From IMG/VR virus record IMGVR_UViG_3300013099_000025, positions 1-53,189 of that record: a stretch of 53,189 nucleotides of DNA; one strand, written 5' to 3'. Under the pieces are notes generated by a model. That model worked only from the letters and a program-made list of their open reading frames with translations, ran no database searches and was not told the origin of the DNA. Numbering within the stretch: position 1 is the stretch's first letter; every line of letters begins with the position of its first letter. Of this stretch, positions 1 to 53,189 are shown piece by piece. The translations under genes and the position numbers were made by a program. This DNA is from a virus. Taxonomy: Duplodnaviria > Caudoviricetes.

Positions 1-55
1 AACATGTAGTTGACAACAACAACAAACTTGTACAAAATTTCTTGAAATTTTCCAT
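1..55 (-). CDS. hypothetical protein, 5' part only (runs off window)
   Basis: ATG at 55 preceded by AGGAGA Shine-Dalgarno; frame MENFKKFCTSLLLLSTTC open to window edge. Confidence 0.5.
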   Translation of the reverse strand, partial: MENFKKFCTSLLLLSTTC

Positions 56-76
56 AATACTTCTCCTTTTAAAAAG

Positions 77-253
77 TTAAATATCCATCAACATAACTTT
101 CTCAATGAAAGTTTTTGTCAGATCTTTCCTTTCCTTCTGATATTTAATATACTCATCAGATACTCTGACATTATATTTATCAATCAATAACATCAATTGT
201 TTCTGATACTTATCATATTCAACATCAAAAGCTTTTCCATCTAACCTTTCCAT
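77..253 (-). CDS. hypothetical protein (58 aa, below ORF-track cutoff)
   Basis: Manual translation MERLDGKAFDVEYDKYQKQL...; fills the gap between co-oriented genes. Confidence 0.55.
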   Translation of the reverse strand: MERLDGKAFDVEYDKYQKQLMLLIDKYNVRVSDEYIKYQKERKDLTKTFIEKVMLMDI

Positions 254-777
254 GATCGTACCTCTGGAAATCTTTTCAATAAATGAACATTTATTGAAGA
301 TTTCAATTCTTTGATGAGAAGATTTTTATCTATATCACATTCCTTAACAAGATCATCGAGTTTATGATATATAATCTCCTCATAGTTTGTATGTTTATGT
401 CTGATGTGAGCCAACAAAGAATTTTTATTTTGAATCTGTTTGGTGTTCAAAACACTATTATTAAATTTATTTTTGATAGATTTAAGATGTGATCGCATCT
501 TCTTAACCAATTGAGGTAAATCAATCTCTTTTGGATAAGATACATGGATCAATCTGACAATGTTTCGTATCTCTTCTATATCTCCTCTCACCAACATATT
601 TGGACTAACATATCTCTTTAATATCTTGATTTGTTCCATTTTTTCAATCACAATGATATCGTCGAAAGAATAAAAATTATTCCCTTTTATCTTCTTTTTA
701 GGAAGAAGATATTTTTTTACACTCCCATATGTCCACCATTTTCTGGTTTCAATTAGATTTGTTGTTGAAATTAACAT
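241..777 (-). CDS. hypothetical basic protein
   Basis: 178 aa ORF in tightly packed minus-strand operon. Confidence 0.7.
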   Translation of the reverse strand: MLISTTNLIETRKWWTYGSVKKYLLPKKKIKGNNFYSFDDIIVIEKMEQIKILKRYVSPNMLVRGDIEEIRNIVRLIHVSYPKEIDLPQLVKKMRSHLKSIKNKFNNSVLNTKQIQNKNSLLAHIRHKHTNYEEIIYHKLDDLVKECDIDKNLLIKELKSSINVHLLKRFPEVRSWKG

Positions 778-1325
778 GATTTATTTTCCTTTAATATGAT
801 CATTGGAGTTTGTATTTTCCAATCTATCATACCATTACTTACACCAAAACCATGATTCAACCATAACATAGCAATATTTTCTTTCTGATCTTCGAATTTA
901 CTCCCTAGCTGGTTACATATAAACTGGATAGTTTTCAAAGTAGTATACCCAAAACCATCTAATTTTTCAATGCGGTTCCATACTTTTTTAGAGTAAAGAT
1001 GTTTATGCAAATTCAAAATGGCATCAGAAGGAGATTCTGATTTATCAATAATCCCCTGTATGGTTGTTTTATCCATTTTTACAAATGGTTTGATATACAA
1101 GCCTTTTTTAATTGCTCTTTCCATCGCTACAACCAATTGAATGATTTTACCAGATGTGGCGAATTCCATACCGGAATGATAATCATTTCCTTCGTCCGAG
1201 TATCTAGCAATCACAGTTTCTGTATATTGTTCACCAGTTCCGGGACAAAAATATAAATCGAATTCATTATATTGTCCCAAATAAATACAATCGTCACAGT
1301 CATGTTTAAATCTAGAATTCTTCAT
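771..1325 (-). CDS. hypothetical phage protein
   Basis: 184 aa ORF, AGGAGA SD, N-terminal HDCDDC motif. Confidence 0.75.
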   Translation of the reverse strand: MKNSRFKHDCDDCIYLGQYNEFDLYFCPGTGEQYTETVIARYSDEGNDYHSGMEFATSGKIIQLVVAMERAIKKGLYIKPFVKMDKTTIQGIIDKSESPSDAILNLHKHLYSKKVWNRIEKLDGFGYTTLKTIQFICNQLGSKFEDQKENIAMLWLNHGFGVSNGMIDWKIQTPMIILKENKSC

Positions 1326-1344
1326 TTTAAATCTCCTTTATTTT

Positions 1345-1743
1345 TTAATCGACAACTAAAGTTTCTCCAACATAATCATCGAAATTCTTTTTCATTCTAT
1401 CGATGATTTCAGTTGGTACTTTATGAATATTCACAAAATCAGATATCATTCTGAAAACATCGACATCTGAATAATTCATATTGAGATATTTTTCCAATTC
1501 CCATAGTCGGACAAAGGTATTTGTCACTATGACATCATCTCCCCGATCCAGTAATTCTTGTGTCTGTTGTTGACACTTATCATGATATTCTCCAAGTTTA
1601 GTATGATCAAACTTATATTCGCCATCGACCATAAAAAACATATCTGTTTCCAGATGATTATGATCTGGATAACATTTGGCAAACGTCGATTTGCCAGAGC
1701 CTGGTACGCCTCTGACTAATATCAAACTTCCTAATTTTCCCAT
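1345..1743 (-). CDS. P-loop kinase (AAA_33 / polynucleotide-kinase-like)
   Basis: Walker A RGVPGSGKST, VIVTNTF, NIHKVP motifs typical of small phage P-loop kinases; AGGAGA SD. Confidence 0.8.
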   Translation of the reverse strand: MGKLGSLILVRGVPGSGKSTFAKCYPDHNHLETDMFFMVDGEYKFDHTKLGEYHDKCQQQTQELLDRGDDVIVTNTFVRLWELEKYLNMNYSDVDVFRMISDFVNIHKVPTEIIDRMKKNFDDYVGETLVVD

Positions 1744-1781
1744 GTTAAATCTCCTTTTAGTTAAGAATTAAAATAAATAGT

Positions 1782-1810
1782 TTTGGTAGCACTAATAAAT
1801 ATATATAATA
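1782..1810 (-). promoter_or_regulatory. putative early/middle promoter motif (TATTATATATATTWATTAGTGCTACCAAA)
   Basis: 29-bp sequence repeated with 1 mismatch at 30955-30983; both copies lie upstream of minus-strand small-gene operons. Confidence 0.6.
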
Positions 1811-1832
1811 GTCGTTTTATATTAAGATTTCG

Positions 1833-1846
1833 GGAACATATAATTG
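1833..1846 (+). promoter_or_regulatory. putative late promoter GGAACATATAATTG
   Basis: Exact copy of a motif found upstream of several virion gene blocks. Confidence 0.7.
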
Positions 1847-1893
1847 TAGGGATTTATAATGAAATTAAACAATGAGATGACGAGGATTCCAAT

Positions 1894-2520
1894 ATGATTT
1901 ATGATTTTTTTAAAGATTGGTATGGTGCTATGAAATCTGATGGTAGAGATGAACCATATCCATTCACACCAGTAAAAAAATTAAGAAATATTAAAGTAGC
2001 CTTAGTGATTGGTCATAAGAAAACATCACAAGGAGCATATAATAGAAAACATGATATGTCAGAATATCGGTATAATGAAAAATTGATTTTAGAAATAGAA
2101 GATAATGTTCCAACGAATATTGATATTCATAAAGTATATCGTAGAACATATAATTCTTTACCAGATGATATTAATGAATTGAATCCAGATTTCATTATTT
2201 CATTTCATTGTAATGCTTTCAATGAACATGCATCTGGTACGGAAACATTATATTATCATAAATCTGAAAAAAGTAAAAAGATGGCTAAGATTATAAATGA
2301 TAGAATGGTTGGAATTTTAAGATTGAAAGATAGAGGAATCAAACCAAAAACATCGGAAGATCGTGGTGGTTATTTATTGAAGAATACACATGCTCCTTGT
2401 GTTATCATTGAACCATTTTTTATTGATAATAATAGTGATTTAGAAATAGCCACAATGAAAAATACTATATTTGTAGATATGTTTGTAACAACAATTATGA
2501 AAATTGCAGAGGATATTTAA
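1894..2520 (+). CDS. N-acetylmuramoyl-L-alanine amidase (Amidase_3 type; endolysin candidate)
   Basis: VALVIGH..SE, ISFHCNA, GTETLY, PCVIIEPFFIDN zinc-amidase motifs. Confidence 0.9.
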   Translation: MIYDFFKDWYGAMKSDGRDEPYPFTPVKKLRNIKVALVIGHKKTSQGAYNRKHDMSEYRYNEKLILEIEDNVPTNIDIHKVYRRTYNSLPDDINELNPDFIISFHCNAFNEHASGTETLYYHKSEKSKKMAKIINDRMVGILRLKDRGIKPKTSEDRGGYLLKNTHAPCVIIEPFFIDNNSDLEIATMKNTIFVDMFVTTIMKIAEDI

Positions 2521-2521
2521 A

Positions 2522-3376
2522 ATGGATAATTTGGTTGAATCGTTGTATTTTATAAATGCGGTTAGGTCAGAAGTTATCGATGAATTGAGTGAATCAATGA
2601 ACGATAACCAAATAAAATATATCACTGAAAATATGACTGATGGAGATATATTATCATTATCATTGACTGGTAAAGTAATACCTTCTAATGTTGACAATCA
2701 ATCATATGTTGATGGATTAATGGAAGGATTCGGTGAGATGTTTTTCGAATGTGATATGGATTTATTTATTCAATCTGATGATAATTCATTTATGACTTTG
2801 AATGAAGCTACTTTTAATAAAGATTCAACATATATTGATCCTAAAGACTCATATCATTATCAAGGATCTTTAAGATATTCTCCATCTGAGATTGAAGATG
2901 ATGACTCTGATTTTTATCAGGGAACTTTAAGAAAATCTTCTAAAAAACCTAATCCAAAATCAACCAAATCAGGATTCGATGATTCAAAACCACAGTTAAA
3001 AGATAAAGTAAAACATAATCCAACCAAATCAGGATTCGATGATCCGAAACCAAATAATAATCCTCCAACAAAACCAAAACCATCTTCTAATAAAATAGCA
3101 AATTCATCGTTTACTACAGCTAAAAATAATTTCATGTCATTCTTTTCTAAAAACAATGGAAAGAATTTAAAAATTGGATTGGCTATAGCTGCTGCTTCTG
3201 CTCTAGCTTATGGTGCATATAAATTATATAAAGATAAATATGGTGATAAAAATAAAGCTAAACAAGCACAAGTGAAAGAATTGAATAAAGCTAAATCAAT
3301 GGCTAATAAAACAACCGATCCAAATAAATTTAAACAGATGTTAGCAGATAAAATCTCTAAAATTAAACGAGGATAA
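2522..3376 (+). CDS. putative internal virion protein, paralogue 1 (acidic N-term, hydrophobic helix, basic C-term)
   Basis: Shares N-terminal pattern and ALAYGAYKLYK-type segment with 10446, 11550 and 12581; ATG 2522 has GAGGA SD. Confidence 0.6.
   Translation: MDNLVESLYFINAVRSEVIDELSESMNDNQIKYITENMTDGDILSLSLTGKVIPSNVDNQSYVDGLMEGFGEMFFECDMDLFIQSDDNSFMTLNEATFNKDSTYIDPKDSYHYQGSLRYSPSEIEDDDSDFYQGTLRKSSKKPNPKSTKSGFDDSKPQLKDKVKHNPTKSGFDDPKPNNNPPTKPKPSSNKIANSSFTTAKNNFMSFFSKNNGKNLKIGLAIAAASALAYGAYKLYKDKYGDKNKAKQAQVKELNKAKSMANKTTDPNKFKQMLADKISKIKRG
2961..3043 (+). repeat. 23-bp direct repeat at 60-bp spacing (TKSGFDD x2)
   Basis: caaccaaatcaggattcgatgat at 2961 and 3021. Confidence 0.85.
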
Positions 3377-3379
3377 AAG

Positions 3380-3745
3380 ATGAGAAAGAGATCAAATTTA
3401 TTCGAGGCATTTATAAAACATACGCAACAAGCTTCTGATATGGATTTATTTTTAAAACAATTTAACGATAAATATATCTTTCAAACATATGAAGAAATGG
3501 AAGATGGTTTATCTGTGTATGAATCTATACCTGACGATAAAGCATTTATCTTTCCATTTACAACGTGAATCGAAAGAGCATTTCATACGGTCGGTATGAA
3601 ATTTAATATTGATATGTATTTCTTTGATAAATTTGGAAGAAAAACTGGTGAAGCATTGAATGTTCCACCGGATAGAGAAGATATTTCACCAGACGATGAA
3701 GGTGTTCAGTATGTAGTTGAATGTCTCCCTAGAAAGGATTTATAA
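3380..3745 (+). pseudogene. DUF192-like protein interrupted by one in-frame TGA (pseudogene or readthrough)
   Basis: GLSVYESIPDDKAFIFPFTT*IERAFHTVGMKFNIDMYFFDKFG...YVVEC follows the DUF192 pattern across TGA 3566-3568; frame stays open to TAA 3745, just before the next ATG at 3749. Confidence 0.7.
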
Positions 3746-3748
3746 ATT

Positions 3749-4513
3749 ATGGCATTATATCCAGGTTCGGCTAAATTGTTTCCTGATTTGCAAAAATATT
3801 TCAGCAAATATTTAAAAACAAATCAAGTGGATCGTTATGAAGTACCGATTCCAGGTGATATTTATCCAGAACATTTTTCGGATTGTCGATCATTTATTCG
3901 TCTATTATTTGATGATGATTGGAATCATCCGAATTATACACATTGTTATACAAGAATTGATGATAGATCAGCATGGCCTATTTCAGTTAGAGATAGATTG
4001 ATGGTATATGCACATACTGAATATCATTTACCATGTTGTGATTCAACCAATTTGAATTTAGTTTATCAACAATGTGATTCGACATCAACAGAATATTTAA
4101 ATAGTATCGATCATAATCTATCTGATTGTTGTATAGATACGACATCATCATCAAATGTTTTTAGTTTAGAACCAGAGGATTTTCTATTATTGGATGCATT
4201 GAATATTTATAGATGTGATTCAACAGCTGTCATAATATATGAACAAACAACTTTATCAACAAATTCGTTGGTATTATTACCTGATGAACATAAATGGTTA
4301 TTGAGCGTTTCGTTTAGTTCTTTAAATTCTCCATTGGCTAAATTGATTTTTATTTATCTGAATCTGAAAGTTAATTTAGATTATATTTTCTATCAGTGGA
4401 ATGGAACAAATCATTTGAGTAATAATCTAATTGAACATTTATATGAGATATATGTAATAGATAATGTATTTCAATATATGGTAAAATCTGGCCCTGATTT
4501 AATAGAATCATAG
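3749..4513 (+). CDS. hypothetical virion-module protein
   Basis: 254 aa, AAGGA SD, repeated C-D-S-T motifs. Confidence 0.65.
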   Translation: MALYPGSAKLFPDLQKYFSKYLKTNQVDRYEVPIPGDIYPEHFSDCRSFIRLLFDDDWNHPNYTHCYTRIDDRSAWPISVRDRLMVYAHTEYHLPCCDSTNLNLVYQQCDSTSTEYLNSIDHNLSDCCIDTTSSSNVFSLEPEDFLLLDALNIYRCDSTAVIIYEQTTLSTNSLVLLPDEHKWLLSVSFSSLNSPLAKLIFIYLNLKVNLDYIFYQWNGTNHLSNNLIEHLYEIYVIDNVFQYMVKSGPDLIES

Positions 4514-4522
4514 GAATTATAC

Positions 4523-6838
4523 ATGTGGAAAATTGAAGATTTTTGGAAAGTATTTAATTTTATTAAAACAAATGATCCTTCTGATTTAAGTGATGTAACG
4601 CAAGCAGTAGTTAAATCAGAAGAAGCTAATTCAATTAAATTATTTGAAAATACTCTTGATCAATTATCATTCAATACGATAGAGTATAATAGATTGAGAG
4701 ATTTTTTAATAAAATGGTATTCGGCATCAAAATCTTTAACTGCAATTCAGAAAAATATATCCGATTTATATGGTATGCCTGATGAACATTTAGATGAAGC
4801 ATTCCGATCTAAAGGATTAAATTTTTCTACACAATTATCTACATATGGAACACAAATAAATTATAATAAAGTTAATTTTTATTACGATCTTGTAAATTTT
4901 TATAAACATAAAGGCTCTCCAAGAACTCTTCTTAATACATTAACATATTTTGGTTTTCCTAATATTGAAATACTTGAATATTTTACACATGTTAGAAGAT
5001 CTACACAGAAAGTAGAATTTCATTCTATTTCATCAGATCATACCGGCAAATGGTATTCAACAAAAACAGATATTCTTCCATACAATGAAGTCACAAAATG
5101 GGATCCCCATTATATGACTTCAGAAAAATCTATTGTATTTGGTCAGAATAATAATCAACTGCATTTACCAACAAAAAGTCCATATTTTTCTTTGAGACAT
5201 TTTATCAATCTGAATGATTATATTAAACTAATGTCTTTTATTTCGAGAAAAATTCAAGATCAATATAAAGAATGGCATCTTGCATTATTAACAAGAAAAA
5301 CAAATGAAAAAACATCATCGAATATTTTTACGTTACCGAGAGAAGTTTATATTAATTCGTGTACGATGGAAGCTTCTGTTTTAGAATTATATTTGGTATG
5401 TATTCATACATATTATCGTCATTATGGAACAGAATTAGAAATTAAACATCCAACTGATTCAGTATGGGATACGACATCACAATTGGGAGATCATGGTAGA
5501 GATTATCTTTGTTATGATGGAACAGATGCTTCATATATGAACATTATTAATGATTTTGAAACATATATTGAAAAAGGACATCAGAAGTATGTATCGTGTG
5601 TAGATGTTCCCATAGAAATAGAATGTTATGAAGAAACTGGTTTAACAAGAGATGAATTAAAGGAAAATCAAGAATATTTTTATGATAATTTTACAAGATT
5701 AGCTGATGGGAATTTTTTAAAAAATGAAAAAATAGCTGGAATTATTTTAAAAGCAATTAATCCTGAATTATTTCAAAGAGTTAATGATTTATATGATATA
5801 AAACCAGATACAATAATATTAGGAAATTTGTTAGAAGATTTAATGAAGTGGGTTAGTAGTTATGCATCCATAGCTTTACCTCATTTGAATTTCGTTTTAT
5901 TTGGTACATCAGAATTTAAACGATTAATGAATCCTTTAATTGATTTTTTCAAACCTTATCATGCCAGATTGCTTGGATATGATTTAGCATTTATTCACGA
6001 TGATCGGAATTCTGAATCAGTTATAGTTGAAGATAATGTAATAAATTCGATTGAAGAAGTTATTCATGATTGGGATACATGTAATAGTAAACCGTGTTGT
6101 AATGATACTTGTAGTGAAGCTACACCAGATAGTTTCTATTCGAGAGACACATATGATTGTGGATCATTTTATGATATTGGTGGAGCGTGTGATGGTAGAG
6201 ATAATTCATTTGTAACTGAAATTGAAGATCATATCATTGAACCGTTGAATTGTTTGACTGGATTCACAGTTATAGCTGATTATGAAAATCCAGCACATCC
6301 AGATTATCAAAAAGATGCATATGTAGAAACATCATATACTGGTGGTATTATTGATATTAATACTGATATCGACAATCAACCTTTATATTATGAAGCACAA
6401 TCTGGTAATATGATGGATTTTGATTGTGATGGATGTTTTGACGGACAATATGGTAGTGATGTTTGTATGATTCAAGTGATTGATAGTGTACCATCTCCGT
6501 GGTTAGATATAACTGCAAATATGTCAATATCATCAAGAGGAACATGGGATGGCACACAATTCAATTCAGAATCAGCTGCTGCTGGAAAATTGATATTTTT
6601 GAATACATCTACCCCTGTCGCTGGAACAGTTACTAAATTGAGGGCTACATTCGTTTCTTTTGTGGCTGATGTGTCTTGGTCATGGCCTGATAGTTCGATG
6701 GTCTTTGATGGGATAGCACCGTATCCATCGAATACTTTCGAATGGACAACTAATTGGAATAAATTAGGAATGCGATTCAGTGTTCCAAATACTGGAAGCG
6801 ACTATAGTATTGTAAAAATTGAAGCATTTATTACGTAA
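4523..6838 (+). CDS. putative baseplate wedge / tail-fibre attachment protein
   Basis: FYKHKGSPRTL resembles the (Y/K)KG(T/S) motif of P2 gpI / T4 gp7-like wedge proteins; Cys/Asp-rich C-terminal part; position in tail module. Confidence 0.55.
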   Translation: MWKIEDFWKVFNFIKTNDPSDLSDVTQAVVKSEEANSIKLFENTLDQLSFNTIEYNRLRDFLIKWYSASKSLTAIQKNISDLYGMPDEHLDEAFRSKGLNFSTQLSTYGTQINYNKVNFYYDLVNFYKHKGSPRTLLNTLTYFGFPNIEILEYFTHVRRSTQKVEFHSISSDHTGKWYSTKTDILPYNEVTKWDPHYMTSEKSIVFGQNNNQLHLPTKSPYFSLRHFINLNDYIKLMSFISRKIQDQYKEWHLALLTRKTNEKTSSNIFTLPREVYINSCTMEASVLELYLVCIHTYYRHYGTELEIKHPTDSVWDTTSQLGDHGRDYLCYDGTDASYMNIINDFETYIEKGHQKYVSCVDVPIEIECYEETGLTRDELKENQEYFYDNFTRLADGNFLKNEKIAGIILKAINPELFQRVNDLYDIKPDTIILGNLLEDLMKWVSSYASIALPHLNFVLFGTSEFKRLMNPLIDFFKPYHARLLGYDLAFIHDDRNSESVIVEDNVINSIEEVIHDWDTCNSKPCCNDTCSEATPDSFYSRDTYDCGSFYDIGGACDGRDNSFVTEIEDHIIEPLNCLTGFTVIADYENPAHPDYQKDAYVETSYTGGIIDINTDIDNQPLYYEAQSGNMMDFDCDGCFDGQYGSDVCMIQVIDSVPSPWLDITANMSISSRGTWDGTQFNSESAAAGKLIFLNTSTPVAGTVTKLRATFVSFVADVSWSWPDSSMVFDGIAPYPSNTFEWTTNWNKLGMRFSVPNTGSDYSIVKIEAFIT

Positions 6839-6862
6839 ATATTAGAAATTTTTTTAATAATG

Positions 6863-6876
6863 GGAACATATAATTG
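6863..6876 (+). promoter_or_regulatory. putative late promoter GGAACATATAATTG
   Basis: Exact motif about 40 bp upstream of ATG 6917. Confidence 0.7.
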
Positions 6877-6916
6877 AAGGAAAATATTATTTAATTTTTT
6901 GAGGTATTTTATAAAA

Positions 6917-7579
6917 ATGAGCAAAAATATTAAAAAAATTATTACCAAAGATTTCTATGGTGATAATTGTTTAGTCGATTCAGTTACGGCCTCGAAAGGA
7001 AAAGAAAGACATCCACAAGGTTGGGTAGAAGTATATGAAATTGATGAGAATGGTATTGAGAATTTACATTCAAAATCGAATCTAGTTGTATATCAAGGAA
7101 GAGAAACTATTTCACAAAGAATGTTTAATGTAGAAAATGTTAGCTGTCCTTCGACTAGAGATGATATTATCGCATGGGTCGGTGTTGGTTCTGGTGGAGT
7201 CAATGTTGGTGATCCATTCAATCCATCTCCTCCAGTTGCTACGGATACTGATTTAGCAGTTCCTGTTCAGATCAGTGCAATTGATCCGACATGTGCAGAT
7301 TTACGTGGAGGATTTTATTATAAAAAACCAATTGAATCTGTTGAATATGAACAAGATACATATAATAATAATTCATGGTTGATAGCTAAAACAACTTCAC
7401 GGATATCTCTCGCTGATTCAGATGGTGAACATATCAGTGAAGCTGGATTATATTCAAGTGCTGGTGGTCCAATTCCTAATTATGCTGGACCGTTTCATTT
7501 ATTTTCAAGAGTAACTTTTCCACCAGTAGTTAAAGTAAATACAAGACAGATTCTTTTTATTTGGTATTTATATTTCTAA
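6917..7579 (+). CDS. tail-collar/fibre-like protein (P2 gpH N-terminal-like)
   Basis: NLVVYQGR, VGVGSGG, DTDL, ISEAGLYS, LFSRVTFP, WYLYF pattern; GAGG SD favours ATG 6917. Confidence 0.6.
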   Translation: MSKNIKKIITKDFYGDNCLVDSVTASKGKERHPQGWVEVYEIDENGIENLHSKSNLVVYQGRETISQRMFNVENVSCPSTRDDIIAWVGVGSGGVNVGDPFNPSPPVATDTDLAVPVQISAIDPTCADLRGGFYYKKPIESVEYEQDTYNNNSWLIAKTTSRISLADSDGEHISEAGLYSSAGGPIPNYAGPFHLFSRVTFPPVVKVNTRQILFIWYLYF

Positions 7580-7623
7580 AACACATAGAGTAATAAATTT
7601 TTAAAATGATTGGAGATTAAACA

Positions 7624-9618
7624 ATGGCTAATATTTCTCCGGGCGTATATACGAAAATTATCGATCTTTCGACATACGTTTCCGCTGTACCAGCTACCAC
7701 TGGTTTTATTTGTGCTCTTACTAAAAAAGGTAGAGACAATGAAGCTATCTTTGTTTCTTCACGAAATGATTTGATTCGTGAATGGGGTGAACCTTGTATT
7801 ACAGATTTCGGTAAGGAATATGGACAGGGTTTATATAATTCTTATAACTTTCTTGGCGAATCTGGTTCATTGTGGTTCATGCGTGTATTACCTACCGATG
7901 CATCATATTCGAATATTCGAATCGATGCTGTCTGGGATGGTATTGATACTACTGCTGACATTCAATTAACATACATATCTGGTTTAAACAGTATGGATGA
8001 AATTGAAACACAACTGACTCAAATTGGTGATACATATCCGATTTGTATTTTATATCCTATCGGTCGTGGTGATTATTATAATTTGATTTCTGTTAGATTG
8101 ACACGTCACGTCAATCCGATGTATGAAGGTGTTTATATTTTAGATGTTTATGAAAAACAGACAGATGGCGATGATGTTATTGTCGAATCTTTTACTATTT
8201 CTCTAAATATTGATGCAAGAGATCGTTCTGGTGATTCTATTTTTATCACAGATATTCTTGAAAAATATTCTAATATTCTTCGTAGTCATCATTTACTTCC
8301 TAGTGGTGCAACTTCTCCCGGCTATGATTTAGTAGTTAAAAATTATGATAATAATATTGGCTATACATCCGTAGATCTAACACCAGGTTCTGCTTCAATC
8401 GAAGATGTTAAACAAGATTTTCTTGATTGGTCTAATGCAACTGAAACTGGTAATGCAATATATTCAATCACAGCTATCGATGAACGTGGATATCGTTTAT
8501 ATGGTTGGCTTGGTGCATCTACTGGTGTTGATGGTGAATCTATCAATGTTTTCAATGATCGTGATTTAGATACTGCATCACAAGGATGGATTAGTGATGA
8601 ACGTGATACCGATAAAGATGACATTATTGATTGGTGGAGTATTGATTATTTCTCAACTGATGCCAGTGTCGAATACATCATCAAGAAAGATTTATCTGAT
8701 GTAACTGAACCATTCTTAACTGGTGCGGCTGTTTTGCGAAAAGGATCTGATGGTGAAATATATGATTCTAATCATAAAGTTGATCCTCTTGTCTGTGAGA
8801 ATTTATTAATCAGGGGTTATTCTGGTGTAACAGACATTCAAGTACAGGATAGAGAAAGAATTTTCTTCACAATGGTTTTTGATTGTGGTTATCCAACAGC
8901 AGTCAAAACAGCTATTGTTGGTTTGGTTGAGCTTCGTCGTGATTGCGTAGCCATGCTTGATAATGGTGATAATGCTAATTATGGTATGGCTATTTCGAAA
9001 CGGAATAGTGATCATACTTATAATACTTATTTAGCTGCTATTTATGAAGGATATAATAAAGTGTATGATGGTTTCACTGGTGCCAATATTTGGGTATCAC
9101 CATTATTTCATTTATCGTATCTCGCCCCCCGAAATGATAATGTAGCTGAAATTTGGTATGCGATTGCGGGATTTCAACGAGGAGCTATTAATAATATCGT
9201 TGAATTACGATACAATCCTAATTTAGGTGATCGTGATCAGATGTATCTTCGTCAGTTGAATCCAATTGTTAAATTTAATATTGGTTATAGTGTATGGGGA
9301 CAGTTAACTACGCAAGCCAAACCATCTGCTTTGCAAGATTTGAATATCGTTCGTTTGGTATTATATTGTAAAGAAGCTTTGGAAAGGTATGCACGTTTCT
9401 ATATTTTCGAACAGAATGACAATATGACATGGGGATTGGTTGCTGGTGATGTTAATGAATTTCTTGAAGAAGTTGCAGCTAAACGTGGATTGTATTCTTA
9501 TACAGTCGATGTTGGTGCGACTGATTATGAAAGAAAAAGTAAACGATTCCATATTAATGTTACATTAGAACCAACTCGTACTGTAGAGAAAATTGAATTA
9601 AACTTTTTTATTAAATAA
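7624..9618 (+). CDS. contractile tail sheath protein
   Basis: MANISPGVYTKIIDLS N-terminus; WYAIAGFQRG, LNPIV, WGQLT, LNIVRL, IFEQND, EPTRTVEKI sheath motifs. Confidence 0.95.
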   Translation: MANISPGVYTKIIDLSTYVSAVPATTGFICALTKKGRDNEAIFVSSRNDLIREWGEPCITDFGKEYGQGLYNSYNFLGESGSLWFMRVLPTDASYSNIRIDAVWDGIDTTADIQLTYISGLNSMDEIETQLTQIGDTYPICILYPIGRGDYYNLISVRLTRHVNPMYEGVYILDVYEKQTDGDDVIVESFTISLNIDARDRSGDSIFITDILEKYSNILRSHHLLPSGATSPGYDLVVKNYDNNIGYTSVDLTPGSASIEDVKQDFLDWSNATETGNAIYSITAIDERGYRLYGWLGASTGVDGESINVFNDRDLDTASQGWISDERDTDKDDIIDWWSIDYFSTDASVEYIIKKDLSDVTEPFLTGAAVLRKGSDGEIYDSNHKVDPLVCENLLIRGYSGVTDIQVQDRERIFFTMVFDCGYPTAVKTAIVGLVELRRDCVAMLDNGDNANYGMAISKRNSDHTYNTYLAAIYEGYNKVYDGFTGANIWVSPLFHLSYLAPRNDNVAEIWYAIAGFQRGAINNIVELRYNPNLGDRDQMYLRQLNPIVKFNIGYSVWGQLTTQAKPSALQDLNIVRLVLYCKEALERYARFYIFEQNDNMTWGLVAGDVNEFLEEVAAKRGLYSYTVDVGATDYERKSKRFHINVTLEPTRTVEKIELNFFIK

Positions 9619-9629
9619 TAAATAACAAA

Positions 9630-9665
9630 TTCTCAATGAATGAATTTATTTTCATTCATTGAGAA
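9630..9665 (+). terminator. 15-bp-stem hairpin between sheath and tube genes
   Basis: TTCTCAATGAATGAA / TTCATTCATTGAGAA, 6-nt loop. Confidence 0.6.
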
Positions 9666-9686
9666 ATAAATTTAGAGGTAACAACC

Positions 9687-10412
9687 ATGACTATGAAGTT
9701 TTCATTTTTAAATGTAACTAATCAACAAGCTACCAGATATCATGGTGGTAGTGTTGAAGGTATTGCTGAACCATATGTAACTGGATATCATCATATCAGT
9801 TGGTTAAAATTTCCTAAAATTGGAGAAGTTAGCTCACCTGGAAGTAGTGGTACTTTAACTTCTTCAGATTGTCAAGAATTACTAGCTGCTAGTTGTCTTT
9901 CAGTTACTCCTCCAGGTGGAACACTTAATAAAGTTTCATTTACTGGTTTGGGTGGAACTAAATGGGCAGTTCCAGGTAGTATCGATTATGGAGATTCTAT
10001 TTCAATTAAATTTTTAGAATATTCCGGTTTACCGATCACACAGATTTTTCATAATTGGATTAAAGGTATTCGTGATTATCGTACTGGTGTTTCAAGTAAA
10101 TTGGAATCTGGTGAAAATCGTGATAAATATTCTAAAAAGACATATTCTGGTACATTGTTATATTGGACAACTGCTCCAGATGGTATCACTGTTGAATATT
10201 CTGCATGTTATGCAGGTGTTTTTCCATTGAAAGATCCACAAGATTTATTTTCTAGTGATGTTGAAAATGTTGGAAAGATAGAGCCTGAAATTGAATTCAA
10301 TGTTGATTATGTATGGCATGAACAATGGGTTCATGAAAAAGCTAAAACTATTTCTGAAGGTACAATTAAATCTCATCTCGGCGAAGCATTAGCTAAAAAA
10401 TTCAAAGGTTAA
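9687..10412 (+). CDS. tail tube protein (T4 gp19-like)
   Basis: Directly follows sheath; SVTPPG, ISIKFLE..IFHNW, GVFP, IEFNVD pattern. Confidence 0.8.
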   Translation: MTMKFSFLNVTNQQATRYHGGSVEGIAEPYVTGYHHISWLKFPKIGEVSSPGSSGTLTSSDCQELLAASCLSVTPPGGTLNKVSFTGLGGTKWAVPGSIDYGDSISIKFLEYSGLPITQIFHNWIKGIRDYRTGVSSKLESGENRDKYSKKTYSGTLLYWTTAPDGITVEYSACYAGVFPLKDPQDLFSSDVENVGKIEPEIEFNVDYVWHEQWVHEKAKTISEGTIKSHLGEALAKKFKG

Positions 10413-10445
10413 TTTCTAAATAAATTTTAAACAAGGAATAATACA

Positions 10446-11528
10446 ATGTTTATTAATGAAAGTATTGATACAAATGATAGTGCTATTTTCATGGGATTCA
10501 TGCGCCAGTCGTTGATTGAATCTCTGAAGGATAATCATGCTGAAGATTCAATGATCAAATATGTTGAAGAATCTGCTAGTGATTCTCAAGTATTGTCATT
10601 GGCTATGTATGGTAAATCTTGTCCACAAGATAATCAAGTATTTGCTGAAACTTTTCTTATGTCTCAATTAAAAGATTATATGATTGAGAATGTAAATGAA
10701 TTTGATTTCTCTGCTGATTATTCTGTTGTTAATTTTATGCAGGAAATTGGTGGTTTGTCTTTAGTTGATTCTGATTCTTTGACAATTATTTCAGAAGGTA
10801 TTAGCAATGGTATTGATGCTAGTATTAAGAATTATGAAAAGAATAAAGGAAAACAAGTAAATTTAAAAAATCTTAAATCTGGTTTTAAAAATCTTGTTGA
10901 TAAAAATAATCCTACTAATAAAAAAATTGACAATTTTGGAACAAAATTAGGAAATAAGGTTATTCCAGATAAGGCACCATCTAACGTTAAAGCGCACAAT
11001 CCAACTTTAGATGCTGTGAACGATGCAGAGGCTGGAAGCAACACATCTGATATGGGCGGTGTTGGTAAAGAAATTGCAAAAAATGAAGAAGCTGGTGGTA
11101 ATAGATCTGATATGGGTGGTGTTGGTAAAGAAATTGCAAAAAATGAAGAAGCTGGTGGTAATATATTTGATAAGATTAAAGGTTTTGGTGATAACATTGG
11201 TAAAGCATGGTCAACATTTACTGGTTTTGTTAATAAATATTCTGGTAATAATGCTAAAGCCATTGGTATCACTGCTCTTGTCGCCGCTTCTGCATTTATC
11301 GCATATAAGACATACAAGAATTATTTCTCAAAAGCTGCTAAAGCTTGTGCAGGTAAATCTGGTGCAGAGAAAGCTGCTTGTATGGCTAAAGCTAAACAGG
11401 GTGCCGTAAAATCACAAATTGCAGCATATAAGAAATCCATGTCTGCTTGTAAATCTACAAATAATATCGCTGCTTGTAAGAAGAAATATCAATCAAAAAT
11501 TTCTAGTTTGCAAGCTAAATTAAATTAA
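10446..11528 (+). CDS. putative internal virion protein, paralogue 2
   Basis: MFINES start, acidic N-domain, ALVAASAFIAYKTYKNYFSKAAKACAGKSG segment. Confidence 0.65.
   Translation: MFINESIDTNDSAIFMGFMRQSLIESLKDNHAEDSMIKYVEESASDSQVLSLAMYGKSCPQDNQVFAETFLMSQLKDYMIENVNEFDFSADYSVVNFMQEIGGLSLVDSDSLTIISEGISNGIDASIKNYEKNKGKQVNLKNLKSGFKNLVDKNNPTNKKIDNFGTKLGNKVIPDKAPSNVKAHNPTLDAVNDAEAGSNTSDMGGVGKEIAKNEEAGGNRSDMGGVGKEIAKNEEAGGNIFDKIKGFGDNIGKAWSTFTGFVNKYSGNNAKAIGITALVAASAFIAYKTYKNYFSKAAKACAGKSGAEKAACMAKAKQGAVKSQIAAYKKSMSACKSTNNIAACKKKYQSKISSLQAKLN
11045..11163 (+). repeat. 60-bp tandem repeat (SDMGGVGKEIAKNEEAGGN x2)
   Basis: Two near-identical 60-bp units, in frame. Confidence 0.9.
11316..11399 (+). 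repeat. 84-bp exact repeat, copy 1 (copy 2 at 12297-12380)
   Basis: aagaattatttctcaaaagctgct...gctaaacag identical in two paralogues. Confidence 0.9.
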
Positions 11529-11549
11529 ATTATAACGAGGAAAATTAAA

Positions 11550-12500
11550 ATGTTTATTAATGAATCTACAAATATTGAAGAAAGTGCTATCTTTTTTGAA
11601 TTTATGCGTGAAGCTTTGATTGAACAGGTTGGTGATAATGAAGAAATGGTTTCTTTCATCGAATCTGCTTCTGATACTGATGTTATTTCATATGCGGTAA
11701 CTGGAAAGGCTGCTCCAGCTGATTTGGATTCTGCTCTCTATGAAACTGCTCTTATGAGCATTATCAAAGAAAATGTTATTCTTGCTCCTGAACTATTTAC
11801 CGAAAGTGAAGATTATACTGCAATGGATTTCGTCAATGAAATCGGTACATTGAGCATGATTACTTCTAAGGATATTTTACAAGAAGCGATCAAAGGTGTT
11901 CGGACAGATAAATTGGCTAAATCAAATATCGACGATGCAAATCTCAGCGGTACTCGTAGAAATTTGAAGAATTGGGTAGATAATAAAGTCCATGCTACGA
12001 ATCAAGGTGCCGGTGAATTTGATGGAACAAAATCACAAATGGATAAAGTAGCCGCTGAACAAAAAGCAAATAATACTGCTAAACAATACGGTGCCGGTGA
12101 ATTTGATGGAACAAAATCACAAATGGATAAAGTAGCTGGATCTGGTAGTTTTATGAATTGGTTTAACAAAGTGAAAAACAATGTTACCGATTCAGCTGCA
12201 TGGGGAAAGATTACTGAATTCACATCTAAGCATGGGACGAAAATTGGTGTAGCCGCTCTTGTAGCCGCTGCTAGTTTCATTGCATATAAAGCATATAAGA
12301 ATTATTTCTCAAAAGCTGCTAAAGCTTGTGCAGGTAAATCTGGTGCAGAGAAAGCTGCTTGTATGGCTAAAGCTAAACAGAGTGCTACTAGAGCTCGCCT
12401 TACTGCTTTGAAAAAAGGTGCTTCTATGGCTAAGAATTCTACTGCTCCACAGAAAGCAAGAGCAGCTATTCAAGCTAAAATAGCTAGTATGCGTGGCTAA
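11550..12500 (+). CDS. putative internal virion protein, paralogue 3
   Basis: MFINES start; same architecture as 10446. Confidence 0.65.
   Translation: MFINESTNIEESAIFFEFMREALIEQVGDNEEMVSFIESASDTDVISYAVTGKAAPADLDSALYETALMSIIKENVILAPELFTESEDYTAMDFVNEIGTLSMITSKDILQEAIKGVRTDKLAKSNIDDANLSGTRRNLKNWVDNKVHATNQGAGEFDGTKSQMDKVAAEQKANNTAKQYGAGEFDGTKSQMDKVAGSGSFMNWFNKVKNNVTDSAAWGKITEFTSKHGTKIGVAALVAAASFIAYKAYKNYFSKAAKACAGKSGAEKAACMAKAKQSATRARLTALKKGASMAKNSTAPQKARAAIQAKIASMRG
12006..12136 (+). repeat. 47-bp direct repeat at 84-bp spacing (GAGEFDGTKSQMDKVA x2)
   Basis: Identical units at 12006-12052 and 12090-12136. Confidence 0.9.
12297..12380 (+). repeat. 84-bp exact repeat, copy 2
   Basis: Identical to 11316-11399. 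Confidence 0.9.
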
Positions 12501-12522
12501 TAAGAATTTAATTTCTTAATCT

Positions 12523-12560
12523 AAGGGGAGAGAGATTTTATATCTCTCTCCCCTTTTTTT
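12523..12560 (+). terminator. rho-independent terminator
   Basis: AAGGGGAGAGAGAT / ATCTCTCTCCCCTT stem ending in a T-run. Confidence 0.85.
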
Positions 12561-12580
12561 CAATTGAAAGGAATTTGAAG

Positions 12581-13123
12581 ATGTCGATACTTATTGAAAC
12601 TATTCAAGATTTAAACGAAGATCAAAATCAATTAAGTGAAATTGTTTTGATTTCTGAAATTGGTTCTTCACTTATTTTCCTGAAAAGTAATCAGCGTGAT
12701 TGTATTGATTTATTTGGAGCGAAAGTAACAAGTGAATTGATTGAAGAATCTGTTTTAGATTATAAAGAAATCATGCAAGAAGGATTTTCCTCAAATGCTC
12801 CAGAAAAAAGTCCTCCTATTGATTTCAAAGCAATTTGGGAAACAATTAAAGATAAAGGTGATGTTATTGGTGGTGCGGCTTTGGCGGCTTTGGTCATCGC
12901 TGGATCATATAAAATATATAAAAATTATTTCTCGAAAGCTGCCAAATCATGCAAAGGTAAATCTGGTGAAGAGAAAACTGCTTGTATGACAAACTATAGA
13001 GAAAACGCTTATAAACTACAACAAGATGTTTTGAAGAAAAGTTTAGATATGTCAAACAAATCAAAAGATCCAAGCGTATTTAAAAAGAAGATTGAAATTC
13101 AAATTAGAAAATTGAAAAAATAG
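12581..13123 (+). CDS. putative internal virion protein, paralogue 4
   Basis: AALAALVIAGSYKIYKNYFSKAAKSCKGKSG segment; AAGGA SD fits ATG 12581. Confidence 0.6.
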   Translation: MSILIETIQDLNEDQNQLSEIVLISEIGSSLIFLKSNQRDCIDLFGAKVTSELIEESVLDYKEIMQEGFSSNAPEKSPPIDFKAIWETIKDKGDVIGGAALAALVIAGSYKIYKNYFSKAAKSCKGKSGEEKTACMTNYRENAYKLQQDVLKKSLDMSNKSKDPSVFKKKIEIQIRKLKK

Positions 13124-13143
13124 TAATTTGATCTTACAATCTA

Positions 13144-13160
13144 GGAACATATTATTGAAG
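13144..13160 (+). promoter_or_regulatory. putative late promoter variant GGAACATATATTGAAGG
   Basis: One-base-shorter variant of the motif upstream of baseplate genes. Confidence 0.6.
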
Positions 13161-13245
13161 GAAATTATTCCTCGAATATAGAAGATACATTTATATCCTG
13201 AGACATATAGTAATTTAACGATGACACAAAGGAGAAACGTGAATT

Positions 13246-14031
13246 ATGTTTACAACTTTCAATGCAATCCTGCCAACGTATGAAGTGGTGACACCTCAGA
13301 CTAACCAATCATTTCTTTTGAGAAGTATGACAGTCGGTGACGAAGAAAAAATGAAAGGTAGTTTGATGAACGAATCTAAAATTCTAACACATCTGAACAA
13401 ATGTTTGTATGATGCAATTTCTGCTAAACCAGAAGGATATACATTAAAAAATTTCTTAAAAACCGTCACACTTAAAGATCGTGATGCACTATTATATGGT
13501 TTGTATCATATCACATATGAAGAAATTAGAAATTATTCTGTTTCATGTGGGAGTTGTAGTAAATCTCATGATGTAACCATTAATGCATCTGATACATTCT
13601 CAATGGTTCCATACCCAGGAGAAGAAAAAGCAATTTTAGATAAAATTGTTCCAGTTAAATTGAAAATATTGGAAGGAGTCGTCTTTAACATCAAACAGCC
13701 GACACTAGATGATGAAAATACGATCAATCGTAGATTCTCTAATAGTGCAAGAGGCACGAATGATATGGTTATGGAATGTTTGATTGTTGATAGTTTCGAA
13801 CATACTCCAGAAGCTGCTACATCTCCAATAATCTTCAATGAATTTGACGATATCCTTTCAGCGTATGAATCACTCCCCGCTAAAGATAAAAAAGTAATTC
13901 TTGATGCATATAATGAAAATTTTGGTAAATATAAAATTTCTTTAAAAATGCGAGTCACATGTCCTTCATGTGGGAAAGTGGAGGTGATAGATATCGACTT
14001 AGTCGATAATTTCTTTCGAGCAATGTATTAG
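13246..14031 (+). CDS. baseplate hub / tail assembly chaperone (T4 gp26-like)
   Basis: LRSMTVGDE, DRDALLY, CGSC and CPSC motifs, ends DNFFRAMY; AGGAGA SD. Confidence 0.7.
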   Translation: MFTTFNAILPTYEVVTPQTNQSFLLRSMTVGDEEKMKGSLMNESKILTHLNKCLYDAISAKPEGYTLKNFLKTVTLKDRDALLYGLYHITYEEIRNYSVSCGSCSKSHDVTINASDTFSMVPYPGEEKAILDKIVPVKLKILEGVVFNIKQPTLDDENTINRRFSNSARGTNDMVMECLIVDSFEHTPEAATSPIIFNEFDDILSAYESLPAKDKKVILDAYNENFGKYKISLKMRVTCPSCGKVEVIDIDLVDNFFRAMY

Positions 14032-14215
14032 TAGTGAATTCCGTGAAGAATTCATCAATACGAATAATGAATTAATTTTTTCATGTATGGAAGCTGGTAA
14101 GCAACCATATCAAAATATTGTGCAGATGCCTGTTTTAAAATTAACTGCATATTTAAAATGGAAACAAAAATTAGAAGAACAAAAATCTAAATTGATGGAA
14201 GAAATGAACAATTGA
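14015..14215 (+). CDS. +1-frame extension of the chaperone (candidate frameshift product) or 42-aa ORF from ATG 14087
   Basis: +1 frame open 14003-14215: ...EFREEFINTNNELIFSCMEAGKQPYQNIVQMPVLKLTAYLKWKQKLEEQKSKLMEEMNN*; no SD before ATG 14087; slippery TTC TTT CGA at 14011-14019. Confidence 0.6.
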   Translation, partial: FEQCISSEFREEFINTNNELIFSCMEAGKQPYQNIVQMPVLKLTAYLKWKQKLEEQKSKLMEEMNN

Positions 14216-14232
14216 TATCAATTGTTCATTTC
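14201..14232. terminator. 32-bp perfect palindrome overlapping the stop of the +1 ORF
   Basis: GAAATGAACAATTGAT|ATCAATTGTTCATTTC. Confidence 0.6.
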
Positions 14233-14266
14233 ATCTTGATATTATTCAATTTTTTAGAGGTTGATA

Positions 14267-14698
14267 ATGGCAAATCCTTTATCTAGATTTCAATTGACAT
14301 CGAGAACTAGAGAGAAGAAGATTGAATATTTTGATTATATTCAGAAATTAACTCCGATTGGTGATTACGTCAAAATAGAAAACATTGACGTAATCATCAA
14401 TTCTTGGAATAATATTTTATTAACTCCCAGAGGTACATATGATCATGATCCAAGATATGGTAGTAGCTTATTTGATTTAATATTTCAACCTGCTGATATT
14501 GATACACAAAATTTAATTCGAGAAGAGATTTATAATAGCGTATATTATTATGATAATAGAGCATCAATTAATAATATAACTGTTACATATTTAAGAGGTA
14601 ATTCAACTAAAAAAGGATATAATGTGCAAATAGATGTTGAATATAACGGTGAAATTAAAACATTGACATTAGACGTAACATCTAGTCAAGGATTATAA
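14267..14698 (+). CDS. baseplate wedge subunit, gp25/GPW family
   Basis: NILLTPRGTYDHDPRYGSSL, YDNRASI motifs. Confidence 0.85.
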   Translation: MANPLSRFQLTSRTREKKIEYFDYIQKLTPIGDYVKIENIDVIINSWNNILLTPRGTYDHDPRYGSSLFDLIFQPADIDTQNLIREEIYNSVYYYDNRASINNITVTYLRGNSTKKGYNVQIDVEYNGEIKTLTLDVTSSQGL

Positions 14699-14699
14699 T

Positions 14700-15356
14700 A
14701 TGTCATCACCACAATTATGGGAAAGATTATATCATTATATTCATGAATATCAATATCTAGCATACGAATATTATGCAAAAGATTCAGTAGCTTTTCTAAC
14801 AACATATTATCATTTGAATAAAGATGAAACTATTTGGGATAATGAATATGTTATGGGAGGAGCATATGAAGAAATTGGAGATTTAACTGGTATTCGTTGG
14901 GATAAGATATTATTGTTACCAGTATTTTTTATCGATGAGATTTCTTCAATTGGATTCGATGCATCTGATATTGGACAAAATAAAATGACTGAAACATATT
15001 GTGTCATTCCCTCCGAATATGGATTCACTCCATTACCACATGATATCGTTCAATTCGAACAAGATTATTTGCAGAAATCTCCAAATGCTCATCCGATTTA
15101 TCATGTGTCTGGTGTAGAGATTGCTCCTAATACTGATAGGCGTTTTTGGAAATTAAAATTAGAAGTAGATCAATCTAGGAAAATATCAGAAGTAGAAAAT
15201 CAAATGGCAGATACTTATATGTTTTTTGATTATGCTAAACAAATTCATACGATAGATAATGCTAATATATTATTGCAATTATTAGAAGCCAATTCGAATT
15301 TAAGAAATATAGTAAAAGAAAGGTATGATGATCATACTGGATTTTATTTGATATAG
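14700..15356 (+). CDS. putative virion structural protein
   Basis: 218 aa ORF in baseplate operon. Confidence 0.55.
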   Translation: MSSPQLWERLYHYIHEYQYLAYEYYAKDSVAFLTTYYHLNKDETIWDNEYVMGGAYEEIGDLTGIRWDKILLLPVFFIDEISSIGFDASDIGQNKMTETYCVIPSEYGFTPLPHDIVQFEQDYLQKSPNAHPIYHVSGVEIAPNTDRRFWKLKLEVDQSRKISEVENQMADTYMFFDYAKQIHTIDNANILLQLLEANSNLRNIVKERYDDHTGFYLI

Positions 15357-15364
15357 GGAAAAAT

Positions 15365-17941
15365 ATGAGAATTTCAAAATTATCCAAAGAAATATTCTTA
15401 TCTAGAGATGCAATCAGAAGTCAGATAATTGAAGAAATTAAAGAATCTCTTGATTTATTAGAAGTTGACTTAACCAAATCATCGTTCTTATCATATATTA
15501 TAAATATATTATCTACATTAACTTCTAATATTTTATTTTATCAAATTTCTGTTTATAGAGAATTTTTCTTAACAAAAGCACAATTGGTTAGCTCAGTAAA
15601 TGATGGTGCTGCTAGTATTGGATATAATCCAGATACTGCAAGTAGCTCAACATTACCTCTGATTTTAACATTTCCATTTCGTTTTACATTCGAAGAAATT
15701 CAATTTGAAATTCCAGAACAGACTGAATTTGTAGTCGATTCTATAAAATTTGTTTTAAATTATTCTATCAAAGTAATTGTAACTGCAAATTCAATGGTTC
15801 AAGTTTATAAATATAAAGATGGCGTTTCTGAAATAGTTCCTGTTAGTATCATTCCAGAAGATAATACATTTAATATAATGTTAACTGTTGATCAGATGGA
15901 GATAGAAAAATTCGAATTTTCTATCGGCGAAGAATCAACAGAATATAGATTCTCCGAATATCCTATTACTACGAGAGGTCAAATATCTGATATTAAAGTA
16001 GTTATCTTATCTGATGGTGATACTATAGAACAAATATATACTAGATTTTCTTCTATTTATTTGATGTCAGCAGATGATTATGGTTTTGTTATTAGAAAAA
16101 ATGATAATGGATATTCTGTTTATTTTGGAAATGGTTTAATTGGTAAACAACCTCCTATTGGTGGAAAAATATATGTTACAATATATACAACATTAGGAAC
16201 AAAAGGTAATATCATCAAAGGTATAGTTAAATCTACGCCACGAATAACTGCTATTTCAAACGATGACGGAACAACCTTTCAAGTAAATTATGATACTATA
16301 AATCCTGATCCAGGTATGATGGGGAAAGATGAACCCAATCTGGAAGAAATAAAATATATGGCTATCGGCAATTTGACTGCATTACATAGATTAGTTTCGG
16401 AAAATGATTATATGAATGTTGGAGTATTAATGGCTAATACTCCTCTTGCTAATAACACATATCCTGTCTTGAAAAGAAGTGATATTAGAACGAATGAAAT
16501 CCAATTATTTTCTCTGTTGAAGTACAATGGTTCATTCGTGCCTACAGAAAATATATATATTGAATTAGATTCTACCGCCAATATGACTATTGATAAATAT
16601 GAAACATTCGTATTCAACAATGAAGAATTTATCACTCCTTTTGATCTATTGATAGATCCAGATTTAGAAGTAACTAAATATAGATATATTACAAATAGTG
16701 TGAAATATAATTTAAGTCTTATATCAACAAACGTATCTATCGAAGATTATGTTTTTTTTGGTAATTATTTATTAGTTCAGACGTATGATAATAGAATTAG
16801 AATTAGAATTTATTTTCAGACGATGGAAGTTGATTATGATATAGTTACTTGTTCGATGGCAGTTACGAATACTATGATTGATGTGCCAATGATAATTAGT
16901 TTGGATAATGTAACATCTACCATAAATCAACCAAGTTCGATCAATGATCTTGTTACGGATATTACAACACTTGAAGGATATTTTGAAGTATATATCGAAC
17001 CATATAGTAGATTACCTGAACATAATGAAACATATTATTTCACATTTACTCATCCAACATTAGGTCAGTTGAATCAATATTCTGTTAATTTTACCTTCAG
17101 AAAGAATCTTGATCAAATGATGTTGTCCAATACTGTTGTTGATGAAAATACTGGTAAGGTAACTGTCTATGATATACCAGTAGTAAGTAAAAAATATTAT
17201 GATGAAATTGATAATAAAGAAGAATTTGAATATCATGTTTTTCAACGGATTATTGATAATATAGATTTTAAAAATATACGTATGATAACAGATTTCATAA
17301 ATATTAAATTTGCAAATACATCACAATATTTAAAAAATATGTTATTGAATGTTGAAACAAGAATATCTGTAGATTATATTGGAATATCATCTTTCGATCA
17401 TGAACCATTGGCAAATGAAAGATTTATCGTAAATAATAATTTATCTATTTGGGATGATATTGAAAGTGGTTATATTGGAATATGTACAAAAGAAGCAGAT
17501 AGTACATCTGCTTCTGAATGGTCATATGTTAAACCAGAAATGGATGATATTATATATGCAAAAAATACTGAATTGAAATACATATATACTGGTCATGACT
17601 GGATTGAACCTATTTTCGAGATTCCATTGATAATTGAAGCAGATGTGAAAATGCTTGATAATTATTCAATAGATAAACAAGCTTTCATAGATAAAATTAA
17701 AACACAAATTCTATCTGATTATAATAATAGAATGGTATGTCAATCTTATCTAAACAGAAGTGAATTGATTTCAACAATTCAAACAATTGAAGGAGTTGAT
17801 CATTGTAGATTAATTAAACCAGTATCTAATATTTTTTACAATTTCAGATTGGAAGAATTAACTTCGGAAGAATTACTTCATTATACTCCAGAATTGTTAT
17901 ATTTTACTGAAGATAATATAACAATTAGATTGGTTCAATAG
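15365..17941 (+). CDS. baseplate wedge protein (T4 gp6 / baseplate J-like)
   Basis: EFFLTKAQ, VYFGNGLIGKQP, YTTLGTKGN, RLVSENDY, IQTIEGV motifs. Confidence 0.8.
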   Translation: MRISKLSKEIFLSRDAIRSQIIEEIKESLDLLEVDLTKSSFLSYIINILSTLTSNILFYQISVYREFFLTKAQLVSSVNDGAASIGYNPDTASSSTLPLILTFPFRFTFEEIQFEIPEQTEFVVDSIKFVLNYSIKVIVTANSMVQVYKYKDGVSEIVPVSIIPEDNTFNIMLTVDQMEIEKFEFSIGEESTEYRFSEYPITTRGQISDIKVVILSDGDTIEQIYTRFSSIYLMSADDYGFVIRKNDNGYSVYFGNGLIGKQPPIGGKIYVTIYTTLGTKGNIIKGIVKSTPRITAISNDDGTTFQVNYDTINPDPGMMGKDEPNLEEIKYMAIGNLTALHRLVSENDYMNVGVLMANTPLANNTYPVLKRSDIRTNEIQLFSLLKYNGSFVPTENIYIELDSTANMTIDKYETFVFNNEEFITPFDLLIDPDLEVTKYRYITNSVKYNLSLISTNVSIEDYVFFGNYLLVQTYDNRIRIRIYFQTMEVDYDIVTCSMAVTNTMIDVPMIISLDNVTSTINQPSSINDLVTDITTLEGYFEVYIEPYSRLPEHNETYYFTFTHPTLGQLNQYSVNFTFRKNLDQMMLSNTVVDENTGKVTVYDIPVVSKKYYDEIDNKEEFEYHVFQRIIDNIDFKNIRMITDFINIKFANTSQYLKNMLLNVETRISVDYIGISSFDHEPLANERFIVNNNLSIWDDIESGYIGICTKEADSTSASEWSYVKPEMDDIIYAKNTELKYIYTGHDWIEPIFEIPLIIEADVKMLDNYSIDKQAFIDKIKTQILSDYNNRMVCQSYLNRSELISTIQTIEGVDHCRLIKPVSNIFYNFRLEELTSEELLHYTPELLYFTEDNITIRLVQ

Positions 17942-19066
17942 ATGCAGACTATTATTACAGATGATTGGAAAAATCAAAAAACAAAATTACGTAAATTCTT
18001 TCATATCATATCTAGTCAAGAATTACTTAATTTATCTGAATCTTGCTATGTTCCCAAATTGCGTAAATATGAAGATTTGTTATATAATATAGTAAATGTA
18101 TCAAAGATTGAATTACGAAAAGAAATAGCGAAGTTTTATAAAGGTACAACAGCAGAAAAATGGTTACTTGAGAATGATGCAACAACAAATCTATTACTTA
18201 TAATGCTCCATTATTTTGCAGTTAATAAAGATAAAACTGGATTTAGAGCAACCATGATATTTTATAATATTAGACAATACACGAATCTTTTCCATCGTAA
18301 TTTTAAATTTTGTCAAGCAGATATTTTTAAATATACGATCGAAAATATAAGTAAAAGTCATATATATTCTAGAGAGAAAACAATAGCTAATGCGATATAT
18401 CATTTTAGTAATCAGATGATTTATAGATGGGAAAATGAATTTAAAAAATCATTAAATCCAATGTCTATGTCTAAATTTATAAGAGAATGTAGACATAGAC
18501 ATGCACAAAGTTTGAAGAGTTTTACCATCCAATATTATAATAATTCAGAGAAGGGGAATAAAATAAGTCAAACAAAAACAGAAATAACAAACAATCAAGG
18601 AGAGACTTCTGAAATTGGTGGACAACAAAGAACACCTCAGAAGGTAGTTGATTTGGTTGAGAAAATAACTATTCATAGATTTATCGATACGAAAGCATTA
18701 TATGATTCAAGCAGATTGAATCCAATTAATAAAACATATGCTGAAATGATTGTTCGAGAATTCAGCCAGCCTAGAAATTCAGATATTTTATTGACAATTT
18801 ATCGTTCATATATTTCAAATTTAAAAGATATAAATTCATTATGTTCTAATAGATTTGTATCAGATATCAAAACATTAATAAGAGGTAAAACATCGAAAAC
18901 AAAATTTTTTAAAGAAGCCAGTGTTGAACTATTGATAAATTCGATAAAAGAAGCAAAATTGGATAAGGAATACAACAAATTGACCCAACAGAGTAAATAT
19001 ACTTATTTAAATTTTACAATATTTTACATTTGCTGGTCTTTGAAAAATTTTGTCTGTAAAAAATAA
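17942..19066 (+). CDS. hypothetical basic protein
   Basis: 374 aa ORF abutting the preceding gene. Confidence 0.65.
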   Translation: MQTIITDDWKNQKTKLRKFFHIISSQELLNLSESCYVPKLRKYEDLLYNIVNVSKIELRKEIAKFYKGTTAEKWLLENDATTNLLLIMLHYFAVNKDKTGFRATMIFYNIRQYTNLFHRNFKFCQADIFKYTIENISKSHIYSREKTIANAIYHFSNQMIYRWENEFKKSLNPMSMSKFIRECRHRHAQSLKSFTIQYYNNSEKGNKISQTKTEITNNQGETSEIGGQQRTPQKVVDLVEKITIHRFIDTKALYDSSRLNPINKTYAEMIVREFSQPRNSDILLTIYRSYISNLKDINSLCSNRFVSDIKTLIRGKTSKTKFFKEASVELLINSIKEAKLDKEYNKLTQQSKYTYLNFTIFYICWSLKNFVCKK

Positions 19067-19067
19067 A

Positions 19068-21506
19068 CTATGATAAATCTAAAATATACATCATAGTATC
19101 AATATCGCTGGTAATATTACTCATATTTCCCATGATATTTCTTCCTGTCACCATTGTATCTTGGTTGGTAATTCCCATTTCCGATGATATATTCTGGATA
19201 TTTCCTAAAATACTATAACTAGAATCTAATATATTCATATCTGATATGTTAAGAGTAGTTTTGATATCTGTGAAATTATCAAAAATACTCACACTAGATG
19301 AAACAACATCTACTCCGGGTACATTTAATTTTGAAGCGATATTAGTTGCAGTTTTTAATAAATCCGCTGTTGAATGTAATGATACATCATAATTCCCATA
19401 TGCATTATAATTACTTTTAAATAATTCAATTCCTCCTTTAACAATAGTATTATCAGGTATACCAGTGTCAGCAACAGTTTTTTTAACACTATCAAATATT
19501 CCTAAAGCAGACGATAACATATTATTATCATCCATTCCAAATTCTCCTGATAGTTTCTTAATACTATCAACCAAATCCAAACTAGCAAAAATATCACCAT
19601 CTGCAACAGATTTGACTTTATTAACTAAATCAATCCCCGATGATAAATTAAAATCTCCAATACTTGATTTTAATTTTGTTAATAGATTAAATCCTTCATC
19701 TGGTGTCAATTTATCTGAAATTGTTCCAAGCATAGTGCCAGCAGAATGAACCAATTGATTTCCCGATAAAAATCCTCCAATATTTGATTTTAGATTTCCT
19801 AATAAACTTGTTCCCATACTTAAAGCAGAATCTGTTCCAATATTCAATTTATTTCCGATTCCAGCAATTGAGCTAAATAAATTTTTAGCTCCATCAAATG
19901 ATATAGCCATACCATTTGTTAAACTATTTTTCATAGTATCAATGAATGATAGTTTGGATGAAATGATATCTGTTATTGATAAATTACTATCTCCAGCTAT
20001 TTTAGAGATATTATCCATCAATCCTTCTCCCAGATTAAATATATCATTTTTTGGTAAATTTAAATCGAGAGCATTATCTAGTATATTTTGTAACATACTT
20101 TTTCCAATTGTTTTTATCTGATCTATATTTAAATTAGATACAATAGTGGAAGGTAATGAATCAATTAAAGATTCTAATTCTGATATGTTTATATCAGGGA
20201 AACTTGACATCAAATCTGCTAAATCAATAATACCATCTTTAAACAATTCTTTACCCATAGCTTTTGATATAATAGAACCACCAGCAAGAGCTTTTTTCAA
20301 ACTTCCTGCATTCTTAACAATATCCGTATACATTTTCTTAGTTATTTCTGGATCTGGATCTCTATTTTCTCCACCGCCACCACTCGGATCTGGTATATTA
20401 ACTGGGCCATTATCACCTGGGCCTGGTGTATCACCTGGGCCATTATCACCTGGGCCATTATCACCTGGGCCATCAGATGAAGGATTAACATATTTCAAAG
20501 TTTTATTTTCTCTCATTGCAGATAAATATGATTTCAAATTAGGTCTAGATTCATTTATACCATCTCCTTTCGAAGCCAACATAGAAGAAAATAATGAACC
20601 AAAATCAATCCGTACATCAACTATTCCCATACGTTGATTATATGCTATCTGTTGTTGATCTCCTCCTTTAATCACAGCTATATTGCTGATATAGCATGGA
20701 TTAAGATGATAGATACCGGGACATTTTATATCATGAAGAAACGGATAATTATATGTTGATCCTTCGCCATCTGTCGATATTGGAATTCCTAATAACATCA
20801 ATGCGCCGATTGGTCCAATAATATATATATTTGTAGTATCTTCACTACTTGGATCTGGATTATATAATCTGATAGTCATAGTATACGAAGGAGTGAATTG
20901 ACTATCAGACCAAATTTGTGGGAAATCTACTCTTGAACCACCAGCAATTGCATTGGCATTTCCCATGATAGAATTAGCTAAATTATTATTTGTAGCTGAT
21001 CTATTTTGTACAGCTTTATCAGCACTTCTGAGAAATTTACCAGCAACACCAGCGGCATTTCCCATCATTCCACCACCTGGCATACCTTTCGTTATATCTT
21101 TAAATGCATCCGTAACATTTGCAGCCGCATCAAATCCGGTCCTACCTCCAACTGTTTGAATTAATGTTGAAGCTTTTTTAGATAAACCATTCGAAAATTG
21201 TTGAAGAAATCCTTCAGTATATGAATTAGAAAATGAATCAGTGGGAAAACTATCTGCTAAAAAAGCTACTTTCACACCAGCATTTTCATCATGTAATTGA
21301 AATCCATGACTTCTTAACAATGCATTATATTCGTTTTTTCCTTTTGATGTATCAACTTTCATTGTTGACATACCTTTTAGGAAAGAAGGATATGCTGGTC
21401 TTATTGTAGCGACTGGCATAGAATCCATCATCTTTTCATTGATGTGTGATTCGTTATCTTCAAACATTGGAGGCATTCCAAGAATTGGTGGTAAAATGGT
21501 TGGCAT
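19068..21506 (-). CDS. putative baseplate/tail-tube junction protein with long low-complexity C-terminal extension
   Basis: FPQIWSDSQFTPSYTMTIRLYNP...YPF...PG tube-initiator-like region; follows tape measure; GPGDN linker. Confidence 0.5.
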   Translation of the reverse strand: MPTILPPILGMPPMFEDNESHINEKMMDSMPVATIRPAYPSFLKGMSTMKVDTSKGKNEYNALLRSHGFQLHDENAGVKVAFLADSFPTDSFSNSYTEGFLQQFSNGLSKKASTLIQTVGGRTGFDAAANVTDAFKDITKGMPGGGMMGNAAGVAGKFLRSADKAVQNRSATNNNLANSIMGNANAIAGGSRVDFPQIWSDSQFTPSYTMTIRLYNPDPSSEDTTNIYIIGPIGALMLLGIPISTDGEGSTYNYPFLHDIKCPGIYHLNPCYISNIAVIKGGDQQQIAYNQRMGIVDVRIDFGSLFSSMLASKGDGINESRPNLKSYLSAMRENKTLKYVNPSSDGPGDNGPGDNGPGDTPGPGDNGPVNIPDPSGGGGENRDPDPEITKKMYTDIVKNAGSLKKALAGGSIISKAMGKELFKDGIIDLADLMSSFPDINISELESLIDSLPSTIVSNLNIDQIKTIGKSMLQNILDNALDLNLPKNDIFNLGEGLMDNISKIAGDSNLSITDIISSKLSFIDTMKNSLTNGMAISFDGAKNLFSSIAGIGNKLNIGTDSALSMGTSLLGNLKSNIGGFLSGNQLVHSAGTMLGTISDKLTPDEGFNLLTKLKSSIGDFNLSSGIDLVNKVKSVADGDIFASLDLVDSIKKLSGEFGMDDNNMLSSALGIFDSVKKTVADTGIPDNTIVKGGIELFKSNYNAYGNYDVSLHSTADLLKTATNIASKLNVPGVDVVSSSVSIFDNFTDIKTTLNISDMNILDSSYSILGNIQNISSEMGITNQDTMVTGRNIMGNMSNITSDIDTMMYILDLS
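20402..20474 (-). repeat. 15-bp tandem repeat encoding a GPGDN linker
   Basis: tcacctgggccatta units; protein GPGDNGPGDNGPGDTPGPGDNGP. Confidence 0.9.
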
Positions 21507-21527
21507 TATATTTCCTCTATGTTATTT

Positions 21528-24500
21528 TTATTTGAAATTAGAAAAACAAACATCATTCATAGCTGGATCTTCTGGTGGGGAATATTTAGAAGAACCGCCA
21601 CCACCAGTTGATGTATTCTCAACATTTGACTGTTGTGAATTATCACTATTCACAATTATATTCGTCGATTGTTGAGTCATAGCTATCATCTTTCCTGTTG
21701 CTTCATCACTTGTTTTTTTATTGGATTGAATTTGTCTATCTGTTGCTCTGTCAGTATTTGTATTGATTGCATCTGTTGCTATTTGTTGTTGCTTCGCTTT
21801 ACTAGCAGCTATTGTTTCCGCAGTCATAGTCGGAGTGATACCAGCATCTGTTATTTTACCTGTTAATTTAATTTGGGCTTTATTTAATTTGGCTATTTCA
21901 ATTTGATTTCCTGATTTTTTTGCAGACTCCATTCTTTTATTTAAAGAATTCTGACCAAAGATCAATGATTTTTGATACATTGAAGCTTTTGATAAAATTT
22001 GTCGAATTGTATTTTTAGACGTATCGTTTGTCATATATGAAGTAGCTAATGATCCAACTATTCTCATATCTTTTTCTACTCGTGAATTATCTTTTATATC
22101 ATCTGGTTTGAATTTCACGAATGTTAAAGCATTTGTTAAAATTCTCCCTAATGGGAAATCTAATTTATCAGATTCAGATTTCGATATATCTTGTATATCC
22201 CTACCCTTTAAAATACTACGATATTCTTTTAAATTTTTCTGATAGTTACCAATATATTGTTTATATTGATTTCTAATAAAATTATTAGCTGGAGATATCA
22301 CATTCTTTGTAACACTTTCTTTAGCTTTATTTATTTGCTTTTTAACTGGATTTACTACATTAGTTTTGATAGAATCTCTAGTTTTTTTTAATTTATGTTC
22401 AGCTTTTATCGCTATAACTTCTCCTGAATTAACCAATTCATCTTTTTTATTTTTAGAAATTTCAACTAATTTATCCACAGTCGATTTCTTTTTCTTACCA
22501 ATCAATTCTGTATTTCTATGTTTATATTTCGCATCTGGTGAGGGAGTTGTTAATGTAGATGCTTGTTCGATGACTAGTTCTTTAGCATCATTAGCGACAT
22601 TAATTCCTGATCCAATTAAATTCTTTCCTAACTTCTTAATATCAATTTTACCCAATTCACCTTGTAGTTTCCTTACCGTACCACCTCTACTTTTTGGATC
22701 ATTTACAAATTCTTCACCAAGTTCCATGAGAGAACTTTTATGAATTTCATCATATTTGGCTTTACCCATTTTATATTGTTCTGTTTTCTTAAATTTGTTC
22801 CAAGCGTTCTTTCCTTTACCTTCGATCAATGTTTTATATATACTTACTTGATGAGCAGCATCAGATTGATTCCATTTCATTCTTTTTGTTTTAACAAATC
22901 CTTCTGCTCTAGTAGTCCATATATCCATCGTAGGAGCAATTTTATCAGTGTAATTTTGTTGAAGGATAGCTTTTGATGCATCAACTTTTCCCATAAATTC
23001 TGGATTATTGATTCTAGCGGCTCCGACTAAATTCCTTCCGATTTTTTTTGTTCCTTCCCATAATTCTGATGTAGCTTCAGAAGCTAGTTGTATTACATCG
23101 GAATTTTTTATTTTTTGTAATGTTGATTTTGCTTGTTTTGTATTTAATGGTATAGCAGCTAATCTAGAATCAGTTTTATCTTGATCTTCTTTAATTTTTT
23201 TCTCTGCCACCACTTTTGCTGCCGCCACTTTTACTACTTTTGCTGCTGATGCCGCTTCTGCTACACCGGGGCGTATAGAAGTAAAATCAAATTTATTCGC
23301 ATTTTTATCGATTGCTTGTTTATTCTTATTTGCCATTTGTTGTGTAATTAAATTCGATGATGTTTTCTGATTTTCCCAATTTGCTTTGTTTCTTTCTTTT
23401 GAGGCAATATCCAATATATCTACATCAACTAATGACATACCACCAGATTTTTTATTCTCTTTCTTCTTTCCATCGACAGCTGCTTGTGCTGATTCAGCTA
23501 TAGATTTTTTCTCTCCCGGTTTTGGTAGGAATGGTTTAGCAAAACTAGGAATAATATTATCATATAGATATTTATATATACCACTACCAACATTTGCTAA
23601 TTTATCTTTTATTTTTGTCCACGCATCAGACATAAATTTAGCAATCATGCGCCATCCATCAACTGGAAGCATTACTACTTTAGCAATTCCTTTCACGACA
23701 TTTTTTATTTTTGTTCCGATCCATTGCATCGTTTTGGCAATATTTTTCCCTCCGACATATCCAAGAATACCACCAGCAACTGCTCCGATAGCTCCACCAA
23801 TTGCTGTACCAAATGGACCACCAACCATTGTTCCAATACCGGCTCCAATCATTCCACCTTTTGTCACACCTTTCAATGCACCAGCCGCACCACCATCACC
23901 ATAACCTCCTAATGCGCCACCGATACCAGCAGCAGTTTTAGATGTTCCCCATTCTTTTGCTTTCTTAACACCGGAATATGCATCCATTCCCATCATGGCA
24001 AAACCAGCTGCACCAGCCGCAACACCAGGTTTCATCATTTTCGTTGCAATCTGTTTCCCGAATCCACTAGCTTTTACTGCTCCCCATAATCCTTTTATTC
24101 CAGATTTAGCTATGAGAACAGTTGCTATCGAACCTAATAAACTACCGATAGATAAAAAAGATGATTTGAATTTTCCAAAAATAGTACCAGCTAATTTATA
24201 CCACCATTTATCTTTATTCTTAGCTTTGAATCTTTCTTTTTCGTCAGATAAAAAAGACTTAAATGATAATCGATAACTGTTTCGCTGTAGTTTATTTCCT
24301 ATCGAATTCAAACTAATTAATTGATCAAATTTTAATACCAATCGATCTGTTATGTTATCTTGACCAGTGCCTTGTTTATAATGCGCTTTTTGAATTCTTT
24401 TTTCAGCTATTTTCGATCCATGTAAACCTCCCATTGTATCGTCCATAATTGATTTTCCAAAATCACTGGCAGATTTAGCTGATCCTACGGCAAGATTTTT

Positions 24501-26075
24501 TGACATCAATACAGCTTTTACCATATTCGGATGTTGTTGTTTTGCTAATTCGAAATTTTCATTTGTTCTATCAGAAAAATCTTGATTGAATTGATTTTTC
24601 TTATATTTCTTTAAATTTTTCTTATATAGTTTAGCATCTTTTCTATCTTGTATTATTTTTTTCCGGTCAGACATTTCACTATCTAACGAACCAAATTTCT
24701 TTTCTTTCCATTTAGATACTTTCCAATCAGCCATTCTACCGGGATGATCTTTATCTGTATAAAAATCATCCTGATGCATTCTTTTATCTGCATCAGTGAC
24801 ACCAACTTCAATCGCATCTATTGCAGCTTTCTTATTTCTAGAAACAGATTTTTGTGCAATAATTTTTAGAAGTTTGACTTGAGTATGACCGATCTGAACT
24901 TGTTTCTCTAATAAATCTTTCGATGTAACTACATATTTTTCATATTCAGGCATCTCTCTAGCAGAGGAAATTTTATCTTTTATTTTTCCAAATATCTTAG
25001 AGATAGATGGCATAAATGAATATTTAGTACTCGCTATATTCGTCGGATCTTCGCCAGCTATACCGCTCTGACTGGTGATATACTGATTCCATAGATTATA
25101 TTGTTGTTTCAAATGATGCGTAATGTTATCAAGTCGATACATACTATCGACATAAATCATATCTAAAACAGCGGCAGTATGTTCAGCAGTTCCTTTTCCT
25201 TTAGGAAGTTTACTTTCATAGCCTCCTCTTGATCTAGTTGCCCATTTGTAAATTCTATACGGTGTCATCATTCCACCATATAATTCTTTCACTGTAGCCA
25301 ATGTTTCTCTGAGAAAACCATGCTCCATCATCAATCTATCCGAGACTAATTTAAAAACAGATTGTTCTCCAGATATTGATCTGTTCATATCCAACAATGC
25401 TTTCAACATTTTTTCTTGAATTGACATTGTTGTTTCATCACTAGCAATCTTATATGCACGAATGGCTGAACTGATCAGACCTTTCTTTTTCTCATCTTCA
25501 CCGAATCTAGATTGGAAATGACTATCTTGATCTACATTCAATGTTTTCAAACTACTTTGACGAATAGCCGCACCAATAAAACTAGTGATACTAGCTTTCC
25601 ACTTCTTACCATCTTCTTTTCCCAATCTCTTTGCATCATACGATTCACTATTAGACATATCTAGATCAATCTTTTTAAGTGAAGCTTTTCCAAATTTATT
25701 ATTTAAAATATTATAAATTTTCTTAACATTCTTATCTATTGATAACACAGCTGACGCAGTTGATTTGACACTGGTAGATGTTCTCTCACTTCTAATTTTT
25801 GATTTTTCTTGGCGTAATTGTCTCGCTCTATCAGGTATTGATGTGTGTTGTGCAACGGAATTTTTATTTCTTTCGCCAGCTAATTTAGTCGCTAATATAA
25901 TTGCTTTATTAGAAGAGATAACTAAATCATTTATACTTTTTTGTGTTTTCTTATTTATTCCGTATGATAATTTATTCGATTTACTATCTTGTACTTTCGA
26001 TTTAAAATTTTTAGAATTTTGCGCTAAATTATTAAATGAAATATTTCCAAGATCTTCTGATAGCTTTTTAGCCAT
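21528..26075 (-). CDS. tail tape measure protein
   Basis: 1515 aa, Lys/Ala-rich, central glycine-zipper hydrophobic region (GAGIGTMVGGPFGTAIGGAIGAVAGG), typical Ser/Asn-rich tail. Confidence 0.75.
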   Translation of the reverse strand: MAKKLSEDLGNISFNNLAQNSKNFKSKVQDSKSNKLSYGINKKTQKSINDLVISSNKAIILATKLAGERNKNSVAQHTSIPDRARQLRQEKSKIRSERTSTSVKSTASAVLSIDKNVKKIYNILNNKFGKASLKKIDLDMSNSESYDAKRLGKEDGKKWKASITSFIGAAIRQSSLKTLNVDQDSHFQSRFGEDEKKKGLISSAIRAYKIASDETTMSIQEKMLKALLDMNRSISGEQSVFKLVSDRLMMEHGFLRETLATVKELYGGMMTPYRIYKWATRSRGGYESKLPKGKGTAEHTAAVLDMIYVDSMYRLDNITHHLKQQYNLWNQYITSQSGIAGEDPTNIASTKYSFMPSISKIFGKIKDKISSAREMPEYEKYVVTSKDLLEKQVQIGHTQVKLLKIIAQKSVSRNKKAAIDAIEVGVTDADKRMHQDDFYTDKDHPGRMADWKVSKWKEKKFGSLDSEMSDRKKIIQDRKDAKLYKKNLKKYKKNQFNQDFSDRTNENFELAKQQHPNMVKAVLMSKNLAVGSAKSASDFGKSIMDDTMGGLHGSKIAEKRIQKAHYKQGTGQDNITDRLVLKFDQLISLNSIGNKLQRNSYRLSFKSFLSDEKERFKAKNKDKWWYKLAGTIFGKFKSSFLSIGSLLGSIATVLIAKSGIKGLWGAVKASGFGKQIATKMMKPGVAAGAAGFAMMGMDAYSGVKKAKEWGTSKTAAGIGGALGGYGDGGAAGALKGVTKGGMIGAGIGTMVGGPFGTAIGGAIGAVAGGILGYVGGKNIAKTMQWIGTKIKNVVKGIAKVVMLPVDGWRMIAKFMSDAWTKIKDKLANVGSGIYKYLYDNIIPSFAKPFLPKPGEKKSIAESAQAAVDGKKKENKKSGGMSLVDVDILDIASKERNKANWENQKTSSNLITQQMANKNKQAIDKNANKFDFTSIRPGVAEAASAAKVVKVAAAKVVAEKKIKEDQDKTDSRLAAIPLNTKQAKSTLQKIKNSDVIQLASEATSELWEGTKKIGRNLVGAARINNPEFMGKVDASKAILQQNYTDKIAPTMDIWTTRAEGFVKTKRMKWNQSDAAHQVSIYKTLIEGKGKNAWNKFKKTEQYKMGKAKYDEIHKSSLMELGEEFVNDPKSRGGTVRKLQGELGKIDIKKLGKNLIGSGINVANDAKELVIEQASTLTTPSPDAKYKHRNTELIGKKKKSTVDKLVEISKNKKDELVNSGEVIAIKAEHKLKKTRDSIKTNVVNPVKKQINKAKESVTKNVISPANNFIRNQYKQYIGNYQKNLKEYRSILKGRDIQDISKSESDKLDFPLGRILTNALTFVKFKPDDIKDNSRVEKDMRIVGSLATSYMTNDTSKNTIRQILSKASMYQKSLIFGQNSLNKRMESAKKSGNQIEIAKLNKAQIKLTGKITDAGITPTMTAETIAASKAKQQQIATDAINTNTDRATDRQIQSNKKTSDEATGKMIAMTQQSTNIIVNSDNSQQSNVENTSTGGGGSSKYSPPEDPAMNDVCFSNFK

Positions 26076-27002
26076 TTATTTCACCTTAATCATAGACATA
26101 GCTTTAGTTATCTTATTTGCTGATATCCTTAACTCTGAGAAAACAGCAGCAATTTCTGATGGGAAAATTAATTCCTGAATTGCTAATGTGTCAGCATCAT
26201 TATTGGATATAGCTGGATATGTTTGTTGAAGGCATTTCATGATATATTGACATGCTGGATCTTCAACAGCTTTGATTATTCCAGATATTCCGTAATTAAC
26301 AAACATGGTAATTAACTTTTTATATCCATCCTGAACTAAACCAACTAATTCTTTTTCTATTTTAAATTTAACTAAAACATTATGAAAAATTTGAAATCCT
26401 TTTTTATAAACAGCTGTCTGTAAATCTTTACCATTTATTTCTGATGCGTGAAAGATTTTAATATATGCATCTACATCTTTAGCAATTAATTTTGTCGATG
26501 CAGTGGATATTTTTTTATCTGCTAGTACATGAAAAAATACATTATAAAAATGTGCGTATTCGTTGTAATATAATGATAAAAATTTACCTTTCCCATGTGC
26601 AGCTGCCATATGCATACATTCATGAATAGTCAATCTGCCTAACCATTTATCAGAAGAAAATCCGAACGTAGTGTTATTTTCAATCAATAAAAATATTCTA
26701 TTTTCATCTGGAGTATAGAAAGCCCTGATTCCATCCATAGCATGACCAAATATTTTCGTAAAAGAATATGATAACAATCCTTTCGTCAAATATGCTGGTG
26801 TCAATAATTGTTTATCAATCATTCTCTCTAAGAATTTATATGATGGAGAGGTTAATGGATTCTTAGCCAATGACATTTTATATCTATCAACTAGGACATT
26901 AGACGAATACAATTTTAATTTATCATCTAATACAGCTACCAATTGTGGATTAACTGGTACTGCAAATAATTCTTTTAATAAATCTTTCTCTGTTAAAATC
27001 AT
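26076..27002 (-). CDS. putative zinc metallopeptidase (HExxH)
   Basis: AFYTP...IFL followed by TIHECMH. Confidence 0.6.
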   Translation of the reverse strand: MILTEKDLLKELFAVPVNPQLVAVLDDKLKLYSSNVLVDRYKMSLAKNPLTSPSYKFLERMIDKQLLTPAYLTKGLLSYSFTKIFGHAMDGIRAFYTPDENRIFLLIENNTTFGFSSDKWLGRLTIHECMHMAAAHGKGKFLSLYYNEYAHFYNVFFHVLADKKISTASTKLIAKDVDAYIKIFHASEINGKDLQTAVYKKGFQIFHNVLVKFKIEKELVGLVQDGYKKLITMFVNYGISGIIKAVEDPACQYIMKCLQQTYPAISNNDADTLAIQELIFPSEIAAVFSELRISANKITKAMSMIKVK

Positions 27003-27034
27003 TTGTATATACCTTATAAAATTAAATTATTCTT

Positions 27035-27048
27035 CAATTATATGTTCC
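27035..27048 (-). promoter_or_regulatory. putative late promoter GGAACATATAATTG
   Basis: Exact motif on the minus strand upstream of 27002. Confidence 0.7.
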
Positions 27049-28709
27049 TAGTTTAAAAATTCAAACGTGTCGATATTGGAGGTATTTGAATGTTTATTTA
27101 AGTATTCGTGAATGTTTTGTGAAACTAATTTTTCTGTTGATTGTGGGCTTTCTAATCCAGTATATACATCATCATTCATTCCCATTATTGCAGCGAATTC
27201 ATCATTAGCTTGAGGGTCAACATCTAACATCAATGGTGGATTATATTTTCTTACATAACAACCAAATGCCAATGACATCGCAATATCATCATTACAATTT
27301 GTATCAGCTTCCACTTTACCATTTTTCTTTTCAACCAATCCAATTAATTCCATAGCCATTCTCTTAGATTTAACAATGGATGGATCTTCAGTTACCATTG
27401 AATACAATGCATCAATCATTAACGGTCTTGTTTTCGATGATGTCGTCAAACCAGCTTTCATTACTCCTCCTGCTGTCGTTTCCTTGTATACTCTAATTGA
27501 ATGAGGAGATCTTTCCATGAATTCAACTATCTGTGTTCCATATGAATTATTCTCTATTACAATTGGACCAGATGCGAAAACTGTTGCTACATATAAAACA
27601 ACTTTACCAAAATCTGTGACAGGACATTTCCCTTGATATTCCCATACCAATTCAAATGTTATGTAATCATAAACGGATATAGCTGAATAATCTGTCCCGT
27701 GTTCAGAGGCAGTATCCACACATATCATATAAGGTTTACCTTTTATATATCTCTTAAATTCGTAAACAGTTCCATTGAACATTTTCCTTTCATTGTATTT
27801 TATATCTTTCACTTGTTCTTGAAGCAATGCACATATTTTATCATCGAAAAATGCACCAGATGAAGGTAAGAAAACTAATTCTAATTCCTGTTTGATTTTC
27901 CTTTCATCATTATCAAACAACATGCATTGTTGTTTAAACCAATCTGGATCAGATGCCAACTCTTTAATATCACGCCAATGAATAACCATTGGTGTAAGTA
28001 AACTATTTCCAGAAATTGCATTAGTATATTGTCTATAATAAAATGCTCCAACACCAGATGTTTTATTTGGTGTGGATAGAATAATTGTCCCATAAGGAAC
28101 ACCAGCTTTTTTCGCATGTTTCTGATTTGTCGATAAAGCTGGAACCATTGATGTCCATGCATCATCGATATGTTCAATAAATGCTGCTTCATCGATCACT
28201 AGAAATGTTATGGCTTTACCACGTAATGTTTTACCGGGAGCTTTTGGATTAACTGTAGCTGCATAACATTTAGAACCATTTGTCAAAATGAAAGATTGTT
28301 CAGATCTTTTAGCGAATCCTGCTTGATTTGAATTTCCACCGGATGGTTTAATCCAAGTTGGTAATTTATCAATCATACCAGAAATAGTTCTTGCGAATGT
28401 AGTTGCTTCTGGTCCATCTTTCGAAACAATTCCTACGACAACATTGGGAAAGAAAACTAATAACCACGTACAATATGCTTGTAATGTAGTTGATATTCCT
28501 ACTTGGCGAGATTTCAAAACAATAGCATGTTTCTTATCTTCTAAAATATCAATCAATGTTTTCTGCAATTCATACATATCGAATTTAACATCACCGCCTG
28601 GTAATTCTAACAATATATATTTTGCACAAAAATAATGAAATGATTTCTTACATTTTAGAAATTCTTCTAAATATTTTTGTTTTTTAGATATTGCTTTTTG
28701 TTTAGCCAT
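27048..28709 (-). CDS. terL: terminase large subunit (T4 gp17-like)
   Basis: KSRQVGIST Walker A, LVIDEAAF Walker B, LSTPN motif III, nuclease VDTA / IENNSYG / DDIAMS. Confidence 0.95.
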   Translation of the reverse strand: MAKQKAISKKQKYLEEFLKCKKSFHYFCAKYILLELPGGDVKFDMYELQKTLIDILEDKKHAIVLKSRQVGISTTLQAYCTWLLVFFPNVVVGIVSKDGPEATTFARTISGMIDKLPTWIKPSGGNSNQAGFAKRSEQSFILTNGSKCYAATVNPKAPGKTLRGKAITFLVIDEAAFIEHIDDAWTSMVPALSTNQKHAKKAGVPYGTIILSTPNKTSGVGAFYYRQYTNAISGNSLLTPMVIHWRDIKELASDPDWFKQQCMLFDNDERKIKQELELVFLPSSGAFFDDKICALLQEQVKDIKYNERKMFNGTVYEFKRYIKGKPYMICVDTASEHGTDYSAISVYDYITFELVWEYQGKCPVTDFGKVVLYVATVFASGPIVIENNSYGTQIVEFMERSPHSIRVYKETTAGGVMKAGLTTSSKTRPLMIDALYSMVTEDPSIVKSKRMAMELIGLVEKKNGKVEADTNCNDDIAMSLAFGCYVRKYNPPLMLDVDPQANDEFAAIMGMNDDVYTGLESPQSTEKLVSQNIHEYLNKHSNTSNIDTFEFLN

Positions 28710-28710
28710 T

Positions 28711-30099
28711 TTATAATATTTTTCCCCATGTCGGACGAACTAATCTAAGTTTGGCTGTAGATTTCCATCCAGCATTGTCTCTTCGTAATATAATATTAGA
28801 GGAAAATAAAATATATTTTCCGTTAATATCATCATAATCACTCGTCTTAGATTCAAATTTTACTGGCTGACCAATATTCATAAATAAATGTAAAGGGAAA
28901 AGTCTTTCCACATTTACACTTATTTGAGACATATTAAATGTTGATTTATTCAATTTAGCAGATAACCAATATTCGTCTTGGATAGCTCCCATCTCTCCAG
29001 ATAATTCTTTCTGGGGATGATTATCAATATCTTTATTATGGCAAATGTGGTCTGATATATATATATTTCTCTTTCTTATACTTTCAGATATATATGGATC
29101 ACTTTCAGAATTAAAATAGATATTTTTTGATATATAATTTTCCATATTCACATTATCGATTCTGTGAAATTTATCTACTGGTTTTTGGATATAATGATTA
29201 TCAACACCAAGAGCAGAAAATGCTGTATTTGCCATATATTTTGTACTGATATCAGAGTAAATAAAATAATCTTTAAAATTTCCTTCGTCGAAATTGTTTA
29301 TATATTTTGCATTGTCTGCATCATCATTAGCTAAATGAATTATATTGAAGGTTGCTTTATCATGTAATAATCTATCAGTTATATTCATCAAATTATAATT
29401 AATTACTTTATCTCCTAAATTTTCGTCTGGTATTCCTATCGAAGCATAAAATATTCCGAAACCATCATATAAACCAAATTCATTCAATAAATAATCACAA
29501 TGATTTTTCAATACCGTCGGAGGTAAAATAATTTGATCGATATTTATTGTATTCGCTCCTCTATAATCATATTTCAATTGAAATGATGTATCTATTCCTT
29601 CTTTATCTATTTCATCTTTAGCAAATAATAATAAATCAATCATTATCTGTTGAATATGTTGATTTTTATATATGCGATTTATATTAAATGTCATCATTCT
29701 ATAAGCATGTTCAGGAATAGCTTTTATTGTATATGGTCTTTGATCATGCAATGAATCAGTTTTACCAGATCCTAATAATTGATTCGATATTGGAATATCG
29801 TAATCACCAGATAAAAAAAGTAAATCGACACTAAAAACATCTACTTTATCTACACCATTTTCTTCTTTTAGATGGATAGATAATTGTATTATTTCATGCC
29901 CAAGAATTTTATTTTGAATCATTTCAATCGGTTTAATATTCATTTTAAACATAAATATTGGATATGAACCGTTGAATGATGAAACGATTTGCATACTTTG
30001 AACATCTGATTCATAATCATTTTCACCGATAATAACTTCTATTGTAAAACCAGTATCAATCTGTAATAACTTTTTGCCTCCGTCTATAGGTATAGCCAT
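28711..30099 (-). CDS. putative baseplate hub protein (gp27-like)
   Basis: C-terminal IGQPV...GKYIL...WKSTAKLRLVR pattern; position. Confidence 0.5.
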   Translation of the reverse strand: MAIPIDGGKKLLQIDTGFTIEVIIGENDYESDVQSMQIVSSFNGSYPIFMFKMNIKPIEMIQNKILGHEIIQLSIHLKEENGVDKVDVFSVDLLFLSGDYDIPISNQLLGSGKTDSLHDQRPYTIKAIPEHAYRMMTFNINRIYKNQHIQQIMIDLLLFAKDEIDKEGIDTSFQLKYDYRGANTINIDQIILPPTVLKNHCDYLLNEFGLYDGFGIFYASIGIPDENLGDKVINYNLMNITDRLLHDKATFNIIHLANDDADNAKYINNFDEGNFKDYFIYSDISTKYMANTAFSALGVDNHYIQKPVDKFHRIDNVNMENYISKNIYFNSESDPYISESIRKRNIYISDHICHNKDIDNHPQKELSGEMGAIQDEYWLSAKLNKSTFNMSQISVNVERLFPLHLFMNIGQPVKFESKTSDYDDINGKYILFSSNIILRRDNAGWKSTAKLRLVRPTWGKIL

Positions 30100-30118
30100 G
30101 AATTATTGCCTCATCTTG

Positions 30119-30132
30119 GGAACATATAATTG
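30119..30132 (+). promoter_or_regulatory. putative late promoter GGAACATATAATTG
   Basis: Exact motif upstream of 30168. Confidence 0.7.
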
Positions 30133-30167
30133 AAATAATTTATAATATAAAATTAAAAGGTAAAATT

Positions 30168-30581
30168 ATGAAAAAAATAATTATTTTTCTGATCGCTTTC
30201 TCTCAATTATATGTTCCCATTATCACATCTAATTCTTATGCAAAACATTTACATAAAGAAAGAGTATACCAAGAATATTGGGCAGAGAAGAATAATGCTG
30301 TTGCGATTGAATATATCTTACCAGATAGAGCGAGAGTGGATATTGTTACAGAAGAATATGCGATAGAAGTTGACTTTGCGTATAAATGGGCAGAGGCAGT
30401 TGGTCAATCATTATATTATGCGGAAATGATGAAGTTAAAACCTGGCATCGTATTGATCGTTGAAGATATAAAAAAATTCAAATTGGTTTTCAGATTGAAA
30501 GTATTGACTGAAAAATATAATATTCGATTGTGGATAATCACACCGGATGATTTGGATTTTAGTGTTATGGAAAATAAATAA
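30168..30581 (+). CDS. PD-(D/E)xK-fold protein with N-terminal signal-peptide-like sequence
   Basis: MKKIIIFLIAF...SYA leader; E..RVDIV...AIEVD...WAEAVGQSLYY restriction-endonuclease-like motifs. Confidence 0.65.
   Translation: MKKIIIFLIAFSQLYVPIITSNSYAKHLHKERVYQEYWAEKNNAVAIEYILPDRARVDIVTEEYAIEVDFAYKWAEAVGQSLYYAEMMKLKPGIVLIVEDIKKFKLVFRLKVLTEKYNIRLWIITPDDLDFSVMENK
30204..30217 (-). promoter_or_regulatory. putative late promoter GGAACATATAATTG embedded antisense in 30168
   Basis: caattatatgttcc on the + strand; points toward the 30099 hub/terminase genes. Confidence 0.65.
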
Positions 30582-30607
30582 AAAAATCCCTATGGTAGCG
30601 GATTTTT
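30582..30607. terminator. bidirectional terminator between convergent genes
   Basis: AAAAATCC...GGATTTTT hairpin with A/T runs on both sides. Confidence 0.55.
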
Positions 30608-30612
30608 CGTAG

Positions 30613-30831
30613 TTACCATATCCATCCTTCATGGTGATAACTACTACACATGGTGTCGCCAATTTCTTGGCTCTCAACACCATATGTCTCAAAATTAACA
30701 TTACAATCATCAACATCGGCAAATCTTTTGCCGATGATCGAACACTCTGCATCCAACGCATTCAATCCAGAATTGAATACATGTTCAATACAGTTTGAGC
30801 ATGATCGACAAGGCAACGTTTCCTTCGTCAT
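30613..30831 (-). CDS. small Cys-rich hypothetical protein
   Basis: AGGAGA SD before ATG 30831; CRSCSNC motif. Confidence 0.6.
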   Translation of the reverse strand: MTKETLPCRSCSNCIEHVFNSGLNALDAECSIIGKRFADVDDCNVNFETYGVESQEIGDTMCSSYHHEGWIW

Positions 30832-30954
30832 AACATTCTCCTTTAAGAATATTACCACAATTATTTATTCTCCATATGTGGATTGGAGTCTCACTTTTTG
30901 ATTCTGTCAGATGACATTCCAGAAGGATAACTGGAAACTAAAAAAGATTAATTC

Positions 30955-30983
30955 TTTGGTAGCACTAATTAATATATATAATA
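30955..30983 (-). promoter_or_regulatory. putative early/middle promoter motif, copy 2
   Basis: 28/29 identical to 1782-1810. Confidence 0.6.
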
Positions 30984-31097
30984 ACCCCCAGTTAGAAAGA
31001 TTAATTTAACGATATAGCGTTTTTAAGGAGTATTTTAAGCTATATTTTGACAAAAAAGAAAATCCGAATGGAAGATTTTCTTTTCAATATTAATTAA

Positions 31098-31394
31098 TCA
31101 TTTGATAATTTTATTCAATTCAATATCATCAAAATATTCTCCATTGATATATATTCCATTGTCCAATGCACATTGAAATATTTCATGTAATGATTCATTG
31201 CTATCATCTCCTAGATCATTCACTTCATCATAAATATATTTGAAAAATACTAAATTTTCTAAATCAAATTGATTTTTTGTCATGCCATCATAAAAAACAT
31301 ATGAATAATTATCTTTTATGGTAAAACCATATAATTTCTTTCCATCTTTTTGTTCAAAGATGACAGCATTTAAACGAACATCTTCTAAAATCAT
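31098..31394 (-). CDS. hypothetical protein
   Basis: 98 aa, AGGAGA SD. Confidence 0.7.
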   Translation of the reverse strand: MILEDVRLNAVIFEQKDGKKLYGFTIKDNYSYVFYDGMTKNQFDLENLVFFKYIYDEVNDLGDDSNESLHEIFQCALDNGIYINGEYFDDIELNKIIK

Positions 31395-31415
31395 TTTATC
31401 AAATCTCCTTGTTAT

Positions 31416-31628
31416 TCAATCTGAAAAATGTGTTTCGCATAAATCACCGACAAAATGTTCATCAGTTTCAGTTAAAAATTCACCAATTACTAACTGTTCT
31501 ACCAATTTAAATTCATCGTCTGTTAACTCTTTGATTTTTCTTCCAGTTAATATTTTAGCTGCTATTATAGCCGATCGATATGGTGCAGCTTCTCTAGCAT
31601 GATAATTGCTCATACTTTCTGTATCCAT
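31416..31628 (-). CDS. hypothetical protein
   Basis: 70 aa in operon, AGGA SD. Confidence 0.6.
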   Translation of the reverse strand: MDTESMSNYHAREAAPYRSAIIAAKILTGRKIKELTDDEFKLVEQLVIGEFLTETDEHFVGDLCETHFSD

Positions 31629-31638
31629 TTTATATTTC

Positions 31639-32541
31639 CTAATCCGTCAAAGCTGCCATCATTCTTGTTGGAATGTTTAATGTTCGTTCAGCAATATTAT
31701 CTAACATTTTTTTAGCATTTATATTTTCTTCTTTACATGAATATGTAGCAATTGCCATGAACATATTCCACGCAGTAATTGGAGGAATATTTTCTTCGTC
31801 GAAATCATTCCCATTGTTCGTCAAATTGGCAAGATTATGAACAACAGCAGCATATCGACGTTTTCCTAATTTCTCAACCATTCCAAGAGCTTTCATAGCA
31901 TCTTCAGGAGGAACAATTGTACTGAAATTTTCATTTACCAAATCAGTAATATTAGTATTAAAGACATCAATATAACTTCCAATATTCGATTCCAATGCGG
32001 TATTCGAATGTAAGATATGAATCTGTCTCATACCAAGAATTTTCTTCTTAAATGCAATACTTCCTAAAACATTATATTCATTATCAACAATTCCCATACC
32101 GAAAGAATACATTGCTGCTTTCGTTCCGTTATATGAATTTTCAATATTTATCAATGGAACAACCATTGAATTTATTATATTTGTATTTGGATTGACAATC
32201 ATCAATTCAGTTGACATTTGTGTAAGATTTGAAGAGAATAAAGTTCTCTCTGATATATTATTATCTCCAGATGATAGATTTGAGATTGAATCCAAAACAG
32301 CATCTACCGCCATAGCATTTCCAAAGAATTTATATTCTGTTGAAACCGCACCAATATATTGTCTATCATCAATAGATGAATCTGATTTCCCTGTGAAAAT
32401 TGCCAATGAAGGCAATTCCAACTCTCTTGTAACACCTCTTAAAACTTCATACCAAATTGAAGAATATCTATCACGATATTCAAACAATCCATCATCGATC
32501 GTTGTTAATCCCATCTCTAATGCTTCTTGGATAAATGACAT
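31639..32541 (-). CDS. DUF932-like hypothetical protein
   Basis: GAVSTEY, IENSYNGT, TAWNMFMA resemble the DUF932 pattern. Confidence 0.5.
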   Translation of the reverse strand: MSFIQEALEMGLTTIDDGLFEYRDRYSSIWYEVLRGVTRELELPSLAIFTGKSDSSIDDRQYIGAVSTEYKFFGNAMAVDAVLDSISNLSSGDNNISERTLFSSNLTQMSTELMIVNPNTNIINSMVVPLINIENSYNGTKAAMYSFGMGIVDNEYNVLGSIAFKKKILGMRQIHILHSNTALESNIGSYIDVFNTNITDLVNENFSTIVPPEDAMKALGMVEKLGKRRYAAVVHNLANLTNNGNDFDEENIPPITAWNMFMAIATYSCKEENINAKKMLDNIAERTLNIPTRMMAALTD

Positions 32542-32554
32542 TTAATTAGTCTCC

Positions 32555-32779
32555 TTATTGTTCATCTGTTGAAATATCATCCAATGCTTTATCAAATTCT
32601 TTTTGAGATAATTCACAGCCATGATAATCTATCGGACTCATGTATATCCCTTCAATGATTATTGGAGAAAATCCTTCTTTTTTGAGATCATGATCAATCA
32701 AATGAATACTAATATCATTATTTGTTGATCTAACATTTGTGACAGTTCCGTTTGATATTTCTATCAATATTTTATCCAT
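32555..32779 (-). CDS. hypothetical protein
   Basis: 74 aa; ILIEISNGTV...IDHD small-phage-protein pattern. Confidence 0.65.
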   Translation of the reverse strand: MDKILIEISNGTVTNVRSTNNDISIHLIDHDLKKEGFSPIIIEGIYMSPIDYHGCELSQKEFDKALDDISTDEQ

Positions 32780-33013
32780 TTAAATAACCTCATAATCTTC
32801 CATATCATCCATTGATAAAATCACATCATCATCAGCAATAACAAATGATGCATCAATATATTCACCATTAGAAGGTAATCCCAATTCATCATTATTTTCT
32901 CTATATTTTTCCACTTTTTCCATAAAATCTTTTTGATCTTCTGCTTCGATTTCTATCTCACCAGACATTTCCCATGAAACTGGTAATTTAAATTTTTTCA
33001 ATTTAACCTCCAT
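32780..33013 (-). CDS. hypothetical acidic protein
   Basis: 77 aa; PVSWEMSG.IEIEA pattern. Confidence 0.7.
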   Translation of the reverse strand: MEVKLKKFKLPVSWEMSGEIEIEAEDQKDFMEKVEKYRENNDELGLPSNGEYIDASFVIADDDVILSMDDMEDYEVI

Positions 33014-33096
33014 CTTGATTTTCTTATTTCTCTTGTGTATTGAAATATAAGAAATGTGGTTTAGTTAGAAATAAATCTGATAATTTAGCTAAAACA

Positions 33097-33252
33097 TTAA
33101 TCACATTTCTCACATTTATTACACCGTGGTTTAGATGCAGTATAAATCCCACAATATTCACAAATATATTTTTGATCTCCAGGATTCATCTTTTCCCAAT
33201 CTGTCATAATATCAAACAAACCAACTTCTTCAAATAAATTATCTCTTGTCAT
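33097..33252 (-). CDS. small putative zinc-finger protein (51 aa, not in ORF track)
   Basis: Manual translation MTRDNLFEEVGLFDIMTDWEKMNPGDQKYICEYCGIYTASKPRCNKCEKCD. Confidence 0.55.
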   Translation of the reverse strand: MTRDNLFEEVGLFDIMTDWEKMNPGDQKYICEYCGIYTASKPRCNKCEKCD

Positions 33253-34174
33253 GATAATGTCCTATTATTTCCATTGTTAAATTATTTAATTTTTTAAAAT
33301 CAGAATATTTTGGAAGATCTGTTTTCTCTAAAGCTATTTTAATATTCTCCTCAAGATCATCAAACATTCCGAGAATTTCGTTTAGATTATAATCGCCTTT
33401 CTTGATAGATAATAACAAATCTTTATCTTTCAATGGGAAAATTAAATCACACGTTTCAAGTAATTCAATTCCTTCCAATGTTAATCTGATGAGATGTGAA
33501 GCGAACTTCAAATCGTACCCATGTTTTCTGATTAATTCTTTTCGATGCGACATATTTGAAAATCTTTTATTTACAATTGATAGTGCTTTTTTATTCAACA
33601 CTCCCAAAGGTATTTTAATATCGCCAACTCTCAGATGTTCTTTATCGAAATATTTACTGATGTCTGATTTCAGATGAAGTAATGTATCAGTCGGATCAGC
33701 TTTTTCAAGAATACCTTTTATAAATTCAAATTCTTTATGGTTTCCTAATTTAACAATCATTTTCTTTTTCTGTGAATATGCATATCCGAGAAATCTGTGA
33801 TACAAACCCTTATGTAAAAAATCATGTCTATGTTCTAATAATTTAATCCCCATAGGAGAATTTATTTTTAACTGTTTCTCATCAACGAATAATTGTTCTA
33901 TAATCGTTGGATTACAATCAGAAGCCAATTTAACAAATCTCTTAATATCATAAAATCTTCTATCTATCGCATCGGCATTATTCTTACCATTTTCATCTTT
34001 AGATTTGAAGGATAAATCAATTTCTTTAACTTCTTTCAATCCAAAATAATAATCCAATGGAGCAACAAATACACCAGAATAATCTAAATCTGATTCTGGT
34101 GTATTTGTCCCATATAAATGTGAACCAACTAAATATTCTAGCAAAATATTATTTTGGATGTCCTCGAATTTCAT
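33239..34174 (-). CDS. Pol-beta superfamily nucleotidyltransferase (Nuc-transf / YcgL-like)
   Basis: GSHLYGTNTPESDLD, CNPTIIE, GYDLKFASHLIRL motifs. Confidence 0.85.
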   Translation of the reverse strand: MKFEDIQNNILLEYLVGSHLYGTNTPESDLDYSGVFVAPLDYYFGLKEVKEIDLSFKSKDENGKNNADAIDRRFYDIKRFVKLASDCNPTIIEQLFVDEKQLKINSPMGIKLLEHRHDFLHKGLYHRFLGYAYSQKKKMIVKLGNHKEFEFIKGILEKADPTDTLLHLKSDISKYFDKEHLRVGDIKIPLGVLNKKALSIVNKRFSNMSHRKELIRKHGYDLKFASHLIRLTLEGIELLETCDLIFPLKDKDLLLSIKKGDYNLNEILGMFDDLEENIKIALEKTDLPKYSDFKKLNNLTMEIIGHYHDKR

Positions 34175-34328
34175 CGTTTAATTCCTCACCTAAAATATAT
34201 AAAGAACTTTCAATAGTACGTAAATAAATTTGTTTAGCTCTTGTTGATTTCAATTCACTGTATTTATCTTCTATTAATATATCAACAGTTTCAGCTGCTC
34301 TATATGCATCATTTATATTTTCACTCAT
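34149..34328 (-). CDS. hypothetical protein (59 aa, not in ORF track)
   Basis: AGGAGA SD; MSENINDAYRAAETVD... Confidence 0.55.
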   Translation of the reverse strand: MSENINDAYRAAETVDILIEDKYSELKSTRAKQIYLRTIESSLYILGEELNDEIRGHPK

Positions 34329-34343
34329 TCAAATCTCCTTGAG

Positions 34344-34393
34344 AGTGAAAAACCTCCACGCAAAATGATCATTTTGCGTGGAGGTTTTTCACT
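34344..34393. terminator. 50-bp perfect palindrome (terminator/cruciform)
   Basis: AGTGAAAAACCTCCACGCAAAATGA|TCATTTTGCGTGGAGGTTTTTCACT immediately after the 34394 stop. Confidence 0.7.
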
Positions 34394-34564
34394 TTATAGT
34401 GCTTCTTTCAACACTTGTGTACGGTAAACCAATCCTTTCTTTCTCAGAAAACGACTGAATTGACGGATAGATGGTTCGAACGAAGCTGCTTTACACAAAT
34501 TCTTAAATTCATCTGCTGTTGCGAATCTCTCTCTGAGAGTTAGAACTTTTTTATCTTTAGCCAT
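34394..34564 (-). CDS. small basic protein (56 aa, not in ORF track)
   Basis: AGGAGA SD; MAKDKKVLTLRERFATADEFKNLCKAASFEPSIRQFSRFLRKKGLVYRTQVLKEAL. Confidence 0.75.
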   Translation of the reverse strand: MAKDKKVLTLRERFATADEFKNLCKAASFEPSIRQFSRFLRKKGLVYRTQVLKEAL

Positions 34565-34596
34565 GATAATTCTCCTATCAAATGTTGAAAGAAATA

Positions 34597-34824
34597 TTAC
34601 GAATTACTTTTTGATTCAAGAGAATCGACTGCTCTTGTCTGAATTTCTGTAAAATCCAAAAGACTGATATTAACTATATGATTAACAAAATCTTTAACCA
34701 TTAACATTTTAACTTCATCAGATTCATCAATTGTTAATAATTCTGCTAAAGTTGAAATAGCTATTTGTTCAGATCTGATTTTAGCATTTGCTATCACTTT
34801 CATCTTCTCTGGATCAATTGACAT
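34597..34824 (-). CDS. hypothetical protein
   Basis: 75 aa, TAATG coupling with upstream gene. Confidence 0.65.
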   Translation of the reverse strand: MSIDPEKMKVIANAKIRSEQIAISTLAELLTIDESDEVKMLMVKDFVNHIVNISLLDFTEIQTRAVDSLESKSNS

Positions 34825-35012
34825 TAAAATATCCCCTTACTATAAAATGTTTTTTGTTTGACTGAAGTATTCAATACGTTCGTATAACCACCACCAGCAA
34901 AATATTCAATGTTTTTTTCGATTCTTTTAGATGTTTCAATATCGGCATATACACCAATATGTCTGATTCGATCTCGACCATCTGATGCACTAACATTGAT
35001 TTCATTCTTCAT
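34824..35012 (-). CDS. hypothetical protein
   Basis: 62 aa in operon. Confidence 0.55.
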   Translation of the reverse strand: MKNEINVSASDGRDRIRHIGVYADIETSKRIEKNIEYFAGGGYTNVLNTSVKQKTFYSKGIF

Positions 35013-35409
35013 CTTTTATTTCCTCAATTTCGGGTAATGGACACTTTATACTTTTTCGCATTGGATCATCAAAATTAACAGTCATCTGTTTTGAGAAATC
35101 TCTTGTTTCTGGTGTGTTTGTTTGTGTTCTCCATGATAAATGATGTCGAATGACCTGATACATATCCCATGATTGTTTTCCAATATCAGACATTCCATCA
35201 TTACCAATTCCAATATAATTATTATTATTCAATTTTGGAAAACATATTTTTTTAATAACTGAACAGTCATCCCAATCAAGAGATGGAGCTATTGTATCTC
35301 TCAATATATCCATTTGACCGGACATCAATCTTGCAAATGTTTCACATATTTCAGATAATGATTTAGCTTGCTCTATTGATAATTTTAAATTAACATATGG
35401 TTTTTCCAT
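35002..35409 (-). CDS. hypothetical protein
   Basis: 135 aa in operon. Confidence 0.7.
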   Translation of the reverse strand: MEKPYVNLKLSIEQAKSLSEICETFARLMSGQMDILRDTIAPSLDWDDCSVIKKICFPKLNNNNYIGIGNDGMSDIGKQSWDMYQVIRHHLSWRTQTNTPETRDFSKQMTVNFDDPMRKSIKCPLPEIEEIKDEE

Positions 35410-35420
35410 GATTAATCACC

Positions 35421-35768
35421 CTAAAAATTAGTTCCGATCCAACAAATTTTCTTACCACCAAAGTTATCATCTAAAGACATATCTGCCCAGTCATATAATT
35501 GTTGCATACAATCATTGAAATAACTAGTCAGATCTTCTTCTTTTTCACCATAGTCTAAAGAAATATCTTCAAATTCAGATATAATATCTCCGAGATCATC
35601 ATTTATATGTGAAGGAATTTTCTGATTTAAATTTATCTTTTGCTCCAATTTTTCTAATTTATGGAACATAATTTCAGATAATTCCATAATAGTAATTTTT
35701 TTCTCCAATGCTTCTTTCCAAGATTTCTTAACATCTAATTCATATTGCCATTCAGACATTGTTATCAT
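35421..35768 (-). CDS. hypothetical protein
   Basis: 115 aa; LYDWAD...ICWI pattern seen in small phage proteins; start may be the second Met. Confidence 0.7.
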   Translation of the reverse strand: MITMSEWQYELDVKKSWKEALEKKITIMELSEIMFHKLEKLEQKINLNQKIPSHINDDLGDIISEFEDISLDYGEKEEDLTSYFNDCMQQLYDWADMSLDDNFGGKKICWIGTNF

Positions 35769-36165
35769 CCTTTTTTATAAGATTATTTTTAAATAGAAAC
35801 TTTTTCACTGATTTAGCAATAACCTCTCTTAGGCATTGATGGGGGATTAATTTCTGTAATCCGTCTCTTATTTCATTTATCAAATCTCTTATTTCATGTT
35901 CCTTTAAACTATTTTGTTTTTCAAAGATTTTCTCTCCTTCAATTTTTCTCTCCCACATTTCACAACCAATTGGACCATGATTGAAAAATAACGCTTTTCC
36001 TTTTATTTTCATATCATCACATATCGGCATTAGACATACCAATCCAAATGGTTCAGAAATTTTACCTTTAGCTTCACCAGTGTTCTGAGGGTGTTTATTA
36101 ACCTCAATACAATGGATACAATTAGTACAGCTCTTACCAAATGCTATATTCCATTCAACAGACAT
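35752..36165 (-). CDS. hypothetical Cys-rich protein
   Basis: 137 aa, CTNCIHC; GAGGGG SD. Confidence 0.65.
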   Translation of the reverse strand: MSVEWNIAFGKSCTNCIHCIEVNKHPQNTGEAKGKISEPFGLVCLMPICDDMKIKGKALFFNHGPIGCEMWERKIEGEKIFEKQNSLKEHEIRDLINEIRDGLQKLIPHQCLREVIAKSVKKFLFKNNLIKKDDNNV

Positions 36166-36245
36166 AATATCCCCTCACACATAGAACTGATAATAATCGT
36201 AGAAATAAATTTCGTCAAATATTACCAAATCGATTTACTGATGCT

Positions 36246-36617
36246 TCAGTTATCTTTCTTACCCCAACCCATTTTTTCAAAGAAATTTCTTTCACCTTCA
36301 TGATGATATTGTTCAATTCCATCTTTAAATATAGTTTCTTTGATTCGTTGACAATATAAAGTAGATAGATCTTTTAATGATGGTAATCTTTTTCGTCCCA
36401 AAATTGAACAAGCATCTCCTAATGCTTCTCTCAAATCATGATCATTTTGTTTCTTACATTTCTTTTTATAATCGAATAAATTTGTCGATATACCAGTTAA
36501 GACATATGGTACAATATTCGGATAATAATCGATATTTTTAAGAATATTATCTAAAATTTCTTTTTCATTTACTGGTAAATCTAACATCGAAATCCAAGAT
36601 TTCATATCAATCTCCAC
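36246..36617 (-). CDS. hypothetical protein
   Basis: 123 aa in operon. Confidence 0.65.
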   Translation of the reverse strand: MEIDMKSWISMLDLPVNEKEILDNILKNIDYYPNIVPYVLTGISTNLFDYKKKCKKQNDHDLREALGDACSILGRKRLPSLKDLSTLYCQRIKETIFKDGIEQYHHEGERNFFEKMGWGKKDN

Positions 36618-36899
36618 TTAAAAAACATATTGTGTATCTCCTATCGAATATGTCACAACAATTTTATTAGAAAAAGCATCTTTTTTAATTACTGGTTTGA
36701 TCCACGACAAAACTTTTTCTTTCTTATCATTTAGAAGAAAACCATCGATTGATGTCTCTTCGATATGACATGACAATGCAGTTATTTCACGATTTACAAT
36801 CATTTTACATATTTCATTATCAAGATTTTTTGCAAATTTATCTTGAATTTCTTTAGTACATTCTTGTATGAAATTGGTTGTCCTCATCATATATTCCAC
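36618..36899 (-). CDS. hypothetical protein
   Basis: 93 aa in operon. Confidence 0.6.
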   Translation of the reverse strand: MEYMMRTTNFIQECTKEIQDKFAKNLDNEICKMIVNREITALSCHIEETSIDGFLLNDKKEKVLSWIKPVIKKDAFSNKIVVTYSIGDTQYVF

Positions 36900-37294
36900 G
36901 ATTCAATAGAATGAAAATCTTGACCATCAACAACTAATGTTTCATGCATCAATTCGTCACAAATATATGACATACATACAGATACAGTTTTACATTTGAT
37001 GTTTCCCTTTCTATATTTTTCATTCCTCTCATCCATAACTTCATATGCACCTGGACCTCCTCTTATGCGAAAAAGTCTTCCATATTCATGGTGATTTATA
37101 TCCCAGTGACCATAATTTCTTCTAATCACATTAAAATTAAGCATTTGATCTCCTCTTTTGAATTGTTCTTTCTTTTTTAATTTACTAGCTTCCGCTCTGG
37201 CTTGTGCACATTTTGCACATATGCACATTGCACCACCGCCATAAAAACCTTTTTGGGATGGTTTGTTGTCACATTGCGTATTTATAAAAACCAT
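36887..37294 (-). CDS. hypothetical protein
   Basis: 135 aa in operon. Confidence 0.65.
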   Translation of the reverse strand: MVFINTQCDNKPSQKGFYGGGAMCICAKCAQARAEASKLKKKEQFKRGDQMLNFNVIRRNYGHWDINHHEYGRLFRIRGGPGAYEVMDERNEKYRKGNIKCKTVSVCMSYICDELMHETLVVDGQDFHSIESWNI

Positions 37295-37296
37295 AA

Positions 37297-37818
37297 TTAT
37301 CTCACCATATTAATAAATAATTCATTGAATACAATTTTTAAATTTTCTAATGTTCCATTATTCTCGATTGTGTATTCACAATTATTTTTGAATAAATGTG
37401 TTTGTTCTGAATTGTGGTTAGGATTCCATGCCAAACCTAATTTATCTGATCTTTCTTTTCTCAATTCATCTTTCGATTCAACATAAATCATCAACCAGTT
37501 ATTTTTAACACACGAATCAAATTCTATTTTATATCGTAAATCATCGCATATTAACGATTTAACTAATAATGAATTTTGGTTTTCATATCTAGATGCCGAA
37601 TTTTCAAATATTTTGACAAAAATATCATCACCGAAATGTTTTTTACATAGATCACTCAATTCTTGCATAAACAGGCGATGTTTTTCTTGACCCAAAACTT
37701 TCAAAATATCATAATGTGGTTGAGCGAATTTAATGATTCTAGATTCTAAATTATTAATATGATTCGCAATGGTTGTTTTTCCTGAACATGCCAAACCGAC
37801 TAAAGCTATTTTAATCAT
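37297..37818 (-). CDS. deoxynucleoside monophosphate kinase-like protein
   Basis: GLACSGKTT Walker A, KFAQP, DDLRY..E, HNSE, IENNGTL motifs. Confidence 0.8.
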   Translation of the reverse strand: MIKIALVGLACSGKTTIANHINNLESRIIKFAQPHYDILKVLGQEKHRLFMQELSDLCKKHFGDDIFVKIFENSASRYENQNSLLVKSLICDDLRYKIEFDSCVKNNWLMIYVESKDELRKERSDKLGLAWNPNHNSEQTHLFKNNCEYTIENNGTLENLKIVFNELFINMVR

Positions 37819-37828
37819 TTACAGATTC

Positions 37829-38116
37829 CTATTTTTGAAGTGATTTATCATTCGTTTTAATCATTGTTTCGGAATGTCCACATCTATCACACTTCCAACA
37901 ATCGATTAATCTACCGGGACCACCCACAGACATCGTAATTTCTTCGTCATCATCTAAAAAATCTGGTATTCCAGAAGCAACAGTTTCTTTGATGGCTTTT
38001 CCATGTTTCATTATTCCATAACAATTTCGCTGTGTGCATCTATTTGGAGGAATTATTTTCTCTTTTTTTACTATCTTGATTCCTGTTGTATTCATCATAA
38101 CATCGTATAAACTCAT
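37829..38116 (-). CDS. hypothetical zinc-ribbon protein
   Basis: C..NC and CWKCDRCGHS. Confidence 0.65.
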   Translation of the reverse strand: MSLYDVMMNTTGIKIVKKEKIIPPNRCTQRNCYGIMKHGKAIKETVASGIPDFLDDDEEITMSVGGPGRLIDCWKCDRCGHSETMIKTNDKSLQK

Positions 38117-38375
38117 CGATCATACCTCTCAATCGTTTAGCATCTTCAATTTGTAGACTAAAAACATCCCAATGACCATATTTACATTTATAATTAAAAA
38201 CATATTTAATCGCAATCCAAAATCTTTTAAATATATTTCGTCGCTGTTGTAAGTATAATTCTGTGAAAATCTCTGGAGGCCATTCTTTAGCATGTTCACT
38301 TTTATCTAATATAATTCTTAATGTATGTTCACTCGAACCACATACACATTCGAAGAATTCAGTTCCATCTAACAT
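38040..38375 (-). CDS. hypothetical phage protein
   Basis: CVCGSSEH...RFWIAIKYVF; AGGAGA SD. Confidence 0.7.
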   Translation of the reverse strand: MLDGTEFFECVCGSSEHTLRIILDKSEHAKEWPPEIFTELYLQQRRNIFKRFWIAIKYVFNYKCKYGHWDVFSLQIEDAKRLRGMIDEFIRCYDEYNRNQDSKKRENNSSK

Positions 38376-38395
38376 ACATTATCTCCTTAACGTAA

Positions 38396-38434
38396 AAAAT
38401 CTGGTATGTGCAATATCTACACATACCAGATTTT
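38396..38434 (-). terminator. rho-independent terminator
   Basis: 15-bp stem AAAATCTGGTATGTG / CACATACCAGATTTT, T-run on the minus strand. Confidence 0.75.
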
Positions 38435-38437
38435 AAT

Positions 38438-38764
38438 TTACCACCACAACCAATTAGCATCATTCCGATGTCGAATAAATGGCTGATCTAAATCATCAGC
38501 TATGATTTTTTTCAAAATAACTTTATTCTTACTACGAAACTCTCTATTAAGTGATTGACGAAAATGTTTTGGTGCATTGTTACGATATTTATCATTATCA
38601 GAATGATAAACGTTGATTAATTTCTTATGTTCTTTCCCACCAAATTCTTCGCATTGCAAATATTGAAACCAACCATATGTTAAATTATTTTTGTTATAAT
38701 CTGTCCCTGATTCATCATAAATCCACTCAGGACGTTCATTCTTTCTTCTGATCGTTTTTGACAT
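38438..38764 (-). CDS. hypothetical basic protein (MSKTIRRK...WLWW)
   Basis: 108 aa; AGGAGA SD lies within a hairpin. Confidence 0.75.
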   Translation of the reverse strand: MSKTIRRKNERPEWIYDESGTDYNKNNLTYGWFQYLQCEEFGGKEHKKLINVYHSDNDKYRNNAPKHFRQSLNREFRSKNKVILKKIIADDLDQPFIRHRNDANWLWW

Positions 38765-38772
38765 TTCATTTC

Positions 38773-38805
38773 TCCTATGTAAATTGTTAGAACACTTACA
38801 TAGGA
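38773..38805 (-). promoter_or_regulatory. RBS-sequestering hairpin
   Basis: Minus-strand TCCTATGTAA...TTACATAGGA pairs over the AGGA of the SD for 38764. Confidence 0.55.
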
Positions 38806-38826
38806 TGAAACCATAGATACATGGTA

Positions 38827-39396
38827 CTACCTCCTTTTATTCTCAAATATAACTTTCGTTTTGATCTCTTTCTTATCAAACCATTCATCTAATTTCGATT
38901 CATCGTATTTTTGGATCATAGATTTTGCCAATTTATATAAATTTTTATCTCCTTCTTTCAATACTTCCATTAATTTCTTTTTCTCTTTCATATAAACAAC
39001 AGCAAAATTTTTATCATAACTGGTGATTGATTTAGTATTATCAATCAAGTCAGCTAATTTAATTGTTTTCGCTTCCGGTGATGCATTAGCTGTATGATTC
39101 AAATCAATTTCTTTTCTGACTTTTCTATTACCTTGTGATAGTATAGATATATCAGTTAAATCTGATACCATTCTCATCACACGATTGCCGAACAAACTTT
39201 TAATTCGTCCAATTGAAACATCTGTATCTTCAACGACATCATGTAAAATTGCCGCTATGTACATTTCAATATCATCTGAAACAGATGAAACTAAACCAGC
39301 AACTGCAAATGGATGAACGATATATGGTTCATTCGTATATTTTCTAAATTGTCCAGCGTGTGCATCTCTAGCTATTCTAATTGCTTTTCTAAACAT
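38827..39396 (-). CDS. HD-domain (p)ppGpp hydrolase-like protein (small alarmone hydrolase / Mesh1 type)
   Basis: AHAGQFRKY..EPYIVHP, AAILHDVVED, IKLADLIDN; GAGGA SD favours ATG 39396. Confidence 0.85.
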   Translation of the reverse strand: MFRKAIRIARDAHAGQFRKYTNEPYIVHPFAVAGLVSSVSDDIEMYIAAILHDVVEDTDVSIGRIKSLFGNRVMRMVSDLTDISILSQGNRKVRKEIDLNHTANASPEAKTIKLADLIDNTKSITSYDKNFAVVYMKEKKKLMEVLKEGDKNLYKLAKSMIQKYDESKLDEWFDKKEIKTKVIFENKRR

Positions 39397-39480
39397 TGGG
39401 ATCCTCATATTATAAAAAATTGAATAAATGCTTCTATCGCTATTTGATATATATAAAGATTCCAATGAATTAAAAAAGAA

Positions 39481-40272
39481 TTATTCGTGTTTTATAAATG
39501 TTCCACACGAACGACAGAATTTAGCATTTGATTTACTTTTAGTTCCGCATGTTTGACATTCGATTTTTTGTTTAATTGTTCTGGTAGTTTTTATTTTTCT
39601 ATTATTGACATCACCTTTCAGATATATGTGTAAATTCTTTTCATCTCCCCAATTAAATTTATCTTCTATCTGGTCAAAGGATTGTTCTACTTCTTTTCCT
39701 TTAACTGTGATACCAGATTCATTTAACATAGATTGATTACTTACAGGCATTTCTAAACTACATGATGTTGTGATAGATGATAAAGAATTATCAAATACCG
39801 TATAATCTCCAACAGATGAATACCAAAATGGTTGTGGTTGATATGGTTGGTGAGGATGGATTGTTTTTTCGTAAGGTTGGCGGTAATAATGATGGTGATG
39901 GATATCTTTGACTGGAAATTCAATCTTTTGTACGAATTGATAAGTGATAACTATCAAACCATCTTCTGGTTTATCGCCTCTATGGTTTGATATTTGTTCT
40001 GTTTTCTCTATGAATCTGAAACTATTTTTAACATCATTATCGTTTAAAAATCCTTTCAAATTCACATTTTCTTTCGCATCTAAAATAATTGATGAATTAT
40101 TTAAAACATCTTCATCATCAATTGTAATAGAAATTTTACATTTTTCAGTATGTAGATTTCTAAGATAAATTGAATAATCAGAACCATATGGGAGATAAAC
40201 AGTATCACCATTTTCTCTGATCACTTTCCCATCAATCTTAATACACGCAACTAATTTTTCACTATACATCAT
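39481..40272 (-). CDS. hypothetical protein with C-terminal double zinc ribbon
   Basis: CQTCG...FCRSCG; AAGGGG SD. Confidence 0.75.
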   Translation of the reverse strand: MMYSEKLVACIKIDGKVIRENGDTVYLPYGSDYSIYLRNLHTEKCKISITIDDEDVLNNSSIILDAKENVNLKGFLNDNDVKNSFRFIEKTEQISNHRGDKPEDGLIVITYQFVQKIEFPVKDIHHHHYYRQPYEKTIHPHQPYQPQPFWYSSVGDYTVFDNSLSSITTSCSLEMPVSNQSMLNESGITVKGKEVEQSFDQIEDKFNWGDEKNLHIYLKGDVNNRKIKTTRTIKQKIECQTCGTKSKSNAKFCRSCGTFIKHE

Positions 40273-40345
40273 GATATACCCCTTTAAGAATCACCGACTA
40301 AAATTCTATATTTTGTTTAAAGTCGATCTGAGGTTAAATTACTAT

Positions 40346-40359
40346 CACTTATATGTTCC
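40346..40359 (-). promoter_or_regulatory. putative late promoter variant GGAACATATAAGTG
   Basis: 1 mismatch to the motif, upstream of 40272. Confidence 0.6.
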
Positions 40360-40366
40360 TATTTTC

Positions 40367-40735
40367 CTAGTCAAATTCCTGATGAATATCAACATTTCCC
40401 ATTAGTTCACCCCCATCTCCCCAACCTTGATTTGGATCATCTTCTGATCTGATAGTTGGTAATAACGTAGTTGAACATCGAGAATGAATAGCTGCAATCC
40501 CATTCGATTTATCTTCAGAAAACATTAAATCACAAACATCTCTCCAATCTAATCTCCAATTTAAAGAATTTTTTTGTTCTGGTGTGAAAACTTTACCATA
40601 TGAATCATATTCACCTTCCATTCTTTCAATAATTTTCCCATCTTTAAGGAGAAATAGTCTAACTTTTTCTCCTTGAAATGAATTTGAAAGAATAGCTTTT
40701 CCACATACTTGACATAAAAACGAAAAACATCCCAT
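40367..40735 (-). CDS. hypothetical phage protein
   Basis: MGCFSFLC...GEYDSYG...DPNQGWG. Confidence 0.75.
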   Translation of the reverse strand: MGCFSFLCQVCGKAILSNSFQGEKVRLFLLKDGKIIERMEGEYDSYGKVFTPEQKNSLNWRLDWRDVCDLMFSEDKSNGIAAIHSRCSTTLLPTIRSEDDPNQGWGDGGELMGNVDIHQEFD

Positions 40736-41023
40736 CTAAATTTTCTCCCAATCAATAAGTTGTAAAATCTTATTAAAATCCTCTATTATTTGTTTAATAT
40801 ATTTTTCTAAATCTTCTTTAATATCAGTTTCTTCATCTATATAATCTCTCTCATCATTTTCAGAATCCCATATATGTAAACCGATAAATTTAATAATATG
40901 ATGATCTCCATTCGAAATAAATTCCAAATATATATCTTCGTTTTTCAACTGTTCATATAAACCAACGTTTATATTATCAACTATCTCACAAATTTTTCTT
41001 GCATCGAAAGCTACATCTGACAT
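40736..41023 (-). CDS. hypothetical acidic protein
   Basis: 95 aa in operon. Confidence 0.7.
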   Translation of the reverse strand: MSDVAFDARKICEIVDNINVGLYEQLKNEDIYLEFISNGDHHIIKFIGLHIWDSENDERDYIDEETDIKEDLEKYIKQIIEDFNKILQLIDWEKI

Positions 41024-41025
41024 AA

Positions 41026-41343
41026 TTACCCCTTTGATAATTTTATATCGATTGATATATTAACATCCGTATCGTCTATAGTTAATTTTTCTAAACAACA
41101 TAAATCACAATCAGCACCACCATGTTCTGGATGATAATAAAAATTACCATGATCTTCACATGAATTTCTACTATGATCCATAAACAATTTCAAAACTTCT
41201 CTGTTTGTAACTACCAATTTTAATAAATCTCTTCTTCGCTCTATTTCTTTATTTTTTTCTATAATTTCTCTTCGATCAATTTCCTTTAATAAATTACCCA
41301 TTGGAATATGTGCTAAATTATTTTCCATCACAGTTTCTCTCAA
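41026..41343 (-). CDS. hypothetical protein
   Basis: 105 aa; start may be the internal ATG. Confidence 0.65.
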   Translation of the reverse strand: MRETVMENNLAHIPMGNLLKEIDRREIIEKNKEIERRRDLLKLVVTNREVLKLFMDHSRNSCEDHGNFYYHPEHGGADCDLCCLEKLTIDDTDVNISIDIKLSKG

Positions 41344-42081
41344 TTAGAATGTTTCGTAAATGATAGCTTTAAAAAAAGGTTCGAAATATATTTGAAAATA
41401 TTTTTCCCTATCGATATCTTCCATATCTATCATATGAACGGTCTTTTTATTTAAAATTACTTCTCCCATTTCTGAAAGAAATAATTTGAATTTATCATCT
41501 ATTGGTATCATATAAAATTTCATTTTATCTGTGAAGTATATGAAATCTTTATATTTTTTCAATGACTTCACAATGCTTCTAATATCTAAGAAATTTATAT
41601 TTAAGATTTTTTTATATAAATTATCAATTTCATCATATCTAGCAGGAATACCTTTTATCAATAATGAATCATTATAACAATCTATCCCCAAATACATTTT
41701 CATATTTATAGCAAAAATAAAAATATCATATAAATTCTTAAATTCTAACGTAGCAGGATAATCATGTTCTAAATTTAAATTTAAAGATTTTATTGAATAA
41801 AAGCCGTCATATTGTCTCAATATAATATCTGAAGGAGCTAACGAATTACTCGATATATAAAAATCTATTATTTCTTTCGTAGTATTTCTCAGGAATTTTG
41901 TCAATTCCCGATCTCCTCGCATCATCATACCAATTTCTTTATTTCTCTCAAATTTATTTTCACTATCAATATGACTGACATCATAACCGCTATTTTTTAA
42001 AATATTGTAATGACACGATGGAATATCATATGAGTATATATTCTTATAGATATATTGATATTTCTTCAGATTTTTGTACAT
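41344..42081 (-). CDS. divergent family-B DNA polymerase-like palm fragment
   Basis: YSYDIPSCHYNIL (motif A-like), RQYDGF (motif C-like), IKGI, IDREKYF; lacks exonuclease. Confidence 0.45.
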   Translation of the reverse strand: MYKNLKKYQYIYKNIYSYDIPSCHYNILKNSGYDVSHIDSENKFERNKEIGMMMRGDRELTKFLRNTTKEIIDFYISSNSLAPSDIILRQYDGFYSIKSLNLNLEHDYPATLEFKNLYDIFIFAINMKMYLGIDCYNDSLLIKGIPARYDEIDNLYKKILNINFLDIRSIVKSLKKYKDFIYFTDKMKFYMIPIDDKFKLFLSEMGEVILNKKTVHMIDMEDIDREKYFQIYFEPFFKAIIYETF

Positions 42082-42092
42082 ACAAAACCTCG

Positions 42093-42130
42093 AAAGAATG
42101 TCATGATTATTTCAAATCATGACATTCTTT
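42093..42130. terminator. 16-bp-stem hairpin
   Basis: AAAGAATGTCATGATT / AATCATGACATTCTTT. Confidence 0.65.
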
Positions 42131-42134
42131 CTTA

Positions 42135-42926
42135 TTATATGAGATTGATCATTGCATTGATAACTTTAATTGAATGTGCCACATCGATTGTTTTATTTAA
42201 GATATCGTGTAATGTGTTGATCACAATTCTCTTCGAAGTTAACATTTCCATTTTCTGATAAAATGGTGTGTAATATATACAACAATCTTCAGCATCAAAT
42301 GTTGAATCATCATCAATAGATCGTTCGATAGTTTCTGGATCTGATATGATTAAATTATCTAAATTCACTTCAATATTTTTATTTCGTCTAAATTTATCAA
42401 ACCATATTGGATAACTGTGATCATTTGAATCTACAAACAACACTGTACATAAATTTGATTTTGTTCCATAAATCTTCCAATGATAATCCCCATCAGATTC
42501 ATATTTAATCACAAAACCATTCTCACCAAATAATTTCATATAATCGGTTGATTTATCAAACACCATATAATCATTCATGTGTTTATATATCTGAATGTTA
42601 TTATTATTTTCTTCTGTAGATTTTAAAATAACAATCCCATTGTCAGAAATATCACTGATATTTGTTAAATCGATTTTTGTAGTGAATTGTAAATTATTCG
42701 TTCTATTTAAAAAAGTTTCAAAATTTATACTTTCATATATCAATGAATTGACATCAAAAGTATTAGAAATAATATCCGTATCAACAACTTCTCTCGATGA
42801 GAAGTTGTCTCCATCTTCTTCGATCATAGCATTATGATCGATATCTGGAGATGGAGAACTATGGGCAACATTACATTCTTCAATTGTTTCATTGATCGAT
42901 CTCTCGATCATACTGGCTAAATTCAT
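42135..42926 (-). CDS. hypothetical acidic protein
   Basis: 263 aa, GAGGAG SD. Confidence 0.7.
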   Translation of the reverse strand: MNLASMIERSINETIEECNVAHSSPSPDIDHNAMIEEDGDNFSSREVVDTDIISNTFDVNSLIYESINFETFLNRTNNLQFTTKIDLTNISDISDNGIVILKSTEENNNNIQIYKHMNDYMVFDKSTDYMKLFGENGFVIKYESDGDYHWKIYGTKSNLCTVLFVDSNDHSYPIWFDKFRRNKNIEVNLDNLIISDPETIERSIDDDSTFDAEDCCIYYTPFYQKMEMLTSKRIVINTLHDILNKTIDVAHSIKVINAMINLI

Positions 42927-42937
42927 TTCACACTCCT

Positions 42938-43789
42938 CTATATTAGTGAATTATAGTTGAATCCATTCTCAACACCTTTGCAATTAATTGCTATTGCTTC
43001 ATGTGTATGAATAGATTCTTCATGTTTACATTTAACAATCCAATCTACAATACCATCCATTTTCTCTAATTGATATGATATCAATCGGATTGCATCTTCA
43101 ACAAATAACGGATTTTCGGATGCAACTCTAGCTAATTCTTGTTCATCGATTCGTTTTATAATCGGATAGGGTTGTGTAACTAATATTTTATTCATACCTT
43201 CGATAATATCTTCCAACCATATCTGTTTTTTATTTATCAAATCCATCGATATTCTTATTTTTGTAAATGATCTTTGTGCATGTGGGAATCCCATATTCTT
43301 TAATTTAGTCATCAAATGTTTGGCTAATTCAGCTGAACATGGACAATATGATGAATATTGGATTTCTACTGATTGAATAAATTCATATTTCCCATCTACC
43401 CTAGACGCTTCAAATGAACAAGGATAGAATAACGGAAATTCGTTATCGCTGATTGGAGATTTTTTAGAGACAGGTAAATCAAAATAAAATTTGATATAAC
43501 TATCTCTTTCCCCTACAGCACTACTGATTTCATCCAAACATAATTTAATCAATGACCAATTAAGACCTTTATTGAGATAAGGTTTTATTGACAATAACAA
43601 ACGTGACATTGAAATACCTTTTATATTGTCACGTAGATTGGTAGCTATAAATACATTGGCTACCAATTGTGATGTTTCACCATTTCGCAATAATAATGAA
43701 AAAGGCAGTTTTATAGTTTCCACGCCTACTATATTAATTGCGATTCTATATTCCGGTGATGTTTCTTGTATATCTGGTAATAATGTCAT
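42938..43789 (-). CDS. folE2: GTP cyclohydrolase I type B (FolE2)
   Basis: LPDIQ, KGISMSR, SYCPCS, PHAQRS, KRIDE, NPLFVED, HEESIHTH motifs. Confidence 0.92.
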   Translation of the reverse strand: MTLLPDIQETSPEYRIAINIVGVETIKLPFSLLLRNGETSQLVANVFIATNLRDNIKGISMSRLLLSIKPYLNKGLNWSLIKLCLDEISSAVGERDSYIKFYFDLPVSKKSPISDNEFPLFYPCSFEASRVDGKYEFIQSVEIQYSSYCPCSAELAKHLMTKLKNMGFPHAQRSFTKIRISMDLINKKQIWLEDIIEGMNKILVTQPYPIIKRIDEQELARVASENPLFVEDAIRLISYQLEKMDGIVDWIVKCKHEESIHTHEAIAINCKGVENGFNYNSLI

Positions 43790-46700
43790 TTCAAATCATC
43801 TCCAATATCAATCATCATGACATAATTATATGCCTTTAATAATTTCAATGTTTCTGATTCCATATCTGGATTTTCTTCTAAATCAAGATATTCTGTTCCA
43901 ATAGCTTTCTTTAGAAAATTATTTTTACCATCAACACAATCAGATTTTATCGTATAAAATTCTTGTTGATTAATTGGCATATCGTTTGAAACTAAACAAA
44001 TACTTTCCATTTCTCCACACTTCTGTCCACCGTTATTAACCTTACCAGAAACAGGTTGCATGGTTTTTTGTGAAGTTATTCCAATACTTCGATAAGCTAA
44101 TTTCTTTTCAGATCTATGAATCAATTTCATGATATACATATATCCAGTCGCAATCTCATTTATAATATAATCATTTAAAATGGGATCGAAAATTTTATCT
44201 TCGAAATCAGTTTTTGTGTATTTCATTATCTTATGTAAATCTTGATTATTTATAGAATCAAATGGTGGTTGAACAAGATATATGTTATCAATATATTGTT
44301 CATCGATAATATCAGGGAGTAATTGTTTTACATGACTAATGATCCATTTTTCTGGTGTCTTATCAGTCAGATAAATATAATCTATGAAATATTTTTTAAT
44401 ATCATGTTGATCTTTACCATCAACAAGCATTTTCTTCATATTGTTCTTCATATCGATCAAAGATTTAGTCAATGATATTTCAAACAATTGTCCAGTATTC
44501 ATTCGAGAAATAACACCAACTGGATTCAAACAAACATCTACATGTGATCCATCTGGTAATTGTGGCATGACTTCATGTTTTTTAATTGCGGTAATAACAC
44601 CTTTATTTCCATGTCTATTTGCCAGTTTATCTCCAATCTGAATCGGACTTTCATATATCCCATTTATATCTATTCTCACACCTTTGATCAATTCATCTTT
44701 ATTCTTATATTTACCGGGATAACTATGTATATCAAGACTATGTTCAGCTATAATTCTCTTACCATCTTTTTTATCTGTCGTATCTGCAATAACTTGAATC
44801 AATTTGTTATCTTTTTTGATCTGATCATCAATAACTTTATTCATCCATGTGTCATATTCTTTAATATTGGTATACCATTCATTTGCATATACTGTGATAT
44901 CTTCAATCATCAAATCATATTTTGCTGTTCTTTCAAGACTATCTTCAAAAATATTGTAAGCATTATCCTTTATTGCACCAAATAAATACATTTCTTTGAT
45001 GATTGCGTAAATGTCTCCTTTCTTAATAGATGTTCCAATTGGATGAAGAGGTGTATATACATCTGTTTTTCCACCATTCAGATCCAATAAAACTTTTGTC
45101 GGACTAATATTGAATGACATATCCACATAATGTTGTGATGTCAAACAACCATCCTTCACCAATCTATCAGATATTACAATACCATCCTCATGATTATATC
45201 CATAGTATGACATGAAAGCAATTTTGAAATTTTGACCAATTGTTATATTTTCATTCTTACAAAATACACTATATGCCAACACTTGATCTTTTGAAAATTT
45301 ATCTCCTTTCTTTAAATTAGTTATCATCACATCCATATTTTCAGATGTAATTGGTCTGACCCCAATATCGATTACATCAATATTACCTCGATCATATCCA
45401 ATTATAAGATGTTTATTTGCCACAAATAATACTTCACCATCGCCTTTTGCTTTGTGTAAGAAATTACTATATTTAGTAAAACTTCTTTCCGCACCAGAAC
45501 AAATTAACGGTATATGAAAATCCTTTAAAAGAATTGATTGTTTCATCTGACTAGAAGCCATTTGAAGGCGTGTCTGGTCAGTATGTTCAAGAAATGGAAT
45601 CATCGTTATTGGAATCGATGTTATTGACTTTGATTCTGCTGTATCAATGAACTGAAATTTATCATCAAATTTAGCCATTGGATTTATATTTTGAACCACA
45701 CCACAATTTTCTCTATCTGGTGTATCAACGGGACAAATCTTTCCTGTCATTGATCTATTTAAATCTCTCAATTTAGTCGGAACAGATTTCTTTTTAAATC
45801 CATTAGGACCAGTTAAAGATGTTTGAGCAATCTGAGCAATCTGTTCAATTGGATTAATACTAAAATCAAATTGAACAATCTCAGATGTATTGCTATCTCC
45901 AAGTATTTTAGTTTTAGAAATATTAAATTTTGGTTTAGGATCGTTTCTACAATTAACACATAACTTGAAAACGTTTGTTATGAAATACTGTAAAACCGCA
46001 TATTCGAAACATCTGATTCTTTTATTTGCATAATTAAGATCATCATACCAAATATCATTCACTACAATATTCAACAAACAATCAACTATATTATCTTCAT
46101 CAATAAATCGTTTGGTGATAACATCGACATCTAAAACATGCTTCATGGAAAACATGTAATCATTGCCTTTAGCTACTGGATTACGATCAGAAAAATATGA
46201 ACCAATGTTATGAATGAAATCATCTTGTTCTATTTTTTCATCAGAATAATTCAACAAATCCAATAATAATAATTGGTGTAATGATAAATTTTTTGGATCT
46301 GATTCAATCAATTCCCTTTCATTGATATCTGTTAAAAATTTATCTTTAATTTCATCGGGACCGTAAAATGCATTCAACACAATCGCAAAAGGAATATTTC
46401 GTGAAAAAGCAGATATCATTACGAACGAATCAATTTTATTCTTCTTCGTATATTTCCAAAATAAAGATACTCTACCAACATTTGTTTGAATTCGTATCTC
46501 TTTTTTCTTCTTTGTATCAAAAGTTAAAATGGGAATATCAAATAATTGATATTTCGGAATCTTCTTTCTTTTATTTATGGAAAACCATTGTCCATTTATC
46601 AATTTTGGAATCTGCATTGATAGATCAATAATTTTACCCCCTTTTGATAATTTGATTACGATATTTTCTTTCACCGTATTTATCAAATTATGACCACTAT

Positions 46701-46860
46701 ATCTTGTATCTATTTTTTCAAATCTATCAATTACAAAATCACATAAAACAGGGACTTTTAATATTTCCTCAATATCATCCATTAATTGATCGTAATTTTC
46801 TTGTCGTATAGTAAATATATTTCTTTCCGGTAAATGTAATTCTGGATTATCTGGATACAT
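43786..46860 (-). CDS. rpoB: phage multisubunit RNA polymerase beta subunit
   Basis: GKICPVDTPDRENCG, RLQMASSQMKQ, GYNHEDG, GDKLANRHGNKGVI, NPVGVISRMN.GQ, GGQKCGEME. Confidence 0.95.
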   Translation of the reverse strand: MYPDNPELHLPERNIFTIRQENYDQLMDDIEEILKVPVLCDFVIDRFEKIDTRYSGHNLINTVKENIVIKLSKGGKIIDLSMQIPKLINGQWFSINKRKKIPKYQLFDIPILTFDTKKKKEIRIQTNVGRVSLFWKYTKKNKIDSFVMISAFSRNIPFAIVLNAFYGPDEIKDKFLTDINERELIESDPKNLSLHQLLLLDLLNYSDEKIEQDDFIHNIGSYFSDRNPVAKGNDYMFSMKHVLDVDVITKRFIDEDNIVDCLLNIVVNDIWYDDLNYANKRIRCFEYAVLQYFITNVFKLCVNCRNDPKPKFNISKTKILGDSNTSEIVQFDFSINPIEQIAQIAQTSLTGPNGFKKKSVPTKLRDLNRSMTGKICPVDTPDRENCGVVQNINPMAKFDDKFQFIDTAESKSITSIPITMIPFLEHTDQTRLQMASSQMKQSILLKDFHIPLICSGAERSFTKYSNFLHKAKGDGEVLFVANKHLIIGYDRGNIDVIDIGVRPITSENMDVMITNLKKGDKFSKDQVLAYSVFCKNENITIGQNFKIAFMSYYGYNHEDGIVISDRLVKDGCLTSQHYVDMSFNISPTKVLLDLNGGKTDVYTPLHPIGTSIKKGDIYAIIKEMYLFGAIKDNAYNIFEDSLERTAKYDLMIEDITVYANEWYTNIKEYDTWMNKVIDDQIKKDNKLIQVIADTTDKKDGKRIIAEHSLDIHSYPGKYKNKDELIKGVRIDINGIYESPIQIGDKLANRHGNKGVITAIKKHEVMPQLPDGSHVDVCLNPVGVISRMNTGQLFEISLTKSLIDMKNNMKKMLVDGKDQHDIKKYFIDYIYLTDKTPEKWIISHVKQLLPDIIDEQYIDNIYLVQPPFDSINNQDLHKIMKYTKTDFEDKIFDPILNDYIINEIATGYMYIMKLIHRSEKKLAYRSIGITSQKTMQPVSGKVNNGGQKCGEMESICLVSNDMPINQQEFYTIKSDCVDGKNNFLKKAIGTEYLDLEENPDMESETLKLLKAYNYVMMIDIGDDLK

Positions 46861-46881
46861 ACACTCATTCCTTTCTAATTA

Positions 46882-48567
46882 TTAAATATTTTTGTATGAT
46901 ACACCACACATAATTTTATCAATGACCCCACCAGAATATAGACCAGGCCTCAATAATCCATTTATCAATTCACGCTTTGTATTTGAGAATGAAATTCCCA
47001 TTATCCAACTTTCTAATGATGGAATATTTACAATAGATTTCATCTGATATGGCTTGTTTTCCCTATCTTCTAATGTTCTCCATTTATGTCCATCGTCAAA
47101 CCACATCAATTGTGCAACAAGACATTCGAAATGAACATGCATAAAGAATCTATCTTTTGAATAAATCTCAAATAAATCTGTAACTAATTGATCAGCATTA
47201 CTATTTTTTTCGTATTTATGAACCATTTTAGATATCAATGTCAATGCTCCAACAATATCTTTCTGTTCCATCTCACCGGAATCATTGATGAAATCATCGT
47301 CGATTGAAGCTACTCCTGATTTATGAAATGTCTGTAATACCATTTGGGTATTCGATTCACCTAATGCTTGAGACGCAATCGATCCAACAAATCTACTATT
47401 ATTTAGATGACGATATAATTCTCCATAACATCTCTTACAAACTTTCTCAGATTTACAATACATCACACTTCTGATAAAAATCTTTTTATTGACAAGTGTT
47501 TTTAAATTAGATGGTTTAACCATGAATAATGAATCGTGATCATCTGGTGAAAATGTTATCCATCGACCAATTATAGATTGTGCTTTTTTCTCATCTGGAA
47601 TAAATATAGAAAGATAATCTGTTGTTCCGCAATCATCGTTATCATAATCTAACATCAGATTAGAACAAGCGAATGCGAATTTTCTGAATAAATACCCTGA
47701 GAAAGATGTTTTTATTGCAACATCCAATAATCCTTTTCTACAACCAAATGATGATGTAAAAAATTCTTCTGGTGTCAATCCATCTACAAATGAATTTTTA
47801 ATTGGTGTGGTTAAAATATGTCCTTTAAAATTTGATATGAATCCCCGTGATAGAATCAATTGTCTTGCTTGATCCCAACTTCCTCTTGCACCGGATTCGA
47901 TCATATCTGTATATTGGAAATTTTCACGTAAAAATTTAGAGACTCTTGGACCATTGATTTCTTTGATTTGATCTGTCACTTTATCCAAAGAATAAATCTC
48001 ATCACGCAATTTAGTTTGTGATAACATACCTTTCAATGAAATAGTATGACCAATAACAGTTGCATATACAAAACCAACAGTTTTTATATTGTCTAAAATA
48101 TCTCTGATTTTTCCATTATATTTATTGAAAGCGTCGTAAATATATTGTCGGATAACATCAGATGTCACTGGTTTATTAATCAATTGAAAATCATCTGGAA
48201 AACATTCATTTATTATTTTCATTCCAGCTGTTATTTCTTCATTCTTATATTTTACTTTTTCGCCAAATTTACCATCTGTTATAGTGCTTAACATAAATAA
48301 TCCCAATACCATTTCCTGACTTGGTGTGGTAGTGATTTTCATATCAGTTGGATTTAACAGACAATTTGTTGATAATGCTTGTGTTTTAGCTTCTTCTTGA
48401 GATTCTGGTGTCACTGGAAGATATACAGCCATCGAATCTTGAACAAACACTCCATCGTGTGTAGCGAAAGTAAAATAATCTTCGATTGTAAAATCATAAG
48501 CCGTTGTTTTTTCTGGATCATGTGTTATTTCTATTTCAGATATCGGAATTAGAATTCTATCATTCAT
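46882..48567 (-). CDS. rpoC: RNA polymerase beta' C-terminal part, fused behind a 44-aa C-intein
   Basis: After residue 44: SMAVYLP, TPSQEMVLGL, SGARG, bridge helix RKGLLDVAIKTSFSGYLFRK, CKRCYG, trigger loop QALGESNTQMVLQTFH; own AAGGGG SD. Confidence 0.93.
   Translation of the reverse strand: MNDRILIPISEIEITHDPEKTTAYDFTIEDYFTFATHDGVFVQDSMAVYLPVTPESQEEAKTQALSTNCLLNPTDMKITTTPSQEMVLGLFMLSTITDGKFGEKVKYKNEEITAGMKIINECFPDDFQLINKPVTSDVIRQYIYDAFNKYNGKIRDILDNIKTVGFVYATVIGHTISLKGMLSQTKLRDEIYSLDKVTDQIKEINGPRVSKFLRENFQYTDMIESGARGSWDQARQLILSRGFISNFKGHILTTPIKNSFVDGLTPEEFFTSSFGCRKGLLDVAIKTSFSGYLFRKFAFACSNLMLDYDNDDCGTTDYLSIFIPDEKKAQSIIGRWITFSPDDHDSLFMVKPSNLKTLVNKKIFIRSVMYCKSEKVCKRCYGELYRHLNNSRFVGSIASQALGESNTQMVLQTFHKSGVASIDDDFINDSGEMEQKDIVGALTLISKMVHKYEKNSNADQLVTDLFEIYSKDRFFMHVHFECLVAQLMWFDDGHKWRTLEDRENKPYQMKSIVNIPSLESWIMGISFSNTKRELINGLLRPGLYSGGVIDKIMCGVSYKNI
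48436..48567 (-). mobile_element. split intein C-half (44 aa; blocks F/G)
   Basis: AYDFTIEDYFTFATHDGVFVQD|S resembles the block F (VYDL.V....F.ANG) and G consensus, with QD in place of HN and Ser+1. Confidence 0.85.
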
Positions 48568-48600
48568 CTATGTGACCCCTTTTTAGGAAATATTTTGTAC

Positions 48601-48642
48601 GTTTCTCTATGATGAAAAACTATGTTTCCATCATAGAGAAAC
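48601..48642. terminator. 14-bp-stem hairpin between the endonuclease gene and the beta'-C gene
   Basis: GTTTCTCTATGATG / CATCATAGAGAAAC. Confidence 0.6.
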
Positions 48643-48648
48643 AAATTT

Positions 48649-49776
48649 TTAAAAATATTTAATTCGTATAAATTTACAGTTTAAAACATTCTCAATTTTT
48701 TTCTGTCGATGATCATCTTTTTCTTTAATTCTTTTATGATGTTTTTCATCAATTTCGATTACGATGTTTCTTTGTGCGTCATAACCATCGACAAGATAAT
48801 TGGTATTTGGAACTTTGAATTCTCCACCATTTTCAGCATGTTGGAAATTATACCCCCATGAATCATTGAATTGTTGAATTAGATTACATGCTTTTTTGTT
48901 ATACATCAATGAATTGCTTTTACTATAATTCGAATTAGCAATATGTTCATTTATGGTTTGTCTCATTTGTTCTTTCTGACACTCTCGTTGTGCTGGATTC
49001 TCCACTCCAAATTGTTCCATATTTGTTTCTTTAATTTTTTCTTTTACTTCTTCTGCTTGAAATGGATTTTCGACACCATAATGTTCTTTTGTTGTTTCTA
49101 TCTTTTTAGCTTTTACTTCTGGTATTTTAGAAACATTATCCACACCATGCTTCATTCTAACACCGGCTTTTTGTGCTTGCTTTCCTTCTTCTGTCTGCCA
49201 CGGAAAATCAGTTCCATACCTTTGTTGTGATGTTTCGATTTTCTTTTGTTGAATCGTGTCCAATTGAGAAATATTATCAACACCATAAATTTCTTTTACT
49301 GTTTCTTGCATCGTATCGATATAGGCAGCTTTTTCAGATCCATAATTTTTGATCGCTGTTGCCTTTTTCTTTTGAATAAATTCTTCTGACGATTGTTTCT
49401 TTGCCAGAATTTTTAGACTACAAGATCGACAACAAGTATCTGAAAAATAAATCAATTTCTCTTTTTTCTTATATGAAAGAATTGCGTATTTCTCTTTACA
49501 TACTTTACATTTTTCAAGAGAATCCAATGTCAGATAATTATTATTCAGTGCCCATAATCTGACATTTACTGTTAATTGCTGTTTCTTGGCATTCGGATAT
49601 GCTTCATCTAAATGACACGTTGCAAGCATAAGTTTTTCTTTTCTATATGCACAACCACCAGCTATGAACCAACGATAATTCTTTTCATTTGCAAATTTTG
49701 GATTCTTGTTCAGTGTTTCGATTTGATTCACACACCATTCACGAGCTTTAACAATTTCTTCTTCTGAATGTAACAT
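48649..49776 (-). mobile_element. free-standing homing endonuclease (Vsr/EDxHD-like PD-(D/E)xK domain with tandem DNA-binding repeats)
   Basis: About 23-aa repeats YGVDNISQ/YGTDFPWQ/HGVDNVSK/YGVENPFQ/FGVENPAQ; C-terminal GGEF..YLVDGYD...VIEIDEKHH...D..RQ..IE...KFIRI; located between the intein halves. Confidence 0.8.
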
Positions 49777-49790
49777 TTTTAAAATATCTC

Positions 49791-51404
49791 CTAATATTTT
49801 TGTTGAACTAAATACCTCCCTTCTGGATTTTCCAACAATTCTTCAGGAGATATTTTTATATTCTTTTGTTCGTTCTCATCCCATACGATTAAACTATGAT
49901 CATCAGATACCCAAAAATCTTCAAATCGATTCTGTGGGTCATGTATGGAAAACATTTTCAAATTACGATGTTCAGAATAATCCAAAATCTTCTTTTCAGC
50001 TATTGTTCCATCGTCTAAACTTATTGCTTTGATGTGCATTTCTTCAGTTGGTTTGTAATGACTTACATTTTCTTTTTCTTTCTCTGGAATGTGTTTAAAC
50101 ATATCAGTATCTTTCAAATCTGCAATATGTTTTACTATACTTTCTTTCTTTTCATTTGTCAAGTGTATAGTACATAATGCTGAGTCCCCGTCAAAATCTG
50201 CGTTAAATCCACGACAAACCATCGGGTGAATACATATAACATCAATTGGCTCAACTTTTATTTTGAATGCGACTAAACTTAATTTATGTAAACTAGGTTG
50301 TCTATTGAGTAAACAGACATCATCACCAATAATCTCTTCACATATTTTCAATAGATGCGGATCATTGTGAAATTGACATTCTTCGACGCATTCCAATGCT
50401 CTATGGATTGATTTGAAATGACCATCATCTATTAATTTTTTAGCAATTTTTATCTTATATAATTCAAGAATCATTCGATATGGTAAAATACATTCATCTA
50501 ATTTAATTGTGGGAGATGGTGCAATCACCGCACGACCTGAAAAATCTATTCGTTTTCCTAAGATATTGCCTCTGATTAATCCTTCTTTCTTCGATATATT
50601 ATCGATAATATAATCAAATAAATCATCGACATTTCTTTGGAATTGACTATAGTATTCTTGATAGATTTTCATATGCCGTGTTATATCAATATCTCCAGCA
50701 GCCATAATTTCTTTTCTGACTAGAATCTGATAATAATATTGATTTAATTGATCGACTGAATTTGTAGTTGGATTTATTTGAGAAATGGGTCGCATTGAAG
50801 GAGGGATAACAATCACTTCGTATAGAAATAAATGTTCATCCACATTCTTCAATAACATCTTAAATTGTTCATTTTCTGGATCAATGATCATATAAGTTTT
50901 GATGGTATTGACGATTAATTTCTCAACAGCTTCATGCATCTGCCAATAATCATACTTCAAATCACTGATTTTTTCATCTTCTTCAAGTGTTTTCAAAATA
51001 AATTCATCATTATATTCGTATAAAATATTTCTATGTGATTTCATTAATTTTGTCACATCATCAAATAATAATTTTTCAGATGAAGGTAATATTTTCTTAA
51101 CAAGGGAAAGATATGTTCTATTAAGCAATGGTATTGGTAAAGTTATTTTAGCAAATTGCCTCCTTCGTTTGAGACTGTTTGTAATTTCTAAATCATCACA
51201 AAATTTTCCACCGCATTTAGCAATTTGACCTTCGGAATGTTTTCCATGATATATTCCACATCGACAAGTATAATTATTTTCTAAACCGAATATATGTTCT
51301 GAAAATAATCCATATCTATGATATTTCTTCTTCTTCTCAAAATAACCAGAGGTAGTTATTTCTGGTAAATCTTTCGCAAATTCTCTATTTAATAATTTAG
51401 GCAT
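49791..51404 (-). CDS. rpoC: RNA polymerase beta' N-terminal part (ends at catalytic NADFDGD) fused to a 130-aa N-intein
   Basis: GLFSEHIFG, CRCG zinc finger, PPSMRP, GNILGKRIDFSGRAVI, LNRQPSLH, NADFDGD at 50184-50204. Confidence 0.95.
   Translation of the reverse strand: MPKLLNREFAKDLPEITTSGYFEKKKKYHRYGLFSEHIFGLENNYTCRCGIYHGKHSEGQIAKCGGKFCDDLEITNSLKRRRQFAKITLPIPLLNRTYLSLVKKILPSSEKLLFDDVTKLMKSHRNILYEYNDEFILKTLEEDEKISDLKYDYWQMHEAVEKLIVNTIKTYMIIDPENEQFKMLLKNVDEHLFLYEVIVIPPSMRPISQINPTTNSVDQLNQYYYQILVRKEIMAAGDIDITRHMKIYQEYYSQFQRNVDDLFDYIIDNISKKEGLIRGNILGKRIDFSGRAVIAPSPTIKLDECILPYRMILELYKIKIAKKLIDDGHFKSIHRALECVEECQFHNDPHLLKICEEIIGDDVCLLNRQPSLHKLSLVAFKIKVEPIDVICIHPMVCRGFNADFDGDSALCTIHLTNEKKESIVKHIADLKDTDMFKHIPEKEKENVSHYKPTEEMHIKAISLDDGTIAEKKILDYSEHRNLKMFSIHDPQNRFEDFWVSDDHSLIVWDENEQKNIKISPEELLENPEGRYLVQQKY
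49794..50183 (-). mobile_element. split intein N-half (130 aa; Ser1, block B SDDH)
   Basis: RNAP similarity stops after DFDGD; SALCTIHL...HIADL...AISLDDG....KKI...H...FWVSDDHSLIV is a HINT-domain N-region with a TxxH-like block B. Confidence 0.85.
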
Positions 51405-51480
51405 TTATTATGATACTCCACTATATAAATATTTAAGAAAAAAATTATACATTTCAGCTATATAACTATGTTGTGATTAA

Positions 51481-51522
51481 TTTTAAAAACAGCCCATGAT
51501 TTAACATGGACTGTTTTTAAAA
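51481..51522 (-). terminator. hairpin upstream of the beta' gene
   Basis: TTTTAAAAACAG...CTGTTTTTAAAA with an inner CATG/CATG pair. Confidence 0.6.
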
Positions 51523-51525
51523 TTT

Positions 51526-52206
51526 TTATACCATTCTTAGCTGTTTAGCAACATTCATCATACCATAAATAAAATCCCGTTCAGGGACATTCATAATAGA
51601 TGATAATGGTTTTTTGAAATTATTTAACATATACCCCATGTTAAATCTTTTCTTTACTTTTTTACGAGGAATCATAATATCATTTTTTTGATCATATAAC
51701 ATATCAACATCACCAAAATCAACAGAAACTTTCGATAAATCAAACCAATATCCCTCATCGAAATCCCAATATGATAAATCATTGATTAATTTATTCAATG
51801 ATATATTGATTGGATCTTGTGCATATGATTTATACGGATTCTTGCAGAATTCATATAATTCAAATTGTTTTCCTTTGTATGTATATTCTAATTCATTCGT
51901 GATCATTGTAAGTGTTTCTGTAGAGAAATGATCAAATTTATTTATAAGTTTTGCATTTGGATGGTGTGCATCTACCAAATAAATATTTGTGATTTCTGCA
52001 CGTTTTTCTTTTGTATTGCGTGGTATGTATTTAATTAATAGTTTATGAACAATACAGAATTCGTCATAAATTTTATCGATATTCACATCGAATCCGAAAC
52101 ATTTTAAATATCTTGGATTGATCACACAATCTACTAAAAGCATTGGTTTTTCAGAATATACCATTCTATGGTTCAAAATTGTAGGAATTGGAATGCTGTC
52201 TAACAT
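51526..52206 (-). CDS. hypothetical protein (HPN motif; possible E2-like fold)
   Basis: TGATG coupling to the ThiF-like gene; DAHHPNA...EFC. Confidence 0.6.
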   Translation of the reverse strand: MLDSIPIPTILNHRMVYSEKPMLLVDCVINPRYLKCFGFDVNIDKIYDEFCIVHKLLIKYIPRNTKEKRAEITNIYLVDAHHPNAKLINKFDHFSTETLTMITNELEYTYKGKQFELYEFCKNPYKSYAQDPINISLNKLINDLSYWDFDEGYWFDLSKVSVDFGDVDMLYDQKNDIMIPRKKVKKRFNMGYMLNNFKKPLSSIMNVPERDFIYGMMNVAKQLRMV

Positions 52207-53018
52207 CAAGCTCCTCCTATCTGATTTATAATATTTAGTTGTAAAGTGTCTCCTCTTATTGATGGCACCGTATATACGGCAGGAAAATTATCTATCTCCT
52301 GTCTGATTGTTGTCACTATATTGTTTACAATTTCTGAAATATTATTATCATATATTTGGAATGATTCATTTTTCAGATTATACATCCCATCTAAGATATC
52401 AACATTGACATGTTTGATATTATTGTTTTCACATGTGATTAATTTTTCAATATAATCATGGGAGACATTTTGTGATGGATGTAAATTTTCAATCATCCCG
52501 ATTTGATTTATTGAAATAGCTGTCCTGTCTGTTATATATCCTACAATTCTTATTTTTTCATTACAAAACATATTTACAAATCTAACAATTAATGATTTGA
52601 TAAATTGATTATTGATATAACTAACATATTCTCCTTCAACTTCAAATCTAAATGAAATAGTTTTTCTGAAATCAATAATCAATTTATCCTTATTTATGAA
52701 TAATTTAATAGCATCGAATGTTTGTCTATCCTCGAACGTATCTCTACAATCAAAAATAGTTGAACATTGATTTATAATTTTTTGGATTTTTGGTGATAAT
52801 TTATTTGATTCAATATATTCACATATCCCTGTGACATTAGAATATTGCGATTCACATGAATTTACTTTCTTTCTTCCAACATATTTCACATTATATTGAA
52901 TGTTATTTTTATTTACAACATCGCCGTCGATCACAACAAATTGTTCATGAGGTAATTTTCTTTGTAATGAATCTAACAAATTTTTTCCTAATGAGCCTAC
53001 TCCTATTATTCCAATCAT
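52206..53018 (-). CDS. ThiF/E1-like adenylyltransferase family protein
   Basis: IGIIGVGSLG, IDGDVV...N, GRKKV, IFDCRD Rossmann/ThiF motifs; ends QIGGA. Confidence 0.75.
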   Translation of the reverse strand: MIGIIGVGSLGKNLLDSLQRKLPHEQFVVIDGDVVNKNNIQYNVKYVGRKKVNSCESQYSNVTGICEYIESNKLSPKIQKIINQCSTIFDCRDTFEDRQTFDAIKLFINKDKLIIDFRKTISFRFEVEGEYVSYINNQFIKSLIVRFVNMFCNEKIRIVGYITDRTAISINQIGMIENLHPSQNVSHDYIEKLITCENNNIKHVNVDILDGMYNLKNESFQIYDNNISEIVNNIVTTIRQEIDNFPAVYTVPSIRGDTLQLNIINQIGGA

Positions 53019-53189
53019 TATATATCCTTATAATAGATTTTTCAATATTTTGGCATATGCCAATAGAACCTCCTTGGCTTTACTTGCCATTATTTTTTTA
53101 CTTTGTTTTCTTGTCTGTTTTTCTGTAGTAATATTTATAATACAAATATCCACATAATATTCTTCATCATTAAATGGATTCAACGATAA

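Follow-up and report, generated by a model that had tools for sequence, protein, structure and literature searches.

A probable aspartate-ended split intein in a fractured phage gene for the RNA polymerase beta' subunit

Known relatives of the locus

Genes fractured by split inteins (Dassa et al. 2009, PMC2677866) consist, in the available parts of that paper, of three ORFs on one strand, which encode the N-terminal part of a host protein with IntN, a free-standing homing endonuclease, and IntC with the C-terminal part of the host protein. They come mainly from phage and metagenomic DNA and are split at the usual endonuclease-insertion site. The locus reported here, found in a 53,189-nucleotide stretch of phage DNA (IMG/VR record IMGVR_UViG_3300013099_000025; the whole stretch analysed is called the window), resembles them in these respects. 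The published model also includes endonuclease loss and unlinked halves, to which L004, and L001 together with L013, correspond among the relatives of this locus. Unlike the cases described in the available text, however, the window intein is located in another host protein and at another insertion site, and it ends with Gln-Asp instead of Asn. The term 'RNA polymerase' has no occurrence in that text.

Inteins with a terminal Asp, Gln or Glu have been assigned to the class 1 mechanism, in which that residue cyclises (Mills, Johnson and Perler 2014, PMC4031507, in its available parts). The same source reports slow splicing for some Gln-ended inteins and regards non-Asn ends as variants that arose after the loss of a catalytically important residue. 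The window intein is similar to these inteins in having nucleophiles at positions 1 and +1, the block B His, the block F Asp and, at its end, an acidic or amide residue that can cyclise. In contrast to such variants, Asp is invariant over more than 100 clusters of the present family, with zero Asn members, and the window intein is split and has Ser at both nucleophile positions. The primary paper on non-Asn-ended inteins is reportedly Amitai et al. 2004.

Cysteine-less split inteins, such as Aes123 PolB1/CL, PolB16 OarG and LCGC14 (PMC10189870, PMC12707363 and PMC11923092, each in its available parts), are of phage origin and use oxyester chemistry with Ser1 and with Ser or Thr at +1, as the window intein would. 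Their halves are also of similar size (about 115-120 aa for IntN and 39-46 aa for IntC, compared with 130 and 44 aa in the window), and the window family has a near-invariant His about 24 residues before the block B His that resembles the NX motif. However, the available descriptions place these inteins in PolB hosts and, where the end is given, show a terminal Asn (N183 in PolB16 and N159 in Aes123), whereas the window intein ends with Asp. In addition, the His of the NX motif follows Lys or Arg and lies near the block F Asp (Pasch 2023, in part), whereas His72 of the window follows Glu. Other RNA polymerase inteins, as far as the available parts of PMC1635734 describe them, are found in archaeal rPol A' and A'' and in eukaryotic and viral RPB2, RPA2 and RPC2, all of them in conserved regions of subunits of multisubunit RNA polymerases. 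Unlike the window intein, they are contiguous and Asn-ended, and occur in archaea, eukaryotes and their viruses.

Layout of the split beta' gene

In the window, the gene for the RNA polymerase beta' subunit is split in two at the catalytic loop by a split intein and is distributed over three minus-strand ORFs, with the following features:

49791..51404, minus strand: ORF for the N-extein and IntN, 537 aa, with NADFDGD at residues 401-407
50184..51404, minus strand: N-extein (beta' N-terminal part), 407 aa, C-terminal motif NADFDGD; Pfam RNA_pol_Rpb1_2, E 8.8e-27
49794..50183, minus strand: IntN, 130 aa, SALC...QQKY, followed by the stop codon at 49793-49791
48649..49776, minus strand: free-standing homing endonuclease gene between the intein halves, 375 aa, DUF7487-type
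48600..48643, minus strand: hairpin with a 19-bp perfect stem, located after the stop codon of the endonuclease and before the IntC start codon
46882..48567, minus strand: ORF for IntC and the C-extein, 561 aa, of which the first 44 residues are IntC
48436..48567, minus strand: IntC, 44 aa, C-terminus VFVQD (last two codons CAA GAT)
46882..48435, minus strand: C-extein (beta' C-terminal part), 517 aa and stop codon; Pfam RNA_pol_Rpb1_5, E 4.8e-25
43786..46860, minus strand: adjoining RNA polymerase beta subunit gene (context), 1024 aa; Pfam RNA_pol_Rpb2_6, E 3.9e-46

The third Asp of NADFDGD is the -1 residue. IntN starts with Ser1 (TCA, 50183-50181) and contains block B as S93-D-D-H96 (inside FWVSDDHSL) and His72 as a candidate NX-motif residue; its one Cys, at position 4, is not conserved. 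In IntC, which has zero Cys, Asp25 belongs to block F, and the penultimate Gln43 and the terminal Asp44 (GAT, 48438-48436) are followed by Ser+1 (TCG, 48435-48433) and MAVYLP of the C-extein. Ser1, SDDH, the VQD end, Ser+1 and a third Mg-binding Asp at -1 had all been listed, with the same coordinates, in an earlier note on this DNA. The product of the adjoining beta subunit gene would be the partner of the spliced beta'. The host of the locus is a contractile-tailed phage.

Without the 174 intein residues, the two exteins form a beta' of 924 aa, the same length as the intein-free homologue P0022 (407 + 517). The 407-aa N-extein aligns with residues 1-407 of P0022 without gaps at 80% identity, and the 517-aa C-extein aligns with residues 408-924, again without gaps, at 82% identity, with Ser+1 opposite Ala408. 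Because both alignments are gap-free, the intein boundaries are exact. As is characteristic of a class 1 intein, the element is an in-frame insertion that has no counterpart in homologues, and the exteins are colinear after its removal.

The endonuclease ORF matches Pfam DUF7487 in three stretches (E 6.7e-25) and a PHROG family annotated as 'homing endonuclease' (E 9.5e-16). It differs from the endonucleases in the available text of PMC2677866, which are of the Vsr-like homing type, in that it is defined by DUF7487, whereas its Vsr-like tail gives a weak match to DUF559 (E 0.0011; 19.2 bits, with the cut-off at 20.6 bits). ORFs with DUF7487 were also found at the equivalent place in L002, L003 and L012, and relatives have weak matches to the MTES_1575 nuclease. 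Folding of the RNA of 48560-48660 gave -27.1 kcal/mol (z = -5.5), and none of 200 shuffled sequences was equally stable. A simple terminator scan did not call the hairpin at 48600..48643 a terminator; it may have a role in processing or controlling the transcript.

Conservation and predicted structure

The predicted split intein is far above chance level, because a profile of the IntN half matches 106 representative proteins among 1.84 billion at E <= 0.001 (89 at E <= 1e-10). The junction at the end of the intein could be aligned in 72 proteins (73 with an IntC match, excluding one truncated protein), and the terminal residue is Asp in 72/72 of them as well as in 49/49 distinct DNA junctions. 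A separate scan, whose pattern itself required Asp, found 38 GAT and 7 GAC codons at this position. Terminal Asn is absent from all 72 protein and 49 DNA junctions, although it is a single transition away from the Asp codons. The penultimate residue varies considerably (Q 41, Y 17, W 3, F 3, M 3, V 3, K 1 and N 1; Gln in the window), and His is not found there in any of the 72 family junctions. Window residue 32, taken as F:13 by block spacing, is Phe, and the family mostly has Tyr or Phe there; hence both of the histidines by which the third step is normally assisted (the penultimate one and the presumed F:13) are missing. The earlier note had asked whether homologues keep the QD end, and they do for Asp without exception and for the penultimate Gln in 41/72. 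The Asp end is real, as the note said, but it is not a rarity confined to one copy: a Gln-Asp or Tyr-Asp end is the invariant rule within this allele family, a large putative phage intein family that is missed by standard domain libraries.

The two nucleophile positions are also well conserved. Among the 21 N halves of a first set, residue 1 is mostly S (15), otherwise C (4) or T (2). In the wider family, 56 of 125 proteins have DFDGD immediately before this position, and S (40), C (8) or T (7) accounts for 55/56; the remaining member, P0098, has Ala. At +1, intein-bearing proteins have T (57), S (14) or C (1), a nucleophile in 72/72, whereas 119 beta' proteins that lack this intein have Q (115), A (2), T (1) or V (1) after NADFDGD. 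Together with the intein-free P0022 and P0028, both of which have Ala at this site, Q/A/V is found in 120/121 proteins without the intein, so that the +1 nucleophile is tied to intein presence. Position 7 of block B is S in 107/120 and T in 10/120, and the block B His is retained in 117/120. Thus S-x-x-H is an ordinary conservative variant, with Ser as the norm, and not the atypical block suggested earlier for SDDH. Besides, the block F Asp (position 4) is retained in 73/73 and His72 in 120/123, the latter preceded by I in 37, V in 33, K in 31, E in 14 (as in the window) and R in 4. In 19/20 N halves, the conservation of IntN equals or exceeds that of its own extein (in P0005, for example, 72% identity for IntN and 45% for the extein), and in 5/5 cases that of IntC exceeds that of its extein, a pattern that marks both halves as parts of a putative constrained, mobile element.

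Neither Pfam nor PHROGs recognises the element: the Pfam intein models (e.g., PF14890 Intein_splicing) gave no match at E <= 10 for IntN, IntC or a contiguous relative, and neither half was recognised as an intein by PHROGs. Inteins of solved structure are matched only marginally in sequence (E 0.015-0.04), and HMMER aligned His72 with the R-H of the TFIIB intein 5o9j. A contiguous mini-intein that forms part of the family member P0078 has a predicted fold with a pLDDT of 92.4, and structurally it comes closest to 9hth, the cysteine-less Aes123 PolB1 split intein (E 5.8e-10, TM 0.73-0.77). It has 51 PDB matches at E <= 0.001, and those listed are all inteins or intein-like domains. The contiguous relative is thus predicted to have the HINT fold, and the halves of the window themselves were modelled as a complex. 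This model of IntN with IntC scores 0.79 (best of three controls, 0.01), with at least 96% of contacts shared between runs and a partner pLDDT of at least 75. The mark used for this score is reached by 58/80 solved complexes and 2/110 mismatched pairs, figures that apply only roughly here because our own alignments were used, and the pass may reflect likeness to split-intein complexes that have already been solved. In the model, His72 contacts IntC residues 22-24, beside the block F Asp25.

Proposed splicing route and alternative readings

The locus probably encodes a class 1 split intein that is active, independent of cysteine and Asp-cyclising. It is inserted directly after the third catalytic Asp of NADFDGD, and the whole arrangement is that of a fractured beta' gene. 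We infer from the sequences that splicing occurs, and by analogy with reports on other Asp- or Gln-ended inteins its third step would be Asp cyclisation. In the proposed route, the DUF7487-type endonuclease gene would have split the intein at the usual endonuclease-insertion site, and three products (beta'N-IntN, endonuclease and IntC-beta'C) would be translated. IntN (130 aa) and IntC (44 aa) would then associate into a single HINT domain. The Asp(-1)-Ser1 bond would undergo an N-O acyl shift by Ser1, assisted by Ser93 and His96 of block B, Asp25 of block F and probably His72, and the N-extein would pass to Ser+1 by transesterification. Subsequently, Asp44 would cyclise, presumably to a succinic anhydride, which would cut the Asp44-Ser+1 bond, and a final O-N shift would give a continuous 924-aa beta' with NADFDGD-SMAVYLP. 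At neutral pH, Asp cyclises less readily than Asn.

The class 1 features Ser1, block B (T/S)-x-x-H, block F Asp and Ser+1 are all present, but the C-terminal His-Asn is not, since the window has Gln-Asp and the family has its fixed Asp and never a penultimate His. Because class 1 is taken to include Asp, Gln and Glu ends (PMC4031507, available parts), this end represents a variant and not an exclusion. We also considered a class 3 intein (a class that lacks an N-terminal nucleophile and has Cys at block F position 4 and the WCT motif), which is ruled out by the presence of Ser1, by Asp at block F position 4 in 73/73 and by the Cys-free IntC.

An active intein whose third step is something other than Asp cyclisation (such as direct hydrolysis, or another residue acting) appears unlikely. 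The usual cyclisation helpers are indeed missing, and the available text of PMC4031507 states for non-Asn ends that 'other mechanisms are possible', but Asp is invariant while the adjoining position varies widely, which points to a direct chemical role of the Asp side chain.

The earlier note had weighed a natural Asp-terminal Ser1/Ser+1 split intein against a splicing-dead zipper, whose halves would only dock the beta' fragments non-covalently, so that the polymerase would work with the 174-aa domain attached. Some other phage polymerases are known to have a split beta' subunit, and the absence of both a His-Asn ending and a penultimate His, together with the predicted binding of the halves (subject to the likeness to solved complexes mentioned above), would fit such docking. 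However, a zipper could do without nucleophiles at 1 and +1, without the block B His and the block F Asp, and without a fixed last residue, whereas exactly these positions are the most conserved ones, and the +1 nucleophile is confined to intein-bearing beta'. Moreover, contiguous mini-intein forms of the allele exist (P0045/L008, P0078 and P0083), in which a zipper role would make no sense, and a folded domain on the Mg-binding Asp, in a buried loop of the active centre, should block catalysis. The conservation pattern thus favours the first of the two possibilities and makes the zipper very improbable.

We consider it just as doubtful that the halves associate and only cut themselves off, at one junction or at both, with no ligation, so that two beta' fragments would remain and assemble non-covalently. 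Off-pathway cleavage can affect Ser1 and Asp-type inteins, and marked C-cleavage has been reported for a Ser1 intein (PMC10189870, available parts). Nevertheless, a +1 nucleophile is unneeded for C-terminal cleavage and yet T/S/C is present in 72/72, IntC would stay on beta'C if only N-cleavage took place, and a chain break right after the catalytic Asp would hardly be tolerated. An artefact, with GAT as a sequencing error for AAT or a group I intron with an endonuclease ORF in place of the intein, is hardly conceivable: the terminal Asp appears to be no sequencing error, because all homologous junctions, which are independent, have Asp, both GAT and GAC are used and Asn never occurs, while conserved intein halves are encoded at both ORF ends and an Rfam search of 46500-51800 at E <= 1 found no intron family (two chance snoRNA matches only).

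Returning to the preferred reading of an active Asp-cyclising intein, it is quite possible, although we propose this tentatively, that it belongs to an undescribed phage-wide allele at the NADFDGD loop, with Asp as the obligatory cyclising residue, mostly Ser/Thr chemistry and six natural forms. If so, the forms would provide a natural series of gene-fracture stages, and the allele would be a source of cysteine-independent split inteins whose third-step chemistry may respond to pH. It could even switch phage transcription conditionally.

The six forms of the allele are a contiguous mini-intein, a large intein that carries an insert, the canonical split (either with or without an endonuclease), a fusion to its endonuclease, a pair of halves approximately 76 kb apart, and an atypical split in which IntN has only 27-39 residues.

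A second, canonical intein was also detected in the beta' of related phages (P0134-P0146), whose host proteins share 55-63% identity with window residues 250-407. It matches Pfam Intein_splicing (PF14890) and is located in the C-terminal part of beta', near RTFH|...|SG. Since this intein ends with His-Asn, the Asp end is a property of the NADFDGD-site allele and not of the host.

Locus anatomy and intein boundaries

The window is a viral record of 53,189 bases with 30% G+C and a completeness of about 17% (CheckV). Its genes include those for a tail sheath, a baseplate wedge subunit and a large terminase. Four consecutive ORFs on its minus strand contain the two parts of the RNA polymerase beta' gene and of the intein. 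These ORFs and the codons at the intein termini are as follows:

51404..49791, minus strand: beta'N-IntN ORF, 537 aa, Pfam Rpb1 domains 1-2
49776..48649, minus strand: endonuclease ORF, 375 aa, three DUF7487 stretches and a weak DUF559/Vsr-like tail
48567..46882, minus strand: IntC-beta'C ORF, 561 aa, Rpb1 domains 3-5
46860..43786, minus strand: beta subunit, 1024 aa (Pfam)
50183-50181, minus strand: Ser1 codon TCA
48438-48436, minus strand: GAT codon of the terminal Asp44, preceded by the Gln codon CAA
48435-48433, minus strand: Ser+1 codon TCG

All coordinates in the earlier note, including that of the GAT codon, were correct. In the 537-aa ORF, NADFDGD occupies residues 401-407 and is followed by a 130-residue tail beginning SALC; in the 561-aa ORF, the first 44 residues end VFVQD and are followed by SMAVYLP. 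We used P0022, a beta' homologue of 924 aa without an insertion at the NADFDGD site, as the reference for the extein boundaries. Window residues 1-407 align with P0022 residues 1-407 (80% identity), and the 517 window residues from Ser+1 align with P0022 residues 408-924 (82% identity). Because both alignments are gap-free, the extra material, judged from sequence, is exactly 130 + 44 residues, inserted directly after the third Asp of NADFDGD.

Cys4 of SALC was rejected as the first intein residue, since the catalytic loop would then contain three surplus residues and position 4 is not conserved in the family; with Ser1 as the boundary, the alignment to P0022 has no gap. A group I or group II intron was rejected, as the region had no Rfam intron family at E ≤ 1 and just two chance snoRNA matches, and a class 3 intein was rejected on the grounds that block F position 4 is Asp and that IntC contains no Cys.

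The stretch from the stop codon of the endonuclease to the start codon of IntC contains a perfect 19-bp hairpin (48600-48643, minus strand; z = -5.5), which was not scored as a terminator by a consensus scan. A sigma-70-like match (TTGACA-17-TATAGT, 11/12; 50134-50162, minus strand) within the first IntN codons may be due to chance, because 15 matches of this kind occur in the region, where 9.1 are expected.

Conservation of the terminal Asp and other catalytic residues

A word-based search detected 20 further beta'N-IntN proteins (38-78% identity over the query region), and five further IntC-beta'C proteins were also found. A profile built from 21 IntN sequences (A2) matched 106 of 1.84 billion representative proteins at E ≤ 0.001, including 89 at E ≤ 1e-10. 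All 133 collected proteins were aligned to HMMs of both intein halves. IntC was matched in 73 of them, and the junction could be aligned in 72, P0062 being truncated.

The last intein residue is Asp in all 72 aligned protein junctions and, according to an HMM with no residue imposed, in 49/49 distinct DNA junction segments from 60 fetched loci plus the window, a set that partly overlaps that of the proteins. In a separate scan, whose pattern required Asp, the junction codons were 38 GAT and 7 GAC. No Asn was found at any of the terminal junctions, protein or DNA, though Asn codons are one transition from Asp codons. The homologues with Asn that the earlier note had named as a refutation are thus absent from these sets, and a sequencing error at the terminal Asp codon is excluded as far as homologues allow. 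The earlier note had also raised the possibility of a conserved Gln-Asp end, which holds for its second residue; the penultimate position is variable (Q 41, Y 17, W 3, F 3, M 3, V 3, K 1 and N 1 among the 72 proteins). The His-Asn-ending intein of related phage beta' proteins is a different, Pfam-visible element at a site near RTFH|SG, and therefore the Asp end belongs to the NADFDGD allele rather than to the host. The nearest longer relatives of the window beta' (P0134-P0146, 1046-1420 aa) have no NADFDGD-site intein and contain the Pfam-recognised His-Asn intein in their C-terminal part, near RTFH|...|SG. At one fetched locus (L005:1493-1657), IntC ends VQD-T-N-stop and the downstream beta'C continues in a different frame, apparently lacking about 25-30 codons; the copy is either damaged or misassembled.

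The residue following DFDGD could be read in 56 of the 125 IntN-bearing proteins, the others beginning within the intein or having a variant motif, and it is Ser in 40, Cys in 8, Thr in 7 and Ala in 1. The single Ala (NADFDGD-AVSG) is present in P0098 (537 aa), which may be inactive or use a class 2-like route. At the +1 position, the 72 junctions have Thr (57), Ser (14) or Cys (1). Block B position 7 is Ser in 107/120 and Thr in 10/120 proteins, the block B His is kept in 117/120, and the block F Asp (Asp25 of IntC) in 73/73. Among beta' proteins lacking the insertion, NADFDGD is followed by Ala in P0022 and P0028, and by Gln (115), Ala (2), Thr (1) or Val (1) in 119 longer proteins. Hence, 120 of these 121 proteins have no nucleophile at the position that is Thr, Ser or Cys in 72/72 intein-bearing junctions, so the +1 hydroxyl or thiol goes with the intein. 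Thr follows NADFDGD in P0134, and may be a trace of a lost intein. Both junction residues swap among Ser, Thr and Cys but almost never leave that set, as selection for splicing would predict.

A His that is conserved only in Ser1 inteins (the NX motif), where it precedes block B and lies close to the block F/C2 Asp, has been described and was required for splicing in the three inteins tested (PMC10189870). In the window, His72 lies 24 residues ahead of the block B His, is aligned by HMMER to the Arg-His of the TFIIB intein, and occupies a position that is His in 120/123 proteins. The published motif invariably has Lys or Arg (PMC10189870), whereas the residue preceding His72 is Lys or Arg in just 35/123 proteins and Glu in the window. 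Identification of His72 as the NX-motif histidine, which agrees with its position, the HMMER alignment and the structural model but not with the preceding residue, is therefore offered as a lead only.

Association of the halves and likely activity

Profile matches to solved inteins were marginal (TFIIB mini-intein 5o9j, E 0.015; Pab PolII intein 2lcj, E 0.025-0.04). Structure prediction gave a clearer result. A natural contiguous relative, the mini-intein part of P0078, modelled with 13 relatives as the alignment, had a mean pLDDT of 92.4 and a pTM of 0.86. Foldseek matched this model to 51 PDB chains at E ≤ 0.001, the best being 9hth, a fused cysteine-less Aes123 PolB1 split intein (E 5.8e-10, TM 0.73-0.77); the other matches listed are inteins or intein-like domains. 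The modelled complex of the window IntN and IntC scored 0.79, compared with 0.01 for the best of three controls. The mark for this score was reached by 58/80 solved complexes and 2/110 mismatched pairs, counts that apply only approximately, the alignments being self-supplied. Contacts agreed by at least 96% between runs, and partner pLDDT was at least 75. The model supports binding of the two halves, and part of its pass may reflect likeness to split-intein complexes in the PDB. In this model, IntC residues 22-25, among them Asp25, contact IntN residues 70-72, so that His72 is placed beside the block F strand.

The window intein is probably an active, trans-splicing, cysteine-independent class 1 split intein, the third step of which would be performed by the invariant terminal Asp; we infer both that splicing occurs and how the Asp acts. 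Of the two options in the earlier note, a natural Asp-cyclising split intein is thus favoured. The other, a splicing-dead pair whose halves merely dock the beta' fragments, is improbable, as a docking-only role does not predict the retention of Ser, Thr or Cys at both junctions. A reading in which the intein only cleaves is likewise unlikely. Since the insertion abuts an Asp of the polymerase that binds Mg, the enzyme would be active only after trans-splicing. A family of more than 100 sequence clusters in which all junctions end in Asp and none in Asn would demonstrate that selection can maintain Asp cyclisation as a stable solution. Its Asp end does without the two usual helper histidines, making third-step catalysis a directly testable question.

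Amitai 2004 is reportedly the primary paper on Asp and Gln intein ends. Class 1 takes in Asp, Gln and Glu endings, and non-Asn endings have been treated as variants arising after loss of a catalytic residue (Mills et al. 2014, PMC4031507). RNA polymerase inteins have been reported in archaeal A' and A'' and in eukaryotic or viral second-largest subunits (PMC1635734). The layout in the window corresponds to the 'fractured gene' of Dassa et al. 2009, a paper that is not known to mention RNA polymerase (PMC2677866). No description of an intein at NADFDGD was found in the main text of the open-access papers searched, where neither this insertion site nor an obligatory Asp has a precedent. Naturally split Ser1/Ser+1 inteins are very rare and are wanted for splicing under oxidising conditions (PMC10189870, PMC12707363); as a source of tools, the family has many diverged split pairs, some of them atypically split with a short IntN.

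Distribution, mobility and forms of the allele

Megablast of the locus against 50,697 phage records gave no match, and tblastn detected just distant beta' proteins (below 35% identity), none reaching meaningfully into the intein. Neither Pfam nor PHROGs has an intein family matching either half or the contiguous relative, and phage beta' genes fractured in this way will read as two truncated polymerase genes. A scan of contigs from 185,579 species genomes revealed just two family loci, L061 and L062. Their contigs are short (3.8 and 21 kb), come from metagenome-assembled genomes with the labels Thermoplasmata archaeon and Candidatus Izimaplasma, and may be binned phage DNA. The family looks phage-borne.

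In comparison with the window, IntN identity equals or exceeds that of the host extein in 19 of 20 N halves (P0002-P0021; in P0005, 72% against 45%), and IntC is more conserved than the extein in 5/5 proteins (P0024-P0029 range). Such conservation is the signature of an element moving between diverged host genes, and suggests that homing has carried it horizontally among diverged polymerase genes of phages. DUF7487 was present between the halves in 4/4 loci examined (L002, L003, L012 and L015), as in the window. The allele occurs in the following forms, which correspond to the steps of gene breaking modelled by Dassa et al. 2009 (PMC2677866):

Contiguous mini-intein: P0045 (= L008), P0078, P0083
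Contiguous intein with a large insert: e.g., P0030, P0042, P0069
IntN fused to endonuclease: P0021, 784 aa
Canonical split with endonuclease: window, L002, L003, L012
Canonical split in which just an 85-aa ORF separates the halves: L004
Halves on opposite strands of a single viral contig (118,287 bases), with about 76 kb between them: L001:5867-7390 (beta'N-IntN) and L013:4986-7019 (IntC-beta'C)
Atypical split, upstream ORF stopping 27-39 residues past DFDGD: L015 (1382-4822), L016, L017, L018, L023, L024, L025, L031

In P0021, a DUF7487/MTES_1575 endonuclease follows IntN in the same frame; the protein is apparently an IntN-endonuclease fusion and may be an intermediate between contiguous and fractured inteins. 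P0035 (843 aa), too, exceeds the length that IntN accounts for. No IntC was detected in the 7 kb following the L001 IntN, and the L001 and L013 halves, assumed to form a pair, appear genomically unlinked.

When viral contigs were searched with a single sequence, none of 93 candidates for the atypically split form was confirmed; an alignment search of metagenome contigs then found the form. At these loci, a long IntC of about 150 aa, beginning MKLF, is fused to beta'C. An endonuclease ORF lies between the halves in L015-L018 (DUF7487 confirmed in L015); L023 has none, and only about 25 bases separate its two ORFs. The tail in L021 and L022 is 10 residues long.

Follow-up and report, generated by a model that had tools for sequence, protein, structure and literature searches.

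A putative split intein with a free-standing endonuclease gene at the catalytic motif of a phage RNA polymerase beta' subunit

The window analysed here is the whole 53,189-nt stretch of the IMG/VR virus record IMGVR_UViG_3300013099_000025 (Duplodnaviria; Caudoviricetes), and it raises the question of how a phage could obtain a contiguous RNA polymerase beta' subunit from a gene that breaks off at NADFDGD, in the Mg-binding loop that is indispensable to any polymerase. A sequence-only reading of this DNA had proposed that a split intein and a free-standing homing endonuclease lie directly after this motif. The proposal is supported by an empty site in a relative, a HINT fold, co-folding of the two halves, conserved nucleophiles, and contiguous inteins at the same site, and we conclude that beta' is most likely joined at the protein level.

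The interrupted beta' locus

Three ORFs lie on the minus strand at 51404..49791 (537 aa), 49776..48649 (375 aa), and 48567..46882 (561 aa). The first contains the Pfam domains RNA_pol_Rpb1_2 (8.8e-27) and Rpb1_1 (3.3e-9) and the catalytic motif NADFDGD at 50204-50184, while the third contains Rpb1_5 (4.8e-25), Rpb1_3 (3.8e-5), and Rpb1_4 (7.2e-4). The last base of the N-extein is 50184, the intein interval runs from 50183 to 48436, and the first base of the C-extein is 48435; the two ORFs divide into 407 + 130 aa and 44 + 517 aa, and the exteins total 924 aa. Every coordinate stated in the sequence-only reading was reproduced. The features of the locus are as follows.

50184..51404, minus strand: beta' N-extein, 407 aa, ending at NADFDGD (ORF call, Pfam, 80% identity to residues 1-407 of the uninterrupted relative P0008)
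49791..50183, minus strand: N-intein (IntN), 130 aa from Ser1 (SALCTIHL...) (translation, alignment A1, AF2 model, profile match)
48649..49776, minus strand: free-standing homing endonuclease gene, 375 aa (Pfam, PHROG, homologous ORFs in related loci)
48600..48643, minus strand: hairpin with a 19-bp stem between the endonuclease stop codon and the IntC start (RNA fold)
48568..48580, minus strand: ribosome-binding region of the C-half gene (read from the sequence)
48436..48567, minus strand: C-intein (IntC), 44 aa, MNDRILIPIS...THDGVFVQD, with a Gln-Asp end (translation, alignment A2, co-fold)
46882..48435, minus strand: beta' C-extein, 517 aa from Ser+1 (SMAVYLP...), plus stop codon (Pfam, 82% identity to residues 408-924 of P0008)
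43786..46860, minus strand: uninterrupted beta subunit gene, given as context (1024 aa; Pfam RNA_pol_Rpb2_6, 3.9e-46)

The IntN ORF ends with a TAG stop codon at 49793-49791. The C-half gene has its own Shine-Dalgarno sequence, as had been claimed, with AGGGG (48580-48576) 8 nt upstream of the ATG at 48567. The hairpin has a folding energy of -27.1 kcal/mol (z -5.5; 0 of 200 shuffles fold equally well), and a related locus (L009) has a hairpin at the same place. The layout of the locus does not stem from an error of a single assembly program: a contig of run X1, made by another assembler, spans 46500-51173 with three differing letters and no gaps or joints, and this run may be the source sample and hence not independent data.

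Empty sites, related elements, and the endonuclease

Relatives with an uninterrupted beta' exist, among them P0008, whose 924-aa protein reads NADFDGD-AMAVYLP and is 80% and 82% identical to the N- and C-exteins of the window, respectively. The DNA that encodes it (L030) can be aligned with the window codon by codon up to the 1,748-base insertion at 50183-48436 and again beyond it. Three further proteins (P0009, P0010, and P0012) are likewise uninterrupted, with lengths of 921-924 aa across the four. The window thus contains an in-frame insertion at a conserved site that is absent from close homologues, and the presence of the element varies between close relatives. In P0011 and P0130, the extein identity to the window is only 45% and 47%, whereas the intein identity is 72% and 84%; the higher conservation of the intein, taken with the patchy presence among close relatives, argues for mobility of the element.

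A profile of the N-intein matches 116 protein clusters at E <= 0.001. At the same site, these homologues form a series of contiguous mini-inteins, LAGLIDADG-bearing inteins, canonically split inteins with or without an endonuclease gene, and dispersed halves, and the same intein allele is also split at a second, atypical position that leaves a short N-fragment. The window has the layout of a fractured gene, with separate extein-IntN, endonuclease, and IntC-extein ORFs on one strand and the break at the point where endonucleases are canonically inserted in inteins, and the same three-ORF layout is present in six related loci (L003, L006, L013, L014, L015, and L017).

Could the interrupted beta' simply be inactive or decaying, with the work done by the host polymerase or by a second phage copy outside of the 53-kb fragment? 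The record is estimated to be just 17% complete, and one related genome (G002) has a second, uninterrupted 911-aa beta' beside a split one, whose IntC ORF ends two codons past the junction. Neither ORF of the window is, however, damaged: the Pfam domains are all there, as is the complete catalytic motif. Split forms whose ORFs are intact are spread over many lineages (exteins 43-84% identical), which points to purifying selection on both halves. We therefore consider inactivity or decay of this gene very unlikely.

The endonuclease has a Cys-rich N-terminal part, DUF7487 repeats (about 49371-49036; Pfam 6.7e-25), and a C-terminus (about 48813-48688) that matches DUF559 at 1.1e-3 (19.2 bits, below the cut-off of 20.6). 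Its PHROG matches are to 'homing endonuclease' families (9.5e-16 and 3.3e-14), and 10 related loci have a homologous ORF between their intein halves. The pattern of an EDxHD/Vsr-like enzyme (I-Bth0305I family) with N-terminal NUMOD-type DNA-binding motifs was not found in full: Pfam gave no NUMOD family at E <= 1 and DUF7487 repeats instead, and the PDB sequence search gave no match to 3r3p. The string ...VDGYD...IEIDEKHH... appears compatible with an E-D-x-H-D motif.

Intein fold and junction residues

As single sequences, IntN and IntC have no intein match in Pfam or PDB searches, and the HMM scan that the sequence-only reading had proposed came up empty in this form. Profiles A1 and A3 match the Pab PolII intein at E values of 0.0014 and 5.3e-4, which are weak matches (about 1e-3), with no other PDB match below E 0.5. 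A contiguous same-site homologue (P0229) matches Pfam Intein_splicing at 2.6e-5 (24.5 bits, under the curated cut-off of 35.8). When the AF2 model of IntN (pLDDT 82.9) is compared with the PDB, the best 18 matches listed (ranks 1-19) are all inteins at a probability of 0.98-1.00, with TMq values of 0.40-0.64 and a best E of only 1.5e-3. The model of a second contiguous same-site homologue, P0261 (pLDDT 95.8), built from an alignment that included the window's own intein halves, has 50 PDB matches at E <= 0.001; those listed are all inteins or intein-like HINT domains, the best being the fused Aes123 PolB1 split intein (6e-9, TM 0.73). IntC is collinear with the C-terminal part of the contiguous inteins P0261 and P0229, and alignment A3 places the split in the linker of both.

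The sequence-only reading had also suggested co-folding of the two halves, and here the outcome was favorable. IntN and IntC (A1+A2) gave an ipSAE of 0.84 vs 0.00 for the best of three controls, a mark that 58 of 80 solved complexes attain, compared with 2 of 110 mismatched pairs, with these reference counts being approximate here because custom alignments were used. The runs share at least 93% of contacts, with a partner pLDDT of 79 or more. Because structures of split inteins have been solved, the pass may owe something to resemblance to these. The matches of the IntN model and of the contiguous homologue model to solved inteins, together with the co-fold, indicate a HINT fold and support the assignment of the two segments as a split intein that interrupts beta' after NADFDGD.

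The junction residues are well conserved. Residue 1 of the intein is Ser in 11 and Cys in 2 of the 13 split N-halves, including Ser in the window, and it is Ser, Thr, or Cys in the contiguous homologues. S93, D95, and H96 (S-x-D-H) are invariant in all 12 rows of A1; we take the S93-D-D-H96 of the window to be block B, in the naming of the intein literature, with Ser replacing the Thr of Thr-x-x-His. At the other end, the C-terminal His-Asn of inteins is replaced by Gln-Asp (Q43, D44) in 15/15 A2 rows, followed by Ser (6), Thr (6), or Cys (3), with Ser in the window; the L007 locus has a Phe-Asp end. The Gln-Asp end marks this intein family as atypical. Inteins with a terminal Asp, Gln, or Glu are described as splicing by the same route, and those without a penultimate His as accepted variants (PMC4031507), so the Gln-Asp end is no bar to intein membership. 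The ending is rare, and it is slow in some studied inteins. The +1 residue is weaker evidence than the other junction residues because Ser is natural at this position in six intein-less bacterial rpoC genes and Thr occurs in one of the six uninterrupted relatives that were read (Ala 3, Thr 1, Gln 2).

The noncanonical end and the strong predicted IntN-IntC association would also be expected of splicing-dead remnants, that is, interaction domains derived from a mobile element that hold the beta' fragments together noncovalently; a fragmented phage ribonucleotide reductase assembled via element-derived interaction domains is a described precedent (PMC3045599). Dimerisation alone would not, however, require the residues that are conserved here down to about 37% intein identity, with the nucleophile kept at residue 1 in 13/13, at +1 in 15/15, and S-x-D-H in 12/12. 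Moreover, given the structure of RNA polymerase, catalysis should fail with a HINT domain (about 174 aa) remaining at the Mg-binding loop far inside the active centre, which argues against such remnants, and we judge this explanation improbable.

Removal at the RNA level would require a self-splicing intron with an endonuclease gene, the apparent intein segments being read-through of the intron. The strong hairpin within the interval would fit such an intron, as would the frequent presence in phage polymerase genes of group I introns that contain endonuclease ORFs (bioRxiv 10.1101/2020.12.14.422802). Yet the flanking segments fold as HINT, show conservation at the protein level, and align collinearly with inteins that are contiguous and in frame, and a search of 46500-51800 for Rfam intron families found none at E <= 1. 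In a related genome (G001), about 76 kb separates the N-half from the C-half with IntC, and the two are encoded on opposite strands, which indicates independence from RNA or DNA continuity. An intron is hardly credible in light of these observations.

Proposed mechanism and comparison with known systems

A split-intein element, with trans-splicing to a 924-aa beta' and endonuclease homing, is in our judgment very probably the best explanation of this locus. A mobile element has entered the beta' gene of a large myovirus-like phage in frame, directly behind the last Asp of NADFDGD, as a HINT-fold intein with its endonuclease as a separate gene between the intein halves. Two polypeptides, beta'(1-407)-IntN and IntC-beta'(408-924), would be made and would associate by pairing the final IntN strand with the LIPI strand of IntC, and class-1-type protein trans-splicing would follow. 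We infer that Ser1 would attack the Asp407-Ser1 bond, that the N-extein would then pass to Ser+1, that the terminal Asp44 of IntC would cyclise instead of the usual Asn, and that an O-to-N shift would yield a 924-aa beta' reading NADFDGD-SMAVYLP. The ligated product would contain the junction peptide NADFDGDSMAVYLP. The endonuclease, with putative DUF7487 DNA-binding repeats and a Vsr/DUF559-like nuclease, would most likely cut intein-less beta' alleles of co-infecting relatives, into which the whole element would be copied.

A more ambitious version, which we consider doubtful, combines three further proposals. The invariant Gln-Asp end and the all-Ser chemistry may make trans-splicing slow or condition-dependent; the phage RNA polymerase would then be active only once both halves accumulate, a post-translational timer of phage transcription. 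The endonuclease would cut the catalytic-site codons of the intein-less beta' of co-infecting relatives and so act as a weapon between phages. Finally, one ancestral element may have tracked the homologous catalytic loop of two-barrel polymerases, giving rise to both the intein here and that of archaeal PolD DP2.

With this locus, fractured genes reach beyond replication and nucleotide metabolism to the core transcription enzyme. The series of contiguous, split, and dispersed forms at one site is good material on the origin of split inteins, and the new naturally split inteins, with Ser/Ser or Ser/Thr junctions and a C-terminal Asp, are candidate tools for orthogonal, redox-insensitive protein ligation. 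In annotation, a beta' gene that seems truncated at NADFDGD in an uncultured large phage should not count as a pseudogene.

The sequence-only reading suggested that no such case had been described at the active site of a multisubunit RNA polymerase. We likewise found no literature report of one, and the claim of novelty stands with the qualification that archaeal PolD DP2 is known to have an intein in its homologous catalytic loop (PMC7708050, PMC4996933). An example, the Pab PolII intein (PDB 2lcj), the sole significant PDB sequence match of our profiles, also has a noncanonical C-terminal residue, Gln (PMC4031507), but is contiguous, resides in an archaeal DNA polymerase, and splits NCDGD between its N and its C, a point that precedes ours by four residues in the loop. 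With an E of about 1e-3, the resemblance is weak and does not establish common descent. Inteins in the archaeal RNA polymerase largest subunit (Mja rPol A', Mja rPol A'', and Nph rPol A'') are also in beta' homologues but are described as contiguous and in cellular genomes (PMC1635734). When 185,579 species genomes were scanned for NADFDGD with a Cys, Ser, or Trp codon directly behind it, neither Methanocaldococcus nor any isolate archaeon was returned, indicating that these archaeal inteins are not at this exact position with a Cys or Ser start. The cysteine-less Aes123 PolB1 split intein (PDB 9hth) comes from a polymerase gene of a phage and relies on Ser chemistry in place of Cys, according to the entry title; it shares only 16-17% sequence identity, its host is DNA polymerase B, and it ends in Asn (N159A mutation in the entry title).

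The closest counterparts are the fractured genes of Dassa et al. 2009, in which the split inteins gp41-1, gp41-8, IMPDH-1, NrdJ-1, and NrdA-2 accompany a free-standing endonuclease (PMC2677866). These share with our locus the extein-IntN, endonuclease, and IntC-extein ORFs, the last with its own start, on one strand of phage-like metagenomic DNA, as well as a Vsr-like endonuclease class, an endonuclease-less allele, and hairpins near the endonuclease gene. The hairpin is downstream of the endonuclease gene here and upstream in those systems; the present intein differs further in its Gln-Asp end and in the second split position of the same allele. The host genes given there are helicase, IMPDH, DnaE, NrdA, NrdJ, ligase, and terminase, and the term 'RNA polymerase' is absent from the main text of that paper (PMC2677866). 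The fractured-gene arrangement is thus known, and the host gene, beta', is new.

Gene layout and the interruption of beta'

The RNA polymerase genes of the window lie on the minus strand, where the sequence-only reading had described a beta' gene divided at its catalytic NADFDGD motif by the two parts of a split intein and a free-standing endonuclease gene. All of its coordinates and counts proved correct when compared with the ORF listing, translations, Pfam domains and part lengths.

Features of the polymerase region
51404..49791, minus strand: N-terminal half of beta', 537 aa, Pfam Rpb1 domains 1 and 2
49776..48649, minus strand: endonuclease ORF, 375 aa, Pfam DUF7487 (6.7e-25), DUF559 below threshold
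48600-48643: perfect 19-bp hairpin between the endonuclease stop codon and the start of the C-intein (z -5.5), without a T-run after it
48567..46882, minus strand: C-terminal half of beta', 561 aa, Pfam Rpb1 domains 3, 4 and 5
46860..43786, minus strand: beta, 1024 aa, Pfam Rpb2 domains

The first ORF reads GFNADFDGD and then continues for 130 residues (SALCTIHL...YLVQQKY, the N-intein, IntN) up to its stop codon, giving parts of 407 and 130 residues. The third ORF, with AGGGG 8 nt ahead of its start, opens with 44 residues (MNDRILIPIS...THDGVFVQD, the C-intein, IntC) and then resumes beta' at SMAVYLP for 517 residues. The hairpin ahead of IntC may act in RNA processing or stability, or regulate translation; counts of promoter-like sites (38, against 36.0 +/- 7.3 in shuffles) and of terminator-like sites (2, against 1.3 +/- 1.1, with 0 inside the element) are uninformative. 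Directly downstream of the beta gene is a gene for the type I GTP cyclohydrolase FolE2 (42938-43789, Pfam 2.9e-60), which may point to queuosine-type or 7-deazaguanine DNA modification, and upstream of the polymerase genes is a ThiF-like ORF under the Pfam cut-off (52206-53018).

The window has 53,189 bases, about 30% G+C and a CheckV completeness estimate of 17%. Its genes for a tail sheath, a baseplate wedge protein and a large terminase mark it as a fragment of the genome of a large tailed phage. Searches of known phages gave at best 24-30% identity, in 70 and 149 records, without any close relative, and the contigs of one sequencing run (X2) match the window only in short, diverged pieces.

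A search with the first ORF returned close relatives of two kinds, proteins of ~525-542 aa that match the full query and uninterrupted proteins of 921-924 aa. The latter (P0008, P0009, P0010 and P0012) are the uninterrupted beta' of related phages for which the sequence-only reading had proposed a search. P0008 is exactly 924 aa long, is 80% and 82% identical to the window over the N- and C-extein, respectively, and reads NADFDGD-AMAVYLP across the junction. On either side of the junction, the P0008 DNA (L030) and the window can be aligned codon by codon, so the window carries a 1,748-base insertion at 50183-48436; the first C-extein codon is Ser (TCG) in the window versus Ala (GCA) in the empty allele. 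Judged from these alignments, the mixture of occupied and empty alleles among the nearest relatives is the signature expected of a mobile insertion. Two other proteins, P0011 and P0130, are 45% and 47% identical to the window in their exteins but 72% and 84% identical in their inteins, which suggests lateral, perhaps recent, intein transfer between divergent phages.

Identity of the intein and predicted association of its halves

Taken singly, the two window segments are not recognized as an intein: Pfam scans of IntN and IntC gave spurious matches only (PAP_assoc 0.066, SplA 0.092), and phmmer searches of the PDB found nothing relevant, so this proposed profile check of the single segments failed. 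The HINT fold predicted for them is borne out at the level of the family. A profile of 12 N-inteins (A1) has the Pab PolII intein as its sole PDB match under E 1 (0.0014), over a block ending D-H-x-x-x-V, and a wider profile of split halves and contiguous inteins (A3) matches the same protein at 5.3e-4; the profile of 15 split C-halves (A2) has no PDB match. The AlphaFold model of IntN alone has a pLDDT of 82.9, and inteins fill all 18 of the best listed Foldseek rows (ranks 1-19), with a best E of only 1.5e-3.

A search of 1.84 billion representative proteins with the A1 profile gave 116 clusters, 10 of which were covered by a Pfam scan; the window intein belongs to a sizeable uncharacterised family. 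Contiguous inteins occur at the same site. P0229 has a mini-intein directly after ADFDGD (Pfam Intein_splicing 2.6e-5, below the cut-off). In P0254 and P0212 a LAGLIDADG domain comes after the shared N-region, and P0261 is a minimal contiguous version. In A3, window IntN and IntC are collinear with such contiguous inteins, and the window break sits at their linker, the usual place of nested endonuclease domains in inteins. The P0261 intein, modelled on A3, reaches a pLDDT of 95.8. At E <= 0.001 it gave 50 matches in the PDB, and every row listed is an intein or an intein-like HINT domain, the best being the fused Aes123 PolB1 split intein (6e-9).

Co-folding of both halves, another check proposed from the sequence, gave a score of 0.84 for A1 with A2, while the best of 3 controls scored 0.00. 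Of 80 solved complexes 58 attain this mark, as do 2 of 110 mismatched pairs; these counts are only rough for custom alignments, and the pass may partly reflect likeness to solved split-intein structures. Contact agreement between runs was at least 93%, and partner pLDDT at least 79. The modelled interface comprises IntN residues 1-7 and 120-130 and IntC residues 3-17 and 20-45, and so takes in the two splice junctions together with the strands paired where the intein is split.

The residues at the junctions are conserved. At the first intein position all 13 split N-halves, among them P0016, which was read but excluded from A1, have either Ser (11) or Cys (2), and every row of A1 keeps S-x-D-H. 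A terminal Gln-Asp is shared by the inteins of all 15 split C-halves, and the next residue is Ser in 6 of them, Thr in 6 and Cys in 3; P0129 and P0171 begin past the junction, are uninformative and lie outside this count. The more distant locus L007 ends in Phe-Asp before Cys. The Gln-Asp ending is atypical, the usual one being His-Asn. According to one review, inteins with Asp, Gln or Glu at the C-terminus splice by the same mechanism, through cyclisation of this last residue, and may lack the penultimate His (PMC4031507). The evidence from the +1 residue is weaker than it looks, because one empty allele has Thr at this position and the rpoC genes of six bacterial MAGs (L043, L048, L055, L082, L085 and L091) naturally read NADFDGDSMSVH, with Ser instead of the usual Gln and no insertion. 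These genes show, at least, that working polymerases tolerate Ser at +1. Were the intein halves a splicing-dead association domain, the conserved nucleophiles would be needless, and we regard that explanation as very unlikely.

The empty site, profiles, fold, co-fold, conserved junction residues and contiguous same-site inteins support the split-intein reading, in which the catalytic loop of a multisubunit RNA polymerase in this phage is interrupted by a naturally split intein that comes with a free-standing homing endonuclease. We infer protein splicing of the window halves and the target of the window endonuclease, and splicing could have a timing or gating role.

Forms of the element among relatives

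The relatives show the life cycle of the element: contiguous, split with and without an endonuclease, dispersed, and fractured at a second position. A script classified 26 loci from viral and metagenome collections, 23 of them distinct (L003 = L011, L007 = L012, L018 = L019). In the window, L003, L006, L013, L014, L015 and L017 the intein has the canonical split and an endonuclease ORF separates its halves; the incomplete loci L008 and L010 look alike. L007, L009 and L028 are split without an endonuclease, and L027 (1162 aa) is contiguous. In the second fracture type (L018, L026, L025, L029, L020, L022 and L024; protein examples P0235, P0236 and P0255), ~10-37 intein residues remain on the N-half and the remainder heads the C-half, from the rest of the N-region (block B at ~residues 70-84) through Gln-Asp and then Thr or Ser. 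L018 and L026 each have a homologous endonuclease gene between the halves; L025 has none.

Loci of the second fracture type (positions within each locus)
2353-7535: L018 (=L019)
2285-7340: L026
2613-5895: L025
2994-7295: L029

The endonuclease has no meaningful PDB sequence match. It is homologous to 10 of the 13 middle ORFs compared (E 2e-42 to 2.5e-14); those of L020, L022 and L029 do not match it, nor does a 14th ORF upstream of the L029 N-half (1530-2894, E 0.32). DUF7487 repeats are common to the aligned endonucleases (A4: window 48649-49776, L006 6386-7456, L008 409-1500, L017 929-2032, and L010, L014, L015, L018 and L026). The C-terminal nuclease modules seem to differ, judged by eye from motifs and not by HMM: Vsr/DUF559-like in the window, HNH-like in L006, L008 and L017, and PD-(D/E)xK-like in the other five. 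L009, whose IntN is 75% identical to that of the window, has in its 219-base spacer (4114-4332) a 38-residue remnant resembling window endonuclease residues 2-34 (E 4e-6, valid for that single comparison), followed by a 16-bp hairpin just before the IntC start, the same place as in the window. This suggests that L009 lost its endonuclease by deletion.

In G001, a 118-kb phage record, the IntN-bearing N-half (L005, 4867-6390) and the IntC-bearing C-half (L033, ORF from locus base 1480) lie ~76 kb apart on opposite strands, an arrangement resembling cyanobacterial dnaE, and no RNA cis-splicing can join them. Removal of the interval by RNA-level splicing is disfavoured by this dispersal, by the conservation of the flanks as folded protein, and by Rfam, which found no intron in 46500-51800, where two sub-threshold snoRNA matches are put down to chance.

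Another phage record, G002 (207 kb; loci L032, at 46467-48002 of the record, L035 and L034), encodes an uninterrupted 911-aa beta' besides a split one. The IntC ORF of the split copy ends two codons past Gln-Asp-Thr, and the remaining C-extein is in another ORF, from ~residue 104; this copy may hold a further insertion or be decaying. The interrupted beta' of the window could likewise be inactive or decaying, with another polymerase doing the work, since a second beta' is present in G002 and could lie beyond a window that is 17% complete. Intact ORFs across many lineages fit this poorly, and we give it even less credence than a splicing-dead domain. A functional split intein remains our preferred reading.

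Second inteins were seen in the C-half proteins P0243 (1159 aa; Pfam Intein_splicing 4e-7, weak Hom_end match) and P0151 (981 aa; precomputed PF14890 assignment), both inside Rpb1 domain 5, so inteins occupy more than a single site in the beta' genes of this phage group. Proteins of ~2000-3200 aa (L004 1582-7611, P0305 and P0310-P0325) have a distant N-intein-like stretch at ~residues 1400-2600 (E 1e-7 to 1e-3) and may represent inteins in giant phage proteins.

Comparison with known systems

The window genes are laid out like the fractured genes that Dassa et al. 2009 described in helicase, IMPDH, DnaE, NrdA, NrdJ, ligase and terminase; the main text of that paper never mentions RNA polymerase (PMC2677866). 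The sequence-only reading had noted that no such case is known at the active site of a multisubunit RNA polymerase, and this novelty stands: the portions of the literature retrieved on inteins in phage or multisubunit RNA polymerase, rpoC and (NA)DFDGD describe no phage beta' intein. We also looked in 185,579 prokaryote species, one genome per species, for NADFDGD with Cys, Ser or Trp as the next codon. The 61 loci found include no Methanocaldococcus and no isolate archaeon, and three of them, all on metagenome-assembled contigs, match the N-intein profile. The RNA polymerase inteins on record are those of archaeal A' and A'' subunits, of the second-largest subunits of eukaryotes and giant viruses, and of chloroplast RpoB, all of them contiguous, whereas that of the window is split (PMC1635734, PMC4760082, PMC5784728). 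The nearest functional analogue is the intein of archaeal PolD DP2, which is inserted in the NCDGD loop, the structural counterpart of DFDGD, between its N and its C (PMC7708050, PMC4996933), and which is of the same intein family as the Pab PolII intein that our profiles match.
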